Origin: a virus
Taxonomy: Duplodnaviria; Heunggongvirae; Uroviricota; Caudoviricetes
Length of the DNA stretch: 39,764 nucleotides
Strand: one strand, 5' to 3'
Virus record (IMG/VR): IMGVR_UViG_3300032167_000069
Shown: positions 1 to 39,764 of the stretch, piece after piece
Layout: every line of letters starts with the position of its first letter
Numbering within the stretch: position 1 is the first letter of the stretch
The notes under the pieces: generated by a model
Told to the model about the DNA's origin: nothing
The model's database searches: none
Seen by the model: the letters and a program-made list of their open reading frames with translations, nothing else
Made by a program: the position numbers and the translations under genes

Positions 1-466
1 TGTATCAAGTTTGTTGTTTAATAATGAAAAAGCATCTGCTAATGCACTATCATTATCAATCAAAGCTGACCAAGCTTTAACATATGGAATTGTGAAAAAT
101 ATAGAGGCGGCTATAAATCGTTTCTTACACGCACAGTCATATGGAAAGAATTTCAAAGTGACATTTTTAGATTGTAGTCCATTTAACCGAAAAGAAGTGG
201 GTGACGCTTATATTAAAGCCTGTCAATTGGGTATGCCGATGATTTCGTATTATTGTGCATCACAAGGGCTTGCTCAGGATGAGATGGATTGTATGAATTT
301 CTTAGAAGATGATGTATTGGGCGTAAAAGAAAGATTTACTCCATTGCAGAGTTCATCTACGCTATCAGCAAATTCATCCAAGGATGTAACAAAGGATGCT
401 GGTCGTGAAGAGAAAGATGTTGACGAACTCACTGAGTCTGGAGAACAAACTCGTGAGGATGCTTAA
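1..466 (+). CDS. Probable portal protein, C-terminal part (5' truncated by the window)
   Basis: The frame of ORF 11..466 is open back to the window start. It lies just upstream of the protease/scaffold and capsid genes and ends in an acidic tail. Call is mainly by synteny. Confidence 0.6.
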   Translation, partial: VSSLLFNNEKASANALSLSIKADQALTYGIVKNIEAAINRFLHAQSYGKNFKVTFLDCSPFNRKEVGDAYIKACQLGMPMISYYCASQGLAQDEMDCMNFLEDDVLGVKERFTPLQSSSTLSANSSKDVTKDAGREEKDVDELTESGEQTREDA

Positions 467-496
467 TTTTAACCAAGAAGAAAAGGAGAAAAACTA

Positions 497-673
497 ATGT
501 TTATATATGTTATGGATATTGAAAGCAGAGATTATTTGATTGCACACGGTTACAATCTCTTAAAAGATAATGGTAACTCTGAAGGAACTGTTTGGGTTTT
601 TGCAAATAAAGAGGATTGTCAATTTGACACACTCGATATTCCTTGCGTTGTATCAGATACTTTGACTTTTTAA
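497..673 (+). CDS. Small hypothetical protein (58 aa, MFIYVMDIESRDYLIAHGYNLL...), not in the ORF track
   Basis: AAGGAG RBS at 483-488, ATG at 497, TAA at 671-673; fills the portal-protease gap. Confidence 0.75.
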   Translation: MFIYVMDIESRDYLIAHGYNLLKDNGNSEGTVWVFANKEDCQFDTLDIPCVVSDTLTF

Positions 674-704
674 TACTACATAGCTCAAAAGGCGGTGATT
701 AATA

Positions 705-2387
705 TTGGGTGACAAAAGTTTGAATATTGTGTATGAATCTGCCGTTGAAAAACTTACCGAAATCAATTCGTCATTTGATAAAGGCATTTTAAGGGTAGCT
801 TACACAGGTAAAAACAGAAATAAGTCATTCATTAGCAAAAGTACTTTTGAGAAATGCATTGATACAATTTATAATTGCCCTATTGTATGCAACTATAATC
901 GTGAAACCGATTCTATAGGAGCACACGATGTTGAAATAGTCAGCACAAATAAAGGGATGAAACTTGTAAACATTACTCAACCTGTAGGTGTTGTTCCTGA
1001 ATCTGCTAATTATTGGTGGGAAACTATCACTGAAGACAATGGTGAAACACACGAATACCTATGTGTTGAAATCCTCATTTGGAAAAGGCAAGAAGCTTAT
1101 TCAAAAATTAAAGAGAACATCATAACTGATGAGTCTATGGAGATTAAAGTCAAGAGCGGAAAAACTGTTGACGGATATTATCACATAGACTCTTTTGAAT
1201 TTACAGCATTTTGTCTTTTGGAAAGTGCAGAACCGTGTTATGAATCTGCGTGCATTGAAATGTTTACTTTAAATTCGTTCCGTGATGAATACACCAAGAT
1301 GATGACTGAATTCAAAGAGCATTTTTCAACGGTCACAACCTCGCAAGAGGATGACATAAATCCACAAAATATCACACAAAATCTCTCGAAAGGAGGAAGT
1401 ATCTCATTGGATAGAATGGAACTTTTATCAGAGTACGGTTTAACCGTAGAAGCACTTGATTTCAATATAGAAGATTTTTCAATTGAAGAGTTAAGAGCAA
1501 AATTTGAAGCTATCAACAAAAAGAAACTCGAAGATGATGACGATGATGAGGTTGTTGATGGTGGAAACGGAGAAGGTTCTGAAGGTGAGGGCGAAGACAA
1601 GCCTGAAGTTGCAAGTGTTGAAGACGAACCAGAAACACCCGTTGAAGATGTACCCGAAGATGGTGCAGGCGGTGGTGAAGGCGAAGGCGAAACAGGCGAT
1701 GATGAGGAATTCTCATTATCCGGTGAGCAATTCAGAGAAGGTTTAGTTGAAGCTTTATATGCGGTGAAATATACAGACCCGTATTGGGGAGAAATCTCTA
1801 AGTACATATATGTTGATTATGATACCGAAACTTCAGAAGTGTATTGTTATGACTGCGAAGATTGGAAGCTCTATGGCTTTAGCTATTCTATGAATGGCGA
1901 CAATGTTATTGTTGATTTCGAGAGTAAAAAGAGAAAGAAATTTACCATTGCAGATTTTGATGAAGGTAGTGCAGATTTCAGCTTCAAATACACATTTGAC
2001 GCACTTTTATCAAGCGCTAAGAATGTTGCAGAGCAGAAATATAGCGAAGCTTCTAAAACAATTGAAAATATGCAGACTGAACTTGATACTCTGAGAAATT
2101 ATCAGAAATCAAAAATATCTGAGGAACGCAAAGATGCAGAAGACGAATTATTCGCTCGCTTCTCCGACTTGGATGGCATAGAGGCGTTTGAAGCATTGAA
2201 AGCTGATTGCTCAGAAATGGCACTTGAAGATGTAGAAAGTAAATGTTTTGAAATTAAAGGTAGAAATACCACTGTTACTTTCTCTGCAAACAAACCTACA
2301 TCTACTCGAATTGCTATAGACAAAAATAAATTTGAAAACGAACCTTATGGTGGTCTGTTTGTTCAGTTTCCGCCAAAGAACATTTAA
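705..2387 (+). CDS. Prohead protease/scaffold fusion protein
   Basis: TTG start. Globular N-terminal domain followed by a very acidic, helical C-terminal half; lies between portal and capsid genes. Confidence 0.7.
   Translation: MGDKSLNIVYESAVEKLTEINSSFDKGILRVAYTGKNRNKSFISKSTFEKCIDTIYNCPIVCNYNRETDSIGAHDVEIVSTNKGMKLVNITQPVGVVPESANYWWETITEDNGETHEYLCVEILIWKRQEAYSKIKENIITDESMEIKVKSGKTVDGYYHIDSFEFTAFCLLESAEPCYESACIEMFTLNSFRDEYTKMMTEFKEHFSTVTTSQEDDINPQNITQNLSKGGSISLDRMELLSEYGLTVEALDFNIEDFSIEELRAKFEAINKKKLEDDDDDEVVDGGNGEGSEGEGEDKPEVASVEDEPETPVEDVPEDGAGGGEGEGETGDDEEFSLSGEQFREGLVEALYAVKYTDPYWGEISKYIYVDYDTETSEVYCYDCEDWKLYGFSYSMNGDNVIVDFESKKRKKFTIADFDEGSADFSFKYTFDALLSSAKNVAEQKYSEASKTIENMQTELDTLRNYQKSKISEERKDAEDELFARFSDLDGIEAFEALKADCSEMALEDVESKCFEIKGRNTTVTFSANKPTSTRIAIDKNKFENEPYGGLFVQFPPKNI
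1407..2387 (+). CDS. Putative nested in-frame scaffold protein (326 aa)
   Basis: AAAGGAGG at 1389-1396, 10 nt upstream of an in-frame TTG at 1407, at the boundary of the acidic region. Confidence 0.5.
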   Translation: MDRMELLSEYGLTVEALDFNIEDFSIEELRAKFEAINKKKLEDDDDDEVVDGGNGEGSEGEGEDKPEVASVEDEPETPVEDVPEDGAGGGEGEGETGDDEEFSLSGEQFREGLVEALYAVKYTDPYWGEISKYIYVDYDTETSEVYCYDCEDWKLYGFSYSMNGDNVIVDFESKKRKKFTIADFDEGSADFSFKYTFDALLSSAKNVAEQKYSEASKTIENMQTELDTLRNYQKSKISEERKDAEDELFARFSDLDGIEAFEALKADCSEMALEDVESKCFEIKGRNTTVTFSANKPTSTRIAIDKNKFENEPYGGLFVQFPPKNI

Positions 2388-2402
2388 GGAGGATATTTAA
2401 GT

Positions 2403-2888
2403 ATGGCTTATACAGTAATTAGAACTGATCTGCTTTCTGGCACTGATGTTGCCGCTGATCTTGTTTCTTTAAGAGTTTATGATGCTGACGGTAATCCTAT
2501 CGCTGTTGAAAATGGTACTATTGTTGAGCTTCAGGGTTATGAAGATGGTCAGCGTGAAGTTATGAAGGCAGTACTTGCAACATCTGCAAGTAAGATTGAA
2601 GATTGTGCTATCGTTGCTACCGAAGAGGTAATGTATGATGAGCGCAAGAAGAACCTTGATGAGTTTATTAACGAAGCAGGTACTATTGCTCGTGGATATA
2701 TTCCTCGCAGTCGCAATATGTACTCTATCACAAAAGATGGTTTCGTAGGTGGCACTGTTCCGGCTAAGGGTGACGAGGTTGGTATTGGTGCTGACGGTAA
2801 GGTTGATGCTGCTGGTACAGGCTACGGCACAATTATGGCAGTTGAAATTGCCGGACGTTATACATACTACGTAATTAAAATTGCCTAA
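2403..2888 (+). CDS. Capsid decoration/stabilising protein (putative)
   Basis: 161 aa, beta-rich, GGAGG RBS, directly upstream of the major capsid gene. Confidence 0.55.
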   Translation: MAYTVIRTDLLSGTDVAADLVSLRVYDADGNPIAVENGTIVELQGYEDGQREVMKAVLATSASKIEDCAIVATEEVMYDERKKNLDEFINEAGTIARGYIPRSRNMYSITKDGFVGGTVPAKGDEVGIGADGKVDAAGTGYGTIMAVEIAGRYTYYVIKIA

Positions 2889-2911
2889 TTTAAGAAGGAG
2901 GATGTACTAAT

Positions 2912-3928
2912 ATGGCTGATTATAAAGATATTGTAAGACTTGCCGTTGATGCTTACCACGGCACTCCTACTAAGTACTCAGTGGGCGAGTCTATGGATGT
3001 ACTTCGTCAGGCTATGATTGAAGCTAATGGCGGAAGTACTGTACTTGATTATAAAGCAATCCGTGATGGTAAGTGCAACGGTCTCTTTACTCTTGTAGAG
3101 CAGATTCTTGCTCGTACTATCGTTGAAGGTTTTCAGGGCGATGAATATTTCAATGCGCTCGTTGATTTCCGTAATGTTGCACTCGGCGACAAGAATGAGT
3201 TTGTTGTTGAAGATAGCAATCTATTCGTAGTTTCTGATGCTGCCGAAGGTACTCAGGGTATCCGCAGACAGAGACTTGGCGGATCAAGCAAAACTTCTAT
3301 TCCGACAACTTTCAAAGTTGTTAAGATTTACGAAGAGCTTAACAGAGTTCTTTCTGGTCAGGTTGACTTTAATAAGTTCATCCAGACTGTAGCTGAATCT
3401 TTCCGCAAGAAGTTGCTTGATGACATTTATGCTCTTTGGAGCACTGCTTCTGCTACTGATTTTGGTGGCGCAGTGTACTTCCCTGCTGCTGGTAACTATG
3501 ATGAGGATGCATTACTTGATGTTATCGCTCACGTAGAAGCTGCTGCTGGTGGCAAGACCGCTACTATTATCGGTTCTAAGAAGGCGGTTCGTAATCTTGC
3601 TCCTGCTATTCAGGGTGCAGAGTCTAAGAGTGATTTATACAATATGGGTTACTATGGCAAGTTCTATGGCACTCCTGTTGTTGTAACTCCTCAGAGACAT
3701 AAGGTTGGTTCTACCGACTTTGTATTTGATGATAATGTACTTACAATTATCGCAGGTGACGACAAGCCTATCAAGTGCGTATATGAAGGACAGTCAACAG
3801 TTCTGCTTGGCAATCCTACAGACAACAAAGACTTCACACAGGATTACTTCTATGGTGAGAAGTATGGTATGGGTATCGTGCTTGCAGGCGGTAACGCAGG
3901 TATCGGTAGATACGAAATGACTGCGTAA
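2912..3928 (+). CDS. Major capsid protein
   Basis: 338 aa, strong AGGAGG RBS, strongly biased codons, position after scaffold and decoration genes, followed by a stable hairpin. Confidence 0.8.
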   Translation: MADYKDIVRLAVDAYHGTPTKYSVGESMDVLRQAMIEANGGSTVLDYKAIRDGKCNGLFTLVEQILARTIVEGFQGDEYFNALVDFRNVALGDKNEFVVEDSNLFVVSDAAEGTQGIRRQRLGGSSKTSIPTTFKVVKIYEELNRVLSGQVDFNKFIQTVAESFRKKLLDDIYALWSTASATDFGGAVYFPAAGNYDEDALLDVIAHVEAAAGGKTATIIGSKKAVRNLAPAIQGAESKSDLYNMGYYGKFYGTPVVVTPQRHKVGSTDFVFDDNVLTIIAGDDKPIKCVYEGQSTVLLGNPTDNKDFTQDYFYGEKYGMGIVLAGGNAGIGRYEMTA

Positions 3929-3955
3929 TCATACACTACACAGCATTATGTGTTC

Positions 3956-3979
3956 GGGGCAACTGGCTAAAGTTGCCCC
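3956..3979 (+). terminator. Perfect 9-bp hairpin after the capsid gene (terminator or mRNA-stabilising stem)
   Basis: GGGGCAACT-ggctaa-AGTTGCCCC; no U-tract follows. Confidence 0.6.
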
Positions 3980-4053
3980 CTATACTATAGTAAAAGTGTT
4001 CGGTTTGCACATTAGACCGCCCACTTAAAAATATTGAATTAAAGGAGAACGTT

Positions 4054-4608
4054 ATGGCAACGAAATCTAAGGTAACTAAAAGCACAACAAAACCAGCAAC
4101 ATCAACTACCGAGTCAAAGACTGTTGCTGAAACAACAACTCAGAAAAAGCAATATAAAGTTAAGAAGGAACTTGACCCAAATATGATTATTACCGTTAGA
4201 AACGGTTTTCAGGGAAGGTTAATTTACAAGAGTAGAAGAACGCAGGAACGTTTCGTATGGGAAGAATTCGGTGATGAGCAGGATATGGATTTGCAGGAAT
4301 TAAAGAATGCAAAAAATGCTTCAAAATCATTCTTTGAAAATAACTGGTTTTTAATTGATGACCCAGAAGTTCTTGATTATTTAGGAGTTTCTCAGTATTA
4401 CAAGTATGCTTTAAATTACGACTCTTTTGATGATTTATTTACCAAAGATTCAGAAGAAATCTCAAAGATTATTTCTAACCTTTCAGTTGGTCAGAAAAAG
4501 TCTGTCGCATACAGAGCTAAGCAATTAATCAGTGACGGAATAATTGATTCTATCAAAGTTATTACTGCGTTAGAAGAAAGCTTATTAATTGAGTTGATTG
4601 ACAGATAA
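4054..4608 (+). CDS. Hypothetical head-associated protein
   Basis: 184 aa, AAGGAG RBS, Thr/Lys-rich N-terminus. Confidence 0.7.
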   Translation: MATKSKVTKSTTKPATSTTESKTVAETTTQKKQYKVKKELDPNMIITVRNGFQGRLIYKSRRTQERFVWEEFGDEQDMDLQELKNAKNASKSFFENNWFLIDDPEVLDYLGVSQYYKYALNYDSFDDLFTKDSEEISKIISNLSVGQKKSVAYRAKQLISDGIIDSIKVITALEESLLIELIDR

Positions 4609-4619
4609 GGAGGCGTATT

Positions 4620-5066
4620 ATGGGCGTTTCCTATAACATTTTTACATCATACTTTTTGGACAAGGTTGAAGAGTATAAATTTATAAAATTACCAGAAGAA
4701 AACCGAACTCAAACTGTTGATGGATATATGAAGAGGGCTTGCTCCCAATTTAAAAGAATTTGCAAATACGACATTACCAATGGAGACGATAATGTTCGTG
4801 AATTTCCTATTAATATCCCCGCTGAGGATATTGATGAAATTGCAGATATCATTTCCGAGGGTATGCTTGTGCAATGGATGAAACCATATGTTTACAAGCA
4901 AGAAAATTATGAAAATATGCTCAATACAACCGACTACTCTGGTTATTCACCAGCAGAATTACTCAACCGTATTACCGGAGCGTATAAAATGTGTAAAAAA
5001 GACTTTTCAAATATGATGAAGGAATACTCCTATAACCACGGAGATTTGAGTGATTTACATATATGA
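4620..5066 (+). CDS. Putative head-tail adaptor protein
   Basis: 148-aa helical protein, GGAGG RBS; function inferred from position only. Confidence 0.5.
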   Translation: MGVSYNIFTSYFLDKVEEYKFIKLPEENRTQTVDGYMKRACSQFKRICKYDITNGDDNVREFPINIPAEDIDEIADIISEGMLVQWMKPYVYKQENYENMLNTTDYSGYSPAELLNRITGAYKMCKKDFSNMMKEYSYNHGDLSDLHI

Positions 5067-5392
5067 TGACTAATAAAGGAATCGACATACCAGACAATCT
5101 GGTTAAAAACTATCTAAAATCTCTCATAGGTCTATTTTACAAAATATTACCCATTAAGGAAAGTGGCGAGCCATCGCTTGGAAAATATATGGACAGTCTC
5201 CAAAGAGAATTGATTGGGTGTCAGAGTTTGATTTCTGAGCTTAATTATGATGAATTGTATTTAAGTCTTCTATCAATCCTTCAGTATTTAATTGAGAATG
5301 ATTGCAATACAGAGGTTGTAAGATGTGAAGTATTTAAAGCGATAAATATATGTAAGAAATTACAGAAAAAGTATTGTGTTGAGGAGGTGTAG
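5063..5392 (+). CDS. Hypothetical protein (neck module)
   Basis: 109 aa, ATGA overlap with the upstream gene. Confidence 0.65.
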   Translation: MMTNKGIDIPDNLVKNYLKSLIGLFYKILPIKESGEPSLGKYMDSLQRELIGCQSLISELNYDELYLSLLSILQYLIENDCNTEVVRCEVFKAINICKKLQKKYCVEEV

Positions 5393-5394
5393 TC

Positions 5395-6183
5395 ATGGGC
5401 ACGTGGGACACCTACCAAGCACGATTGGAAGTTAATGGGGTAACTAAGCATGAAAGAGTTTTAAATCACACCAAATCCTATATTTCTGATAAAATCGTAG
5501 ATTCTCTGTCTTGCCACGAAGTAATTATAAGTGGTTCAAAACAGACTGTAAGCATTTTAAATGAAAAGGAAGATTTAGCAATAAAAAAAATCTGTGCTAT
5601 GCCCGGTGACTCTTTACCTCACGGTGGTTTAGTGGAGTTTGCCAATAGTAATTGGCTAATCACCGAACTCGATGCAAATGACGAAGTATATGCTTCTGGA
5701 AAAATGCGTCGATGTAACTATTTACTTAAATGGCTAAATAAAGACGGAAAGATTATAGAAAAGTGGTGTATCGTCGAAGATGGAACGAAGTATCTTATCG
5801 GTGAAAAAGCTGAAGATATTATGTCCATTGGTGATGCACGTATAGCTATAACACTTGGCAAAGATGATGATACCATTGAATTAACTCGTGGAAAGCGATT
5901 TTTGGTTGATGATATGGACTCTACTAATGTTCTTGCCTACCAAATAACTAAACCTAACAAGTTGTATAACGTGTATAACGGCAATGGCGTTTTTAGATTT
6001 ATTCTAAATGAAGTAAATTTAACAGACGATGATAATGTGTCATTGCGTATTGCTGACTATTACAATTGGAAGCCATACCAATCACTTGATAACGAACACG
6101 TTGATAAAGATACGACTATTGAAGAAATTGTAGAGTCATCTAAGCTCCCCGACAATGACGATAATAAGGGGGTGTGGATATAA
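5395..6183 (+). CDS. Putative head-closure (stopper-like) protein
   Basis: 262 aa, beta-rich, GAGGAGG RBS; function from synteny. Confidence 0.45.
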   Translation: MGTWDTYQARLEVNGVTKHERVLNHTKSYISDKIVDSLSCHEVIISGSKQTVSILNEKEDLAIKKICAMPGDSLPHGGLVEFANSNWLITELDANDEVYASGKMRRCNYLLKWLNKDGKIIEKWCIVEDGTKYLIGEKAEDIMSIGDARIAITLGKDDDTIELTRGKRFLVDDMDSTNVLAYQITKPNKLYNVYNGNGVFRFILNEVNLTDDDNVSLRIADYYNWKPYQSLDNEHVDKDTTIEEIVESSKLPDNDDNKGVWI

Positions 6184-6687
6184 TTGCAATTAAATGAATT
6201 TTTTAATTATAAAAATCAACTTATGAAAGAGTTGTGTTGCAATGAAGCTATTGTAAAACTCGTTACAGACAAAGATAATAGCGATGTGCCAAATCATACA
6301 TTGGCATATTCCCAAATATACCCTTTTGAGTTTGTACCAGAAACGGTTGATAACGGACAAACAATTATTTGTTTTGACGTTGATGTCGCTGAGGTAATTA
6401 ACAAAACATTCTACGTGCCTGTAGTATATGTCTGGGTATTCACACATAAAAGCAAAATGCGTTTATCAACGGGAGGTATTCGCACAGATAAGATAGCGGC
6501 AGAAATTGATAAAGTTCTCAATGGTAGTAGGTATTATGGGCTCGGAGAGTTAAATCTCAAATCTGTAGGTAGATTTTCACCCATAGCTGACTATCAGGGC
6601 AGAGTTTTAACATACTACGCAAAAGACTTCAATCGTTTAAACACGAAACAACCACCATCCAACAGAAAACAGTTATCTGGAATATAA
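6184..6687 (+). CDS. Putative tail terminator/completion protein
   Basis: TTG start abutting the previous stop; 167 aa; usual position shortly before the tail tube gene. Confidence 0.5.
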   Translation: MQLNEFFNYKNQLMKELCCNEAIVKLVTDKDNSDVPNHTLAYSQIYPFEFVPETVDNGQTIICFDVDVAEVINKTFYVPVVYVWVFTHKSKMRLSTGGIRTDKIAAEIDKVLNGSRYYGLGELNLKSVGRFSPIADYQGRVLTYYAKDFNRLNTKQPPSNRKQLSGI

Positions 6688-6707
6688 GCTTATGGAAGGT
6701 GATTGTA

Positions 6708-7415
6708 ATGAGTGGTTTTTTATATAAAACAGAATACAAAATCAATGATTATATCACGGTAAAAATTCCAACAGTTGGAGAAATAATCAAGAACGAAGAT
6801 GAGTATTATGAAAGCATTTCGTTAATCGTTTCTACCCCATACGATATGATGGTTCAGCTTGATGATGCCGGAATTGATTTTACAAACATTACGGACTGGG
6901 ATTTGTTTTGTCTGCTATTTAAGGATTTGCAAAACAGAGACCTGTCCCTTATTTTTGGTGATATAAATTTAAAAGATTTTGAAACGGCGATAAATAAACA
7001 AAACGGAAACATTATTTTATTAAATCAAAAAACAGGTGCAGTTATTGACAGAGCTATACACGATAAAATCTGTAGATTTCTTAGACAAATCTTATGCATT
7101 GAAAAAAACACAAAAAAGCCCGCAAATGAAGAGGCTAAGAAATTTATGATTGAACGTGCGAGACGGCGACAAAAAAGAAATAAACGGAAATCCAATCAGT
7201 CGCAGTTAGAAAACTTCATTGTTGCTCTCGTAAATACATCTGAATTTTCATATGATTACAGTTCAACTTTGGGACTTACCATATACCAGTTTTATGCAAG
7301 TTTACATCAGATAGTTAAAAAGGTTAAGTTTGATAATTTGATGATTGGTTGCTATGCAGGTACGGTTAGTGTTAAAGAGCTGGATCAAAAAGAACTAAAC
7401 TGGATTTCTAATTAA
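6708..7415 (+). CDS. Hypothetical tail morphogenesis protein (possibly assembly-chaperone-like)
   Basis: ATG at 6708 behind GGAAGGTGA; C-terminal LTIYQF motif reminiscent of tail assembly chaperones. Confidence 0.4.
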   Translation: MSGFLYKTEYKINDYITVKIPTVGEIIKNEDEYYESISLIVSTPYDMMVQLDDAGIDFTNITDWDLFCLLFKDLQNRDLSLIFGDINLKDFETAINKQNGNIILLNQKTGAVIDRAIHDKICRFLRQILCIEKNTKKPANEEAKKFMIERARRRQKRNKRKSNQSQLENFIVALVNTSEFSYDYSSTLGLTIYQFYASLHQIVKKVKFDNLMIGCYAGTVSVKELDQKELNWISN

Positions 7416-7431
7416 ACAGGAGGAATACATA

Positions 7432-8250
7432 ATGAATATTAACGATATCACAATCACAAGTCTTGAGACTATTACTGCGTTTGATATTGTCACAGGTGCT
7501 TATCGTTTTACTCTTGACGAATTACAGAACGCAAAAATCGCAAACACTCAGGACAAGACTGACATCACTGGTAAGGGCGGTCGTAAGCTTAATTCGTTAA
7601 AGAAGAATAAGGCGGTTGTTGTATCTGGTACTAACGGTCTTGTATCTGGCGGATTGCTTGAAATGCAGACTGGTAGTGAGTTCCAGACTATGGAAAGTGC
7701 TCCTATTCAGTGGACAGACTATATCACAATTGAAGGCAACTCAGCACATACAACTTATATTGCAGTTGGTACGGCAGGTAACGAGATTGAGTCTCTTTAC
7801 ATTAAGAATACCGATGGTACTCTTGGTGAAATTTTAACTCAGGATGCAACTGCTGGTGACGGCAAATTCTCTTATGATCCTGAAACAAAGGTTATTCTTT
7901 TTGCAGAAGGTGCTTATGAGGATGGTACTGAGGTAATTGCTTATTACACAAGAAATATTAAGGCTGATGTTCTTGATAACATTTCTGACACTTATTCTGA
8001 AAAGTGTAAGCTTTACATTGATGCGTTTGCGGAAGATAAGTGCGCTAATGTTTACAGAATTCAGTTCTATATTCCGAAGGCTGACTTCAGCGGTAACTTT
8101 GACTTTGAAATGGGCGACAACCAGACTGTTCATGCGTTTGAAGCAGAATCTCTTGCTGGTGCTTGTGGCTCTAACGGTTCGCTTTGGACATACACCATTT
8201 TCGGTGCAAACGCTGAAGATGCTGTAGCCGAAGATGAGGCTGGTGCTTAA
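7432..8250 (+). CDS. Major tail (tube) protein
   Basis: 272 aa, AGGAGG RBS, capsid-like codon bias, acidic and beta-rich, upstream of the tape measure gene. Confidence 0.7.
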   Translation: MNINDITITSLETITAFDIVTGAYRFTLDELQNAKIANTQDKTDITGKGGRKLNSLKKNKAVVVSGTNGLVSGGLLEMQTGSEFQTMESAPIQWTDYITIEGNSAHTTYIAVGTAGNEIESLYIKNTDGTLGEILTQDATAGDGKFSYDPETKVILFAEGAYEDGTEVIAYYTRNIKADVLDNISDTYSEKCKLYIDAFAEDKCANVYRIQFYIPKADFSGNFDFEMGDNQTVHAFEAESLAGACGSNGSLWTYTIFGANAEDAVAEDEAGA

Positions 8251-8252
8251 TT

Positions 8253-8513
8253 ATGCCAAAGGCAATAAAGATATGTAGAGTGTGTGGTGACAAGTATGAA
8301 GCTTGTCACACCACCGCTGTAAAAAACACATTCAGGTGGCAAGAAGTCGCTTGTTCGCCTGAATGCGGAGCTGAGTATCTTCGCAGAGTTCAGCAAGCCA
8401 GAGGAATTGAAGTAGAAGACGAATATGTTGAATCTACTATGTACAATGAAGATGTCAATGGTTTCGACGGTGAGCCAGACGACGAATATATCAGTGGTTT
8501 TGGCGACGAATAG
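8253..8513 (+). CDS. Small putative zinc-binding protein
   Basis: CRVC...C...CSPEC cysteine pattern and an acidic tail. Confidence 0.6.
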   Translation: MPKAIKICRVCGDKYEACHTTAVKNTFRWQEVACSPECGAEYLRRVQQARGIEVEDEYVESTMYNEDVNGFDGEPDDEYISGFGDE

Positions 8514-8524
8514 CTGATTTATTT

Positions 8525-8573
8525 AGGGGGAGGAATCATTTTATCTAATAAGTTTTCCTCCCCCTTTATTTTT
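8525..8573 (+). terminator. Rho-independent terminator
   Basis: AGGGGGAGGAA (8525-8535) pairs with TTCCTCCCCCT (8555-8565), followed by TTATTTTT. Confidence 0.75.
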
Positions 8574-8583
8574 CGCTAAAACG

Positions 8584-9051
8584 GTGGTGATTAAAATAGA
8601 ACGAACAAAATTTAATGTTGATAAAAATACAGAAAACCGTACTTATGACGGAATAATTTTTGATAGTCAATTGGAGATGAGATACTACAAAGAAGTAGTA
8701 TTACCCCTATCAAAAGAAGGGGTTATTTCACATTTTGAATTACAAAAGAAATATGAACTACAGCCAAAATTTATACATAAAGGGAAAACAATTCAGCCCA
8801 TAAATTATGTGGCTGATTTTTATATAGAGTATTCAGATGGACATACTGAGGTGATTGACACAAAAGGTTGCCCTGATTCTGTGGCAATGCTGAAAAAGAA
8901 AATGTTTACATATCACTATCCCGATGCTATATATCGTTGGATTTGTTATTCAAAAATAGACGGAGGTTGGTGTGACCTTGAGTATGTTAAAAAGCAGCGT
9001 AAAGAACGCAAGAAACAAAAACAATTACAAAAAGAAATAAAGGAGAAATGA
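8584..9051 (+). CDS. DUF1064-like protein (PD-(D/E)XK nuclease fold)
   Basis: Motifs YDGIIFDSQLE, FELQKKYELQP and YVADF...VIDTKG. The start may be further in (ATA at 8596 behind GGTGGTGA). Confidence 0.75.
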   Translation: MVIKIERTKFNVDKNTENRTYDGIIFDSQLEMRYYKEVVLPLSKEGVISHFELQKKYELQPKFIHKGKTIQPINYVADFYIEYSDGHTEVIDTKGCPDSVAMLKKKMFTYHYPDAIYRWICYSKIDGGWCDLEYVKKQRKERKKQKQLQKEIKEK

Positions 9052-9054
9052 TTT

Positions 9055-9684
9055 ATGGAAAAAGATATTAAAAGAGTATCTATCGCAAAATTCGAGTCAG
9101 CACTTGACAAGGAAAATATTGTAACAGAAACGCTTGCCGGTACAGAGGATGTTGTTATTGAAATAAAAAAGACAATTCCGCTCTATGAAATGACGGCATT
9201 TGTGCAAGAGGTTGTTGAGGCTTGTGTTGACAGCGAAACTGGAGATTATATTCCTGAAGCATACGATTTTGCTTTTCGTGTAGCCGTTTTAACGCATTAT
9301 GCTAATTTTGCGATGCCTTCAAATCTTGAAAAACAATATATGTTAGTTTACGGAACACGTGCTTTCAATCAGGTTACTGGCAGTATAAATGTATGTCAGT
9401 TGAATGACATCGTAAAGGCGATTGACCGTAAAATACAGTTTATGCTTGATGTTATTTCTTCTTCTGCCGTTACCAAAATAAACGAAGTTATCAATAAATT
9501 TAACGATATTGCTACTTCGAGTGAACAGGTATTCGGTGGCTTGAACCCCGCTGACCTTTCAAAAGTTATCGAGGGTATCACTAAATTAAATAAAATGGAC
9601 GAAGCTGATGTCGCTAAAGTAATCTTGGATGTAAAATCCGAAGGTTCTGATACGACAGAAACTATCGCCGTTAGTAAGGAATAA
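9055..9684 (+). CDS. Hypothetical protein (tail module)
   Basis: 209 aa, AAGGAG RBS. Confidence 0.7.
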   Translation: MEKDIKRVSIAKFESALDKENIVTETLAGTEDVVIEIKKTIPLYEMTAFVQEVVEACVDSETGDYIPEAYDFAFRVAVLTHYANFAMPSNLEKQYMLVYGTRAFNQVTGSINVCQLNDIVKAIDRKIQFMLDVISSSAVTKINEVINKFNDIATSSEQVFGGLNPADLSKVIEGITKLNKMDEADVAKVILDVKSEGSDTTETIAVSKE

Positions 9685-9685
9685 A

Positions 9686-10165
9686 ATGGCTGACATTTAT
9701 TTTTCTAAATGGGATGATTTAGTCAATGCAGTTGACAATAAATTATCTGTAATATTAGAAAAAGATGTTGCACCTATTGCAGAAGAAATACTCAAGAAAC
9801 ATATAAAATCAGATATTTATGATGCTTATACTCCAAAAGAAAACGGATGGGTTAACGGAACGACATATCAAAGGCGGCACGTTTTAGAAGAGGCTGTTAC
9901 CTCTATTATGCTTGATAAAAACACAATTCTTATTACAAGCACTGCAACCGCCTCCCCCTCCGTTGTTAGCGGTTGGAGTTTTCACAATAGATATCCGGGT
10001 GCGTTTTTGAAACTGATTGAAAGCGGAAATACAGGAATATGGAAAAATGGTTTTCCACGTCCAGCAGTTTCTAACACTCAGGATGAAATTGACAACAGTA
10101 ATCAAATAGCATCTGCAATAAAACGAGGAATTAAAAGGGAAATTGGAATTTGTATAGATATTTGA
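9686..10165 (+). CDS. Hypothetical protein, possibly neck/tail completion
   Basis: 159 aa immediately before the tape measure gene. Confidence 0.6.
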   Translation: MADIYFSKWDDLVNAVDNKLSVILEKDVAPIAEEILKKHIKSDIYDAYTPKENGWVNGTTYQRRHVLEEAVTSIMLDKNTILITSTATASPSVVSGWSFHNRYPGAFLKLIESGNTGIWKNGFPRPAVSNTQDEIDNSNQIASAIKRGIKREIGICIDI

Positions 10166-10196
10166 AGGGGTGATTATTATTATCATCCCTTCTTTG
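10164..10196 (+). terminator. Terminator-like hairpin before the tape measure gene
   Basis: GAAGGGGTGAT-tattatt-ATCATCCCTTC followed by TTTG. Confidence 0.55.
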
Positions 10197-10219
10197 TTAT
10201 AAAAGGGACGGTGATATAA

Positions 10220-13200
10220 TTGGCTTTTGGAGCAAAAATAAAGCTTAAAGTTAACACTTCTGGAGCCTCCGCCTTCCGTACTGAAATTCAGAACTATGTA
10301 AACAGTGCAACGAGTAGCAAGCCTATTGTGATTAAAAATATCACCATTAAACTTGCTAATCCTAAAACACAATTATCCCAAATCCGAAACCAGCTTAATC
10401 AAGCTGGTGGCATTGGTTCGGTAAATCTTAAAGAGATAAATGCCACGGGTGCTATAAATAAACTGCGTAAAGACATACAGTATATGTTGAGCGGTTTAAA
10501 TATTGTTGGTTTAAAAGAATTTTTAGGAGCGGAAGGCATCACTGCCGCAGCCGGAGATATTAATAAAGCAAAAGAGGCTGCCAGTGCGTGGGCTTCTCAA
10601 TTACAAGTCGTAAACGACATTTCAAAGAAGTTAAGCACCTCGTATAAAGGTGCTTTATCTGGTAATCAAATGATTACTAATTCTGCGGAATTAACTCAAA
10701 TTACCGCAGCATATACTGCTTGGCAGCAAAAAGTCGAACAGTTAAGAGCAACAAAAGTCGCTTTATCTGCCGAAGAACTGACAAGCTTACAAAATGAAGG
10801 TATTGCCATTCAGCAGAAAATCTCTTTACTTCAAAGAGAGCAGGCTGAGGCAACGAAAGCCGCAAATGCTAAAAAGACTGATGCTGTGGATGCTGAAGCG
10901 GCTGCTAAAAAAGAACTTGCATTAACTCAGCAAACAATAACACTACGTTCACAAGTTCAGCGTTATATTCTTTCAAATAGCAAGGCTTATAAAGCATATG
11001 GTGCCGATCTTGATGGTATAATGTTTGCCCTCAGAGACGAAGCAACTTTATCTGAAGAAGCATTAAAAAGATTAAAAATTCGTTTTTCTGAGATAAAAAC
11101 CGAGGCAGATGCCGCAGGTTTATCAGGCAATACATTCTTTACAACTCTGAAGAAGGGCTGGGAGAAATTTGGTGGTTGGTCACTTGTAACTAAAACAATG
11201 ATGACTGCATATCGTACCATCAAAAATATGGTAAAAGCGGTTAAAGAACTTGATTCAGCAATGACTGAATTAAAGAAAGTAACCGACCTCTCAAACCAAT
11301 CTTACGAAAGCTATTTAAAGAAAGCAACCTCTATGTCGAAAGAGGTTGGTGCAAGTCTGGCGGACACAGTTAATGCAACTGCTGACTTTGCACGTTTAGG
11401 ATACAATATCGAAGATTCAAGCTCGTTAGCGGAAGCTGCACTTGTTTACAAGAATGTTGGTGATGGCATTGAAGATATTTCAGAGGCTTCTGAATCAATT
11501 ATTTCAACCATCAAGGCATTTGAACAGTTTGGTGTTTCTGCTGAAAATGCTATGGATATCGTTGATAAGTTCAACGAAGTAGGTAACAATTTTGCAATCA
11601 GCTCACAAGGTATTGGTGTCGCTTTGCAAAAGTCCGCCTCTTCCCTTGCTGCGGCTGGCAATGATTTAAGCGAAAGTATTGCTTTGATTACTGCTGCAAA
11701 CGCAGTTGTGCAAAACCCTGAAGTTGTCGGTACAGCAATGAAAACTATGTCAATGTACCTAAGAGCTGCTAAAACTGAGGCTGAAGAAGCCGGAGAAGCA
11801 ACTGATGGTATGGCAAGTAGCGTATCCGAGCTTAGAAAAGAACTTTTAACCTTAACAAAGGGTAAAGTTGATATTATGATTGATGACACCACATTCAAGA
11901 GTACATATCAAATTATGAAAGACCTCTCTGAAGTGTGGACATCTATTACAGACGTTGATAAGGCGAACATACTCGAACTTATTGGTGGCAAGAGAAATGC
12001 GACCACCGTTACTTCTCTTCTTACAAACTTCAAAGATGCTGAAGCGGCATTAGCAAGTGCTAACAATGCAGTTGGTTCTGCCACAAAAGAAAACGAAAAA
12101 TATCTTGATAGTATAGCTGGTAAACTAAGTATTTTAGAAGCTAAGTTTGAAGCTATGTCTAATAATCTTATAGACAGTGGATTTGTAAAAATTGTATTAG
12201 ATGTGGCATCTGCTCTAATGAGTTTATTTGAGTTACTCAGCAAATTTCCATTTATTCTGTCAACGATAGCTACTTCTGCCGCATTAGTTGGAAAACATAC
12301 ACAAGCAAGGAATATAGAACAGTTAACAAGTAGAATTGTGTTGCAAAAAGGTGCTATTTTATCGGAGGGTGCAGCAACAGACCAACTAAGCATCTCCTTA
12401 GCTGGCTTAAATAAAGCTCAGCAAAGATTGCTTGTTACAGAATTACAAAGAAAAGTAACTACGGACGAAATAACACGTGATGAATATGAACAGATAGTTG
12501 CAACGCTTGGACTTTCGGGTGCCGAAGCAACATTAACTGCTACAAATGCTGGTTTAGCAGCAAGTTTTAAATCTCTTACGGCATCAATCCCTGTTTGGGG
12601 TTGGATATCACTTGGTATCACTCTTATCATAGAGTTAACATCTGTAATCTCAAATTTGGTTGATAGTATAGAGACAGCAGAGGAAAAAGCTACTCGTTTA
12701 AAAGAAGAGTGGGATGGATTAACATCAAAAATACAAGAGACGTCTAATGCTTTTCGCTCTATGCGAGACGAAGCAAATGATATTATACCAAGATTTGTTG
12801 AACTTGCAAAGGGTGTAAATGAATTTGGCGAACAAGTATCTTTAACAGATGAAGAATACGCTGAATTTTTAGATCTTAACAATAGAATTGCCGAAATGTT
12901 CCCAGAGCTAAATCTCGGAATGAATAGTAGCGGTAATGCTATGCTTTCATTATCTTACAGTGCAGATACGTTAACTGCTTCGTTAGAAGGGCTAATAGAT
13001 GCTGAAAGAAAAGCAGCTAATGCAGAAGTCGCAAAAACAATGCCAGATTTGATGAGTAATATTACTGGTCAAATGGATGGATATAACAAACAAATCGAAG
13101 ATGCTTCTGATAATATTGACGATGCGATAAAACTCATAACTGATAAGTCTAAGGGCTCTTATGATTTTAAACTCAATACAACATCGACTGACCCTAAAAA

Positions 13201-16200
13201 GATTGGTCGATTCTCTGATGAGTATTATGAGTATATTGCAACATTAAAAAAATATGGTATTGAATATGAAGTAAAGAAAGCTGCTCCGGCAAGTACATGG
13301 GTCGATGTTATAATTAAAGACCAAGATGCCGCTATTAAAGCTCTTGAGAGTGGCAAGGATAAAATGAAAAAAGCCATTGAGAGTGAAAAAGAGTCTGTCT
13401 GGAGAGAACTTAATGGTGTTGTAAGTGCTTGGTTACAAACTGATCCTTTATACGACAATCTGGACGAAACAGGTCAAAACATTGTCTTATCAATAGCAAA
13501 TGGCATAGATTTTTCAAAAGCCGGTTTGACCACGGCAGAGCAAGTTCAAAATTATGTAAAAGATAATATTGTAACACCTTTTTATAATGCTGAGCCAGAA
13601 GTAAAAGGTGCTATATATAGTATGTTTACTGTCAATGACCTATTTAATTCTGACCAGATAGACGTTGGCGAATATAAAGTTGTTATTGATAAATTCTTAG
13701 AAGAATTAAAGAACAGTGGTTATAACGATGAACAAATTAAAACACTCAAGATTGGGCTTGATATTACTGATTTTGAAGATAAATATAATCACGTTGTTAA
13801 GTTAGTACACGATGATAAAGGTGGAACTGTACCAATTGCTGAAGATTTAGAGAATCAAATCAAATCATTATCAGCCAAAGATATTGAAATTGCATACCTA
13901 ATCGAAGAAGCCGATGGTTCTATGACCTTTGATGAGCTTACAGCAAAGATTGAAGAGCTTCGTTTCAAAAACGCTCCAATGGTTGATGTTCTTGACTTTG
14001 ATAATATGGTTGATGGTCTTGACAAGGCTAAAGCTGGAATGGACAACCTTATCAATGCGATGAGTAAGTTAAAGAGTGGTACAGCTCTAACAAAGCAAGA
14101 ACTTGCTCAGTTGGCTCTTGAATATCCCAAGCTTTTAGAAGCCTCTGATTTATTTACAGATGGTTCTATTCAGGGTCAAAAGAATATGCTTAACACCATA
14201 CTCGATATGCAAGAGCAAGAGTATGATGCGGAAATTGATAAAAAGATAGCTGAATTAGAGGCGACAGAACAAGTTTTAAATGACCAGCTTGCTCTTGAAG
14301 AGGATAAGGCAAATTTACTTCAAGAAATTAAAAATTTTGAAGTTACAGGCATTCAAGATCAAGACGAACAGCTTGTAAATAAGATTAGAGAATACAACAA
14401 CTTACAAGGTAAAAACTTTGTAAGTATGCAAGATGGAATTCTTACTGTTAACCAAGAGGCTTTAAATAATCAGCTTGATGAACAGAAAGATTTTGGAGAT
14501 AAGTCCGCTACAAATATATGGTCTCCATTTGCAAAAACTATTTCTTCTGCTTTTGAAAAAGGTGGCTCATCTGGTTTAACAGCATTAAATAATGTTGGTT
14601 CAAAAATGAAAGATTGGGGTCAAAGAATTTCCGACAATATCTTGACTCCAATAGCAAATGGTATAAAAGGTCTGTTAAATGGTGAAGGTTTTAGCGGGTT
14701 TAAAGGTTTGTGGACTGGCATCTCTACGGTTGTGAGCGGAAAAGATGTGACCGTTACTTTTAATGGTAAGGATGTTTCTATTGACGATGAACCTCTTAAT
14801 GGATGGGTTGACAAACAGATTGAGGCAAATGAAGAAAGAATAGAGCAAACAAAAGACTTACTCAACAGAACAGTTAATGCCAAGAACAATCTATTAGCCT
14901 TAAAGGGTTTGGATTTGGCTGAAGTATATGGAAATAGCAACGATAAAGACGGCAGTGATAAAGATAAAGATAAAACCGAAGAATATATTGCTGAAGTTGA
15001 AAGGTATGCAGAGGCTCTACAAAGACTTCACGACATTGAAGTTAAACAAGCCAAATTAGAACGTGACCTTGAAAATGCAGATTCGGCAACCGAAAAGGTT
15101 CGCATACAAAAGGAATTAAATCAGGTTTATGCCGAAAGACAAGATGCTTTAAATCATCTAAATAATCTGCGTGATAAAACAATACACGATTCTATTCCTT
15201 ACTTGCAACAGCTTGGGTTTGAGGTTGAATATAACGATGAAACAAATCGTTTTTATATTGCTAATCTCGAACATTTGAATGAGCTTGAAGCTGACACGGT
15301 TGGAGAGCACGAAAATCTTCAAGAAGCAACAAACGCTTTAAGAAAAGATACTGAAGAGCTGATTGATGACCTTACAACTCTAAACGAAGCAAATGAAGAA
15401 GGTTCTCAAACTTGGCTTGAGCTTGCAGACAGTATCGAAGAAGGAAAAGAAAAGATAATTGAGTTTATCGAAGAAGTTGTTACTGAGGCAAATGAACTTG
15501 TTGATAGTTTTGAAGAGGTATATTCAACGATTACAGATGCGGCAAGTGAGTACGCTTCTACTGGTTATCTTGGTGTTGATACACTGCAATCTATCTTGTC
15601 ACTTGCTCCAAAGTATTTAAAATATCTCTACGATGAGAACGGGCAGCTTGTTTTAAACGAGGAAAGTCTTCAGGCAGTAATCGCTGCAAAAACAGAAGAT
15701 ATGGCGGCTGAAACAGCCCTTGCATATGCGAAGAAGATTTTAATTGCCGTACAAGAAGATGACATTGATACTCTGGGAACTCTTACTCAGGCTACATATA
15801 ACAGTAGTGAGGCAACTTGGGGTGCTGCTTATGCAACTCTTGGTCTTGCTAAAGCTATGGGTACTGCAAAGGGTATGGATGCAGGTTATTTTGAGGATGC
15901 TGTTGGTTATCTTACCAGAATGCAGTCTCTTACTAAAACCGCTACCGACTCTATCCCCCAATATTATCAGTCGTTAAAAAGCGGATATAAAAGTCAAGCT
16001 GATGGACTTTCTGAAATTATCAGTTTAACACAAGACCTTATTCAATGGGAATCTGAACAGAAGATTGAGAGTCTTGAAAAAGAAAAAGAGTCGTACCGTG
16101 AAATAATTGAAGCAAAGAAAGAGTTACTGCAATTATCCAAAGAGCAAGAAGACCACGAAGATGATGTCGCAGGTAAGCTCAAGGAAATTGCGAAATTACA

Positions 16201-17476
16201 ATCTCGTATTGATCAACTCTCTCTTGATGATAGTCGTGAGGCACAAGCGGAAAAGAAACAACTCGAAGAAGAGTTGAGTGAGTTACAAAAAGATTTTGCT
16301 GATAGTCAAGCAGACTATGCTTATAATACTCAAATTGATGCTTTAGACAAAGAGCTTGAAGCTTTTGAAGAAGCAAAAGATGATGAGATTAAAGAACAAG
16401 AAGAAATGCTTGACAGCGCCGAAGAGTTGTATCAAGCCGCAGTTGAACGTATAACAGAAAACTGGGGCGACAACTGGGAAGGCTTCTATCAGGAACTTCT
16501 TGGTTGGAATAACGAGTACGGTTCTACTCTCGAAACAGAGTTAACATCTGCTTGGGACGCTGCGACTGCGGCAGCACAAAGATATGGTTCTATTGCTGCG
16601 GCAATAACCGGTGTTAATGATAATACAAAACTCGGTTCATTTAGTGATACCGATAGTATTATTAGCTCTATGGGGCAAAATGCCATCAGTTGGTTGACTG
16701 CTTCATCTAATGAACGCACAGCTCTTGAAGAAGCCAACAGACAGCTTGCTTCCCAGTACGAGTCTTTAACCGGTGAAAAGTTGACCATAAGCAATGGTAT
16801 TTGGTATAAAGCCAATGGTAAAGAATTATTTAAGTATTCAAATGAAGAAGTTGCCACTGCGATAGTAAGTGCAATGAAGTCAAACAGTAGTGCTTATAAT
16901 AATACAACCGATACCGATGAAAGACAAGCTTTAGTTCAAAGAAATGAAGAGCTTGCCGCTTTGTTGGAAGAGCGTCTTGGCGAAACCATTGTTAAAGGCA
17001 GCAATGGCGTATGGTATATCGGTTCTGAGGGCGGAACTCAGTTATATCGCAAATATCATACTGGTGGTATTGCTGGAGATAAATCAACTCTTGAACAAGA
17101 CGAAGTTATGGCAATTCTTAAAGAGGGCGAACTTGTTCTTGACGAGAATAGAGAACACGCTCTTTATGAAATTGTTGACTTTGTAAGTTCTTTATCTGAA
17201 CGTCTTGGCAAAGCAATTAATGTCAATAAGTTGGGCGGAATTGCAAGTATGTTGATGTTATCTACCGATACTTCAACTGTTCATACCCCTACCCCATCCT
17301 CATCCAACAACATCGAAATCAACCCTTCGGTTAAAGTTGAAATTCATCACAATGGTGATTTAGATGAAAATGATGCAAAACGCTATGGCAATATTGCTGC
17401 CGAAAGTGTTCTCCAAGAATTAAACGATGCTTTTAATAAGCGTGGTATAAATTCATTCGGAGGAACGCTGAAATAA
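10220..17476 (+). CDS. Tail tape measure protein (TP901-type core)
   Basis: 2418 aa, long helical Ala/Glu-rich sequence; core motif ELDSAMTELKKVT...ATADFARLGY; C-terminal YHTGG...EVMAILKEGELVL motif. Confidence 0.95.
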   Translation: MAFGAKIKLKVNTSGASAFRTEIQNYVNSATSSKPIVIKNITIKLANPKTQLSQIRNQLNQAGGIGSVNLKEINATGAINKLRKDIQYMLSGLNIVGLKEFLGAEGITAAAGDINKAKEAASAWASQLQVVNDISKKLSTSYKGALSGNQMITNSAELTQITAAYTAWQQKVEQLRATKVALSAEELTSLQNEGIAIQQKISLLQREQAEATKAANAKKTDAVDAEAAAKKELALTQQTITLRSQVQRYILSNSKAYKAYGADLDGIMFALRDEATLSEEALKRLKIRFSEIKTEADAAGLSGNTFFTTLKKGWEKFGGWSLVTKTMMTAYRTIKNMVKAVKELDSAMTELKKVTDLSNQSYESYLKKATSMSKEVGASLADTVNATADFARLGYNIEDSSSLAEAALVYKNVGDGIEDISEASESIISTIKAFEQFGVSAENAMDIVDKFNEVGNNFAISSQGIGVALQKSASSLAAAGNDLSESIALITAANAVVQNPEVVGTAMKTMSMYLRAAKTEAEEAGEATDGMASSVSELRKELLTLTKGKVDIMIDDTTFKSTYQIMKDLSEVWTSITDVDKANILELIGGKRNATTVTSLLTNFKDAEAALASANNAVGSATKENEKYLDSIAGKLSILEAKFEAMSNNLIDSGFVKIVLDVASALMSLFELLSKFPFILSTIATSAALVGKHTQARNIEQLTSRIVLQKGAILSEGAATDQLSISLAGLNKAQQRLLVTELQRKVTTDEITRDEYEQIVATLGLSGAEATLTATNAGLAASFKSLTASIPVWGWISLGITLIIELTSVISNLVDSIETAEEKATRLKEEWDGLTSKIQETSNAFRSMRDEANDIIPRFVELAKGVNEFGEQVSLTDEEYAEFLDLNNRIAEMFPELNLGMNSSGNAMLSLSYSADTLTASLEGLIDAERKAANAEVAKTMPDLMSNITGQMDGYNKQIEDASDNIDDAIKLITDKSKGSYDFKLNTTSTDPKKIGRFSDEYYEYIATLKKYGIEYEVKKAAPASTWVDVIIKDQDAAIKALESGKDKMKKAIESEKESVWRELNGVVSAWLQTDPLYDNLDETGQNIVLSIANGIDFSKAGLTTAEQVQNYVKDNIVTPFYNAEPEVKGAIYSMFTVNDLFNSDQIDVGEYKVVIDKFLEELKNSGYNDEQIKTLKIGLDITDFEDKYNHVVKLVHDDKGGTVPIAEDLENQIKSLSAKDIEIAYLIEEADGSMTFDELTAKIEELRFKNAPMVDVLDFDNMVDGLDKAKAGMDNLINAMSKLKSGTALTKQELAQLALEYPKLLEASDLFTDGSIQGQKNMLNTILDMQEQEYDAEIDKKIAELEATEQVLNDQLALEEDKANLLQEIKNFEVTGIQDQDEQLVNKIREYNNLQGKNFVSMQDGILTVNQEALNNQLDEQKDFGDKSATNIWSPFAKTISSAFEKGGSSGLTALNNVGSKMKDWGQRISDNILTPIANGIKGLLNGEGFSGFKGLWTGISTVVSGKDVTVTFNGKDVSIDDEPLNGWVDKQIEANEERIEQTKDLLNRTVNAKNNLLALKGLDLAEVYGNSNDKDGSDKDKDKTEEYIAEVERYAEALQRLHDIEVKQAKLERDLENADSATEKVRIQKELNQVYAERQDALNHLNNLRDKTIHDSIPYLQQLGFEVEYNDETNRFYIANLEHLNELEADTVGEHENLQEATNALRKDTEELIDDLTTLNEANEEGSQTWLELADSIEEGKEKIIEFIEEVVTEANELVDSFEEVYSTITDAASEYASTGYLGVDTLQSILSLAPKYLKYLYDENGQLVLNEESLQAVIAAKTEDMAAETALAYAKKILIAVQEDDIDTLGTLTQATYNSSEATWGAAYATLGLAKAMGTAKGMDAGYFEDAVGYLTRMQSLTKTATDSIPQYYQSLKSGYKSQADGLSEIISLTQDLIQWESEQKIESLEKEKESYREIIEAKKELLQLSKEQEDHEDDVAGKLKEIAKLQSRIDQLSLDDSREAQAEKKQLEEELSELQKDFADSQADYAYNTQIDALDKELEAFEEAKDDEIKEQEEMLDSAEELYQAAVERITENWGDNWEGFYQELLGWNNEYGSTLETELTSAWDAATAAAQRYGSIAAAITGVNDNTKLGSFSDTDSIISSMGQNAISWLTASSNERTALEEANRQLASQYESLTGEKLTISNGIWYKANGKELFKYSNEEVATAIVSAMKSNSSAYNNTTDTDERQALVQRNEELAALLEERLGETIVKGSNGVWYIGSEGGTQLYRKYHTGGIAGDKSTLEQDEVMAILKEGELVLDENREHALYEIVDFVSSLSERLGKAINVNKLGGIASMLMLSTDTSTVHTPTPSSSNNIEINPSVKVEIHHNGDLDENDAKRYGNIAAESVLQELNDAFNKRGINSFGGTLK

Positions 17477-17487
17477 ACTATGATTGT

Positions 17488-17515
17488 AGAGGCGGAAATC
17501 ACTCCGCCTCTTTTA
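17488..17515 (+). terminator. Rho-independent terminator after the tape measure gene
   Basis: AGAGGCGGA-aatcac-TCCGCCTCT followed by TTTA. Confidence 0.75.
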
Positions 17516-17533
17516 TAGAAAGGAGGGCATTCA

Positions 17534-20500
17534 TTGGTTATTGATTTTTCAAAAATCGACTTCAAAGAAAAGCCTGTACTTGTTTTACGAAATGCAGATG
17601 GCAAGGCGATACAAACTTTGGGATACGCATACAACTTAAATGCTGAAATCCACTACAATGAAACGTCAACTATTACCTTTGACCTTCCGGCATATGTAAA
17701 CGAACAAAAAACACCTCATTATGACGATGTTGCTGGAATGCGTATCATTGATATGCTTGACTGGGGACAATTTATATTAATGAATCCTTCAACATCAAAT
17801 GACGGCATTAAAGAGATTAAAAGTTGTAAAGCCTATTCGTTAGAATATGAGTTAACTTATAAAAAAATGAGTTTAGCAGAGGGTACATACAATTTTTATA
17901 ATCCAGTAACCCCAGACGACACAATTATCGGTATTATCCTATCATATTTACCATCTTGGTCAATTGGAGAAATTGACAGTAATTTGATAGATAAATATCG
18001 TACATTTGAAGAAAGTAATGTCAATATATACAACTTCATCAAATCAACAGTTCAAGATACATACGGTTGTATATTTGATTTTGATACATATAAGCGGAAG
18101 ATAAATGTTAAAGCAACATCTTCCCCCACTTCTACCGCACCTATTTATATTTCTTTCGACAATCTTGCTAAAGAAATTGAAGTTGAAGAAGAAAGCGAAA
18201 ACATTTTTACCGTTTTAGATGTAAACGGTGCTGATGGTGTAACAATTAGAAGTGTTAACCCTATGGGCACAAATAAGATATACAATCTCGATTATTATAT
18301 GAATTCAACGAACTTTTCTGACGAAATGATTTCCAAGTGGAATTCGTGGAAGTCAACCTATGAAAGTGCTCAAAGAACATACTATAATATCACGATTGAA
18401 AAAATGATACTAACATCTTCTATTCTGGCAAAACAAAACGAACTTAACGAACTTAAAAATCAAGACTTAGCGAAGCTTGAAAATCAGCAGTCTGTGTATG
18501 TTGAGTATTTGGCAACGTTATCAGACACAAACAGTTCGGATTATTCTGAATATCAAAAGTTATTAAGGGGCGTTAATGCCGATATAAAATCTATAAAAGC
18601 AAACATATCAGATTTGCAGGACGAAATTGATGAACTTGAAGAACAAAAAGAATCTGTGACGGAAGATTTAATTTCAATAAATCACGAGACATCATTTGCA
18701 AATTTCTTTTCTGATGACGAATTAAAAATTCTTGATAGATATTTTAAGGAAGATGCAATTTCAGATAGTAGCTTTGTTATTGGAACTGCCAAAAGTTACA
18801 GCGATTCGGATATTTTTAGCAATTCGGGAGATTGTTCCTATTCAATTACTAATTCAGATATAACCGAAGTTGAATTTAACGAAAAATTCTTCTATACAAT
18901 CAACGGTGGCAAACTAAGCGTAAGTGGAGATGATTTTTCATTAAGTGCATCAATTATTAAAGGCACATTAGAATATCGTTATGATAATGATTTTGCAGTA
19001 TTCTCTTGTTATTTAAGCAAGGGTACTATTAATGGAGAAAGCTTTGCAAGCGGAACATTAACGGCTATGGGAGATGTATATACTCTATATTCTAACTCTG
19101 CAAGATTATCATTTGAATGTTCTGATGGCAAAAATTACTTTACAAAAAACATTACTGACTATGAGCAACATTCCGTGGAATGGGAATTGTATGAGTATGG
19201 TATGGATTGTCTCAATAAACTTGCATATCCTTCCTACTCTTTCAGCGTAAGCACTGCGAACTTCTTTATGCTTGAAGAATTTCAGGATTTTGTAAAGAAA
19301 ACTGTACTTGGTAACAAAATATATCTTTCGCTTGACGATAACAGAGTGTTAGAGCCTATTCTAATTGGAGCAAATATTGATTTTGAAAACATTACTTCAA
19401 TGGAGTTAAAATTTGGAGATACATTCAATCTTTCGAGCAATACCTTTAATTTGGTTGATTTACTTGACCAAAGTATATCTATGGGAAAGACTGTTGATTC
19501 TAACAGATTTAATTACAACAGTTTTATTGATAGCGGTGCTGCAACAGCCGTCAAGGGTTTTATGGATAGTTCGTTAGATGTTGCTAAAAATGCTATTTTA
19601 TCAAGTATTGGAATGGCAATCAGTTGGGATTCAAGCGGTATTAAATGCAGAAAATGGAAAGCTGATGGCAGTGATTATGAACCTGAGCAGTTAGCAATAA
19701 TCAATAATAATATTGTATTTACTGATGACGCTTGGGACACAGCGAAAATGGCTATCGGTCATTTTTCTGATACCAACGCAGGAGATGTCTGGGGTATTGT
19801 TGCCCCTAACATCGTAGGAACGCTTCTTGCCGGTAAAAGTATGGTTATTGAAAGTGAGAAAAAAGACGGAAATGTGTCTGTGTTTAGAGTGGACGAAAAC
19901 GGTGCATTCTTACATAATGCAGATTTTAATATTACGACTGATAACAATACTCAAATAATGTTAAACCCAGATTTAGGTTTAGCTATAGGAACATCCCCTT
20001 TATATACGGAAGATAGCAACGGAAACAAAACACTAAGAAAAGCTAATGCTAAATTCTATGTTGATACAGATGGTGATATGTTCTTAAAAGGTGTTATTCA
20101 AGCCGATGACTTCTTGGATAGCAGCGGTACTTCAATGCTTGAAGAGATTGATGGTGTAAAAACGGATAAGTTTGACTCGAAATATCTTTCTCTATATGGT
20201 TTGGAAATCAAAAAAGGAAGTCGAACTACGCTCGAAATTACACGTAGCGGTGACTTGATGATGAGTGGTGACTTGGTATCATCCACAATTCACGGTGGTT
20301 CTTTCTATGGTGGAAAATATTGTGCTACCGGTGAAGGAAGACATGACCAAGCCGCATACTATATTTACTCTGGCAGTACAACAACCTCAGATGGATATAT
20401 TACTCCAACGGGACTCGTTGGTTATATCAGTTATGATTCTAATGGAGCTGGTACTTCAGATGAGGCTGCAAAAAGAGTGTTCTTTACAACACTCAATAAC

Positions 20501-20623
20501 ACAGCTTTAAAAATTGAATCTGCTGGCAATATGTCAATTAGCACTGGCGGAACGTTATATATACAATCCAAGGTTGACTTTGGCGGAAAAGAAGTTACAG
20601 GATTAAAAATAACATTCGGATAA
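17534..20623 (+). CDS. Tail tip/baseplate hub (Tal-like, prophage tail spike family) protein
   Basis: 1029 aa, TTG start behind AGGAGG; hub-like N-terminus, central coiled coil, beta-rich C-terminus. Confidence 0.7.
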   Translation: MVIDFSKIDFKEKPVLVLRNADGKAIQTLGYAYNLNAEIHYNETSTITFDLPAYVNEQKTPHYDDVAGMRIIDMLDWGQFILMNPSTSNDGIKEIKSCKAYSLEYELTYKKMSLAEGTYNFYNPVTPDDTIIGIILSYLPSWSIGEIDSNLIDKYRTFEESNVNIYNFIKSTVQDTYGCIFDFDTYKRKINVKATSSPTSTAPIYISFDNLAKEIEVEEESENIFTVLDVNGADGVTIRSVNPMGTNKIYNLDYYMNSTNFSDEMISKWNSWKSTYESAQRTYYNITIEKMILTSSILAKQNELNELKNQDLAKLENQQSVYVEYLATLSDTNSSDYSEYQKLLRGVNADIKSIKANISDLQDEIDELEEQKESVTEDLISINHETSFANFFSDDELKILDRYFKEDAISDSSFVIGTAKSYSDSDIFSNSGDCSYSITNSDITEVEFNEKFFYTINGGKLSVSGDDFSLSASIIKGTLEYRYDNDFAVFSCYLSKGTINGESFASGTLTAMGDVYTLYSNSARLSFECSDGKNYFTKNITDYEQHSVEWELYEYGMDCLNKLAYPSYSFSVSTANFFMLEEFQDFVKKTVLGNKIYLSLDDNRVLEPILIGANIDFENITSMELKFGDTFNLSSNTFNLVDLLDQSISMGKTVDSNRFNYNSFIDSGAATAVKGFMDSSLDVAKNAILSSIGMAISWDSSGIKCRKWKADGSDYEPEQLAIINNNIVFTDDAWDTAKMAIGHFSDTNAGDVWGIVAPNIVGTLLAGKSMVIESEKKDGNVSVFRVDENGAFLHNADFNITTDNNTQIMLNPDLGLAIGTSPLYTEDSNGNKTLRKANAKFYVDTDGDMFLKGVIQADDFLDSSGTSMLEEIDGVKTDKFDSKYLSLYGLEIKKGSRTTLEITRSGDLMMSGDLVSSTIHGGSFYGGKYCATGEGRHDQAAYYIYSGSTTTSDGYITPTGLVGYISYDSNGAGTSDEAAKRVFFTTLNNTALKIESAGNMSISTGGTLYIQSKVDFGGKEVTGLKITFG

Positions 20624-20638
20624 TAGGAGGAAAAACTT

Positions 20639-21304
20639 ATGGCTTCAATTCAATTTTCCTCCATCGGAACTAATTCGTGCTCTGTGAGATTAACAGGGCT
20701 TGCTACATCTTGGGATGGTGGCACCAGATATGTGTATTATTATTTTGACACAGGTGGCTATCCAAGCGAGGAAGATTATTCAAATTACGCAAGTGGCTCT
20801 AATATATCAAACGGAGCCCCTTCTGGCGGTGGCGGTACGGTGTATGGATTATCTGCTGGAACAAAATATTACTGTAGATGTTATGTGTATTATAATAAAA
20901 CAATTACAACAGAAACAGGTTCATACACTGAAACCACAAGACTATCAACGATATCTGGCACATTTTATAGTAGACCGTATGATTGGAATTGGACGACAAG
21001 CATTAGTACATCGTCAATAATTCCGATGGATAAGTATGGCTTTCATCCTGTGACTGCTACCGAATGGAATAATTTTACTGACAGAATCAATGATTTTAGA
21101 CTGTATGCTGGATATTCAACATATAGCTTTTCAACAGTTTCACAATATCAGCAATTTACTCCATCAATATATAATCAGGCTGTCAGAGCAATAAAAAGTA
21201 TCAGTGGCTATGGTTATTATTTGAGTGAAATAAATGATGATACTGTTTTATGCGCAAATATATTCACTTCATTAGAAGATGAATTAAACAAGGTTACTGT
21301 TTAG
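20639..21304 (+). CDS. Minor tail protein with an FN3-like N-terminal domain
   Basis: VYGLSAGTKYYCRCYVY resembles the FN3 signature; Tyr/Ser-rich. Confidence 0.55.
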   Translation: MASIQFSSIGTNSCSVRLTGLATSWDGGTRYVYYYFDTGGYPSEEDYSNYASGSNISNGAPSGGGGTVYGLSAGTKYYCRCYVYYNKTITTETGSYTETTRLSTISGTFYSRPYDWNWTTSISTSSIIPMDKYGFHPVTATEWNNFTDRINDFRLYAGYSTYSFSTVSQYQQFTPSIYNQAVRAIKSISGYGYYLSEINDDTVLCANIFTSLEDELNKVTV

Positions 21305-21332
21305 TTATTAAGAATTAAAAGGAGGATATAAG

Positions 21333-21515
21333 TTGAATAAAATCGAGCAAATAAAACAAGGTTTGGAGTTTGCAAGAAACGCAACTAACTATGTCTCAGT
21401 TTCAGGCATAGAAAACTGCAAAGCTCTAACTTTAATACATAACAATCTTAGTCTTTTCTTGGATATGCTTGAAAATGGCGAGATTGAAATTATAGAAACA
21501 AACAAATCTGAATAG
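21333..21515 (+). CDS. Small hypothetical protein
   Basis: 60 aa, AAGGAGG RBS, TTG start. Confidence 0.7.
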   Translation: MNKIEQIKQGLEFARNATNYVSVSGIENCKALTLIHNNLSLFLDMLENGEIEIIETNKSE

Positions 21516-21526
21516 AGGTGATTGCC

Positions 21527-22591
21527 ATGGCATTCTGGGGACGCTCATTTATGTTTAATGGTATTCCCTGCGAAGACTATGATTTAATGCTGTATGACAT
21601 TGGAAGCAGCACGCAAAGCTCTGGACAGTTTGCCAGCGGCGTTACAGTTGTTGAAGACAAACTATCAACCAAATGGAAACCTTACTTTTACGGTGCAAAA
21701 ACCGAGGGAAAATTAGAATTTTCTATGGTGTTTGGAGCAAATCAAAAAAGAATTGACAGAAATAAATATTTAGACAGGTATGAATTAGATGCAATTGCAA
21801 GTTGGCTGACAAGCTATGATAATTATATGTGGCTTGATGTGGAGCAAGAAGACCTTGAATACATAAGATACAGGTGTATAATCACAGAGCTTGATATAGT
21901 TGAGTTTGGCAACATTCCGTGGGCATTAAAAGCAAAGGTTGTTTGTGACAGCCCATATGCTTATCTTCATCCGCAAACTTTTGAATATGCGATAAATGGC
22001 GAAAGAACCATTTCATTTTACAATGAAAGCAGTCATAACGGATATTATATGCCCAAGATAGAATTTTCGGGATATGAAATCATAATTTCAAATGAACTTA
22101 CAACCATAGGTGAACGTGGAAAATGGTTTCAATACTCCCCCACTATCAGTGTAAATAACGGAAAAGTAGTCCTTGCGGATGCAGTCGCAACTTCATATTG
22201 GGGAAGCAGAAAAGAAGAAGAAAATTACGTTTTGTATAATGATGAAGTGTATTATTGTCCTAAAACAAACAATACTGGAGCACTTTCAGATGTTTATGCT
22301 GGATATAAGGTTACAATGACAGAAAATAGCATAAATTCATTGTCAATAATCAATATGTCTGATGCAAACAGAGTATTTAATTTGGGCGTAGATGAACCTC
22401 TTCCCACTTCCATAAAAACCATTCATGTTGATAGCGATACTGGAATTCTTACCTGTGACGAAGGAATAAATATATATCCTTACACAAATTTTAAATTTAT
22501 AAGGTTTGTTAAGGGCGAAAATGTTTTGAAAATAACGGGAAACGGTATGTTAAGAATATATTGTGAGTTTCCTGTGAATGTGGGAGGTTAA
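21527..22591 (+). CDS. Distal tail protein (Dit-like) with an internal insertion
   Basis: N-terminal SFMFNGIPCEDYDL, central CDSPYAY and C-terminal FVKGENVLKITG motifs typical of siphophage Dit; ATG at 21527 behind GAGGTG. Confidence 0.75.
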   Translation: MAFWGRSFMFNGIPCEDYDLMLYDIGSSTQSSGQFASGVTVVEDKLSTKWKPYFYGAKTEGKLEFSMVFGANQKRIDRNKYLDRYELDAIASWLTSYDNYMWLDVEQEDLEYIRYRCIITELDIVEFGNIPWALKAKVVCDSPYAYLHPQTFEYAINGERTISFYNESSHNGYYMPKIEFSGYEIIISNELTTIGERGKWFQYSPTISVNNGKVVLADAVATSYWGSRKEEENYVLYNDEVYYCPKTNNTGALSDVYAGYKVTMTENSINSLSIINMSDANRVFNLGVDEPLPTSIKTIHVDSDTGILTCDEGINIYPYTNFKFIRFVKGENVLKITGNGMLRIYCEFPVNVGG

Positions 22592-22595
22592 TAAT

Positions 22596-22988
22596 ATGGT
22601 TAGCGATGTTCATTTCAACATACACACACTTCCCGACATTGAAATGTATGGTGGTGACACACTCCCTTGGGAAGTTACTTTAATACGAGATGATGGTTCA
22701 AAATTCTCTGTTGATACAGCCTCAGAGTGTATTTGCAAACTATCATTTACACCATTAAAAGCAACAAGTGGTTTAGGAAATAACTCTGTTGCAGTCCCAC
22801 CTATATTTGAAAAAATAGGCGAAGCAAAACCGACATTAGACGGAAGCTCTGTTGTGGTGTTTGCATTTTCTGAGTCTGACACAAAAGGTTTAAGAGGAAA
22901 ATTCTTATACCAAATAGAAGTAAGACACGATGATGATTTACGTTTATGTCAGGGTAGTGTTTATATAAAACAGAATATAAACAGATAG
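22596..22988 (+). CDS. BppU-N-like upper baseplate protein (putative)
   Basis: GDTLPWEVTL...DTKGLRGKFLYQIEV pattern; GGAGG RBS before the ATG at 22596. Confidence 0.5.
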   Translation: MVSDVHFNIHTLPDIEMYGGDTLPWEVTLIRDDGSKFSVDTASECICKLSFTPLKATSGLGNNSVAVPPIFEKIGEAKPTLDGSSVVVFAFSESDTKGLRGKFLYQIEVRHDDDLRLCQGSVYIKQNINR

Positions 22989-23044
22989 TTATTCGCTATA
23001 AAAAAGTTTAAAACGAATAACTTTGATTTTAAGACGAATAACTA
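22986..23044. repeat. Three copies of a 9-10 bp motif (one inverted, two direct)
   Basis: TAGTTATTCG at 22986-22995; ACGAATAACT at 23013-23022 and 23034-23043. Confidence 0.8.
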
Positions 23045-23072
23045 ATACTTATACGGAAAGGATTATAGATAT

Positions 23073-23483
23073 ATGAACAGTACATATTGGTTAAATACTA
23101 TTATGGATACAATGTACACAAGCAATGTTGGTGAATTCTATGTTGGTTTATCCAGCACTTTACCTGCTGCCGATGGTTCAAATGTATCCGAGCCTACAGG
23201 CTATAACTACGCAAGAGTTCAAATTACCGATTTCTCTGCACCAGATAATGGTGTTGTTAAAAATGTTAACACACTTGAATTTCCAAGAAGTACAGGGGTG
23301 TGGTTTGACTCTGATGCAAAAGCTCGTTACTGGGTTTTGTTTGATGGTAGCACATCTGATGCCACTCTACTATCTGCTGGCGAACTTGATGAAGCTAAAA
23401 CAATTGAAAGTAATACGCAGATTACAATTGCTGCCGAAACATTAAGTATTACTCTAACAGATTATTATCCGGCACAGGTATAA
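23073..23483 (+). CDS. Tail-fibre-associated structural protein
   Basis: YVGLSSTLP...YARVQ...EFP...W...YWVLFD motif set common in phage minor tail proteins. Confidence 0.65.
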   Translation: MNSTYWLNTIMDTMYTSNVGEFYVGLSSTLPAADGSNVSEPTGYNYARVQITDFSAPDNGVVKNVNTLEFPRSTGVWFDSDAKARYWVLFDGSTSDATLLSAGELDEAKTIESNTQITIAAETLSITLTDYYPAQV

Positions 23484-23503
23484 ATTAAGGGGGTGGTTGG
23501 TCT

Positions 23504-24367
23504 ATGAAAAAAATATTCTTCCCCTTTTGTGATCAGCCAAGACAACTTTCCTTTCAATTTCCAAGTCCTATTCGCTTCCCGTTTTATGTAGACGACCTCG
23601 TTTACTATTGGGAAGTTAATCCAGAAGGAGCTGTTTTATACCTTATTAATGAAAAGATAAATTCTGAAACACCAACTGTTAAAGATATTATTCTTGAAGA
23701 AACGGGTATCGAAATCTATCTGGTTAACGAGGAAACCAAAGCGAGCAAGCATATTATTGTGGAGTTTGCAAAAATAAGCAAAGGTGTTCATACTTTAGGA
23801 TTGTTAGACCCATTTACGCTCGGTGTAATTGATGGTCTTACGCTTGGAGATATTTCAACAGCTTTTGCTAATTGGATGAATATGTATCATTCAATAGTTC
23901 CAACTTCGGGAAGTGTAAATGTAGATGGAACTAATATTAGTATGCAATTAAAACATACAGACTTACTACCACATCAAAAAAATATATTAACGGGCGAATT
24001 AAATGGCGAGATTGGCATACTGAGTCTGTATGACCAACAGTTTATTACACTTGGAGAACTTGATCCTTATACCCTTAATCATATTGATGCTATGTTGGCT
24101 ATATTCAGAAAGTTTAACAATATTCCCGCCCATTTAGTAAAAGGAATTAAAATCACACATAACAACACCGTTAAGAACAATGTTCTGGCGGCAAATTATG
24201 ATAAAGAAACTAACGCAAGCAACATCGGTTTGCAAATAATGAGCGGAGATAGTATTGATATGGCTGAGTGTCTTGCTAATATAAGTACGCAGGCTTCTGA
24301 TACTTATATCAGTATAAATAACAGTATTATCTCTTTAGGTATTACAATTGATGACACAAGTGAATAA
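23504..24367 (+). CDS. Hypothetical tail protein with LGxLDPxTL repeats
   Basis: 287 aa; contains TLGLLDPFTLG and TLGELDPYTLN. Confidence 0.6.
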   Translation: MKKIFFPFCDQPRQLSFQFPSPIRFPFYVDDLVYYWEVNPEGAVLYLINEKINSETPTVKDIILEETGIEIYLVNEETKASKHIIVEFAKISKGVHTLGLLDPFTLGVIDGLTLGDISTAFANWMNMYHSIVPTSGSVNVDGTNISMQLKHTDLLPHQKNILTGELNGEIGILSLYDQQFITLGELDPYTLNHIDAMLAIFRKFNNIPAHLVKGIKITHNNTVKNNVLAANYDKETNASNIGLQIMSGDSIDMAECLANISTQASDTYISINNSIISLGITIDDTSE

Positions 24368-24394
24368 GTAAACTTTGGATGATTTATTTAGAAT

Positions 24395-24425
24395 AAAGAG
24401 GTTGCCTTTGGGTAGCCTCTTTTTG
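24395..24425 (+). terminator. Rho-independent terminator upstream of the giant tail fibre gene
   Basis: AAAGAGGTTGCC-tttg-GGTAGCCTCTTT followed by TT. Confidence 0.7.
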
Positions 24426-24438
24426 CAAGGAGGATAAT

Positions 24439-27400
24439 ATGACAACTACAGAATTTTTAGGTCTTATTCTTACTGATAGAACTGAAACTTCTATGCCGTT
24501 TTTAGAGTGGAGAACTTTAATGAATGGCACGGATGGAAACTCCAATATGGAGCTCATTGACGGTGCAATCAGTAGATTAAACACCGCAATCGGTGGAAAG
24601 GCTGATGGATTTAGTTTTAGCCCTGATACCGGTGTTTTACAGTTGACAAGTGACGGTGTACCTATTGATGGAGCATCTGTTACAATCAACTTAAACAACT
24701 ATTATACAAAAACAGAAGTTGATGAAATATTAGCAGAGCTTGAGGAAAGCTTTGCAAACAACGAAACCATTCAGGCTCTTATGGCTTCTGCTGTAAGCGA
24801 CTTGGAATGGGATGAAACAAGCCGAGCTCTTACAATGTACAATATGAACGGAGAGCAAATCGGTGATACCATCACAATCGAAGGTGGTGGCGGCGGTGGC
24901 ACAGGTACATCATATAGCGTCCGTATTATTAATGGAATGCCATCAAGTACATTTACTGCTGCTACTTCTGCAAAAACAATTATAAAAGCAACCTTTTATG
25001 AATACTACGGCACAGATTCAACGGGTGTTAATGGTACATTAGAGGTTACTTACAAGCTTTCAACAGATGAGACTTGGCTGTCATTAGGAAAGCAGACAGT
25101 TCAACAGGGTGTACCTTTTAGCATTGACGTAACAGATATTTTGACCGAAGGCAAGACAACAAGTATTAAGTTCACAGTTGTCGGTGGCGAGTCTGAAATT
25201 ACACGTTCTTTGACATATAATGTTACTCAGGTTGAAGCAAGTATCGCTGCCGTTAATTTTGATACTGCCGCAGTATATACTGGTAATGTTAGTTTTCAGT
25301 ATAAGTGCGTAGGTAGAAATCTGCAAAAGACAGTTTACTTTATGATTGATGGCGAGGAATATACACACGTTGACGTGGGCACAAGCCACAATACAACTTT
25401 AACACAGCCAATCGAAATGGCTGGAAACTACGACTATGGCGCTCACGATTTTCAGGTTTATTTTGAAACAGCGGACGGGGCTTTATCAAACATTCTCAAC
25501 TTTACACTCTTATATAACGATGGAAGCTCTACCGAACCTATGATTGGTGTTATATTAGATGACGACACGGTAACTTACGGTGATACAATCACTGCAACAT
25601 ATGTTGTATATACACCAAATCAGGAAACTACTGACGAATTAAATATTCGTGTGTATGCAATTAATGAAGATGGTGAAGAGGAAAACTATTTTTCTCAACA
25701 CCTTGTAAATATTGATAACAATACCGCTTATGAATGGCAGGGCACACTTTACCCTGAGTCTGGCACTGCTTATATTGAATTTACAAGCGGAAATACCGAA
25801 AAGACTGTTTCTGTTCAGGTAAATGAAATTCAGAGCGAATATGACCTCGACCAAATTGAAACAGGGCTTGTATATCAGTACAACGCAGCCGGAAGAAGTA
25901 ATAATGATAGTTCTAAAGATACTTATACTTGTGAATATACAACAAGCAACGGTGTTACAACCAACATCAAAGGTTTGTTTGACGGATTTAACTGGGTATC
26001 TAATGGATATGTTGATGGTGAATCATTAACATTAAGTGGAACCGCTGTTCATACAATCAAACTTCCTATGTTCTCTACGAGTTATGTAGATGATGATGGT
26101 CAAACAATTAATCTTGAAAGTGCAACTGGTGCAACGGTTACAACAAATGGTCGTACTTTTGAAATTGATTTTCAGGTTTCAAACGTAACAGATATAAATG
26201 CACAGATCATTAAGTGTATGTCTTCCGACCACGCAGGTTTTATCGTTACACCTCAGACTTGTTATTTACTTTCTTCAAATGGTGCAAATGTTGCACTTGA
26301 TGACACAGGCTTCATTGAAAATGAGGAAAGTATTGCCGCTGCATATATAAAAGACAACAAACGTATAAGATTAAGCTTTGTAATTGAACCTACTGGTTCA
26401 GTTGAATATACAGATTCAGAGGGAACTACGCACACAGGTCAGTGTGTTAATATTTATATTAACGGTCAGTTTGCAAATTCATTCCCTTATGAAGATAATG
26501 CAAGATTTGCTCAAAGTGAATACATAACACTGGGAAGCAATACTTGTATTATGAATGTTTATGATGTAAGAATTTATAATCGTGGATTGTCAACAACTGA
26601 AATTATGCAGAACTATAAAGCTTCTCCTCTTTCTGTTCAAGACAGAATTGTTCGTTTTGAGGATAATGACGTATTAACAGACGAGGGTGATGTTGATTAT
26701 AATAAAGCGATTTATAAATATCCTTGCCTCCTTATTACTGGTTCATTGTCACCTTATAAGGGCGCTAACGGTATCAAGACAGAAGGTAAAACCGAAGCTG
26801 GAGCAACTCTTACAAAGCCTGACGGAAACGGCGGATATAGTGTAGAGTTTGATTTGCTTGATAAAGATTCAGATGGCGTATGGGTAAGTTCTAATAACGT
26901 TCAGGGTACATCTTCTGTTAAATTCCCTATCAAAAACTACAAAGTATATCTTGCTAAGAATGAGGTAGGAGAAGATGGGACTGTTACCAAGAAGAAGGTT
27001 AAGTATTCATTAAAAGGTGTCGATGAGGATGGAAATGATATTTCAATCGGTGAAAGCACACTTTGTTGGAAAGGCGATTATATGTCTTCTGACCACGCCA
27101 ATACTTTTAATGCAAATCTTGCTGACACACTTTTTGACGATGTTCTTATTTCTCAAAACCCGTCTCTTGGCGGAGATAGTAGAGTTCAGAATACCATTTA
27201 TGGTTTCCGTTGCTTATTGTTCCGTAGAGACGACATTGGTGAAAATATCGAATTTATTGGCGATGGTGCATTAAATAATGATAAAGGAAACACTGCGACA
27301 TTTGGACTTGAGTGTGACGGAGATGAAGGTAATGATACACTTCGTCAGAAATGGGAGTTCTTAAATAACACAGAAGCTCTATGTTCTTTCTTAACCGACA

Positions 27401-30400
27401 GATTCTTTGAATTAGTCGATGGAAAGAAAAGAGTTCTTGCAGGATTAGAGTCGACCTATCCAGACCAAGGTGATTTGAAAGACGAGGGACTCGAACCAAA
27501 ATATGACCACCTCCAAGTTCTCTATACTTGGGTATGTCAGAGAGCTAATTTCTGGGACGCATCTACGGAAACGCTTAGCGTTCCTTTGGTATATAAAGGT
27601 GTGTCATACACTACCGAAAGAGATTATCGTAAGGCGATCTTTATTAATGAATTTGAACTTCATTTTAATAAAAATCACGCACTTATTTATTATCTCTTCA
27701 ATGAATTTGTTGCATTGTGTGATAACCGTGCAAAGAATATGTTTTTACGTTGTGAGGATGTTCGTTGTGAACAGCTTCTTAATACAAGTGGCGAAGAGAT
27801 GTCAATCTATGATGCAATCAATATGGAAACAGGTGAAGTTGATGCAAGTATGATTGACTGGGAAAATTCCACTTTCGCAGTATGGATTTGTGACCTTTAT
27901 GACCTTGACTCCTGCTTCGGTGTTGAAAACTCAGGTTATATGCAGATTCCGTACTACGCTGACTGGCATTATCATCTCAACGGTACACAAAAATTTAATG
28001 GTCGTGAATCTGTTTTCTGGTTAATGTTTGAAGAAGCCCTTGCTGATGAAATTGAAGATAAGGCACAGTTGCTTACTGACCGTTCAAGTGGAAACGGTGG
28101 ACTTAACTACGAATCGCTTTACGATTATCACATTAAAAATAATGCTATGCTTGTATGCCCCGCTGTTGTAAACCGAGATATGGAACATAAATATAGCGAT
28201 CCTTGGACAGAGGGTTATGTAGATTATGCTTCCGAGGGACATCCTGTGCGCCATATTTCAGACTACAAATACTTACAGCGTGGTAGCAGAACAGAGCAGA
28301 AGGACGCATTTATATATAGACGTTCCAATATGCTTTACAGCAAATATAAATGTAATAAATTCCTTAATAACAATATAAACTTCCGTGTCGGTACAAATGG
28401 CGGTGTACTTGCAACAGATAGCGGTATTACTGTAACTGCTTCACAAGCATTATACCCTGCTGTTAAATACGGCGATGGTGATGCGGCAGTAATTTCAGTT
28501 GAAAAGACCGCAGCAGGCATTCCTGTAACAATCACTAAGCCGGGTACAACGACCGCTGATAAGGTTGGTTTCTCTGATACCGTATATATCGCAGGTGGAA
28601 CATTCCTGACTGATATTGGAGATATTTCAAAATTCCGTCCTTACGAATTACAGTTACAGAATGCAACAGGATTGAAGAAGCTTACAATTGGCTCTTCTGA
28701 AGATGGTTATACCAATGCACAGCTCAAGAGTATTGATACTTCTGGTTGTAAGATACTTGAAGAATTAAATATTATGGGTTGCACTTCTCTTGGAACAGTT
28801 AATCTGTCAAAGAATGGTCTTATCCGTAAAATTTATGCAGGAAATTCAAGTGCTTCTTCGATTTCACTTCCTAACGGCGGTATCTTAGAAGAATTGTATT
28901 TAGGTACGGTTTCAGATATTGAAATTTTAAATCATACTCACCTTGAAGCGTTTACTTGCGATAGCTATGCTAACTTAACTGCTTTGAGAGTTGAAAATAC
29001 ACCTAACGTTCCTACAATGGAAATGGTGGCTGAACGCTTACCATATTTAACTGGCGGACTACGTTTGGTTGGCATTGACGAAACAATCGAGGATACGAAA
29101 GTTCTCGAAATGTTGTTAAGTGATGATGCTCTTGGTAAATATATTGACAATAATGGTGTCTTATCTGAAAGTAAAACAATTTATCCGTTTATTTCAGGAA
29201 CAATTCACTGCGATACAATTGGTTCTTACTTGAAGTCTGAACTTGAAAAAGTATATCCAAATTTAGTGATTGATGCTACAAGTGTTGTTCAGCAATATGT
29301 CGTTACTTTTGTTAACTATGATGGCTCAACTCTTGATAAACAGTATGTAATTCGTGGTGGTAGAGCAGAAGACCCGACAACGAGAGAAGATAATCCTATC
29401 GCAACTCCTACACGTCCAAGTACAGTATCTACAAACTACACCTTTGATGGCTGGGATACCGATTTAACAACAACAGTTGTTAGTTCTGATTTGACTGTTA
29501 GTGCTATATATTCAGAAACAACACGTCAATATACAGTGAAATGGTATAACGGTTCAACATTACTTCAAAAATCAACTGTTTTATACGGTGAAGGTGCTGA
29601 ATATACAGGCGACATCCCTGAAGATACGTCTCAGGAAGAATATCTGTCTTACAGACTATTCGACGGATGGGATAATAACACAGGTTCTATTGAAGGCGAT
29701 TTAGATGTACACGCTAAATTTACTGAAGCAGTAGCTCCAACAGATAAGGCTTTAAGCGAAATGACACCAACTGAACTCTATGCTCTTATCAAAACAGGCA
29801 AACTCTCTCCTTCTGGTGAGAATAATGATGTTATTACAAGCGGTGATGAGTTTGACTTGGTAATGGGTCACGACCTTGACTTTGACAACGTTGAAAGTAC
29901 TGAATTCATTGCACTTGGCGATACTAAGACATTCGATGGAACTTCTGGTTCAATAATCAATACTGGCGTAAACTTGTTTGACGAGGATAAATCTTTCGTA
30001 TTAGCTATTGATTTCTCATTCAGCGATACGACTACTGGTGCAACTCTTGCTTCTTGTTATCAGAATAATATGGGCTTTAAGTTGACATATACCGGTAGCG
30101 GTGCGGCTGTAAAATACGGTTCAACTAATTCAACTGCTGTTGCATCTCAGCTTGACAGAGAAATGGTTGTTATTCGTCATATTAAAGGCGATACAAACTT
30201 ATATGTTTATGGCTCTAACAAGATGAAGAGTATGGTCGTTAGTAAAGTAACCAGAACACTTTCAAGTATTCAGGACGCTCCATTAGCGTTTGGTTGTACT
30301 ATGGAAAGCGATGGATATAAAGATGAATACGCTAAAGGTAAGATATATTGGGCTAAATTATGGATGTCTGACTTAGGTGAGACAAACTGTAAGAAGCTGG

Positions 30401-30984
30401 CTGCTTGGACAAGAGAAACTCTTACTATGCAGGCGGCAGGAACTTCTGAAAACGCTTTCAGATTGTTTACTGGTACAGATGACGGTCGTTACTGCAACTG
30501 TGCTTTCTTGATGAAGAATTTGCTTGATAAGACACACGTTATGAACACCTCTAACGTCAACTCTGGCGGTTGGAAGGAATGTAATATGCGTGCTTGGTTA
30601 ACATCTCGTGTTCCCAATGGATTGCCTGCTCAGTGGCAGCTTATTCTCAAGAAGGTTGATGTAAGGTCAAGTACGGGTAATATGACTACAACTGATTTCA
30701 GTACGTCGAGCGACTATGTATGGATACCGTCTGCAAAAGAAGTTAATTTCTCTGCAACCACTGCTCCTTATTCTGGTGAAAGTGATGGCAAAATCAATTT
30801 CTTTACAGACAATAACAGTAGAATCAAGTACCTTAATAACGGTGCGGGTGCGGTTTACTATTGGTGGCTTCGTTCTCCGAGTGCTAGCTACACTACCAGC
30901 TTCTACCATGTCGTTACTACAGGTAGCTACACCAGCACCAACGCCAGCAACTCGTATGGCGTTTGCTTCGGCTTCTGTATTTAA
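24439..30984 (+). CDS. Giant tail fibre/adhesin and DGR1 target: LamG-like, CotH-kinase-like, LRR, InlB-B-like repeats and C-terminal C-type-lectin-fold (DUF6273-like) domain
   Basis: 2181 aa. DNRAKN and YDLDSCFG motifs (27721-27921); LRR-like stretch about 28600-29100; two YxVxF/W...FDGW repeats about 29295-29730; ends in WWLRSP...GVCFGFCI, which contains the VR. Confidence 0.85.
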   Translation: MTTTEFLGLILTDRTETSMPFLEWRTLMNGTDGNSNMELIDGAISRLNTAIGGKADGFSFSPDTGVLQLTSDGVPIDGASVTINLNNYYTKTEVDEILAELEESFANNETIQALMASAVSDLEWDETSRALTMYNMNGEQIGDTITIEGGGGGGTGTSYSVRIINGMPSSTFTAATSAKTIIKATFYEYYGTDSTGVNGTLEVTYKLSTDETWLSLGKQTVQQGVPFSIDVTDILTEGKTTSIKFTVVGGESEITRSLTYNVTQVEASIAAVNFDTAAVYTGNVSFQYKCVGRNLQKTVYFMIDGEEYTHVDVGTSHNTTLTQPIEMAGNYDYGAHDFQVYFETADGALSNILNFTLLYNDGSSTEPMIGVILDDDTVTYGDTITATYVVYTPNQETTDELNIRVYAINEDGEEENYFSQHLVNIDNNTAYEWQGTLYPESGTAYIEFTSGNTEKTVSVQVNEIQSEYDLDQIETGLVYQYNAAGRSNNDSSKDTYTCEYTTSNGVTTNIKGLFDGFNWVSNGYVDGESLTLSGTAVHTIKLPMFSTSYVDDDGQTINLESATGATVTTNGRTFEIDFQVSNVTDINAQIIKCMSSDHAGFIVTPQTCYLLSSNGANVALDDTGFIENEESIAAAYIKDNKRIRLSFVIEPTGSVEYTDSEGTTHTGQCVNIYINGQFANSFPYEDNARFAQSEYITLGSNTCIMNVYDVRIYNRGLSTTEIMQNYKASPLSVQDRIVRFEDNDVLTDEGDVDYNKAIYKYPCLLITGSLSPYKGANGIKTEGKTEAGATLTKPDGNGGYSVEFDLLDKDSDGVWVSSNNVQGTSSVKFPIKNYKVYLAKNEVGEDGTVTKKKVKYSLKGVDEDGNDISIGESTLCWKGDYMSSDHANTFNANLADTLFDDVLISQNPSLGGDSRVQNTIYGFRCLLFRRDDIGENIEFIGDGALNNDKGNTATFGLECDGDEGNDTLRQKWEFLNNTEALCSFLTDRFFELVDGKKRVLAGLESTYPDQGDLKDEGLEPKYDHLQVLYTWVCQRANFWDASTETLSVPLVYKGVSYTTERDYRKAIFINEFELHFNKNHALIYYLFNEFVALCDNRAKNMFLRCEDVRCEQLLNTSGEEMSIYDAINMETGEVDASMIDWENSTFAVWICDLYDLDSCFGVENSGYMQIPYYADWHYHLNGTQKFNGRESVFWLMFEEALADEIEDKAQLLTDRSSGNGGLNYESLYDYHIKNNAMLVCPAVVNRDMEHKYSDPWTEGYVDYASEGHPVRHISDYKYLQRGSRTEQKDAFIYRRSNMLYSKYKCNKFLNNNINFRVGTNGGVLATDSGITVTASQALYPAVKYGDGDAAVISVEKTAAGIPVTITKPGTTTADKVGFSDTVYIAGGTFLTDIGDISKFRPYELQLQNATGLKKLTIGSSEDGYTNAQLKSIDTSGCKILEELNIMGCTSLGTVNLSKNGLIRKIYAGNSSASSISLPNGGILEELYLGTVSDIEILNHTHLEAFTCDSYANLTALRVENTPNVPTMEMVAERLPYLTGGLRLVGIDETIEDTKVLEMLLSDDALGKYIDNNGVLSESKTIYPFISGTIHCDTIGSYLKSELEKVYPNLVIDATSVVQQYVVTFVNYDGSTLDKQYVIRGGRAEDPTTREDNPIATPTRPSTVSTNYTFDGWDTDLTTTVVSSDLTVSAIYSETTRQYTVKWYNGSTLLQKSTVLYGEGAEYTGDIPEDTSQEEYLSYRLFDGWDNNTGSIEGDLDVHAKFTEAVAPTDKALSEMTPTELYALIKTGKLSPSGENNDVITSGDEFDLVMGHDLDFDNVESTEFIALGDTKTFDGTSGSIINTGVNLFDEDKSFVLAIDFSFSDTTTGATLASCYQNNMGFKLTYTGSGAAVKYGSTNSTAVASQLDREMVVIRHIKGDTNLYVYGSNKMKSMVVSKVTRTLSSIQDAPLAFGCTMESDGYKDEYAKGKIYWAKLWMSDLGETNCKKLAAWTRETLTMQAAGTSENAFRLFTGTDDGRYCNCAFLMKNLLDKTHVMNTSNVNSGGWKECNMRAWLTSRVPNGLPAQWQLILKKVDVRSSTGNMTTTDFSTSSDYVWIPSAKEVNFSATTAPYSGESDGKINFFTDNNSRIKYLNNGAGAVYYWWLRSPSASYTTSFYHVVTTGSYTSTNASNSYGVCFGFCI
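30848..30978 (+). repeat. DGR1 variable repeat (VR)
   Basis: 131-bp ungapped match to 31608-31738 with 15 mismatches, all opposite TR adenines. Confidence 0.97.
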
Positions 30985-30988
30985 TCTT

Positions 30989-31038
30989 CTGTGCGCAAAC
31001 CGAACACCTTTACTATAAGGACGAAGCTGAGCGCACAG
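30989..31038. promoter_or_regulatory. Inverted repeat just 3' of the VR (candidate homing hairpin)
   Basis: CTGTGCGC (30989-30996) and GCGCACAG (31031-31038), starting 11 bp after the end of TR/VR homology. Confidence 0.45.
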
Positions 31039-31077
31039 TTATCAGAAGTTAAAAGCATAGTTGATAAAAAGTCAATT

Positions 31078-31113
31078 AAGCAGGGCTGCTCCTTTATGGA
31101 GCGGCACCTGCTT
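31078..31113. terminator. GC-rich hairpin between the target gene and avd1
   Basis: AAGCAGG-GCTGCTCC-tttat-GGAGCGGC-a-CCTGCTT. Confidence 0.55.
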
Positions 31114-31136
31114 TATGCGTATGAAAGGGTGATTTT

Positions 31137-31553
31137 ATATCTGTTATTAAGAGCAAAAGAAGTGAATCAAATCTGCAATTTTTAGATACAGCGTATCAGT
31201 TGCATATATTCACTATTAAACAATGTACTAAATTTCCAAAACGATACACGTTTTATATATCCCAAGAGATAACAAAAACTACAACTGAGATATTAAAATG
31301 TGTTAAGTGTGCAAACAGTATCTTCCCCACTAACGCACACGAAGTACAAATACGAAGAGATTATTTTCTTCGTGCATACGCAGAAACTCAAGCTTTGATT
31401 TCTCTAATTAACGCCGCAAAAGAGCTATTTGATATTTCAGGAGCTACTCTTACGACGTGGATGGAAACAATTCAGCTTGAGCTTAATTTATTAAGGGGAA
31501 TTATGAAAAACGATAAAAGTAGATACAAAAATCTACTTGAAGACAAATCATAA
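31137..31553 (+). CDS. avd: DGR accessory variability determinant (Avd-like four-helix bundle), copy 1; ATA start
   Basis: The frame of ORF 31200..31553 extends upstream to ATA-SVIKSKRSESNLQFLDTAYQL...FPKRYTF; SD AAAGGGTGA precedes it; in-frame TGA at 31122; lies between VR and TR. Confidence 0.85.
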   Translation: MSVIKSKRSESNLQFLDTAYQLHIFTIKQCTKFPKRYTFYISQEITKTTTEILKCVKCANSIFPTNAHEVQIRRDYFLRAYAETQALISLINAAKELFDISGATLTTWMETIQLELNLLRGIMKNDKSRYKNLLEDKS

Positions 31554-31561
31554 ATAAACTA

Positions 31562-31975
31562 TGGGGTTTGTTCTACACGTTTTCTTTGTTTGTATGAGAC
31601 TTTGTTCGTGCGGTTTACAATTGGTGGCTTCGTTCTCCGAATGCAAGCAACACTACCAACTTCTACAATGTCAATACAACAGGTAGCAACAACAACAACA
31701 ACGCCAGCAACTCGAATGGCGTTTGCTTCGGATTCTGTGGGCGACAAACAATATTGTCGTATATCAAGATCAGACAAAGTAACTTCATTTGAAGCGAAAT
31801 CAGTATCTACTACAGAAGGAGAGCAAATCCCTCCTACTAAGGTAAACAGATGCCCTGATATGACTGACCGGACGCTGCTTGCATGGTTTTGTGATGGTAT
31901 TAACAAAATTTCATGGTCATTGTTATCGGCAACCACTTATACCAAACAGGAAACTGTATGTTGTACAGGGCATAT
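31562..31975 (+). ncRNA. Putative DGR1 RNA (leader-TR-structured spacer)
   Basis: GGGGTTTGTT (31563-31572) is complementary to AGCAAATCCC (31822-31831); ATGCCCTG (31850-31857) pairs with CAGGGCAT (31966-31973); several local hairpins. Confidence 0.65.
31608..31738 (+). repeat. DGR1 template repeat (TR1)
   Basis: Non-coding copy of the VR with 39 adenines, rich in AAC/AAT including (AAC)5. Confidence 0.97.
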
Positions 31976-31986
31976 TGAGGTGAAAA

Positions 31987-33114
31987 ATGACGAGCGAAGA
32001 AAGAAAAGAGGTAAGATATCAACGCAGAAAAGCTAAACGCATAAAAGCGAAGCAAAAGCGCAACTTACAATTTGATAATTTTGAAAGTGTATTTACTTAT
32101 GACCATCTTTTTGATGCTTATAGGAAATGTCGCAGAAACGTCAGATGGAAATCAAGCACTCAAAAATACATAGCTAATGCACCATTAAATGTTCTTGAAG
32201 CATATCAAAAGCTACATAATGGAACGTTTAAAAGTGATGGTTTTTACGAATTTGACTTATATGAAAGAGGAAAACCTCGACATATACGGAGTGTTACTAT
32301 GGCTGAAAGAGTTGTTCAACGATGTTTGTGCGACCACTCTCTTGTTCCTGTTTTAACGAACACATTTATTTATGACAATGGTGCCAGTCTAAAAGATAAA
32401 GGTTACAGTTTTGCAGTTAATCGTATCATACGACATATACATTGGCACTATCGAAATTACGGAAGTACAGGATATGTTTTACTATTTGATTTTTCAAGTT
32501 TCTTTGATAGTATTCCACATACTTTAATCAAAGAAATACTTGCCGAGGAATACACCGACAAAAGACTTATTGCACTTATTGAACATTTCGTAGATATGTT
32601 CGGTGACATAGGGCTTGGATTAGGAAGTCAAATATCTCAAGTTTTGGCTCTTGCTTCAGCAAACAGATTAGACCATTTTGTAAAAGAAAAGTTGCAAATT
32701 AAATGCTACGGAAGATATATGGATGATGGTTACTTAATTCATCACGACAAACAATATTTGATTGAATGCTTAGAAAAGTTAAAACAAAAATGTGATGAGC
32801 TCGGATTAAATCTAAACTTAAAGAAAACACACATTGTTCCATTAACCAGAGATTTTCAGTGGTTGAAAATTAAATTCAGACTTACTGACTCTGGATATAT
32901 TGTAAAAAGGGTTTGGAAGAAAAGTGTTGTTCGTATGCGTAGAAAAATGAAAAAATTAAAGAAAAAGCTTGATGCTGGGTTGGTAACATTCCCTGATATC
33001 GTCGCATCGTATGAATCGTGGAAAAGTCATACACTAAAGCTTAATGTATATAAGACTATTTCCTCTATGGATAAATTGTATTTTACCTTATTTCAAAGAG
33101 AGGTGACTGTATGA
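31987..33114 (+). CDS. DGR reverse transcriptase 1
   Basis: 375 aa; LFDFSSFF, GLGLGSQISQ (DGR-type GxxxSQ) and YGRYMDD motifs; basic C-terminus; no endonuclease domain. Confidence 0.97.
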   Translation: MTSEERKEVRYQRRKAKRIKAKQKRNLQFDNFESVFTYDHLFDAYRKCRRNVRWKSSTQKYIANAPLNVLEAYQKLHNGTFKSDGFYEFDLYERGKPRHIRSVTMAERVVQRCLCDHSLVPVLTNTFIYDNGASLKDKGYSFAVNRIIRHIHWHYRNYGSTGYVLLFDFSSFFDSIPHTLIKEILAEEYTDKRLIALIEHFVDMFGDIGLGLGSQISQVLALASANRLDHFVKEKLQIKCYGRYMDDGYLIHHDKQYLIECLEKLKQKCDELGLNLNLKKTHIVPLTRDFQWLKIKFRLTDSGYIVKRVWKKSVVRMRRKMKKLKKKLDAGLVTFPDIVASYESWKSHTLKLNVYKTISSMDKLYFTLFQREVTV

Positions 33115-33893
33115 ACTTTTATAAAGTCGTTTTAAACGATAAGATTATAGACGTTCTTGAAAATCCTGCTTGGGTAAAACAAAGCAAAAATGGCTTGATA
33201 GTTCTCTGTGAGGTTACAGAAGCAATTGGTATTGTTTCATCTGATTCAGAAACAATTCTACATATTGAAGGCAAACCGCCTTTTTCTAATGCTGAATATC
33301 AAGATGTCATTTTGGCTGATATTACCGAGGATGAAGCCGAAGAGCTTAAAGTTCTATTAAATTTGGGTGCTGATATAACCGATTCCGATGAAAATGTTGA
33401 ATGGACTGAGGACGAGGTAGTTGAAGAGCCAATTGAAGAGGATGCTACTTTAGCTGAAGTTAAAGAACGTCATTTGGAAAGGCTCAGTAACGATTGCCAG
33501 AACACTATATATGCTGGTATCAATGTTACATTAACCGATGGCTCTGTTCGTCACTTTGATTTGGAGATTGAAGACCAACTTAATTTGCTAACTTTGTCAA
33601 CACTGGTGGCAACTGGAGAAACTTCTATTCCTTATCACGCTTCGGACGAACTTTGCACTTATTACAGTGTTGAAGATATATTAAAAATAATTGACACCGC
33701 AACAGTTTTCAAAACATATCATACTTCCTATTACAACAGCTTAAAAAACTGGGTTATGTCTATGGATAGTATCGCAGAGGTTGGAAATGTTGTTTACGGT
33801 GTAGAAATTCCGCCTGAATACTGTTCCGAGGTTCTATTGGAGCTTATGCAAAAGTTAAGTGCAGAAGGTGTTGTAAATGAAATGGCTGAGTAA
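33111..33893 (+). CDS. DUF4376-like protein (putative tail fibre assembly factor)
   Basis: 260 aa, ATGA overlap with the RT1 stop; C-terminal LAEVKERHLERLSNDCQNTIYAG...HFDLEIEDQLNL pattern. Confidence 0.55.
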   Translation: MNFYKVVLNDKIIDVLENPAWVKQSKNGLIVLCEVTEAIGIVSSDSETILHIEGKPPFSNAEYQDVILADITEDEAEELKVLLNLGADITDSDENVEWTEDEVVEEPIEEDATLAEVKERHLERLSNDCQNTIYAGINVTLTDGSVRHFDLEIEDQLNLLTLSTLVATGETSIPYHASDELCTYYSVEDILKIIDTATVFKTYHTSYYNSLKNWVMSMDSIAEVGNVVYGVEIPPEYCSEVLLELMQKLSAEGVVNEMAE

Positions 33894-34305
33894 GCATTTC
33901 GTTCTCTTTCTGATAGGCGGAACTTTATATATCATCATTGAAATTATATGGAGAAAGATATTTGGAAGTCAACCCACTCATTGGACTATGTTTCTACTGG
34001 GTGGATTGGCTTTTATATTTATTGGATTAATCAACGAATATTTACCGTGGAAAACTCCACTTTGGCTTCAATGTTTGATAGGAACTCTTTTGGTACTCTT
34101 ACTTGAATTTGTTTTTGGATGCGTATTAAATTTATGGTTAAATCTCAATATTTGGGATTATTCCAACACTCCATTTAACATCTTAGGACAAGTTTGTCTG
34201 CCATTTGCTTTTGCTTGGTATTTCTTAACCGCAGTTGCAATTATATTGGACGACTACCTAAGATATTGGCTATTCAACGAAGAGAAACCAAAATATTATA
34301 TTTAA
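33877..34305 (+). CDS. Four-TM membrane protein (ABC_trans_CmpB-like family)
   Basis: LFLIGGTLYIIIEIIWR...THWTMFLLGG...WDYSNTPFNILGQVCLPF motif. Confidence 0.75.
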   Translation: MKWLSKHFVLFLIGGTLYIIIEIIWRKIFGSQPTHWTMFLLGGLAFIFIGLINEYLPWKTPLWLQCLIGTLLVLLLEFVFGCVLNLWLNLNIWDYSNTPFNILGQVCLPFAFAWYFLTAVAIILDDYLRYWLFNEEKPKYYI

Positions 34306-34317
34306 GGAGCGTTATGA

Positions 34318-34731
34318 ATGAATCAAAGGTCTCAGGAAATTTTTAATAAGAACGACGAACTAAAAGTAATCGTTCTCACTAAAAGGCTTATAAAGCACAC
34401 AATGAAACTTACAAATAATTCTGAACGCTATCCTAAGAAAGCACGATTTACTCTTGTTGACCCAATGCAGAAAACTGTCATTGAAATATACAAACTTTTA
34501 ATGAAAGCAAATTATATGAACACAAATATAAAAGCCCAGTTTGACAGAAGACAACTCTGTCAGTCTGAGGCTATTTATATGTGTGATATTCTTTTGCTCT
34601 ACATTGAGCTTTCACTTGATGAAAATTATATAAATGACAAGAGCTGCGAGTATTGGGTTAGACAGGTTATGGATGTAAAAAGAATGATACTGTCGTGGAA
34701 AAATGCAGACAGTAAACGTTCTAATTTTTAA
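34318..34731 (+). CDS. avd: DGR accessory variability determinant (Avd-like), copy 2
   Basis: 137 aa; ELKVIVLTKRLIKHT...YPKKARFTLVDPMQ...YWVRQVMDVKRMILSWK; directly upstream of a TR-like sequence and an RT. Confidence 0.9.
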   Translation: MNQRSQEIFNKNDELKVIVLTKRLIKHTMKLTNNSERYPKKARFTLVDPMQKTVIEIYKLLMKANYMNTNIKAQFDRRQLCQSEAIYMCDILLLYIELSLDENYINDKSCEYWVRQVMDVKRMILSWKNADSKRSNF

Positions 34732-34738
34732 TATACAT

Positions 34739-34960
34739 TGGGGTATGTTTTGAAATATTGCTCCGTTCTCCCAATGCCGACAATGGTTACAACGTCAGGT
34801 ACGTCAATCGTGACGGTGATTACAACTATTGCAATGCGTATAATGGCATTTTGGGTGTCCGTCCCGCTTCGGTGATATGATTAGACTAAGTAAGCAATAG
34901 GCTGAAAACAACATCTTCACTACCAAAGGAAAGCATATCCCGTCCTTTATAGGATAAATA
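34739..34960 (+). ncRNA. Putative DGR2 RNA scaffold
   Basis: GGGGTATGTT (34740-34749) is complementary to AGCATATCCC (34932-34941); the spacer aligns with the DGR1 spacer. Confidence 0.65.
34761..34870 (+). repeat. DGR2 template repeat (TR2), boundaries approximate
   Basis: Non-coding segment between avd2 and RT2 that translates as LRSPNADNGYNVRYVNRDGDYNYCNAYNGILGVRPAS, in the same lectin-fold register as TR1. Confidence 0.85.
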
Positions 34961-35034
34961 CAAAACCGTTGATGCACTGTGTCTTTGAACACTGGCTATA
35001 CACAATGGAAACTGAATTTAAGGAGTATGAGAAA

Positions 35035-36141
35035 ATGTACGAAGAAATTTATGGATTTTCAAATATAAAACGAGCATTTTATAATTCTCGGCACGGCAAG
35101 CTTAATAATCCTTCTGCAAACAAATTTGAAATTAATATGCTTACTGAATGCGTGCAATTATCTGATGAATTAAAAGATAGACATTACTCTACTGGGAAAT
35201 CAAACAAATTTACTGTTTATTATCCCAAAGAAAGAAATATAGAGTCCTGCCCTTTTAAAGATAAGATAGTTCAACATTCGTATTGTGACAACGTTTTATA
35301 TCCTATGGTTTGCAACAAATTTATATATGACAATTATGCGTCACAATTTGGTAAAGGAATTCATTTTGGTTTGGATAGATTACAGGGGCATTTACGTCAC
35401 TATTTCTTTTCAAACAAAGCCGCTGCTGAAAAATATAGAAGAGAAAATAATTTACCTTTCGTGCCGGTTGAGCAAGGTCATTATGCTGACGGGTGGATTT
35501 TAAAGTGTGATATTAAAAAATTCTTTGCTCACATCAACCACGATTTGGTAAAAGAGAAGATACATAAATTATTCGACAATGCAGATATCGAATGGCTATC
35601 TAATATCATTATTGATTCTGTCAGCATAGATAATGGTGTTGGACTCCCTATCGGGTATCAAAGCAGTCAATTATACGCCTTAATATTACTTAATGATATG
35701 GATCATCTTATAAAAGAAAAATTACATATTAAAGGCTACGGCAGATATGTTGATGATTTTTATTTAATACACAAAGACAAAGCATATTTGCAATATTGCC
35801 TCAAAGTCATTACCGACTATTTGACGGAGTATGGTTTGGAGCTTAATAAGAAAACACAAATTCTTCCGATGAAGAACGGAATTGACTTTCTGGGATTTCA
35901 TACCTATCTGACAGATACGGGTAAGGTGGTCTGCAAGCTTCGTAAAAGAAGCAAGGAGAATGTTAAACGCAAATTAAAGAAATTTGCAAAATGTTACAGT
36001 GAGGGCACGATGACTATGAGAAAAATCAAGGATTCGTATTGTAGTTGGCGTGCCCACGCTTCATATGGAAATACATATCATTTAATTCGTAAAATGGACA
36101 ACTATTATTTTGAATTATTTGGTCAGCATTTTAATGATTGA
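35035..36141 (+). CDS. DGR reverse transcriptase 2
   Basis: LKCDIKKFF, GLPIGYQSSQ and YGRYVDD motifs. ATG at 35035 has an AAGGAG SD; alternative in-frame starts at 34969 and 35005. Confidence 0.95.
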   Translation: MYEEIYGFSNIKRAFYNSRHGKLNNPSANKFEINMLTECVQLSDELKDRHYSTGKSNKFTVYYPKERNIESCPFKDKIVQHSYCDNVLYPMVCNKFIYDNYASQFGKGIHFGLDRLQGHLRHYFFSNKAAAEKYRRENNLPFVPVEQGHYADGWILKCDIKKFFAHINHDLVKEKIHKLFDNADIEWLSNIIIDSVSIDNGVGLPIGYQSSQLYALILLNDMDHLIKEKLHIKGYGRYVDDFYLIHKDKAYLQYCLKVITDYLTEYGLELNKKTQILPMKNGIDFLGFHTYLTDTGKVVCKLRKRSKENVKRKLKKFAKCYSEGTMTMRKIKDSYCSWRAHASYGNTYHLIRKMDNYYFELFGQHFND

Positions 36142-36155
36142 GGGAGGTAATTCTT

Positions 36156-36449
36156 TTGAAGTTTATTGCTAATCTCATAAAAAAGATTAAAAAACATAAT
36201 GAGCAAGAGTACCACAAAAGAATGCTCAACTTTATATTGGTTAACTCAATTGCTATGATGTGGTGCTCATATATATTGGCGTGGTTTGGTAAAACCGAAA
36301 TTGCGGAAACACTTTCAAAGACCATTGTGACCGCAGTAATAGGTGTAGTTATCCCCTATTTTGTCACAAAAACAATTGAAAACGTGAGTAAATATGGAAG
36401 CAGACTTAACCACACCACAAAAGAACAAGAAAATAATCGAGATTGTTAG
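36156..36449 (+). CDS. Small two-TM membrane protein (holin-like, putative)
   Basis: TTG at 36156 behind GGGAGGT; two hydrophobic helices; start of the lysis cassette. Confidence 0.55.
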   Translation: MKFIANLIKKIKKHNEQEYHKRMLNFILVNSIAMMWCSYILAWFGKTEIAETLSKTIVTAVIGVVIPYFVTKTIENVSKYGSRLNHTTKEQENNRDC

Positions 36450-36460
36450 GAGGAAACGAT

Positions 36461-36640
36461 ATGGCTAACACAATAAGAGATAACACGCCCGATGTATGGG
36501 CTGAAGAGGCTATTAATTGGGCTGTTGAGAACAAAATCCTATTCGGTGATGATACAGGAAATTATAAACTACACGACATTTGTACACGGCAGGAAGTTTT
36601 GATTTTTATTAACAGACTTTATAACTTGATGAACTCGTAA
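36461..36640 (+). CDS. Stand-alone SLH-like domain protein (59 aa)
   Basis: AGGAGG RBS; WAEEAINWAVENKILFGD...TRQEV motif; 28/49 aa identical to the endolysin C-terminus. Confidence 0.75.
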   Translation: MANTIRDNTPDVWAEEAINWAVENKILFGDDTGNYKLHDICTRQEVLIFINRLYNLMNS

Positions 36641-36657
36641 GATAAGGCGGTGATTAT

Positions 36658-37665
36658 ATGAATCTAATACAAAGTATTATGACTCAAAATCCGTGTTATA
36701 AATCGGGCAGAAAAATTACTGTAAAAGGCTTGATGTTACATAGCGTTGGCTGTCCTCAGCCATCGGCAGAAGTTTTCATTCGTAATTGGAATAAGCCTAC
36801 GTATAATACTGCTTGTGTTCACGGGTTTATTGATGCTAATAATGGTAATGTATATCAGTGCCTACCTTGGAATCACAGAGGATGGCACGGTGGCGGTTCT
36901 TCAAACAATACTCATATCGGTATAGAAATGTGTGAGCCTTCTTGTATTAAATATACAGGGGGTTCTTCTTTTACTTGCTCGGATACTGCAAAAGCAAAAG
37001 CCTGTGTCAAAAGAACGTATGATGCGGCAGTTGAGTTATTTGCATATCTCTGCAAGGAATACGGTTTAAACCCGCTTGGAGACGGCGTAATCGTCTCGCA
37101 CAGGGAAGGACACAAGAGAGGTATAGCAAGTAACCACGGAGACCCTGAGCACCTCTGGAACGGCTTAAATATGGGTTATACGATGGATGGTTTCAGAAAA
37201 GATGTTTACAACGCAATAAATGGTTCTGTGGATTTTGCTGAACAGGCTGTAAATCTTTATGGAAAAGTAATTGCAACTACATTAAATGTGAGAAAAATGC
37301 CTACCACATCTTCTTCTATTATCGGACAACATACCGCTGGAGATGAAGTTATCATTTCGGCAAAGACAAGTAATGGTTGGTATAGAGTAGAATATCCTGA
37401 AATTGGTACTGGCTATTTATATGCAGAATATGTTGAAACAGTCAATCTTGATACACCGAAACCCGAACCTACACCACCAGTTGAAGAAGTTGTTGATAAC
37501 GGTGTAGACAATTCCCCTGATGAATGGGCAATTGATGCAGTACAGAGTGCGTTAGATAAAGGCATTTTATTCGGCGACGATAAAGGAAACCTAAAACTGC
37601 ACACAAACTGTACAAGACAGGATGTTATTGTTTTTCTTCACAGATTATATAAAAATATGACTTGA
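36658..37665 (+). CDS. Endolysin: N-acetylmuramoyl-L-alanine amidase with SH3-like and SLH-like domains
   Basis: Amidase_2-type motifs LMLHSVG, WHGG...IGIEMCE and H...HGDP; LNVRK...GWY SH3-like segment; Pro-rich linker; C-terminal SLH. Confidence 0.92.
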   Translation: MNLIQSIMTQNPCYKSGRKITVKGLMLHSVGCPQPSAEVFIRNWNKPTYNTACVHGFIDANNGNVYQCLPWNHRGWHGGGSSNNTHIGIEMCEPSCIKYTGGSSFTCSDTAKAKACVKRTYDAAVELFAYLCKEYGLNPLGDGVIVSHREGHKRGIASNHGDPEHLWNGLNMGYTMDGFRKDVYNAINGSVDFAEQAVNLYGKVIATTLNVRKMPTTSSSIIGQHTAGDEVIISAKTSNGWYRVEYPEIGTGYLYAEYVETVNLDTPKPEPTPPVEEVVDNGVDNSPDEWAIDAVQSALDKGILFGDDKGNLKLHTNCTRQDVIVFLHRLYKNMT

Positions 37666-37682
37666 TAAAGGAGAATTGCTCT

Positions 37683-38051
37683 ATGAATAACATAGTAAAT
37701 TTTTTAGTTACATATTGGGCTGAAATTGTTTGGTTAATCGCTATCGTTGTAATTACTGTGGTTGCGGTGAAAGAATTCATTCCGCTTTCTAAAGACGAAC
37801 AGTATGAACAGATTAAGGGTTGGCTTCTTGGAGCTGTAACTCTTGCCGAAAAAGAATATGGTAGTGGCACAGGAAAAATTAAACTATCAACGGTTTACGA
37901 TAAATTTGTTGAAAAATTCCCGTGGATAGCAAAAGTATTAACCTTTGAAATGTTTAGTAAATATGTAGACGACGCACTTGTAGAAATGAGAAATCTTCTT
38001 TCTACAAATGAAGATGTTGCATCTATTGTTTCTCCGGACAAGGAGGGATAA
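37683..38051 (+). CDS. Holin (LL-H-like, putative)
   Basis: One N-terminal TM helix then AVTLAEKEYGSGTGKIKLSTVY; AAGGAG RBS; adjacent to the endolysin. Confidence 0.7.
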   Translation: MNNIVNFLVTYWAEIVWLIAIVVITVVAVKEFIPLSKDEQYEQIKGWLLGAVTLAEKEYGSGTGKIKLSTVYDKFVEKFPWIAKVLTFEMFSKYVDDALVEMRNLLSTNEDVASIVSPDKEG

Positions 38052-38054
38052 TAG

Positions 38055-38603
38055 ATGAAGGGAATGGATGAATTTTTAAAGCTATTTGGTGATGTCACCA
38101 TTCTGCACGTTGTAGAAATCATACTTGCTGGAGTTTTTCTTTATATGGTTTACAAAAAGATTCGTGAACATATGATAAACGTACACGAATCTGAAAGAAA
38201 ACACGAAGAGCAGTTAAACGAAGCTCTTAGTGCAGTAAGAAAATATCCTGAATATCGTCAACAAAGTGTTGAGATACAACACGAATTAAAAAGCGAAATT
38301 CAAGGTTTAAGAGAGCTTCAAATGGATTTAGCACAGCATATGAAGCAACTTGACGAAAGAATGTCAAAGTCTGAGGAAAGTGCTAAAACAAAAGAAAGAA
38401 ATAGGCTTGAAGATAAATTGCTTGAACATTACAGGCATTATACAAATCCCAACTCCAACCCTTCCCTATCTTGGACAAAAATGGAGTCAGATGCCTTCTG
38501 GCGTTTGTTTAAAGATTATGAGGATGTGGACGGAGATGGATATATGCACAGCATCGTTCAGCCTGCTATGAATAAATTAACAATCATAGATGTTGGACAC
38601 TAA
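38055..38603 (+). CDS. Hypothetical membrane-anchored coiled-coil protein (lysis module)
   Basis: 182 aa, N-terminal TM helix followed by a coiled coil. Confidence 0.7.
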   Translation: MKGMDEFLKLFGDVTILHVVEIILAGVFLYMVYKKIREHMINVHESERKHEEQLNEALSAVRKYPEYRQQSVEIQHELKSEIQGLRELQMDLAQHMKQLDERMSKSEESAKTKERNRLEDKLLEHYRHYTNPNSNPSLSWTKMESDAFWRLFKDYEDVDGDGYMHSIVQPAMNKLTIIDVGH

Positions 38604-38666
38604 TTGTCGGAACGGAGACTTAAAACCCGTATCGAGCGGACGTAACTACCGTCCTAAAACATAATA

Positions 38667-38703
38667 GGGAGCTACAATTTTCATTGTTGGCTCCCAACTT
38701 TTT
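38667..38703 (+). terminator. Terminator ending the late operon
   Basis: GGGAGC-t-ACAAT-tttc-ATTGT-tg-GCTCCC followed by AACTTTTT. Confidence 0.75.
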
Positions 38704-38736
38704 ACCGCTAAATGTTTATAAAATTCCCGTTTCATA

Positions 38737-38765
38737 TTGACTTTAGGGAATAATTATGATATAAT
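38737..38765 (+). promoter_or_regulatory. SigA-type promoter upstream of the integrase
   Basis: TTGACT (38737-38742), 17-bp spacer with TG extension, TATAAT (38760-38765). Confidence 0.8.
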
Positions 38766-38893
38766 ATTTTATTATTCCGTTCCTCTGTGAACGCAAAGTC
38801 GAGGTTTTATCCGACGCAATTTATATATCACGATGGTGCTATGTAGTTGTGTCGGATTTTTTTGCGCCATCAGAAAGGAGGAACTGTACTCAA

Positions 38894-39764
38894 TTGCCAA
38901 CATTTAAGAACACCCAGAGAGGAACGTGGTACTGCAAGTTCTATTATACTGATTGGACGGGTGCTCGAAAGCAAAAGAAAAAGGAAGGTTTTGCGACCAA
39001 ACGAGAATCTCAAGAATGGGAGCGAAATTTCCTTAATAGTTGTAGTGTTGATTCGGATATAACCTTTGAAAACTTCTGTGTGAAGTATATGGAGCATTGT
39101 AAAGCTCGTCTGAAACCTACCACTTATGAAAACAAGTGTTATATGATTCGAGATAAAGTGTTGCCATATTTCAAAAATATGAAATTAAAGGATATTAAGG
39201 CAAGTACATTACGCACGTGGCAGGATAAGCTTATTACGCACAAAAACGGCTATTCTCAGACGTATTTGAAGACGATTAATAATCAGATGTCGGCTATCCT
39301 AAACTTCGCTGTAAACAACGAATATATCGCTTCTAACCCTATGCACAGATGTGGAAGTATGGGTAAGAAGTATGCAGAGGAATTATTGTTCTGGACAATA
39401 GACGAGTTTAAAGAGTTTTACGAAGTAATAAAAGACAAGCCTATGTCAGAGGTTATCTTCCCTTTATTCTTTTACAGCGGAATGAGAGAAGGAGAATTGC
39501 TTGCTTTGACGCTTAACGATTTTGATTTTGATAGAAATACGGTTAGTATTAACAAGAGCTTTGTGCGGTTTAACGGTCAGGATTTGATACAGACACCTAA
39601 AACACCTAAGAGTAAAAGGGTTGTAACTTTGCCTGAGCAAATAATGGATTTGGTAAAAAAATATGCAGATAAACTCTACGGATATGACCCATCCGACAGA
39701 TTGTTTACCTGCACAAAAAGTTATTTATCACACGAAATGATTCGAGGTTGTAATTTATCAGGTG
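38894..39764 (+). CDS. int: Tyrosine integrase with N-terminal arm-binding domain (3' truncated by the window)
   Basis: TTG behind AAAGGAGG; MPTFKNTQRGTWYCKFYYTDWTGARKQKKKEGFATKRE... then YSGMREGELLALT (catalytic Arg motif); frame open to the window end. Confidence 0.93.
   Translation, partial: MPTFKNTQRGTWYCKFYYTDWTGARKQKKKEGFATKRESQEWERNFLNSCSVDSDITFENFCVKYMEHCKARLKPTTYENKCYMIRDKVLPYFKNMKLKDIKASTLRTWQDKLITHKNGYSQTYLKTINNQMSAILNFAVNNEYIASNPMHRCGSMGKKYAEELLFWTIDEFKEFYEVIKDKPMSEVIFPLFFYSGMREGELLALTLNDFDFDRNTVSINKSFVRFNGQDLIQTPKTPKSKRVVTLPEQIMDLVKKYADKLYGYDPSDRLFTCTKSYLSHEMIRGCNLSG

Follow-up and report, generated by a model that had tools for sequence, protein, structure and literature searches.

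The two diversity-generating retroelement (DGR) cassettes of a gut-Clostridia phage contain a common RNA element: a 12-bp stem between a segment just downstream of the avd gene and a segment of the spacer closes the template RNA into a loop. This stem is a real element. It co-varies in about 50 related elements and, like a short stem-loop next to it and the template:primer pairing, it is kept by compensatory evolution. The stem is very probably this phage group's version of the cPRT Stop duplex, which was solved for the DGR of Bordetella phage BPP-1. It is a well-supported further example of a known element and not a new mechanism.

The window, i.e. the whole stretch of 39,764 nucleotides that was analyzed, belongs to a record of 96.9 kb. 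Each of its two cassettes encodes an accessory variability determinant (Avd) and a DGR-type reverse transcriptase (RT):

31125..31553, + strand: avd1 (accessory variability determinant); residues 7-140 of the frame from 31125 match PHROG 3206, 'Avd protein of DGR' (E 7e-10)
31608..31738, + strand: TR1, template repeat; the VR1 partner at 30848-30978 lies within a 2181-aa tail-fibre ORF
31987..33114, + strand: RT1, DGR reverse transcriptase; Pfam RVT_1 (E 7e-16)
34318..34731, + strand: avd2; PHROG 3206 (E 1e-17)
34760..34874, + strand: TR2, limits approximate; favoured template strand UUCGGUG (34868-34874)
35005..36141, + strand: RT2; Pfam RVT_1 (E 2e-16); start uncertain, 35005 or 35036

The avd1 frame is open from 31125, with TTG 31200 as the first canonical start and a TAA stop at 31551-31553; a Pfam search with the shorter form starting at 31200 gave no match. 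With 24.6 bits, avd2 remained under the cutoff of Pfam bAvd. RT2 probably starts at ATG 35036, after AAGGAG, because a compact stem-loop (34966..35008, see below) overlaps ATG 35005. The two RTs are 33% identical and the Avd products are not alignable by BLASTP; hence, two separate systems coexist. Cassette 1 has the features of a DGR, namely an RVT_1 domain, an Avd of PHROG 3206 and a TR/VR pair in which every one of the 15 differences is located at a TR adenine. In cassette 2 the RT and the Avd are present, but no VR was found by an adenine-tolerant scan of the window and the whole 96.9-kb record, by blastn with word size 7 or by tblastx; the search yielded just weak paralogous similarity to TR1/VR1. 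For this reason the limits of TR2 are approximate. Cassette 2 is a predicted DGR of unproven activity, with no VR detected in the 96.9-kb record.

A preliminary description of this DNA had reported 10-nt strands after the avd genes, GGGGTTTGTT (31563-31572) and GGGGTATGTT (34740-34749), with complementary partners in the spacers, AGCAAATCCC (31822-31831) and AGCATATCCC (34932-34941). These strands were found as described; the first starts 9 nt past the TAA stop of avd1, the second 8 nt past the TAA stop of avd2. We also located the motif said to precede both partners (GATCAGACAAAGTAA, 31768-31782; GATTAGACTAAGTAA, 34879-34893), in each case followed by a small hairpin and GAAA, and verified 10 bp with two G-U pairs per cassette and the T-A versus A-T exchange at position 6. 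The stem is, however, longer than first noted. It comprises 12 bp (31563-31574/31820-31831 in cassette 1, 34740-34751/34930-34941 in cassette 2), and the two added pairs bring a second covarying pair between the cassettes (C-G versus U-A). The strands are as follows:

31563..31574, + strand: cassette 1 stem, 5' strand GGGGUUUGUUCU, 9 nt after the avd1 stop
31820..31831, + strand: cassette 1 stem, 3' strand AGAGCAAAUCCC, the 'stop' strand; from complementarity and family covariation
34740..34751, + strand: cassette 2 stem, 5' strand GGGGUAUGUUUU, 8 nt after the avd2 stop
34930..34941, + strand: cassette 2 stem, 3' strand AAAGCAUAUCCC; from complementarity and family covariation

The predicted duplex energies are -16.4 kcal/mol for cassette 1 and -14.3 kcal/mol for cassette 2. 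When the spacer strand was shuffled and the best ungapped 12-mer taken from the 218-nt upstream window, 12/12 pairs were obtained in 5/5000 trials and at least 11/12 in 2.9%. A chance origin of the stem is excluded. The proposal that both cassettes share one DGR RNA architecture, in which the TR is looped out by pairing between the post-avd segment and the spacer, is upheld.

Next, the stem was analyzed in related phages. A strict regular expression for AGACNAAGTA caught just a minority of the relatives; instead, we used our own covariance model (R1) of the 5' part of the spacer, which gave 68 copies in 78 related IMG/VR loci. In 66 of the 68 there is a 12-mer, 2-10 nt past the avd stop, of which at least 11 positions form pairs with the aligned spacer strand, and the ORF upstream of this 12-mer has 123-168 codons. 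The two exceptions have coding sequence of the target gene upstream in place of avd. A VR/TR junction without avd was seen in two loci, L023 and L007. In an alignment of 25 distinct sequences 97.3% of the cells are paired, and 9/12 pairs have changed on both sides; none of 500 shuffles reached this level and partners that were slid along the alignment gave 36-52%. A tree built without the helix columns implies as many as 10 independent changes per variable pair, and 4-10 for eight of the ten. An independent set of genome contigs from Clostridia MAGs gave the same picture: 26 of 31 loci pair at 11/12 or better, 97.2% of the cells are paired, 10/12 pairs are compensatory and the slid controls reach 40-56%. 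Because rows entered both alignments only with 11/12 pairs or more, the percentage of paired cells is inflated, but the covariation and the slid controls are not. The larger alignment that the preliminary description had suggested as a check thus shows covariation at 9-10 of the 12 pairs in two independent sets, and it agrees that the difference between the two cassettes is compensatory. The ungapped 12-mer criterion missed a subfamily (L092, L094, L095), the stems of which apparently contain a one-nucleotide bulge.

G-U pairs are numerous in the stem, e.g. U-G in 18/25 sequences at one position, which indicates that pairing occurs in the + strand RNA. Only two pairs are invariant in both alignments; these are the G:C pairs at positions 10-11 of the stop strand. 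The UAAA that follows the short stem-loop is likewise invariant in alignments A3 and A6.

The stem is embedded in a series of further elements:

31733..31740, + strand: cassette 1 template strand UUCUGUGG of the predicted template:primer duplex; 8 bp with 31810-31817, -10.6 kcal/mol
31742..31759, + strand: extra hairpin CGACAA/UUGUCG between TR1 and the spacer core, lineage-specific; read from the sequence
31768..31807, + strand: cassette 1 first spacer stem-loop (RT-2 P1; conserved AGACAAAGUAA / CGAAAUCAG internal loop); from the Rfam RT-2 alignment
31810..31819, + strand: cassette 1 primer strand CUACAGAA with the predicted priming nucleotide A31817 at its end, and GG linker 31818-31819; from the family alignment and the BPP-1 Sp47-58 layout
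31833..31846, + strand: cassette 1 short stem-loop CCU-ACUA-AGG (31833-31842), then UAAA (31843-31846); from the family alignment
31847..31986, + strand: RT-2 large 3' domain of cassette 1, reaching to the start of RT1; RF03077 match
34879..34915, + strand: cassette 2 first spacer stem-loop, internal loop conserved as in cassette 1; RT-2 partial match, R1 68.1 bits
34921..34929, + strand: cassette 2 primer strand UACCAAA with the predicted priming nucleotide A34927 at its end, and GG linker; from the family alignment and energies
34943..34958, + strand: cassette 2 short stem-loop UCCU-UUAU-AGGA (34943-34954), then UAAA (34955-34958); from the family alignment
34966..35008, + strand: compact 3' stem-loop of cassette 2 with CCGUUG/CAAUGG as outer stem, located where RT-2 has its large 3' domain; from folding

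The short stem-loop is paired in 100% of the cells and 2 of its 3 pairs covary; some relatives have longer stems. The inner hairpin of the first spacer stem-loop covaries as well. The template:primer columns covary at 3 positions across the family; in an L042-type clade the register is one column off in A3, and these sequences are hence scored as unpaired. The register of cassette 2 is ambiguous, with three alternatives of about -6 kcal/mol each; A3 places 34868-34874 on the template strand of the family. In cassette 1 the first templated nucleotide is predicted to be A31732. An A31732-to-C difference between TR and VR was considered as evidence for this initiation site and dropped: it recurs in W1, L004, L018, L031, L083, L088 and L090, and is more likely a fixed TR/VR difference than the result of mutagenesis at the first templated nucleotide.

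The arrangement of these elements can be compared with the solved example. In BPP-1, nucleotides 369-379 of avd are paired with Sp59-70 of the spacer; a stem-loop (Sp71-78) follows, and A80 and A81 make A-minor contacts (Handa, Biswas, Chakraborty, Ghosh, Paul, Ghosh; bioRxiv 10.1101/2023.10.23.563531). The avd:Sp duplex, the stem-loop and the two adenosines, which contact two G:C pairs, together constitute the 'cPRT Stop'; it sets the template:primer duplex in the RT active site, where the 2'-OH of a spacer adenosine primes the cDNA, and at the distal end of the TR it stops the polymerase (10.1101/2023.10.23.563531). By the published numbering the BPP-1 primer strand ends in A56 and is followed by the linker G57 C58, the 12-nt Sp59-70 with C68/C69 at positions 10-11, a 2-bp UUCG stem-loop and then G A80 A81. 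The order of elements is the same in the Clostridia phage cassettes. In both systems a segment just upstream of the TR pairs with a 12-nt spacer strand, which is separated by 2 nt from a preceding primer strand with a terminal A; positions 10-11 of the spacer strand are C's, the partners of which are G's at positions 2-3 of the upstream strand; and a short stem-loop and then adenosines come after the stop strand. A first spacer stem-loop precedes these elements in both systems, and an A-rich single-stranded stretch and a long stem follow them. The only pairs that are invariant in the phage family are the two G:C pairs at the receptor positions of BPP-1.

The systems also differ in several details. 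The upstream strand is located 8-9 nt past the avd stop in the Clostridia phage cassettes, but within the last avd codons in BPP-1; the stem has 12 uninterrupted pairs instead of 11 pairs and an unpaired U63; the stem-loop has 3-4 bp and 4-nt loops instead of 2 bp with UUCG; the linker is GG instead of GC; and where the first spacer stem-loop of BPP-1 has an 11-bp stem, that of the cassettes contains a large conserved internal loop. The RT and Avd proteins are distant from those of BPP-1.

On the BPP-1 model, each cassette would be transcribed into a single RNA that runs from the end of avd through the TR and the structured spacer into the beginning of the RT gene. Pairing of the two 12-nt segments would close the TR into a loop; the primer strand, which is separated from the stop strand by the GG linker and has a terminal adenosine, would pair with the 3' end of the TR. 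Synthesis of cDNA may then be primed from A31817 and A34927 and may terminate just before 31574 and 34751, while the adenosines of the UAAA, directly 3' of the short stem-loop, would make A-minor contacts with G:C pairs of the stem. We infer the priming and stop sites, these contacts and the placement of the proteins from the homology of the layout. Judged by position, the first spacer stem-loop may correspond to the Avd-binding stem-loop and the large 3' domain to the thumb ring plus the RT-binding stem.

Duplexes of the cPRT Stop type have been predicted by single-sequence MxFold2 on concatenated flanks in 207/278 Avd-containing DGRs, Bacillota included, with an adjacent stem-loop in 47 cases and adenosines next in all but two of these (10.1101/2023.10.23.563531, 'Conservation of RNA elements'). 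In contrast to this survey, the stem was tested here by covariation with controls in one family, and its invariant and free positions are defined. While no new mechanism is revealed, the analysis provides covariation support for three elements, namely the stop duplex, the adjoining stem-loop and the template:primer duplex, in a large DGR clade from phages of gut and rumen Clostridia, far from the single solved example. The split between free and invariant pairs is a practical guide for DGR retargeting, as it tells which flanking nucleotides are changeable.

The preliminary description had also placed the stop strand in the loop of a conserved local hairpin (AGGAG/CUCCU; AAAGGA/UCCUUU) and considered the stem a possible pseudoknot. 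Such a hairpin could form a pseudoknot with the stem, or it could represent an 'off' conformer under regulation, with the stop strand masked. The complementarity is indeed present in the sequence. When the 39-nt segment of cassette 1 is folded in isolation, the hairpin has the minimum free energy (-5.5 kcal/mol); RNAalifold chose its GGA/UCC core on isolated spacers, and columns 271 and 285 covary, with G-C in 12 and A-U in 8 sequences; in resting states of the Bordetella RNP the stop element is disengaged (10.1101/2023.10.23.563531). The conservation of the hairpin did not hold up, however. Its registers in the two cassettes differ relative to the family alignment, and 73% (cassette 1 register) or 53% (cassette 2 register) of the cells pair, no better than the 69-73% for partners slid by 1-3 columns. 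The sole covarying column matches a single deep split in the tree. The centroid fold of the cassette 2 spacer, taken in isolation, shows the short stem-loop and not the local hairpin. Furthermore, the arms of the hairpin take up nucleotides of the two outer pairs in the 12-bp stem and of the 5' arm of the short stem-loop; both of these helices are far better supported. The topology is nested and not that of a pseudoknot, since the strands follow in the order stem strand, TR 3' end, primer strand, stop strand. The local hairpin was rejected as a conserved element after the tests in both registers, and it cannot coexist with the supported helices; a function as pseudoknot or 'off' conformer is unlikely. 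The fact that RNAalifold found almost no structure in isolated spacers is explained by the main helices needing their upstream partner strands.

A second alternative is that the helix sequence serves as an address, in which the two-pair difference restricts each RT-Avd complex to its own template RNA and insulates the two DGRs. The coexistence of two separate systems, as seen from the RTs and Avds, would fit with this, and so would the energies of the crossed combinations (-9.3 and -10.2 kcal/mol), which are weaker than those of the cognate stems. The mismatches expected for cross-pairing are thus present, but their effect is weak: the crossed strands still form 10/12 and 11/12 pairs, and 7% of non-cognate strands from other loci pair at 11/12 or better. 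Pairing in cis wins anyway with both strands of each stem on one RNA. The two cassettes also fall into different deep clades of the tree; their difference is therefore inherited divergence and not driven by co-residence. Together, these results make the address reading very doubtful. A related idea starts from Bordetella, where compensatory mutations failed to rescue cDNA synthesis (10.1101/2023.10.23.563531); pairing alone is therefore insufficient there. This failure of engineered compensation differs from the abundant natural compensatory variation in the phage family, where 10/12 pairs swap freely, and neither the UAAA nor the two G:C pairs adjoining the stem-loop ever vary. The covariation map may separate free from fixed pairs of the stop duplex, and the free part might be a per-cassette address that prevents cross-assembly of two unrelated DGRs. 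This is a long shot; if true, it would account for the failed mutants in Bordetella.

That the complementarity acts on DNA or transcription, as an inverted repeat for recombination or as a terminator/attenuator unrelated to reverse transcription, is extremely improbable: inverted repeats are common around mobile-like segments and the two VR/TR junctions without avd could be read in this way, but the frequent, strand-specific G-U pairs would turn into A-C mismatches in DNA or on the opposite strand, the two arms are separated by 145-270 nt and lack a T-run, and their placement with respect to the primer strand, the stem-loop and the UAAA is constant to the nucleotide, in agreement with the solved RNP.

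The interpretation of the stem as a cPRT Stop duplex also gives a defined role, that of a DGR spacer RNA, to an orphan Rfam motif. The spacer of cassette 1 is an RT-2 RNA (RF03077; 31765-31993, model positions 1-222, 132.6 bits with a gathering score of 40 bits). The match of cassette 2 covers only the 5' half (34876-35006; 30.5 bits, E 1.5e-4) and is under the cutoff; the 3' domain is missing and 113 model positions are replaced by a short stem. RT-2 is one of the motifs RT-1 to RT-19 that were found beside reverse transcriptase genes, and their authors merely suggested a possible membership in retroelements such as DGRs (Weinberg et al. 2017, PMC5737381). Unlike the full phage DGR RNA, the Rfam model begins downstream of the TR and leaves the stop and primer strands unpaired; the two helices that involve the template region, the long-range stem and the template:primer duplex, are therefore missing from it.

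Retron msr-msd RNAs, with their a1/a2 inverted repeats, are similar to the phage DGR RNA in that a stem flanking the template closes a loop and a 2'-OH of the same RNA primes the cDNA. The priming residue of retrons is, however, a guanosine beside the a2 arm; their RTs belong to another clade, and they have no Avd, TR/VR pair or adenine mutagenesis.

The compact 3' stem-loop of cassette 2 folds in W2 and L038, with several compensatory changes in its outer stem. At the site of the extra hairpin of cassette 1, L082 has a different sequence, which by eye is also capable of forming a hairpin (CGAUA/UAUCG).

A long-range stem is present in both DGR cassettes of the window, in which a strand just after the avd stop pairs with a strand in the spacer (the stop strand). 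The elements concerned are the following.

Cassette 1, + strand: Avd1, match to PHROG 3206
31563-31574 with 31820-31831, + strand: 12-bp long-range stem of cassette 1
31608-31738, + strand: TR1, the template repeat of cassette 1; its variable repeat, VR1 (30848-30978), lies at the end of a 2181-aa ORF, with 15 differences, all at TR adenines
Cassette 1, + strand: RT1, RVT_1 match
Cassette 2, + strand: Avd2 (PHROG 3206), a TR-like lectin-fold template and RT2 (RVT_1)
34740-34751 with 34930-34941, + strand: 12-bp long-range stem of cassette 2

Reading of positions 30800-36400 located GGGGTTTGTT at 31563-31572, 9 nt 3' of the TAA that ends the first avd-like ORF, and GGGGTATGTT at 34740-34749, 8 nt 3' of the stop codon (also TAA) of the second. 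Their complements, counting two G-U pairs in each case, are AGCAAATCCC (31822-31831) and AGCATATCCC (34932-34941), respectively. The only position of this 10-bp core that differs between the cassettes is T-A in one and A-T in the other. All motifs and coordinates of the preliminary description were borne out by this reading. Both helices are two pairs longer, and one of the added pairs also covaries between the cassettes (C-G versus U-A). When the spacer strands were shuffled, 5 of 5000 trials gave a 12/12 match at some place within the 218-nt upstream search region. The predicted duplex energies are -16.4 kcal/mol for cassette 1 and -14.3 kcal/mol for cassette 2.

RT1 and RT2 were used as queries to retrieve 78 IMG/VR loci, in which a covariance model built on the first ~100 nt of the spacer found 68 copies. 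In 66 of these copies the aligned stop strand has a 12-mer partner that pairs with 11 or 12 of its 12 nucleotides; all 66 partners begin 2-10 nt 3' of the stop codon of an ORF of 123-168 codons. The two exceptions (L023 and L007) contain target-gene coding sequence, at about 1420-1700 in each contig, where avd and the stem strand are expected; this looks like either a VR/TR collapse in assembly or a genuine loss of the DNA between VR and TR. A first alignment, from the avd stop through the spacer, contained 25 distinct sequences picked for at least 11/12 pairs. In it 97.3% of the stem cells are paired, with changes on both sides in 9 of the 12 pairs; a single position shows as many as six types of pair. 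The observed values were reached by 0 of 500 shuffles, and sliding the partner by 1-3 columns gave 36-52% pairing. With the helix columns left out of the tree, eight of the ten pairs that vary require 4-10 changes each (the other two only 1-2), so the covariation signal is not one inherited event. The fact that G-U pairs are frequent and strand-specific indicates that the pairing is in the + strand RNA.

An independent replicate was obtained from a scan of genome contigs, which yielded 80 further loci; the spacer covariance model matched 31 of them. The stem occurs with at least 11/12 pairs in 26 of the 31, and 25 of these stems start -2 to +11 nt from the stop of an ORF of 123-187 codons. Three of the remaining five loci (L092, L094 and L095, from Oscillospiraceae and Clostridiales genomes) apparently have the stem with a one-nucleotide bulge. 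In the second alignment (24 distinct sequences) 97.2% of the cells are paired, 10/12 pairs are compensatory and the slid controls give 40-56%. Picking only rows with 11/12 pairs or more inflates the percentage paired in both alignments, but neither the covariation nor the slid controls. The compensatory difference noticed earlier between the two cassettes is thus seen as covariation in the larger alignment and again in the independent set.

The RT-Avd-RNA complex of Bordetella phage BPP-1 was solved by Handa et al. (bioRxiv 10.1101/2023.10.23.563531). In this RNA, spacer nucleotides Sp3-33 fold into a stem-loop bound by Avd. Sp47-56, whose last nucleotide is the priming A56, pairs with TR117-129; a linker of G57 and C58 leads to Sp59-70, the partner of avd369-379, and a 2-bp stem-loop (Sp71-78) follows. 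The G:C pairs of C69 and C68 receive A-minor contacts from A80 and A81 (bioRxiv 10.1101/2023.10.23.563531). The avd:spacer duplex, stem-loop and adenosines constitute the cPRT Stop, which cis-primed reverse transcription needs, the cDNA ending just short of it (bioRxiv 10.1101/2023.10.23.563531). The BPP-1 sequence agrees with the published numbering (UAGGUGGUCA ending in A56, then GC, CGGUUCUGUCCU, GCUUCGGC and GAA), and both cassettes have the BPP-1 element order at BPP-1 spacing:

Cassette 1, + strand: CUACAGAA (A31817), GG, AGAGCAAAUCCC, U, CCU-ACUA-AGG, UAAA
Cassette 2, + strand: UACCAAA (A34927), GG, AAAGCAUAUCCC, G, UCCU-UUAU-AGGA, UAAA

The apparent bulge in the stem of the three genome loci resembles the unpaired U63 of the Bordetella duplex. 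Two pairs, and no others, are constant in both alignments: the G:C pairs at stop-strand positions 10-11, which sit at the positions of BPP-1 C68 and C69. UAAA is invariant too. This is what A-minor docking would predict, and by analogy with BPP-1 such a contact may be made here. The long-range stem is real and strongly supported, and homology of layout allows a mechanistic interpretation. It is a further example of the already known BPP-1-type cPRT Stop; using single-sequence folding, Handa et al. predicted such duplexes for 207 of 278 DGRs (bioRxiv 10.1101/2023.10.23.563531).

Cross-pairing between the cassettes was expected to carry a mismatch. Mismatches are indeed present, yet the crossed strands still pair at 10/12 and 11/12 positions, with -9.3 and -10.2 kcal/mol. 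Cassettes 1 and 2 fall in different deep clades; the stem difference between them is inherited divergence and gives little insulation.

The preliminary description also placed the stop strand in the loop of a conserved local hairpin. AGGAG/CUCCU and AAAGGA/UCCUUU are present in the sequence, and the former is the best local fold (-5.5 kcal/mol). Family pairing of 73% and 53% is no better than in slid controls, the registers differ between the cassettes, and the arms overlap the outer pairs of the long-range stem and the short stem-loop. The hairpin was therefore rejected as a conserved element; the most it could represent is an inactive conformer. A pseudoknot, also suggested, does not form, since the four strands are nested.

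The short stem-loop 3' of the stop strand is paired in 100% of cells, with 2 of 3 pairs covarying, and is extended in relatives with longer inserts. The template:primer duplex predicted in cassette 1 has 8 bp (31733-31740 with 31810-31817, -10.6 kcal/mol); among the clade members that align in register, its columns show covariation at three positions. In cassette 2 the pairing favoured by the alignment is 34868-34874 with 34921-34927, but alternative registers match it in stability. An A.C mismatch beside the priming end is conserved in most members of the in-register clade. At this site (columns 184/185 with 268/267 of family alignment A3; 34870 with 34925 in the window) the TR has C and the VR has U.

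Directly 5' of the cassette 1 template:primer duplex, A31732 is A in TR1 and C in VR1 (30972). Mutagenesis at the first templated base was considered and dropped, since the equivalent A-to-C difference recurs in seven related loci (among them L004, L018, L031, L083, L088 and L090); it is more likely a fixed TR/VR difference than random adenine mutagenesis. Either this base is not transferred by homing, or incorporation of the first nucleotide is non-random. Within the L042-type clade, different VRs have A, G or T where the aligned TR has A; copying there does extend to that position.

The window belongs to an IMG/VR virus record of 96.9 kb. The nearest RT relatives are in Clostridia MAGs of goat, sheep and deer gut (Oscillospiraceae, Lachnospiraceae, Christensenella). 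RT1 and RT2 are 33% identical; BLASTP detected no similarity between Avd1 and Avd2, though each matches the Avd PHROG. The Avd profile match of avd1 begins at residue 7 of the frame opening at 31125, and the first ATG/GTG/TTG occurs only at 31200; the gene may have a non-canonical start or be truncated. An A-tolerant scan, blastn (word size 7) and tblastx found no VR partner for TR2 (34732-34880 region) in the whole record. The RT, Avd and spacer RNA of cassette 2 are all intact despite this, and its target may lie in the missing part of the record (estimated 82% complete) or in the host genome.

Rfam RT-2 (RF03077) matches the cassette 1 spacer at 31765-31993 with 132.6 bits; the cassette 2 match at 34876-35006 scores 30.5 bits, under the cutoff of 40. 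The model starts 3' of the TR and annotates both the stop strand and the preceding purine-rich strand as unpaired. All that its authors noted is that RT motifs adjoin RT genes and might be parts of retroelements, for instance DGRs (PMC5737381). The first spacer stem-loop (31768-31807; 34879-34915) has one conserved internal loop, AGACNAAGUAA / GAAA, common to both cassettes; a conserved surface or the RT may be what reads it. An additional hairpin of 6 bp (CGACAA/UUGUCG) separates TR1 from the spacer core at 31742-31759; in L082, the nearest genome relative, this place holds another sequence, also able to form a hairpin. In cassette 2 the large 3' domain of RT-2 gives way to a compact two-part stem-loop (34966-35008), whose outer stem of 6 bp (CCGUUG/CAAUGG) is retained in the related locus L038 (1911-1955) via several compensatory changes. 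Because this stem-loop covers ATG 35005, the likelier start of RT2 is ATG 35036, downstream of AAGGAG.

Follow-up and report, generated by a model that had tools for sequence, protein, structure and literature searches.

Our analysis indicates that DGR2, the cassette formed by avd2, the template repeat TR2, a spacer and RT2, is very probably an intact and active DGR whose only detectable target is remote. The cassette lies in a 39,764-nt window (the whole stretch of DNA that was analysed), which is G000:C1:15371-55134 of a 96,872-bp linear IMG/VR record. This record is about 82% complete (CheckV), and the phage genome measures ~120 kb. The phage is temperate, because a tyrosine integrase lies in the window, and relatives of it are integrated in host contigs; in one of these, L063, host genes adjoin the same position as the window integrase. 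The phage clade consists of ~120-kb temperate phages, apparently of Clostridia. DGR1 and DGR2 stand in tandem downstream of the tail genes, and lysis genes, then the integrase, come after DGR2. The relevant features are the following:

30848..30978, + strand: VR1, target of DGR1, at the 3' end of a 2181-aa tail-fibre ORF (24439-30984; DUF6273, 2.7e-19)
31608..31738, + strand: TR1 of DGR1, with 15/15 mismatches against VR1 at TR adenines
31987..33114, + strand: RT1 of DGR1, 375 aa, with GLGLGSQISQ and YMDD
33111..34305, + strand: two ORFs between the cassettes, one of 260 aa without a family and one of 142 aa, a CmpB-like membrane protein
34318..34731, + strand: avd2, putative accessory variability determinant, 137 aa (Pfam bAvd PF22296, E 3.7e-5)
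34758..34869, + strand: TR2, template repeat, 112 nt, with 24 A, 7 AAY codons and ungapped homology to VR2
34870..35003, + strand: TR2-RT2 spacer, with conserved blocks in seven relatives
35005..36141, + strand: RT2, DGR-type reverse transcriptase, 378 aa from ATG (Pfam RVT_1, 2.1e-16)
38849..39763, + strand: tyrosine integrase, running off the window (Pfam Arm-DNA-bind_4, Phage_int_SAM_3, Phage_integrase)

The record carries two tyrosine recombinase genes. The Arm-binding integrase stands directly after the lysis module, and a 276-aa gene of the Phage_integrase family is found near the left end of the record (G000:C1 ~2.1-2.9 kb; L074:4997-5827).

RT2 shows the DGR-type motifs GLPIGYQSSQ ([LIV]GxxxSQ, motif 4) and a catalytic YVDD, an assignment based on motifs and the Pfam match. 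Its ORF opens at TTG 34969, with ATG 35005 as the likely start, and relatives at 60% identity or above occur in many phage and prophage contigs. The match of avd2 to bAvd PF22296 scores 24.6 bits, under the gathering score of 40; size, position and conservation in relatives would fit Avd, and the gene takes the same position in the relatives L001, L058, L060 and L063. The bounds of TR2 were set by homology to VR2 and fall inside the interval 34732-34880 assigned earlier; as shown by the DNA of P0123/L064, TR/VR homology stops exactly at ...CGTCCCGCTT. In-frame translation of the template-repeat-like segment gives LLRSPNADNGYNVRYVNRDGDYNYCNAYNGILGVRPA, with its 7 AAY codons. In the spacer, the blocks GACTNAGTA, CAAAGGAA..CATATCC, GGATAAATACA and CTATACAC are common to the seven relatives, and the base of a stem (GTCC…GGAT) is kept around an insert of 0 to ~80 nt. 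In L051 and L060 the loop of this stem has grown by ~80 nt with the flanking conserved blocks retained. By analogy with the spacer RNA of BPP-1, the spacer at 34870..35003 probably forms the 3' portion of the DGR RNA.

DGR1 is a conventional DGR that separately diversifies the tail-fibre tip, and its RT1 is 34% identical to RT2. TR2 was considered as a template for VR1 and rejected, in line with the earlier note, since no 60-nt register has fewer than 19 non-A mismatches. Neither of the two ORFs between the cassettes has a VR; homologues of these ORFs occur in L051, L060 and L063 but not in L001. In the relative L051 (188-7387; MAG contig CANBJR010000042.1), a VR1-type DUF6273 tip (…WWLRSP…GVAFGFCVG) closes the tail fibre, no avd1-TR1-RT1 cassette follows it, and DGR2 alone is nearby. 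DGR1 is therefore either an accessory that some members of this phage group lack, or it works from another site in the genome of L051.

In order to locate a variable repeat for TR2, adenine-wildcard scans of both strands were run with full-length TR2 and with 40-60-nt pieces, the kind of check that the earlier note had proposed. No VR2 was found in the 39,764-nt window, as that note had stated from inspection by eye; the best non-self match disagreed at 45 or more of 86 non-A positions, no better than chance. The same scan was equally empty over the whole 96,872-bp record. As a control of the method, a blastn TR/VR finder recovered adjacent VRs in nearly all of the more distant RT relatives L002-L042, and the negative result for TR2 is therefore not a method failure. 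We further found no VR within 10 kb either side of the cassette in seven relatives, and none in the 55-kb contig G001. Relatives in which RT2 is 60-79% identical and the same avd-TR-RT cassette occurs with no VR nearby include L001/G001, L051 (a Clostridia MAG), L058, L060, L062 and L063. The contexts of these cassettes differ: they lie beside lysis genes or beside dUTPase-Xis-integrase, with DGR1 present or absent. The whole RT2 clade has cassette and target in separate places. A short prophage remnant between host genes, L062:9700-11104, has an RT2-type RT and an intact-looking TR, no avd, and nrdD directly upstream on the other strand. A similarity search of GenBank phage DNA gave weak RT matches only.

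The partner of TR2 was found at the protein level. When the 43-aa TR2 peptide was searched against longer proteins, P0122 (293 aa, DUF6273) and P0123 (83 aa) were recovered. Where their segments depart from TR2-type peptides, N is replaced by S, G or F, D by G, and Y by C, as adenine mutagenesis would be expected to produce; a fixed tail (...PALKINPEILVSDEPDD.GYY...) follows the VR in both. With P0122 as query we retrieved 61 family members of 175-467 aa, mostly 284-294 aa, some of them on contigs of 97-124 kb; a related-loci search with P0122 in viral contigs returned no relative, and in a tblastn search of G000 and G001 TR2 was its sole match. One member, P0126, is encoded on a Logan contig from SRR27608065 (L072), and its VR occupies L072:10643-10754. 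Compared with window TR2 34758-34869, this VR has 14/14 mismatches at TR adenines and is identical at 88/88 non-A positions (hypergeometric P ~8e-12 for the adenine-only pattern). VR2 is a 112-nt segment that lies in frame in a 293-aa DUF6273 gene (P0126, P0122), close to its 3' end, and is followed by a fixed tail of ~40 aa (INPEILxSDEPDDxGYY...EDVSEEEL...). The earlier note had called TR2 an orphan template, a description that does not hold for a repeat which VR2 matches at every non-adenine position. The VR2 partner of the window is taken here from near-identical phage contigs of other samples, and not from the G000 record. TRs of other RT2-clade cassettes also match members of the target family when compared by eye as peptides: L051 with P0140/P0150, L060 with P0139, L058 with P0133, and L062 with P0155.

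To place VR2 on the phage map, we used contigs that reach beyond the ends of the record. The ENA scaffold scaffold_1190 (48,993 bp) matches G000 from 7945 down to 468 with 98.4% identity over 7.5 kb. Past G000 position 1, this scaffold has a Ro60-like gene, a Ubl module (487 aa, 296 aa, ThiF) and the 293-aa target, which is followed by a retron-type RT, Band_7 and pncA. The VR2 of this scaffold departs from window TR2 at 9 A sites and, synonymously, at 2 non-A positions; the two non-A differences probably reflect that strain's own TR. Relative to G000, VR2 is on the opposite strand and ~13.4 kb past the left end of the record, which amounts to a TR2-VR2 distance of ~63.5 kb leftward or ~56 kb rightward on a ~120-kb circle, with the two repeats almost diametrically opposite. 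No second VR copy for TR2 was detected in the 29.7-kb stretch around the target. For the same genome as the window, a short-word index look-up found that an 882-nt stretch 27,895 nt before the window start shares 57/67 words with P0126. The TR2-VR2 link for this genome rests on the near-identical contigs from other samples together with this look-up.

A scan with a TR2/VR2 pattern found a further contig, G003 (IMG/VR, 56,039 bp), among viral contigs, and gave no match in metagenome contigs. The first base of G003 is inside VR2, and its positions 1-109 have 8/8 mismatches against TR2 of G001 at TR adenines. G003 and G001 share a terminal overlap of 99-100% identity, and G003 10.4-55.9 kb is syntenic, in reversed orientation, with G000 96.3-55.8 kb. 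G001 and G003 are therefore two halves of one sister phage, in which TR2 and VR2 are ~60 kb apart. A remote non-structural phage gene, one of the targets which the earlier note had considered, is thus where VR2 is found, in phage contigs syntenic with this genome. TR2 had the look of an orphan since neither the window nor the trimmed IMG/VR record nor most metagenomic contigs extend as far as the target. The G000 record opens with about three tandem copies of a ~50-nt unit (TCCGCTTGTATAGT.GCGGTGTTCGGTTTGCGGTGTTGCCGCTCCG; G000:C1:1-130, 15.4 kb before the window), and the start of G001 falls within ~560 nt of the start of G000. The tandem copies could mark the place where the record was trimmed, or a contig break that they themselves caused.

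Assemblies also fail at the 112-nt TR2/VR2 repeat itself: the 56-kb G003 begins exactly at VR2, and in a 555-bp ENA scaffold, L064, the 5' flank of avd2/TR2 is fused to VR2 plus the target tail, which looks chimeric. Artefacts of this kind at TR/VR repeats would lead DGR surveys to call cassettes orphan.

Variation between samples points to activity of the cassette. VR2 was compared between samples, from contigs. The target genes of L072 and L077 are 99.5% identical outside the VR and 86.6% identical inside, and 13/15 VR differences are at TR-A positions. Between G003 and L064, 11/11 VR differences are at TR-A positions, with 2 differences in 250 nt of flank. This pattern appears to be the signature of repeated mutagenic homing, from which we infer retrohoming. 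Constraint on TR2 itself points the same way. Where TR2 codons differ between the window and L001, 15 changes are synonymous and 5 non-synonymous in the VR frame, and the same comparison in the other two frames gave 1:19 and 1:18, which indicates codon-level purifying selection on TR2. TR2 as a small translated ORF was rejected, because a 1-nt indel between the window and L001 disrupts the reading frame ahead of the repeat. Since the TR is not translated, codon constraint on it must be exerted by way of a VR. On the model of BPP-1, RT2 and Avd2 would copy the TR2-spacer RNA into cDNA, misincorporation would take place opposite template adenines during copying, and the mutated cDNA would then replace VR2.

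Three outcomes had been offered in the earlier note for the cassette: a remote phage gene, a host chromosomal gene, or a lost target. The first is the one borne out by VR2. That DGR2 rewrites, or also rewrites, a host chromosomal gene during lysogeny is very unlikely in our assessment. The phage is temperate and relatives are integrated in host contigs (L058, L062 and L063 with host flanks), and DUF6273 domains are common in Firmicutes proteins. However, no host target was seen: the 10-kb host flanks of L058, L062 and L063 are without a VR, and all VR2-type genes found sit in phage context. One bacterial MAG with a related cassette (G002, Clostridia, 2.2 Mb) likewise holds neither VR2 nor another DUF6273 gene by pattern, blastn or DUF6273 profile, which is weak evidence from an incomplete MAG.

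We regard it as highly improbable that TR2 is a relic, belonging to a DGR2 that lost its target and is decaying or kept for another reason. The empty scans of the window, of the 96.9-kb record and of the 10 kb either side of the cassette in seven relatives are what this explanation predicts; against it stand the adenine-only VR2 partner in L072, the differences of VR2 between samples at TR-A sites, the purifying selection on TR2, and an intact and conserved RT2, avd2 and spacer. The loss suggested in the earlier note is hence contradicted by a VR2 that exists and varies between samples at TR-adenine positions. An orphan DGR would have no VR anywhere in the complete genome, and here VR2 is in the part of the genome outside the 96.9-kb record. 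That the TR2/VR2 matches are assembly chimeras or a cross-sample coincidence is hardly conceivable: L064 does look chimeric and G003 does start exactly at VR2, but full-length targets with VR2 in natural context occur in the independent long contigs L072, L073, L077, L078, L079, L080 and L081, the 5' gene bodies of these targets are unrelated to the TR2 locus, and an adenine-only mismatch pattern cannot come from chimerism. We therefore retain the reading of DGR2 as an intact, very probably active cassette with a remote target in the same phage.

The target protein contains DUF6273 (PF19789, 3.5e-24) alone, and its PHROG match (4.6e-47) carries the annotation Hoc-like head decoration. Its AlphaFold model is weak (pLDDT 61.7), and the lone significant Foldseek PDB match is 9qa6, an IgA peptidase (E 5e-9). 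We consider it a putative small lectin-like protein, with the fold taken from Baykov et al. 2023 (PMC10743442) and not from our own model. Upstream sequence was readable in five contexts. In four of them (L072, L073, L077 and L080) a ThiF/E1-like gene precedes the target, whose start is 23 nt away; L081 lacks this ThiF/E1-like gene. This gene is the last of a three-gene Ubl module (~490 aa, ~300 aa, ThiF/E1-like) at L077:8538-11575, L072:6941-9978 and L080:6865-9978. Since the module ends 23 nt before the target, module and target gene are probably co-transcribed. In every context with readable downstream sequence, a retron-type RT follows the target:

L077:13681-14814: retron-type RT (PQGxPxSP, YADD)
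L072:12109-13242: retron-type RT (PQGxPxSP, YADD)
G003:C1:1133-2284: retron-type RT (PQGxPxSP, YADD)
L080:11219-12358: retron-type RT (PQGxPxSP, YADD)
L081:11770-12903: retron-type RT (PQGxPxSP, YADD)

Repeated structured non-coding units lie between the target gene and this RT. As the cognate RT of a DGR it was rejected: its motifs are PQGxPxSP and YADD, no TR stands beside it, and it is absent from the 96.9-kb record (G000:C1). We hold it unlikely that the target is, beyond a second receptor-binding protein, a DGR-diversified recognition subunit or substrate of a phage Ubl-conjugation system, an idea suggested by the ThiF/E1-like and retron-type RT neighbours and by the acidic, invariant character of the C-terminal tail after the VR. 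If true, hypermutation would be directed at a pathway inside the cell or one that tags virions, instead of at adsorption.

Collectively, our results suggest that a DGR cassette can lack a VR in its contig, and even in a viral record of 97 kb, without being an orphan, and that provirus trimming together with contig breaks or chimeras at the TR/VR repeat hides remote targets. They also describe one phage clade that runs two separate DGRs side by side, one for the tail-fibre tip and one for a putative small lectin-like protein half a genome away. This raises the questions of what the second diversified protein binds, and of how two sets of RT, Avd and RNA avoid cross-talk.

DGR2 resembles the prototype DGR of BPP-1 (mtd-avd-TR-brt) in the order of (here putative) Avd, TR, spacer and RT, in its adenine-specific mutagenesis, and in the placement of the VR, which is close to the 3' terminus of a gene for a ligand-binding protein and has a GC-rich end. 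In BPP-1, however, the target is a tail-fibre tip gene immediately upstream of avd, whereas the target of DGR2 is ~60 kb off, on the other strand and in a non-structural region. The VR of DGR2 is moreover followed by a fixed C-terminal tail of ~40 aa, and an informal look showed no IMH-like extension past the repeat and no evident downstream hairpin. Non-adjacent targets are documented: in phage-associated DGRs, such targets inside the prophage were recognized because they differ from the TR only by A-to-N changes (Wu et al. 2018, NAR, PMC5758913). The earlier note had ranked a remote target as the most unusual result, which does not hold in view of these cases. Nearly all of these non-adjacent targets were within 50 kb, and one target was usually adjacent (Wu et al. 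2018). DGR2 is like these cases in having a target in the same phage away from the RT, and unlike them in that the sole target is ~60 kb off with none adjacent, and in that the separation is conserved across the RT2 clade (at least 60% identity). Contig-based surveys that look only beside the RT miss remote targets (Roux et al. 2021).

The closest likeness for the target is tgt2 of the gut phages nd4 and nd12, proteins of 234-294 aa with DUF6273 only, modelled as C-type-lectin-like (Baykov et al. 2023, PMC10743442). Like the DGR2 target, tgt2 is a small DUF6273-only protein with a 3'-proximal VR and short flanking helices. In contrast, tgt2 lies inside its DGR cassette and shares one TR with a second target, a tentaclin, while the DGR2 target has its own dedicated, distant cassette and the tail fibre is served by the other DGR. 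In summary, the mechanism of DGR2 is that of a standard DGR and does not change what is known about DGRs. What is particular here is a sole target half a genome away, kept so across the clade, two DGRs in tandem, and a Ubl module and a retron-type RT beside the target.
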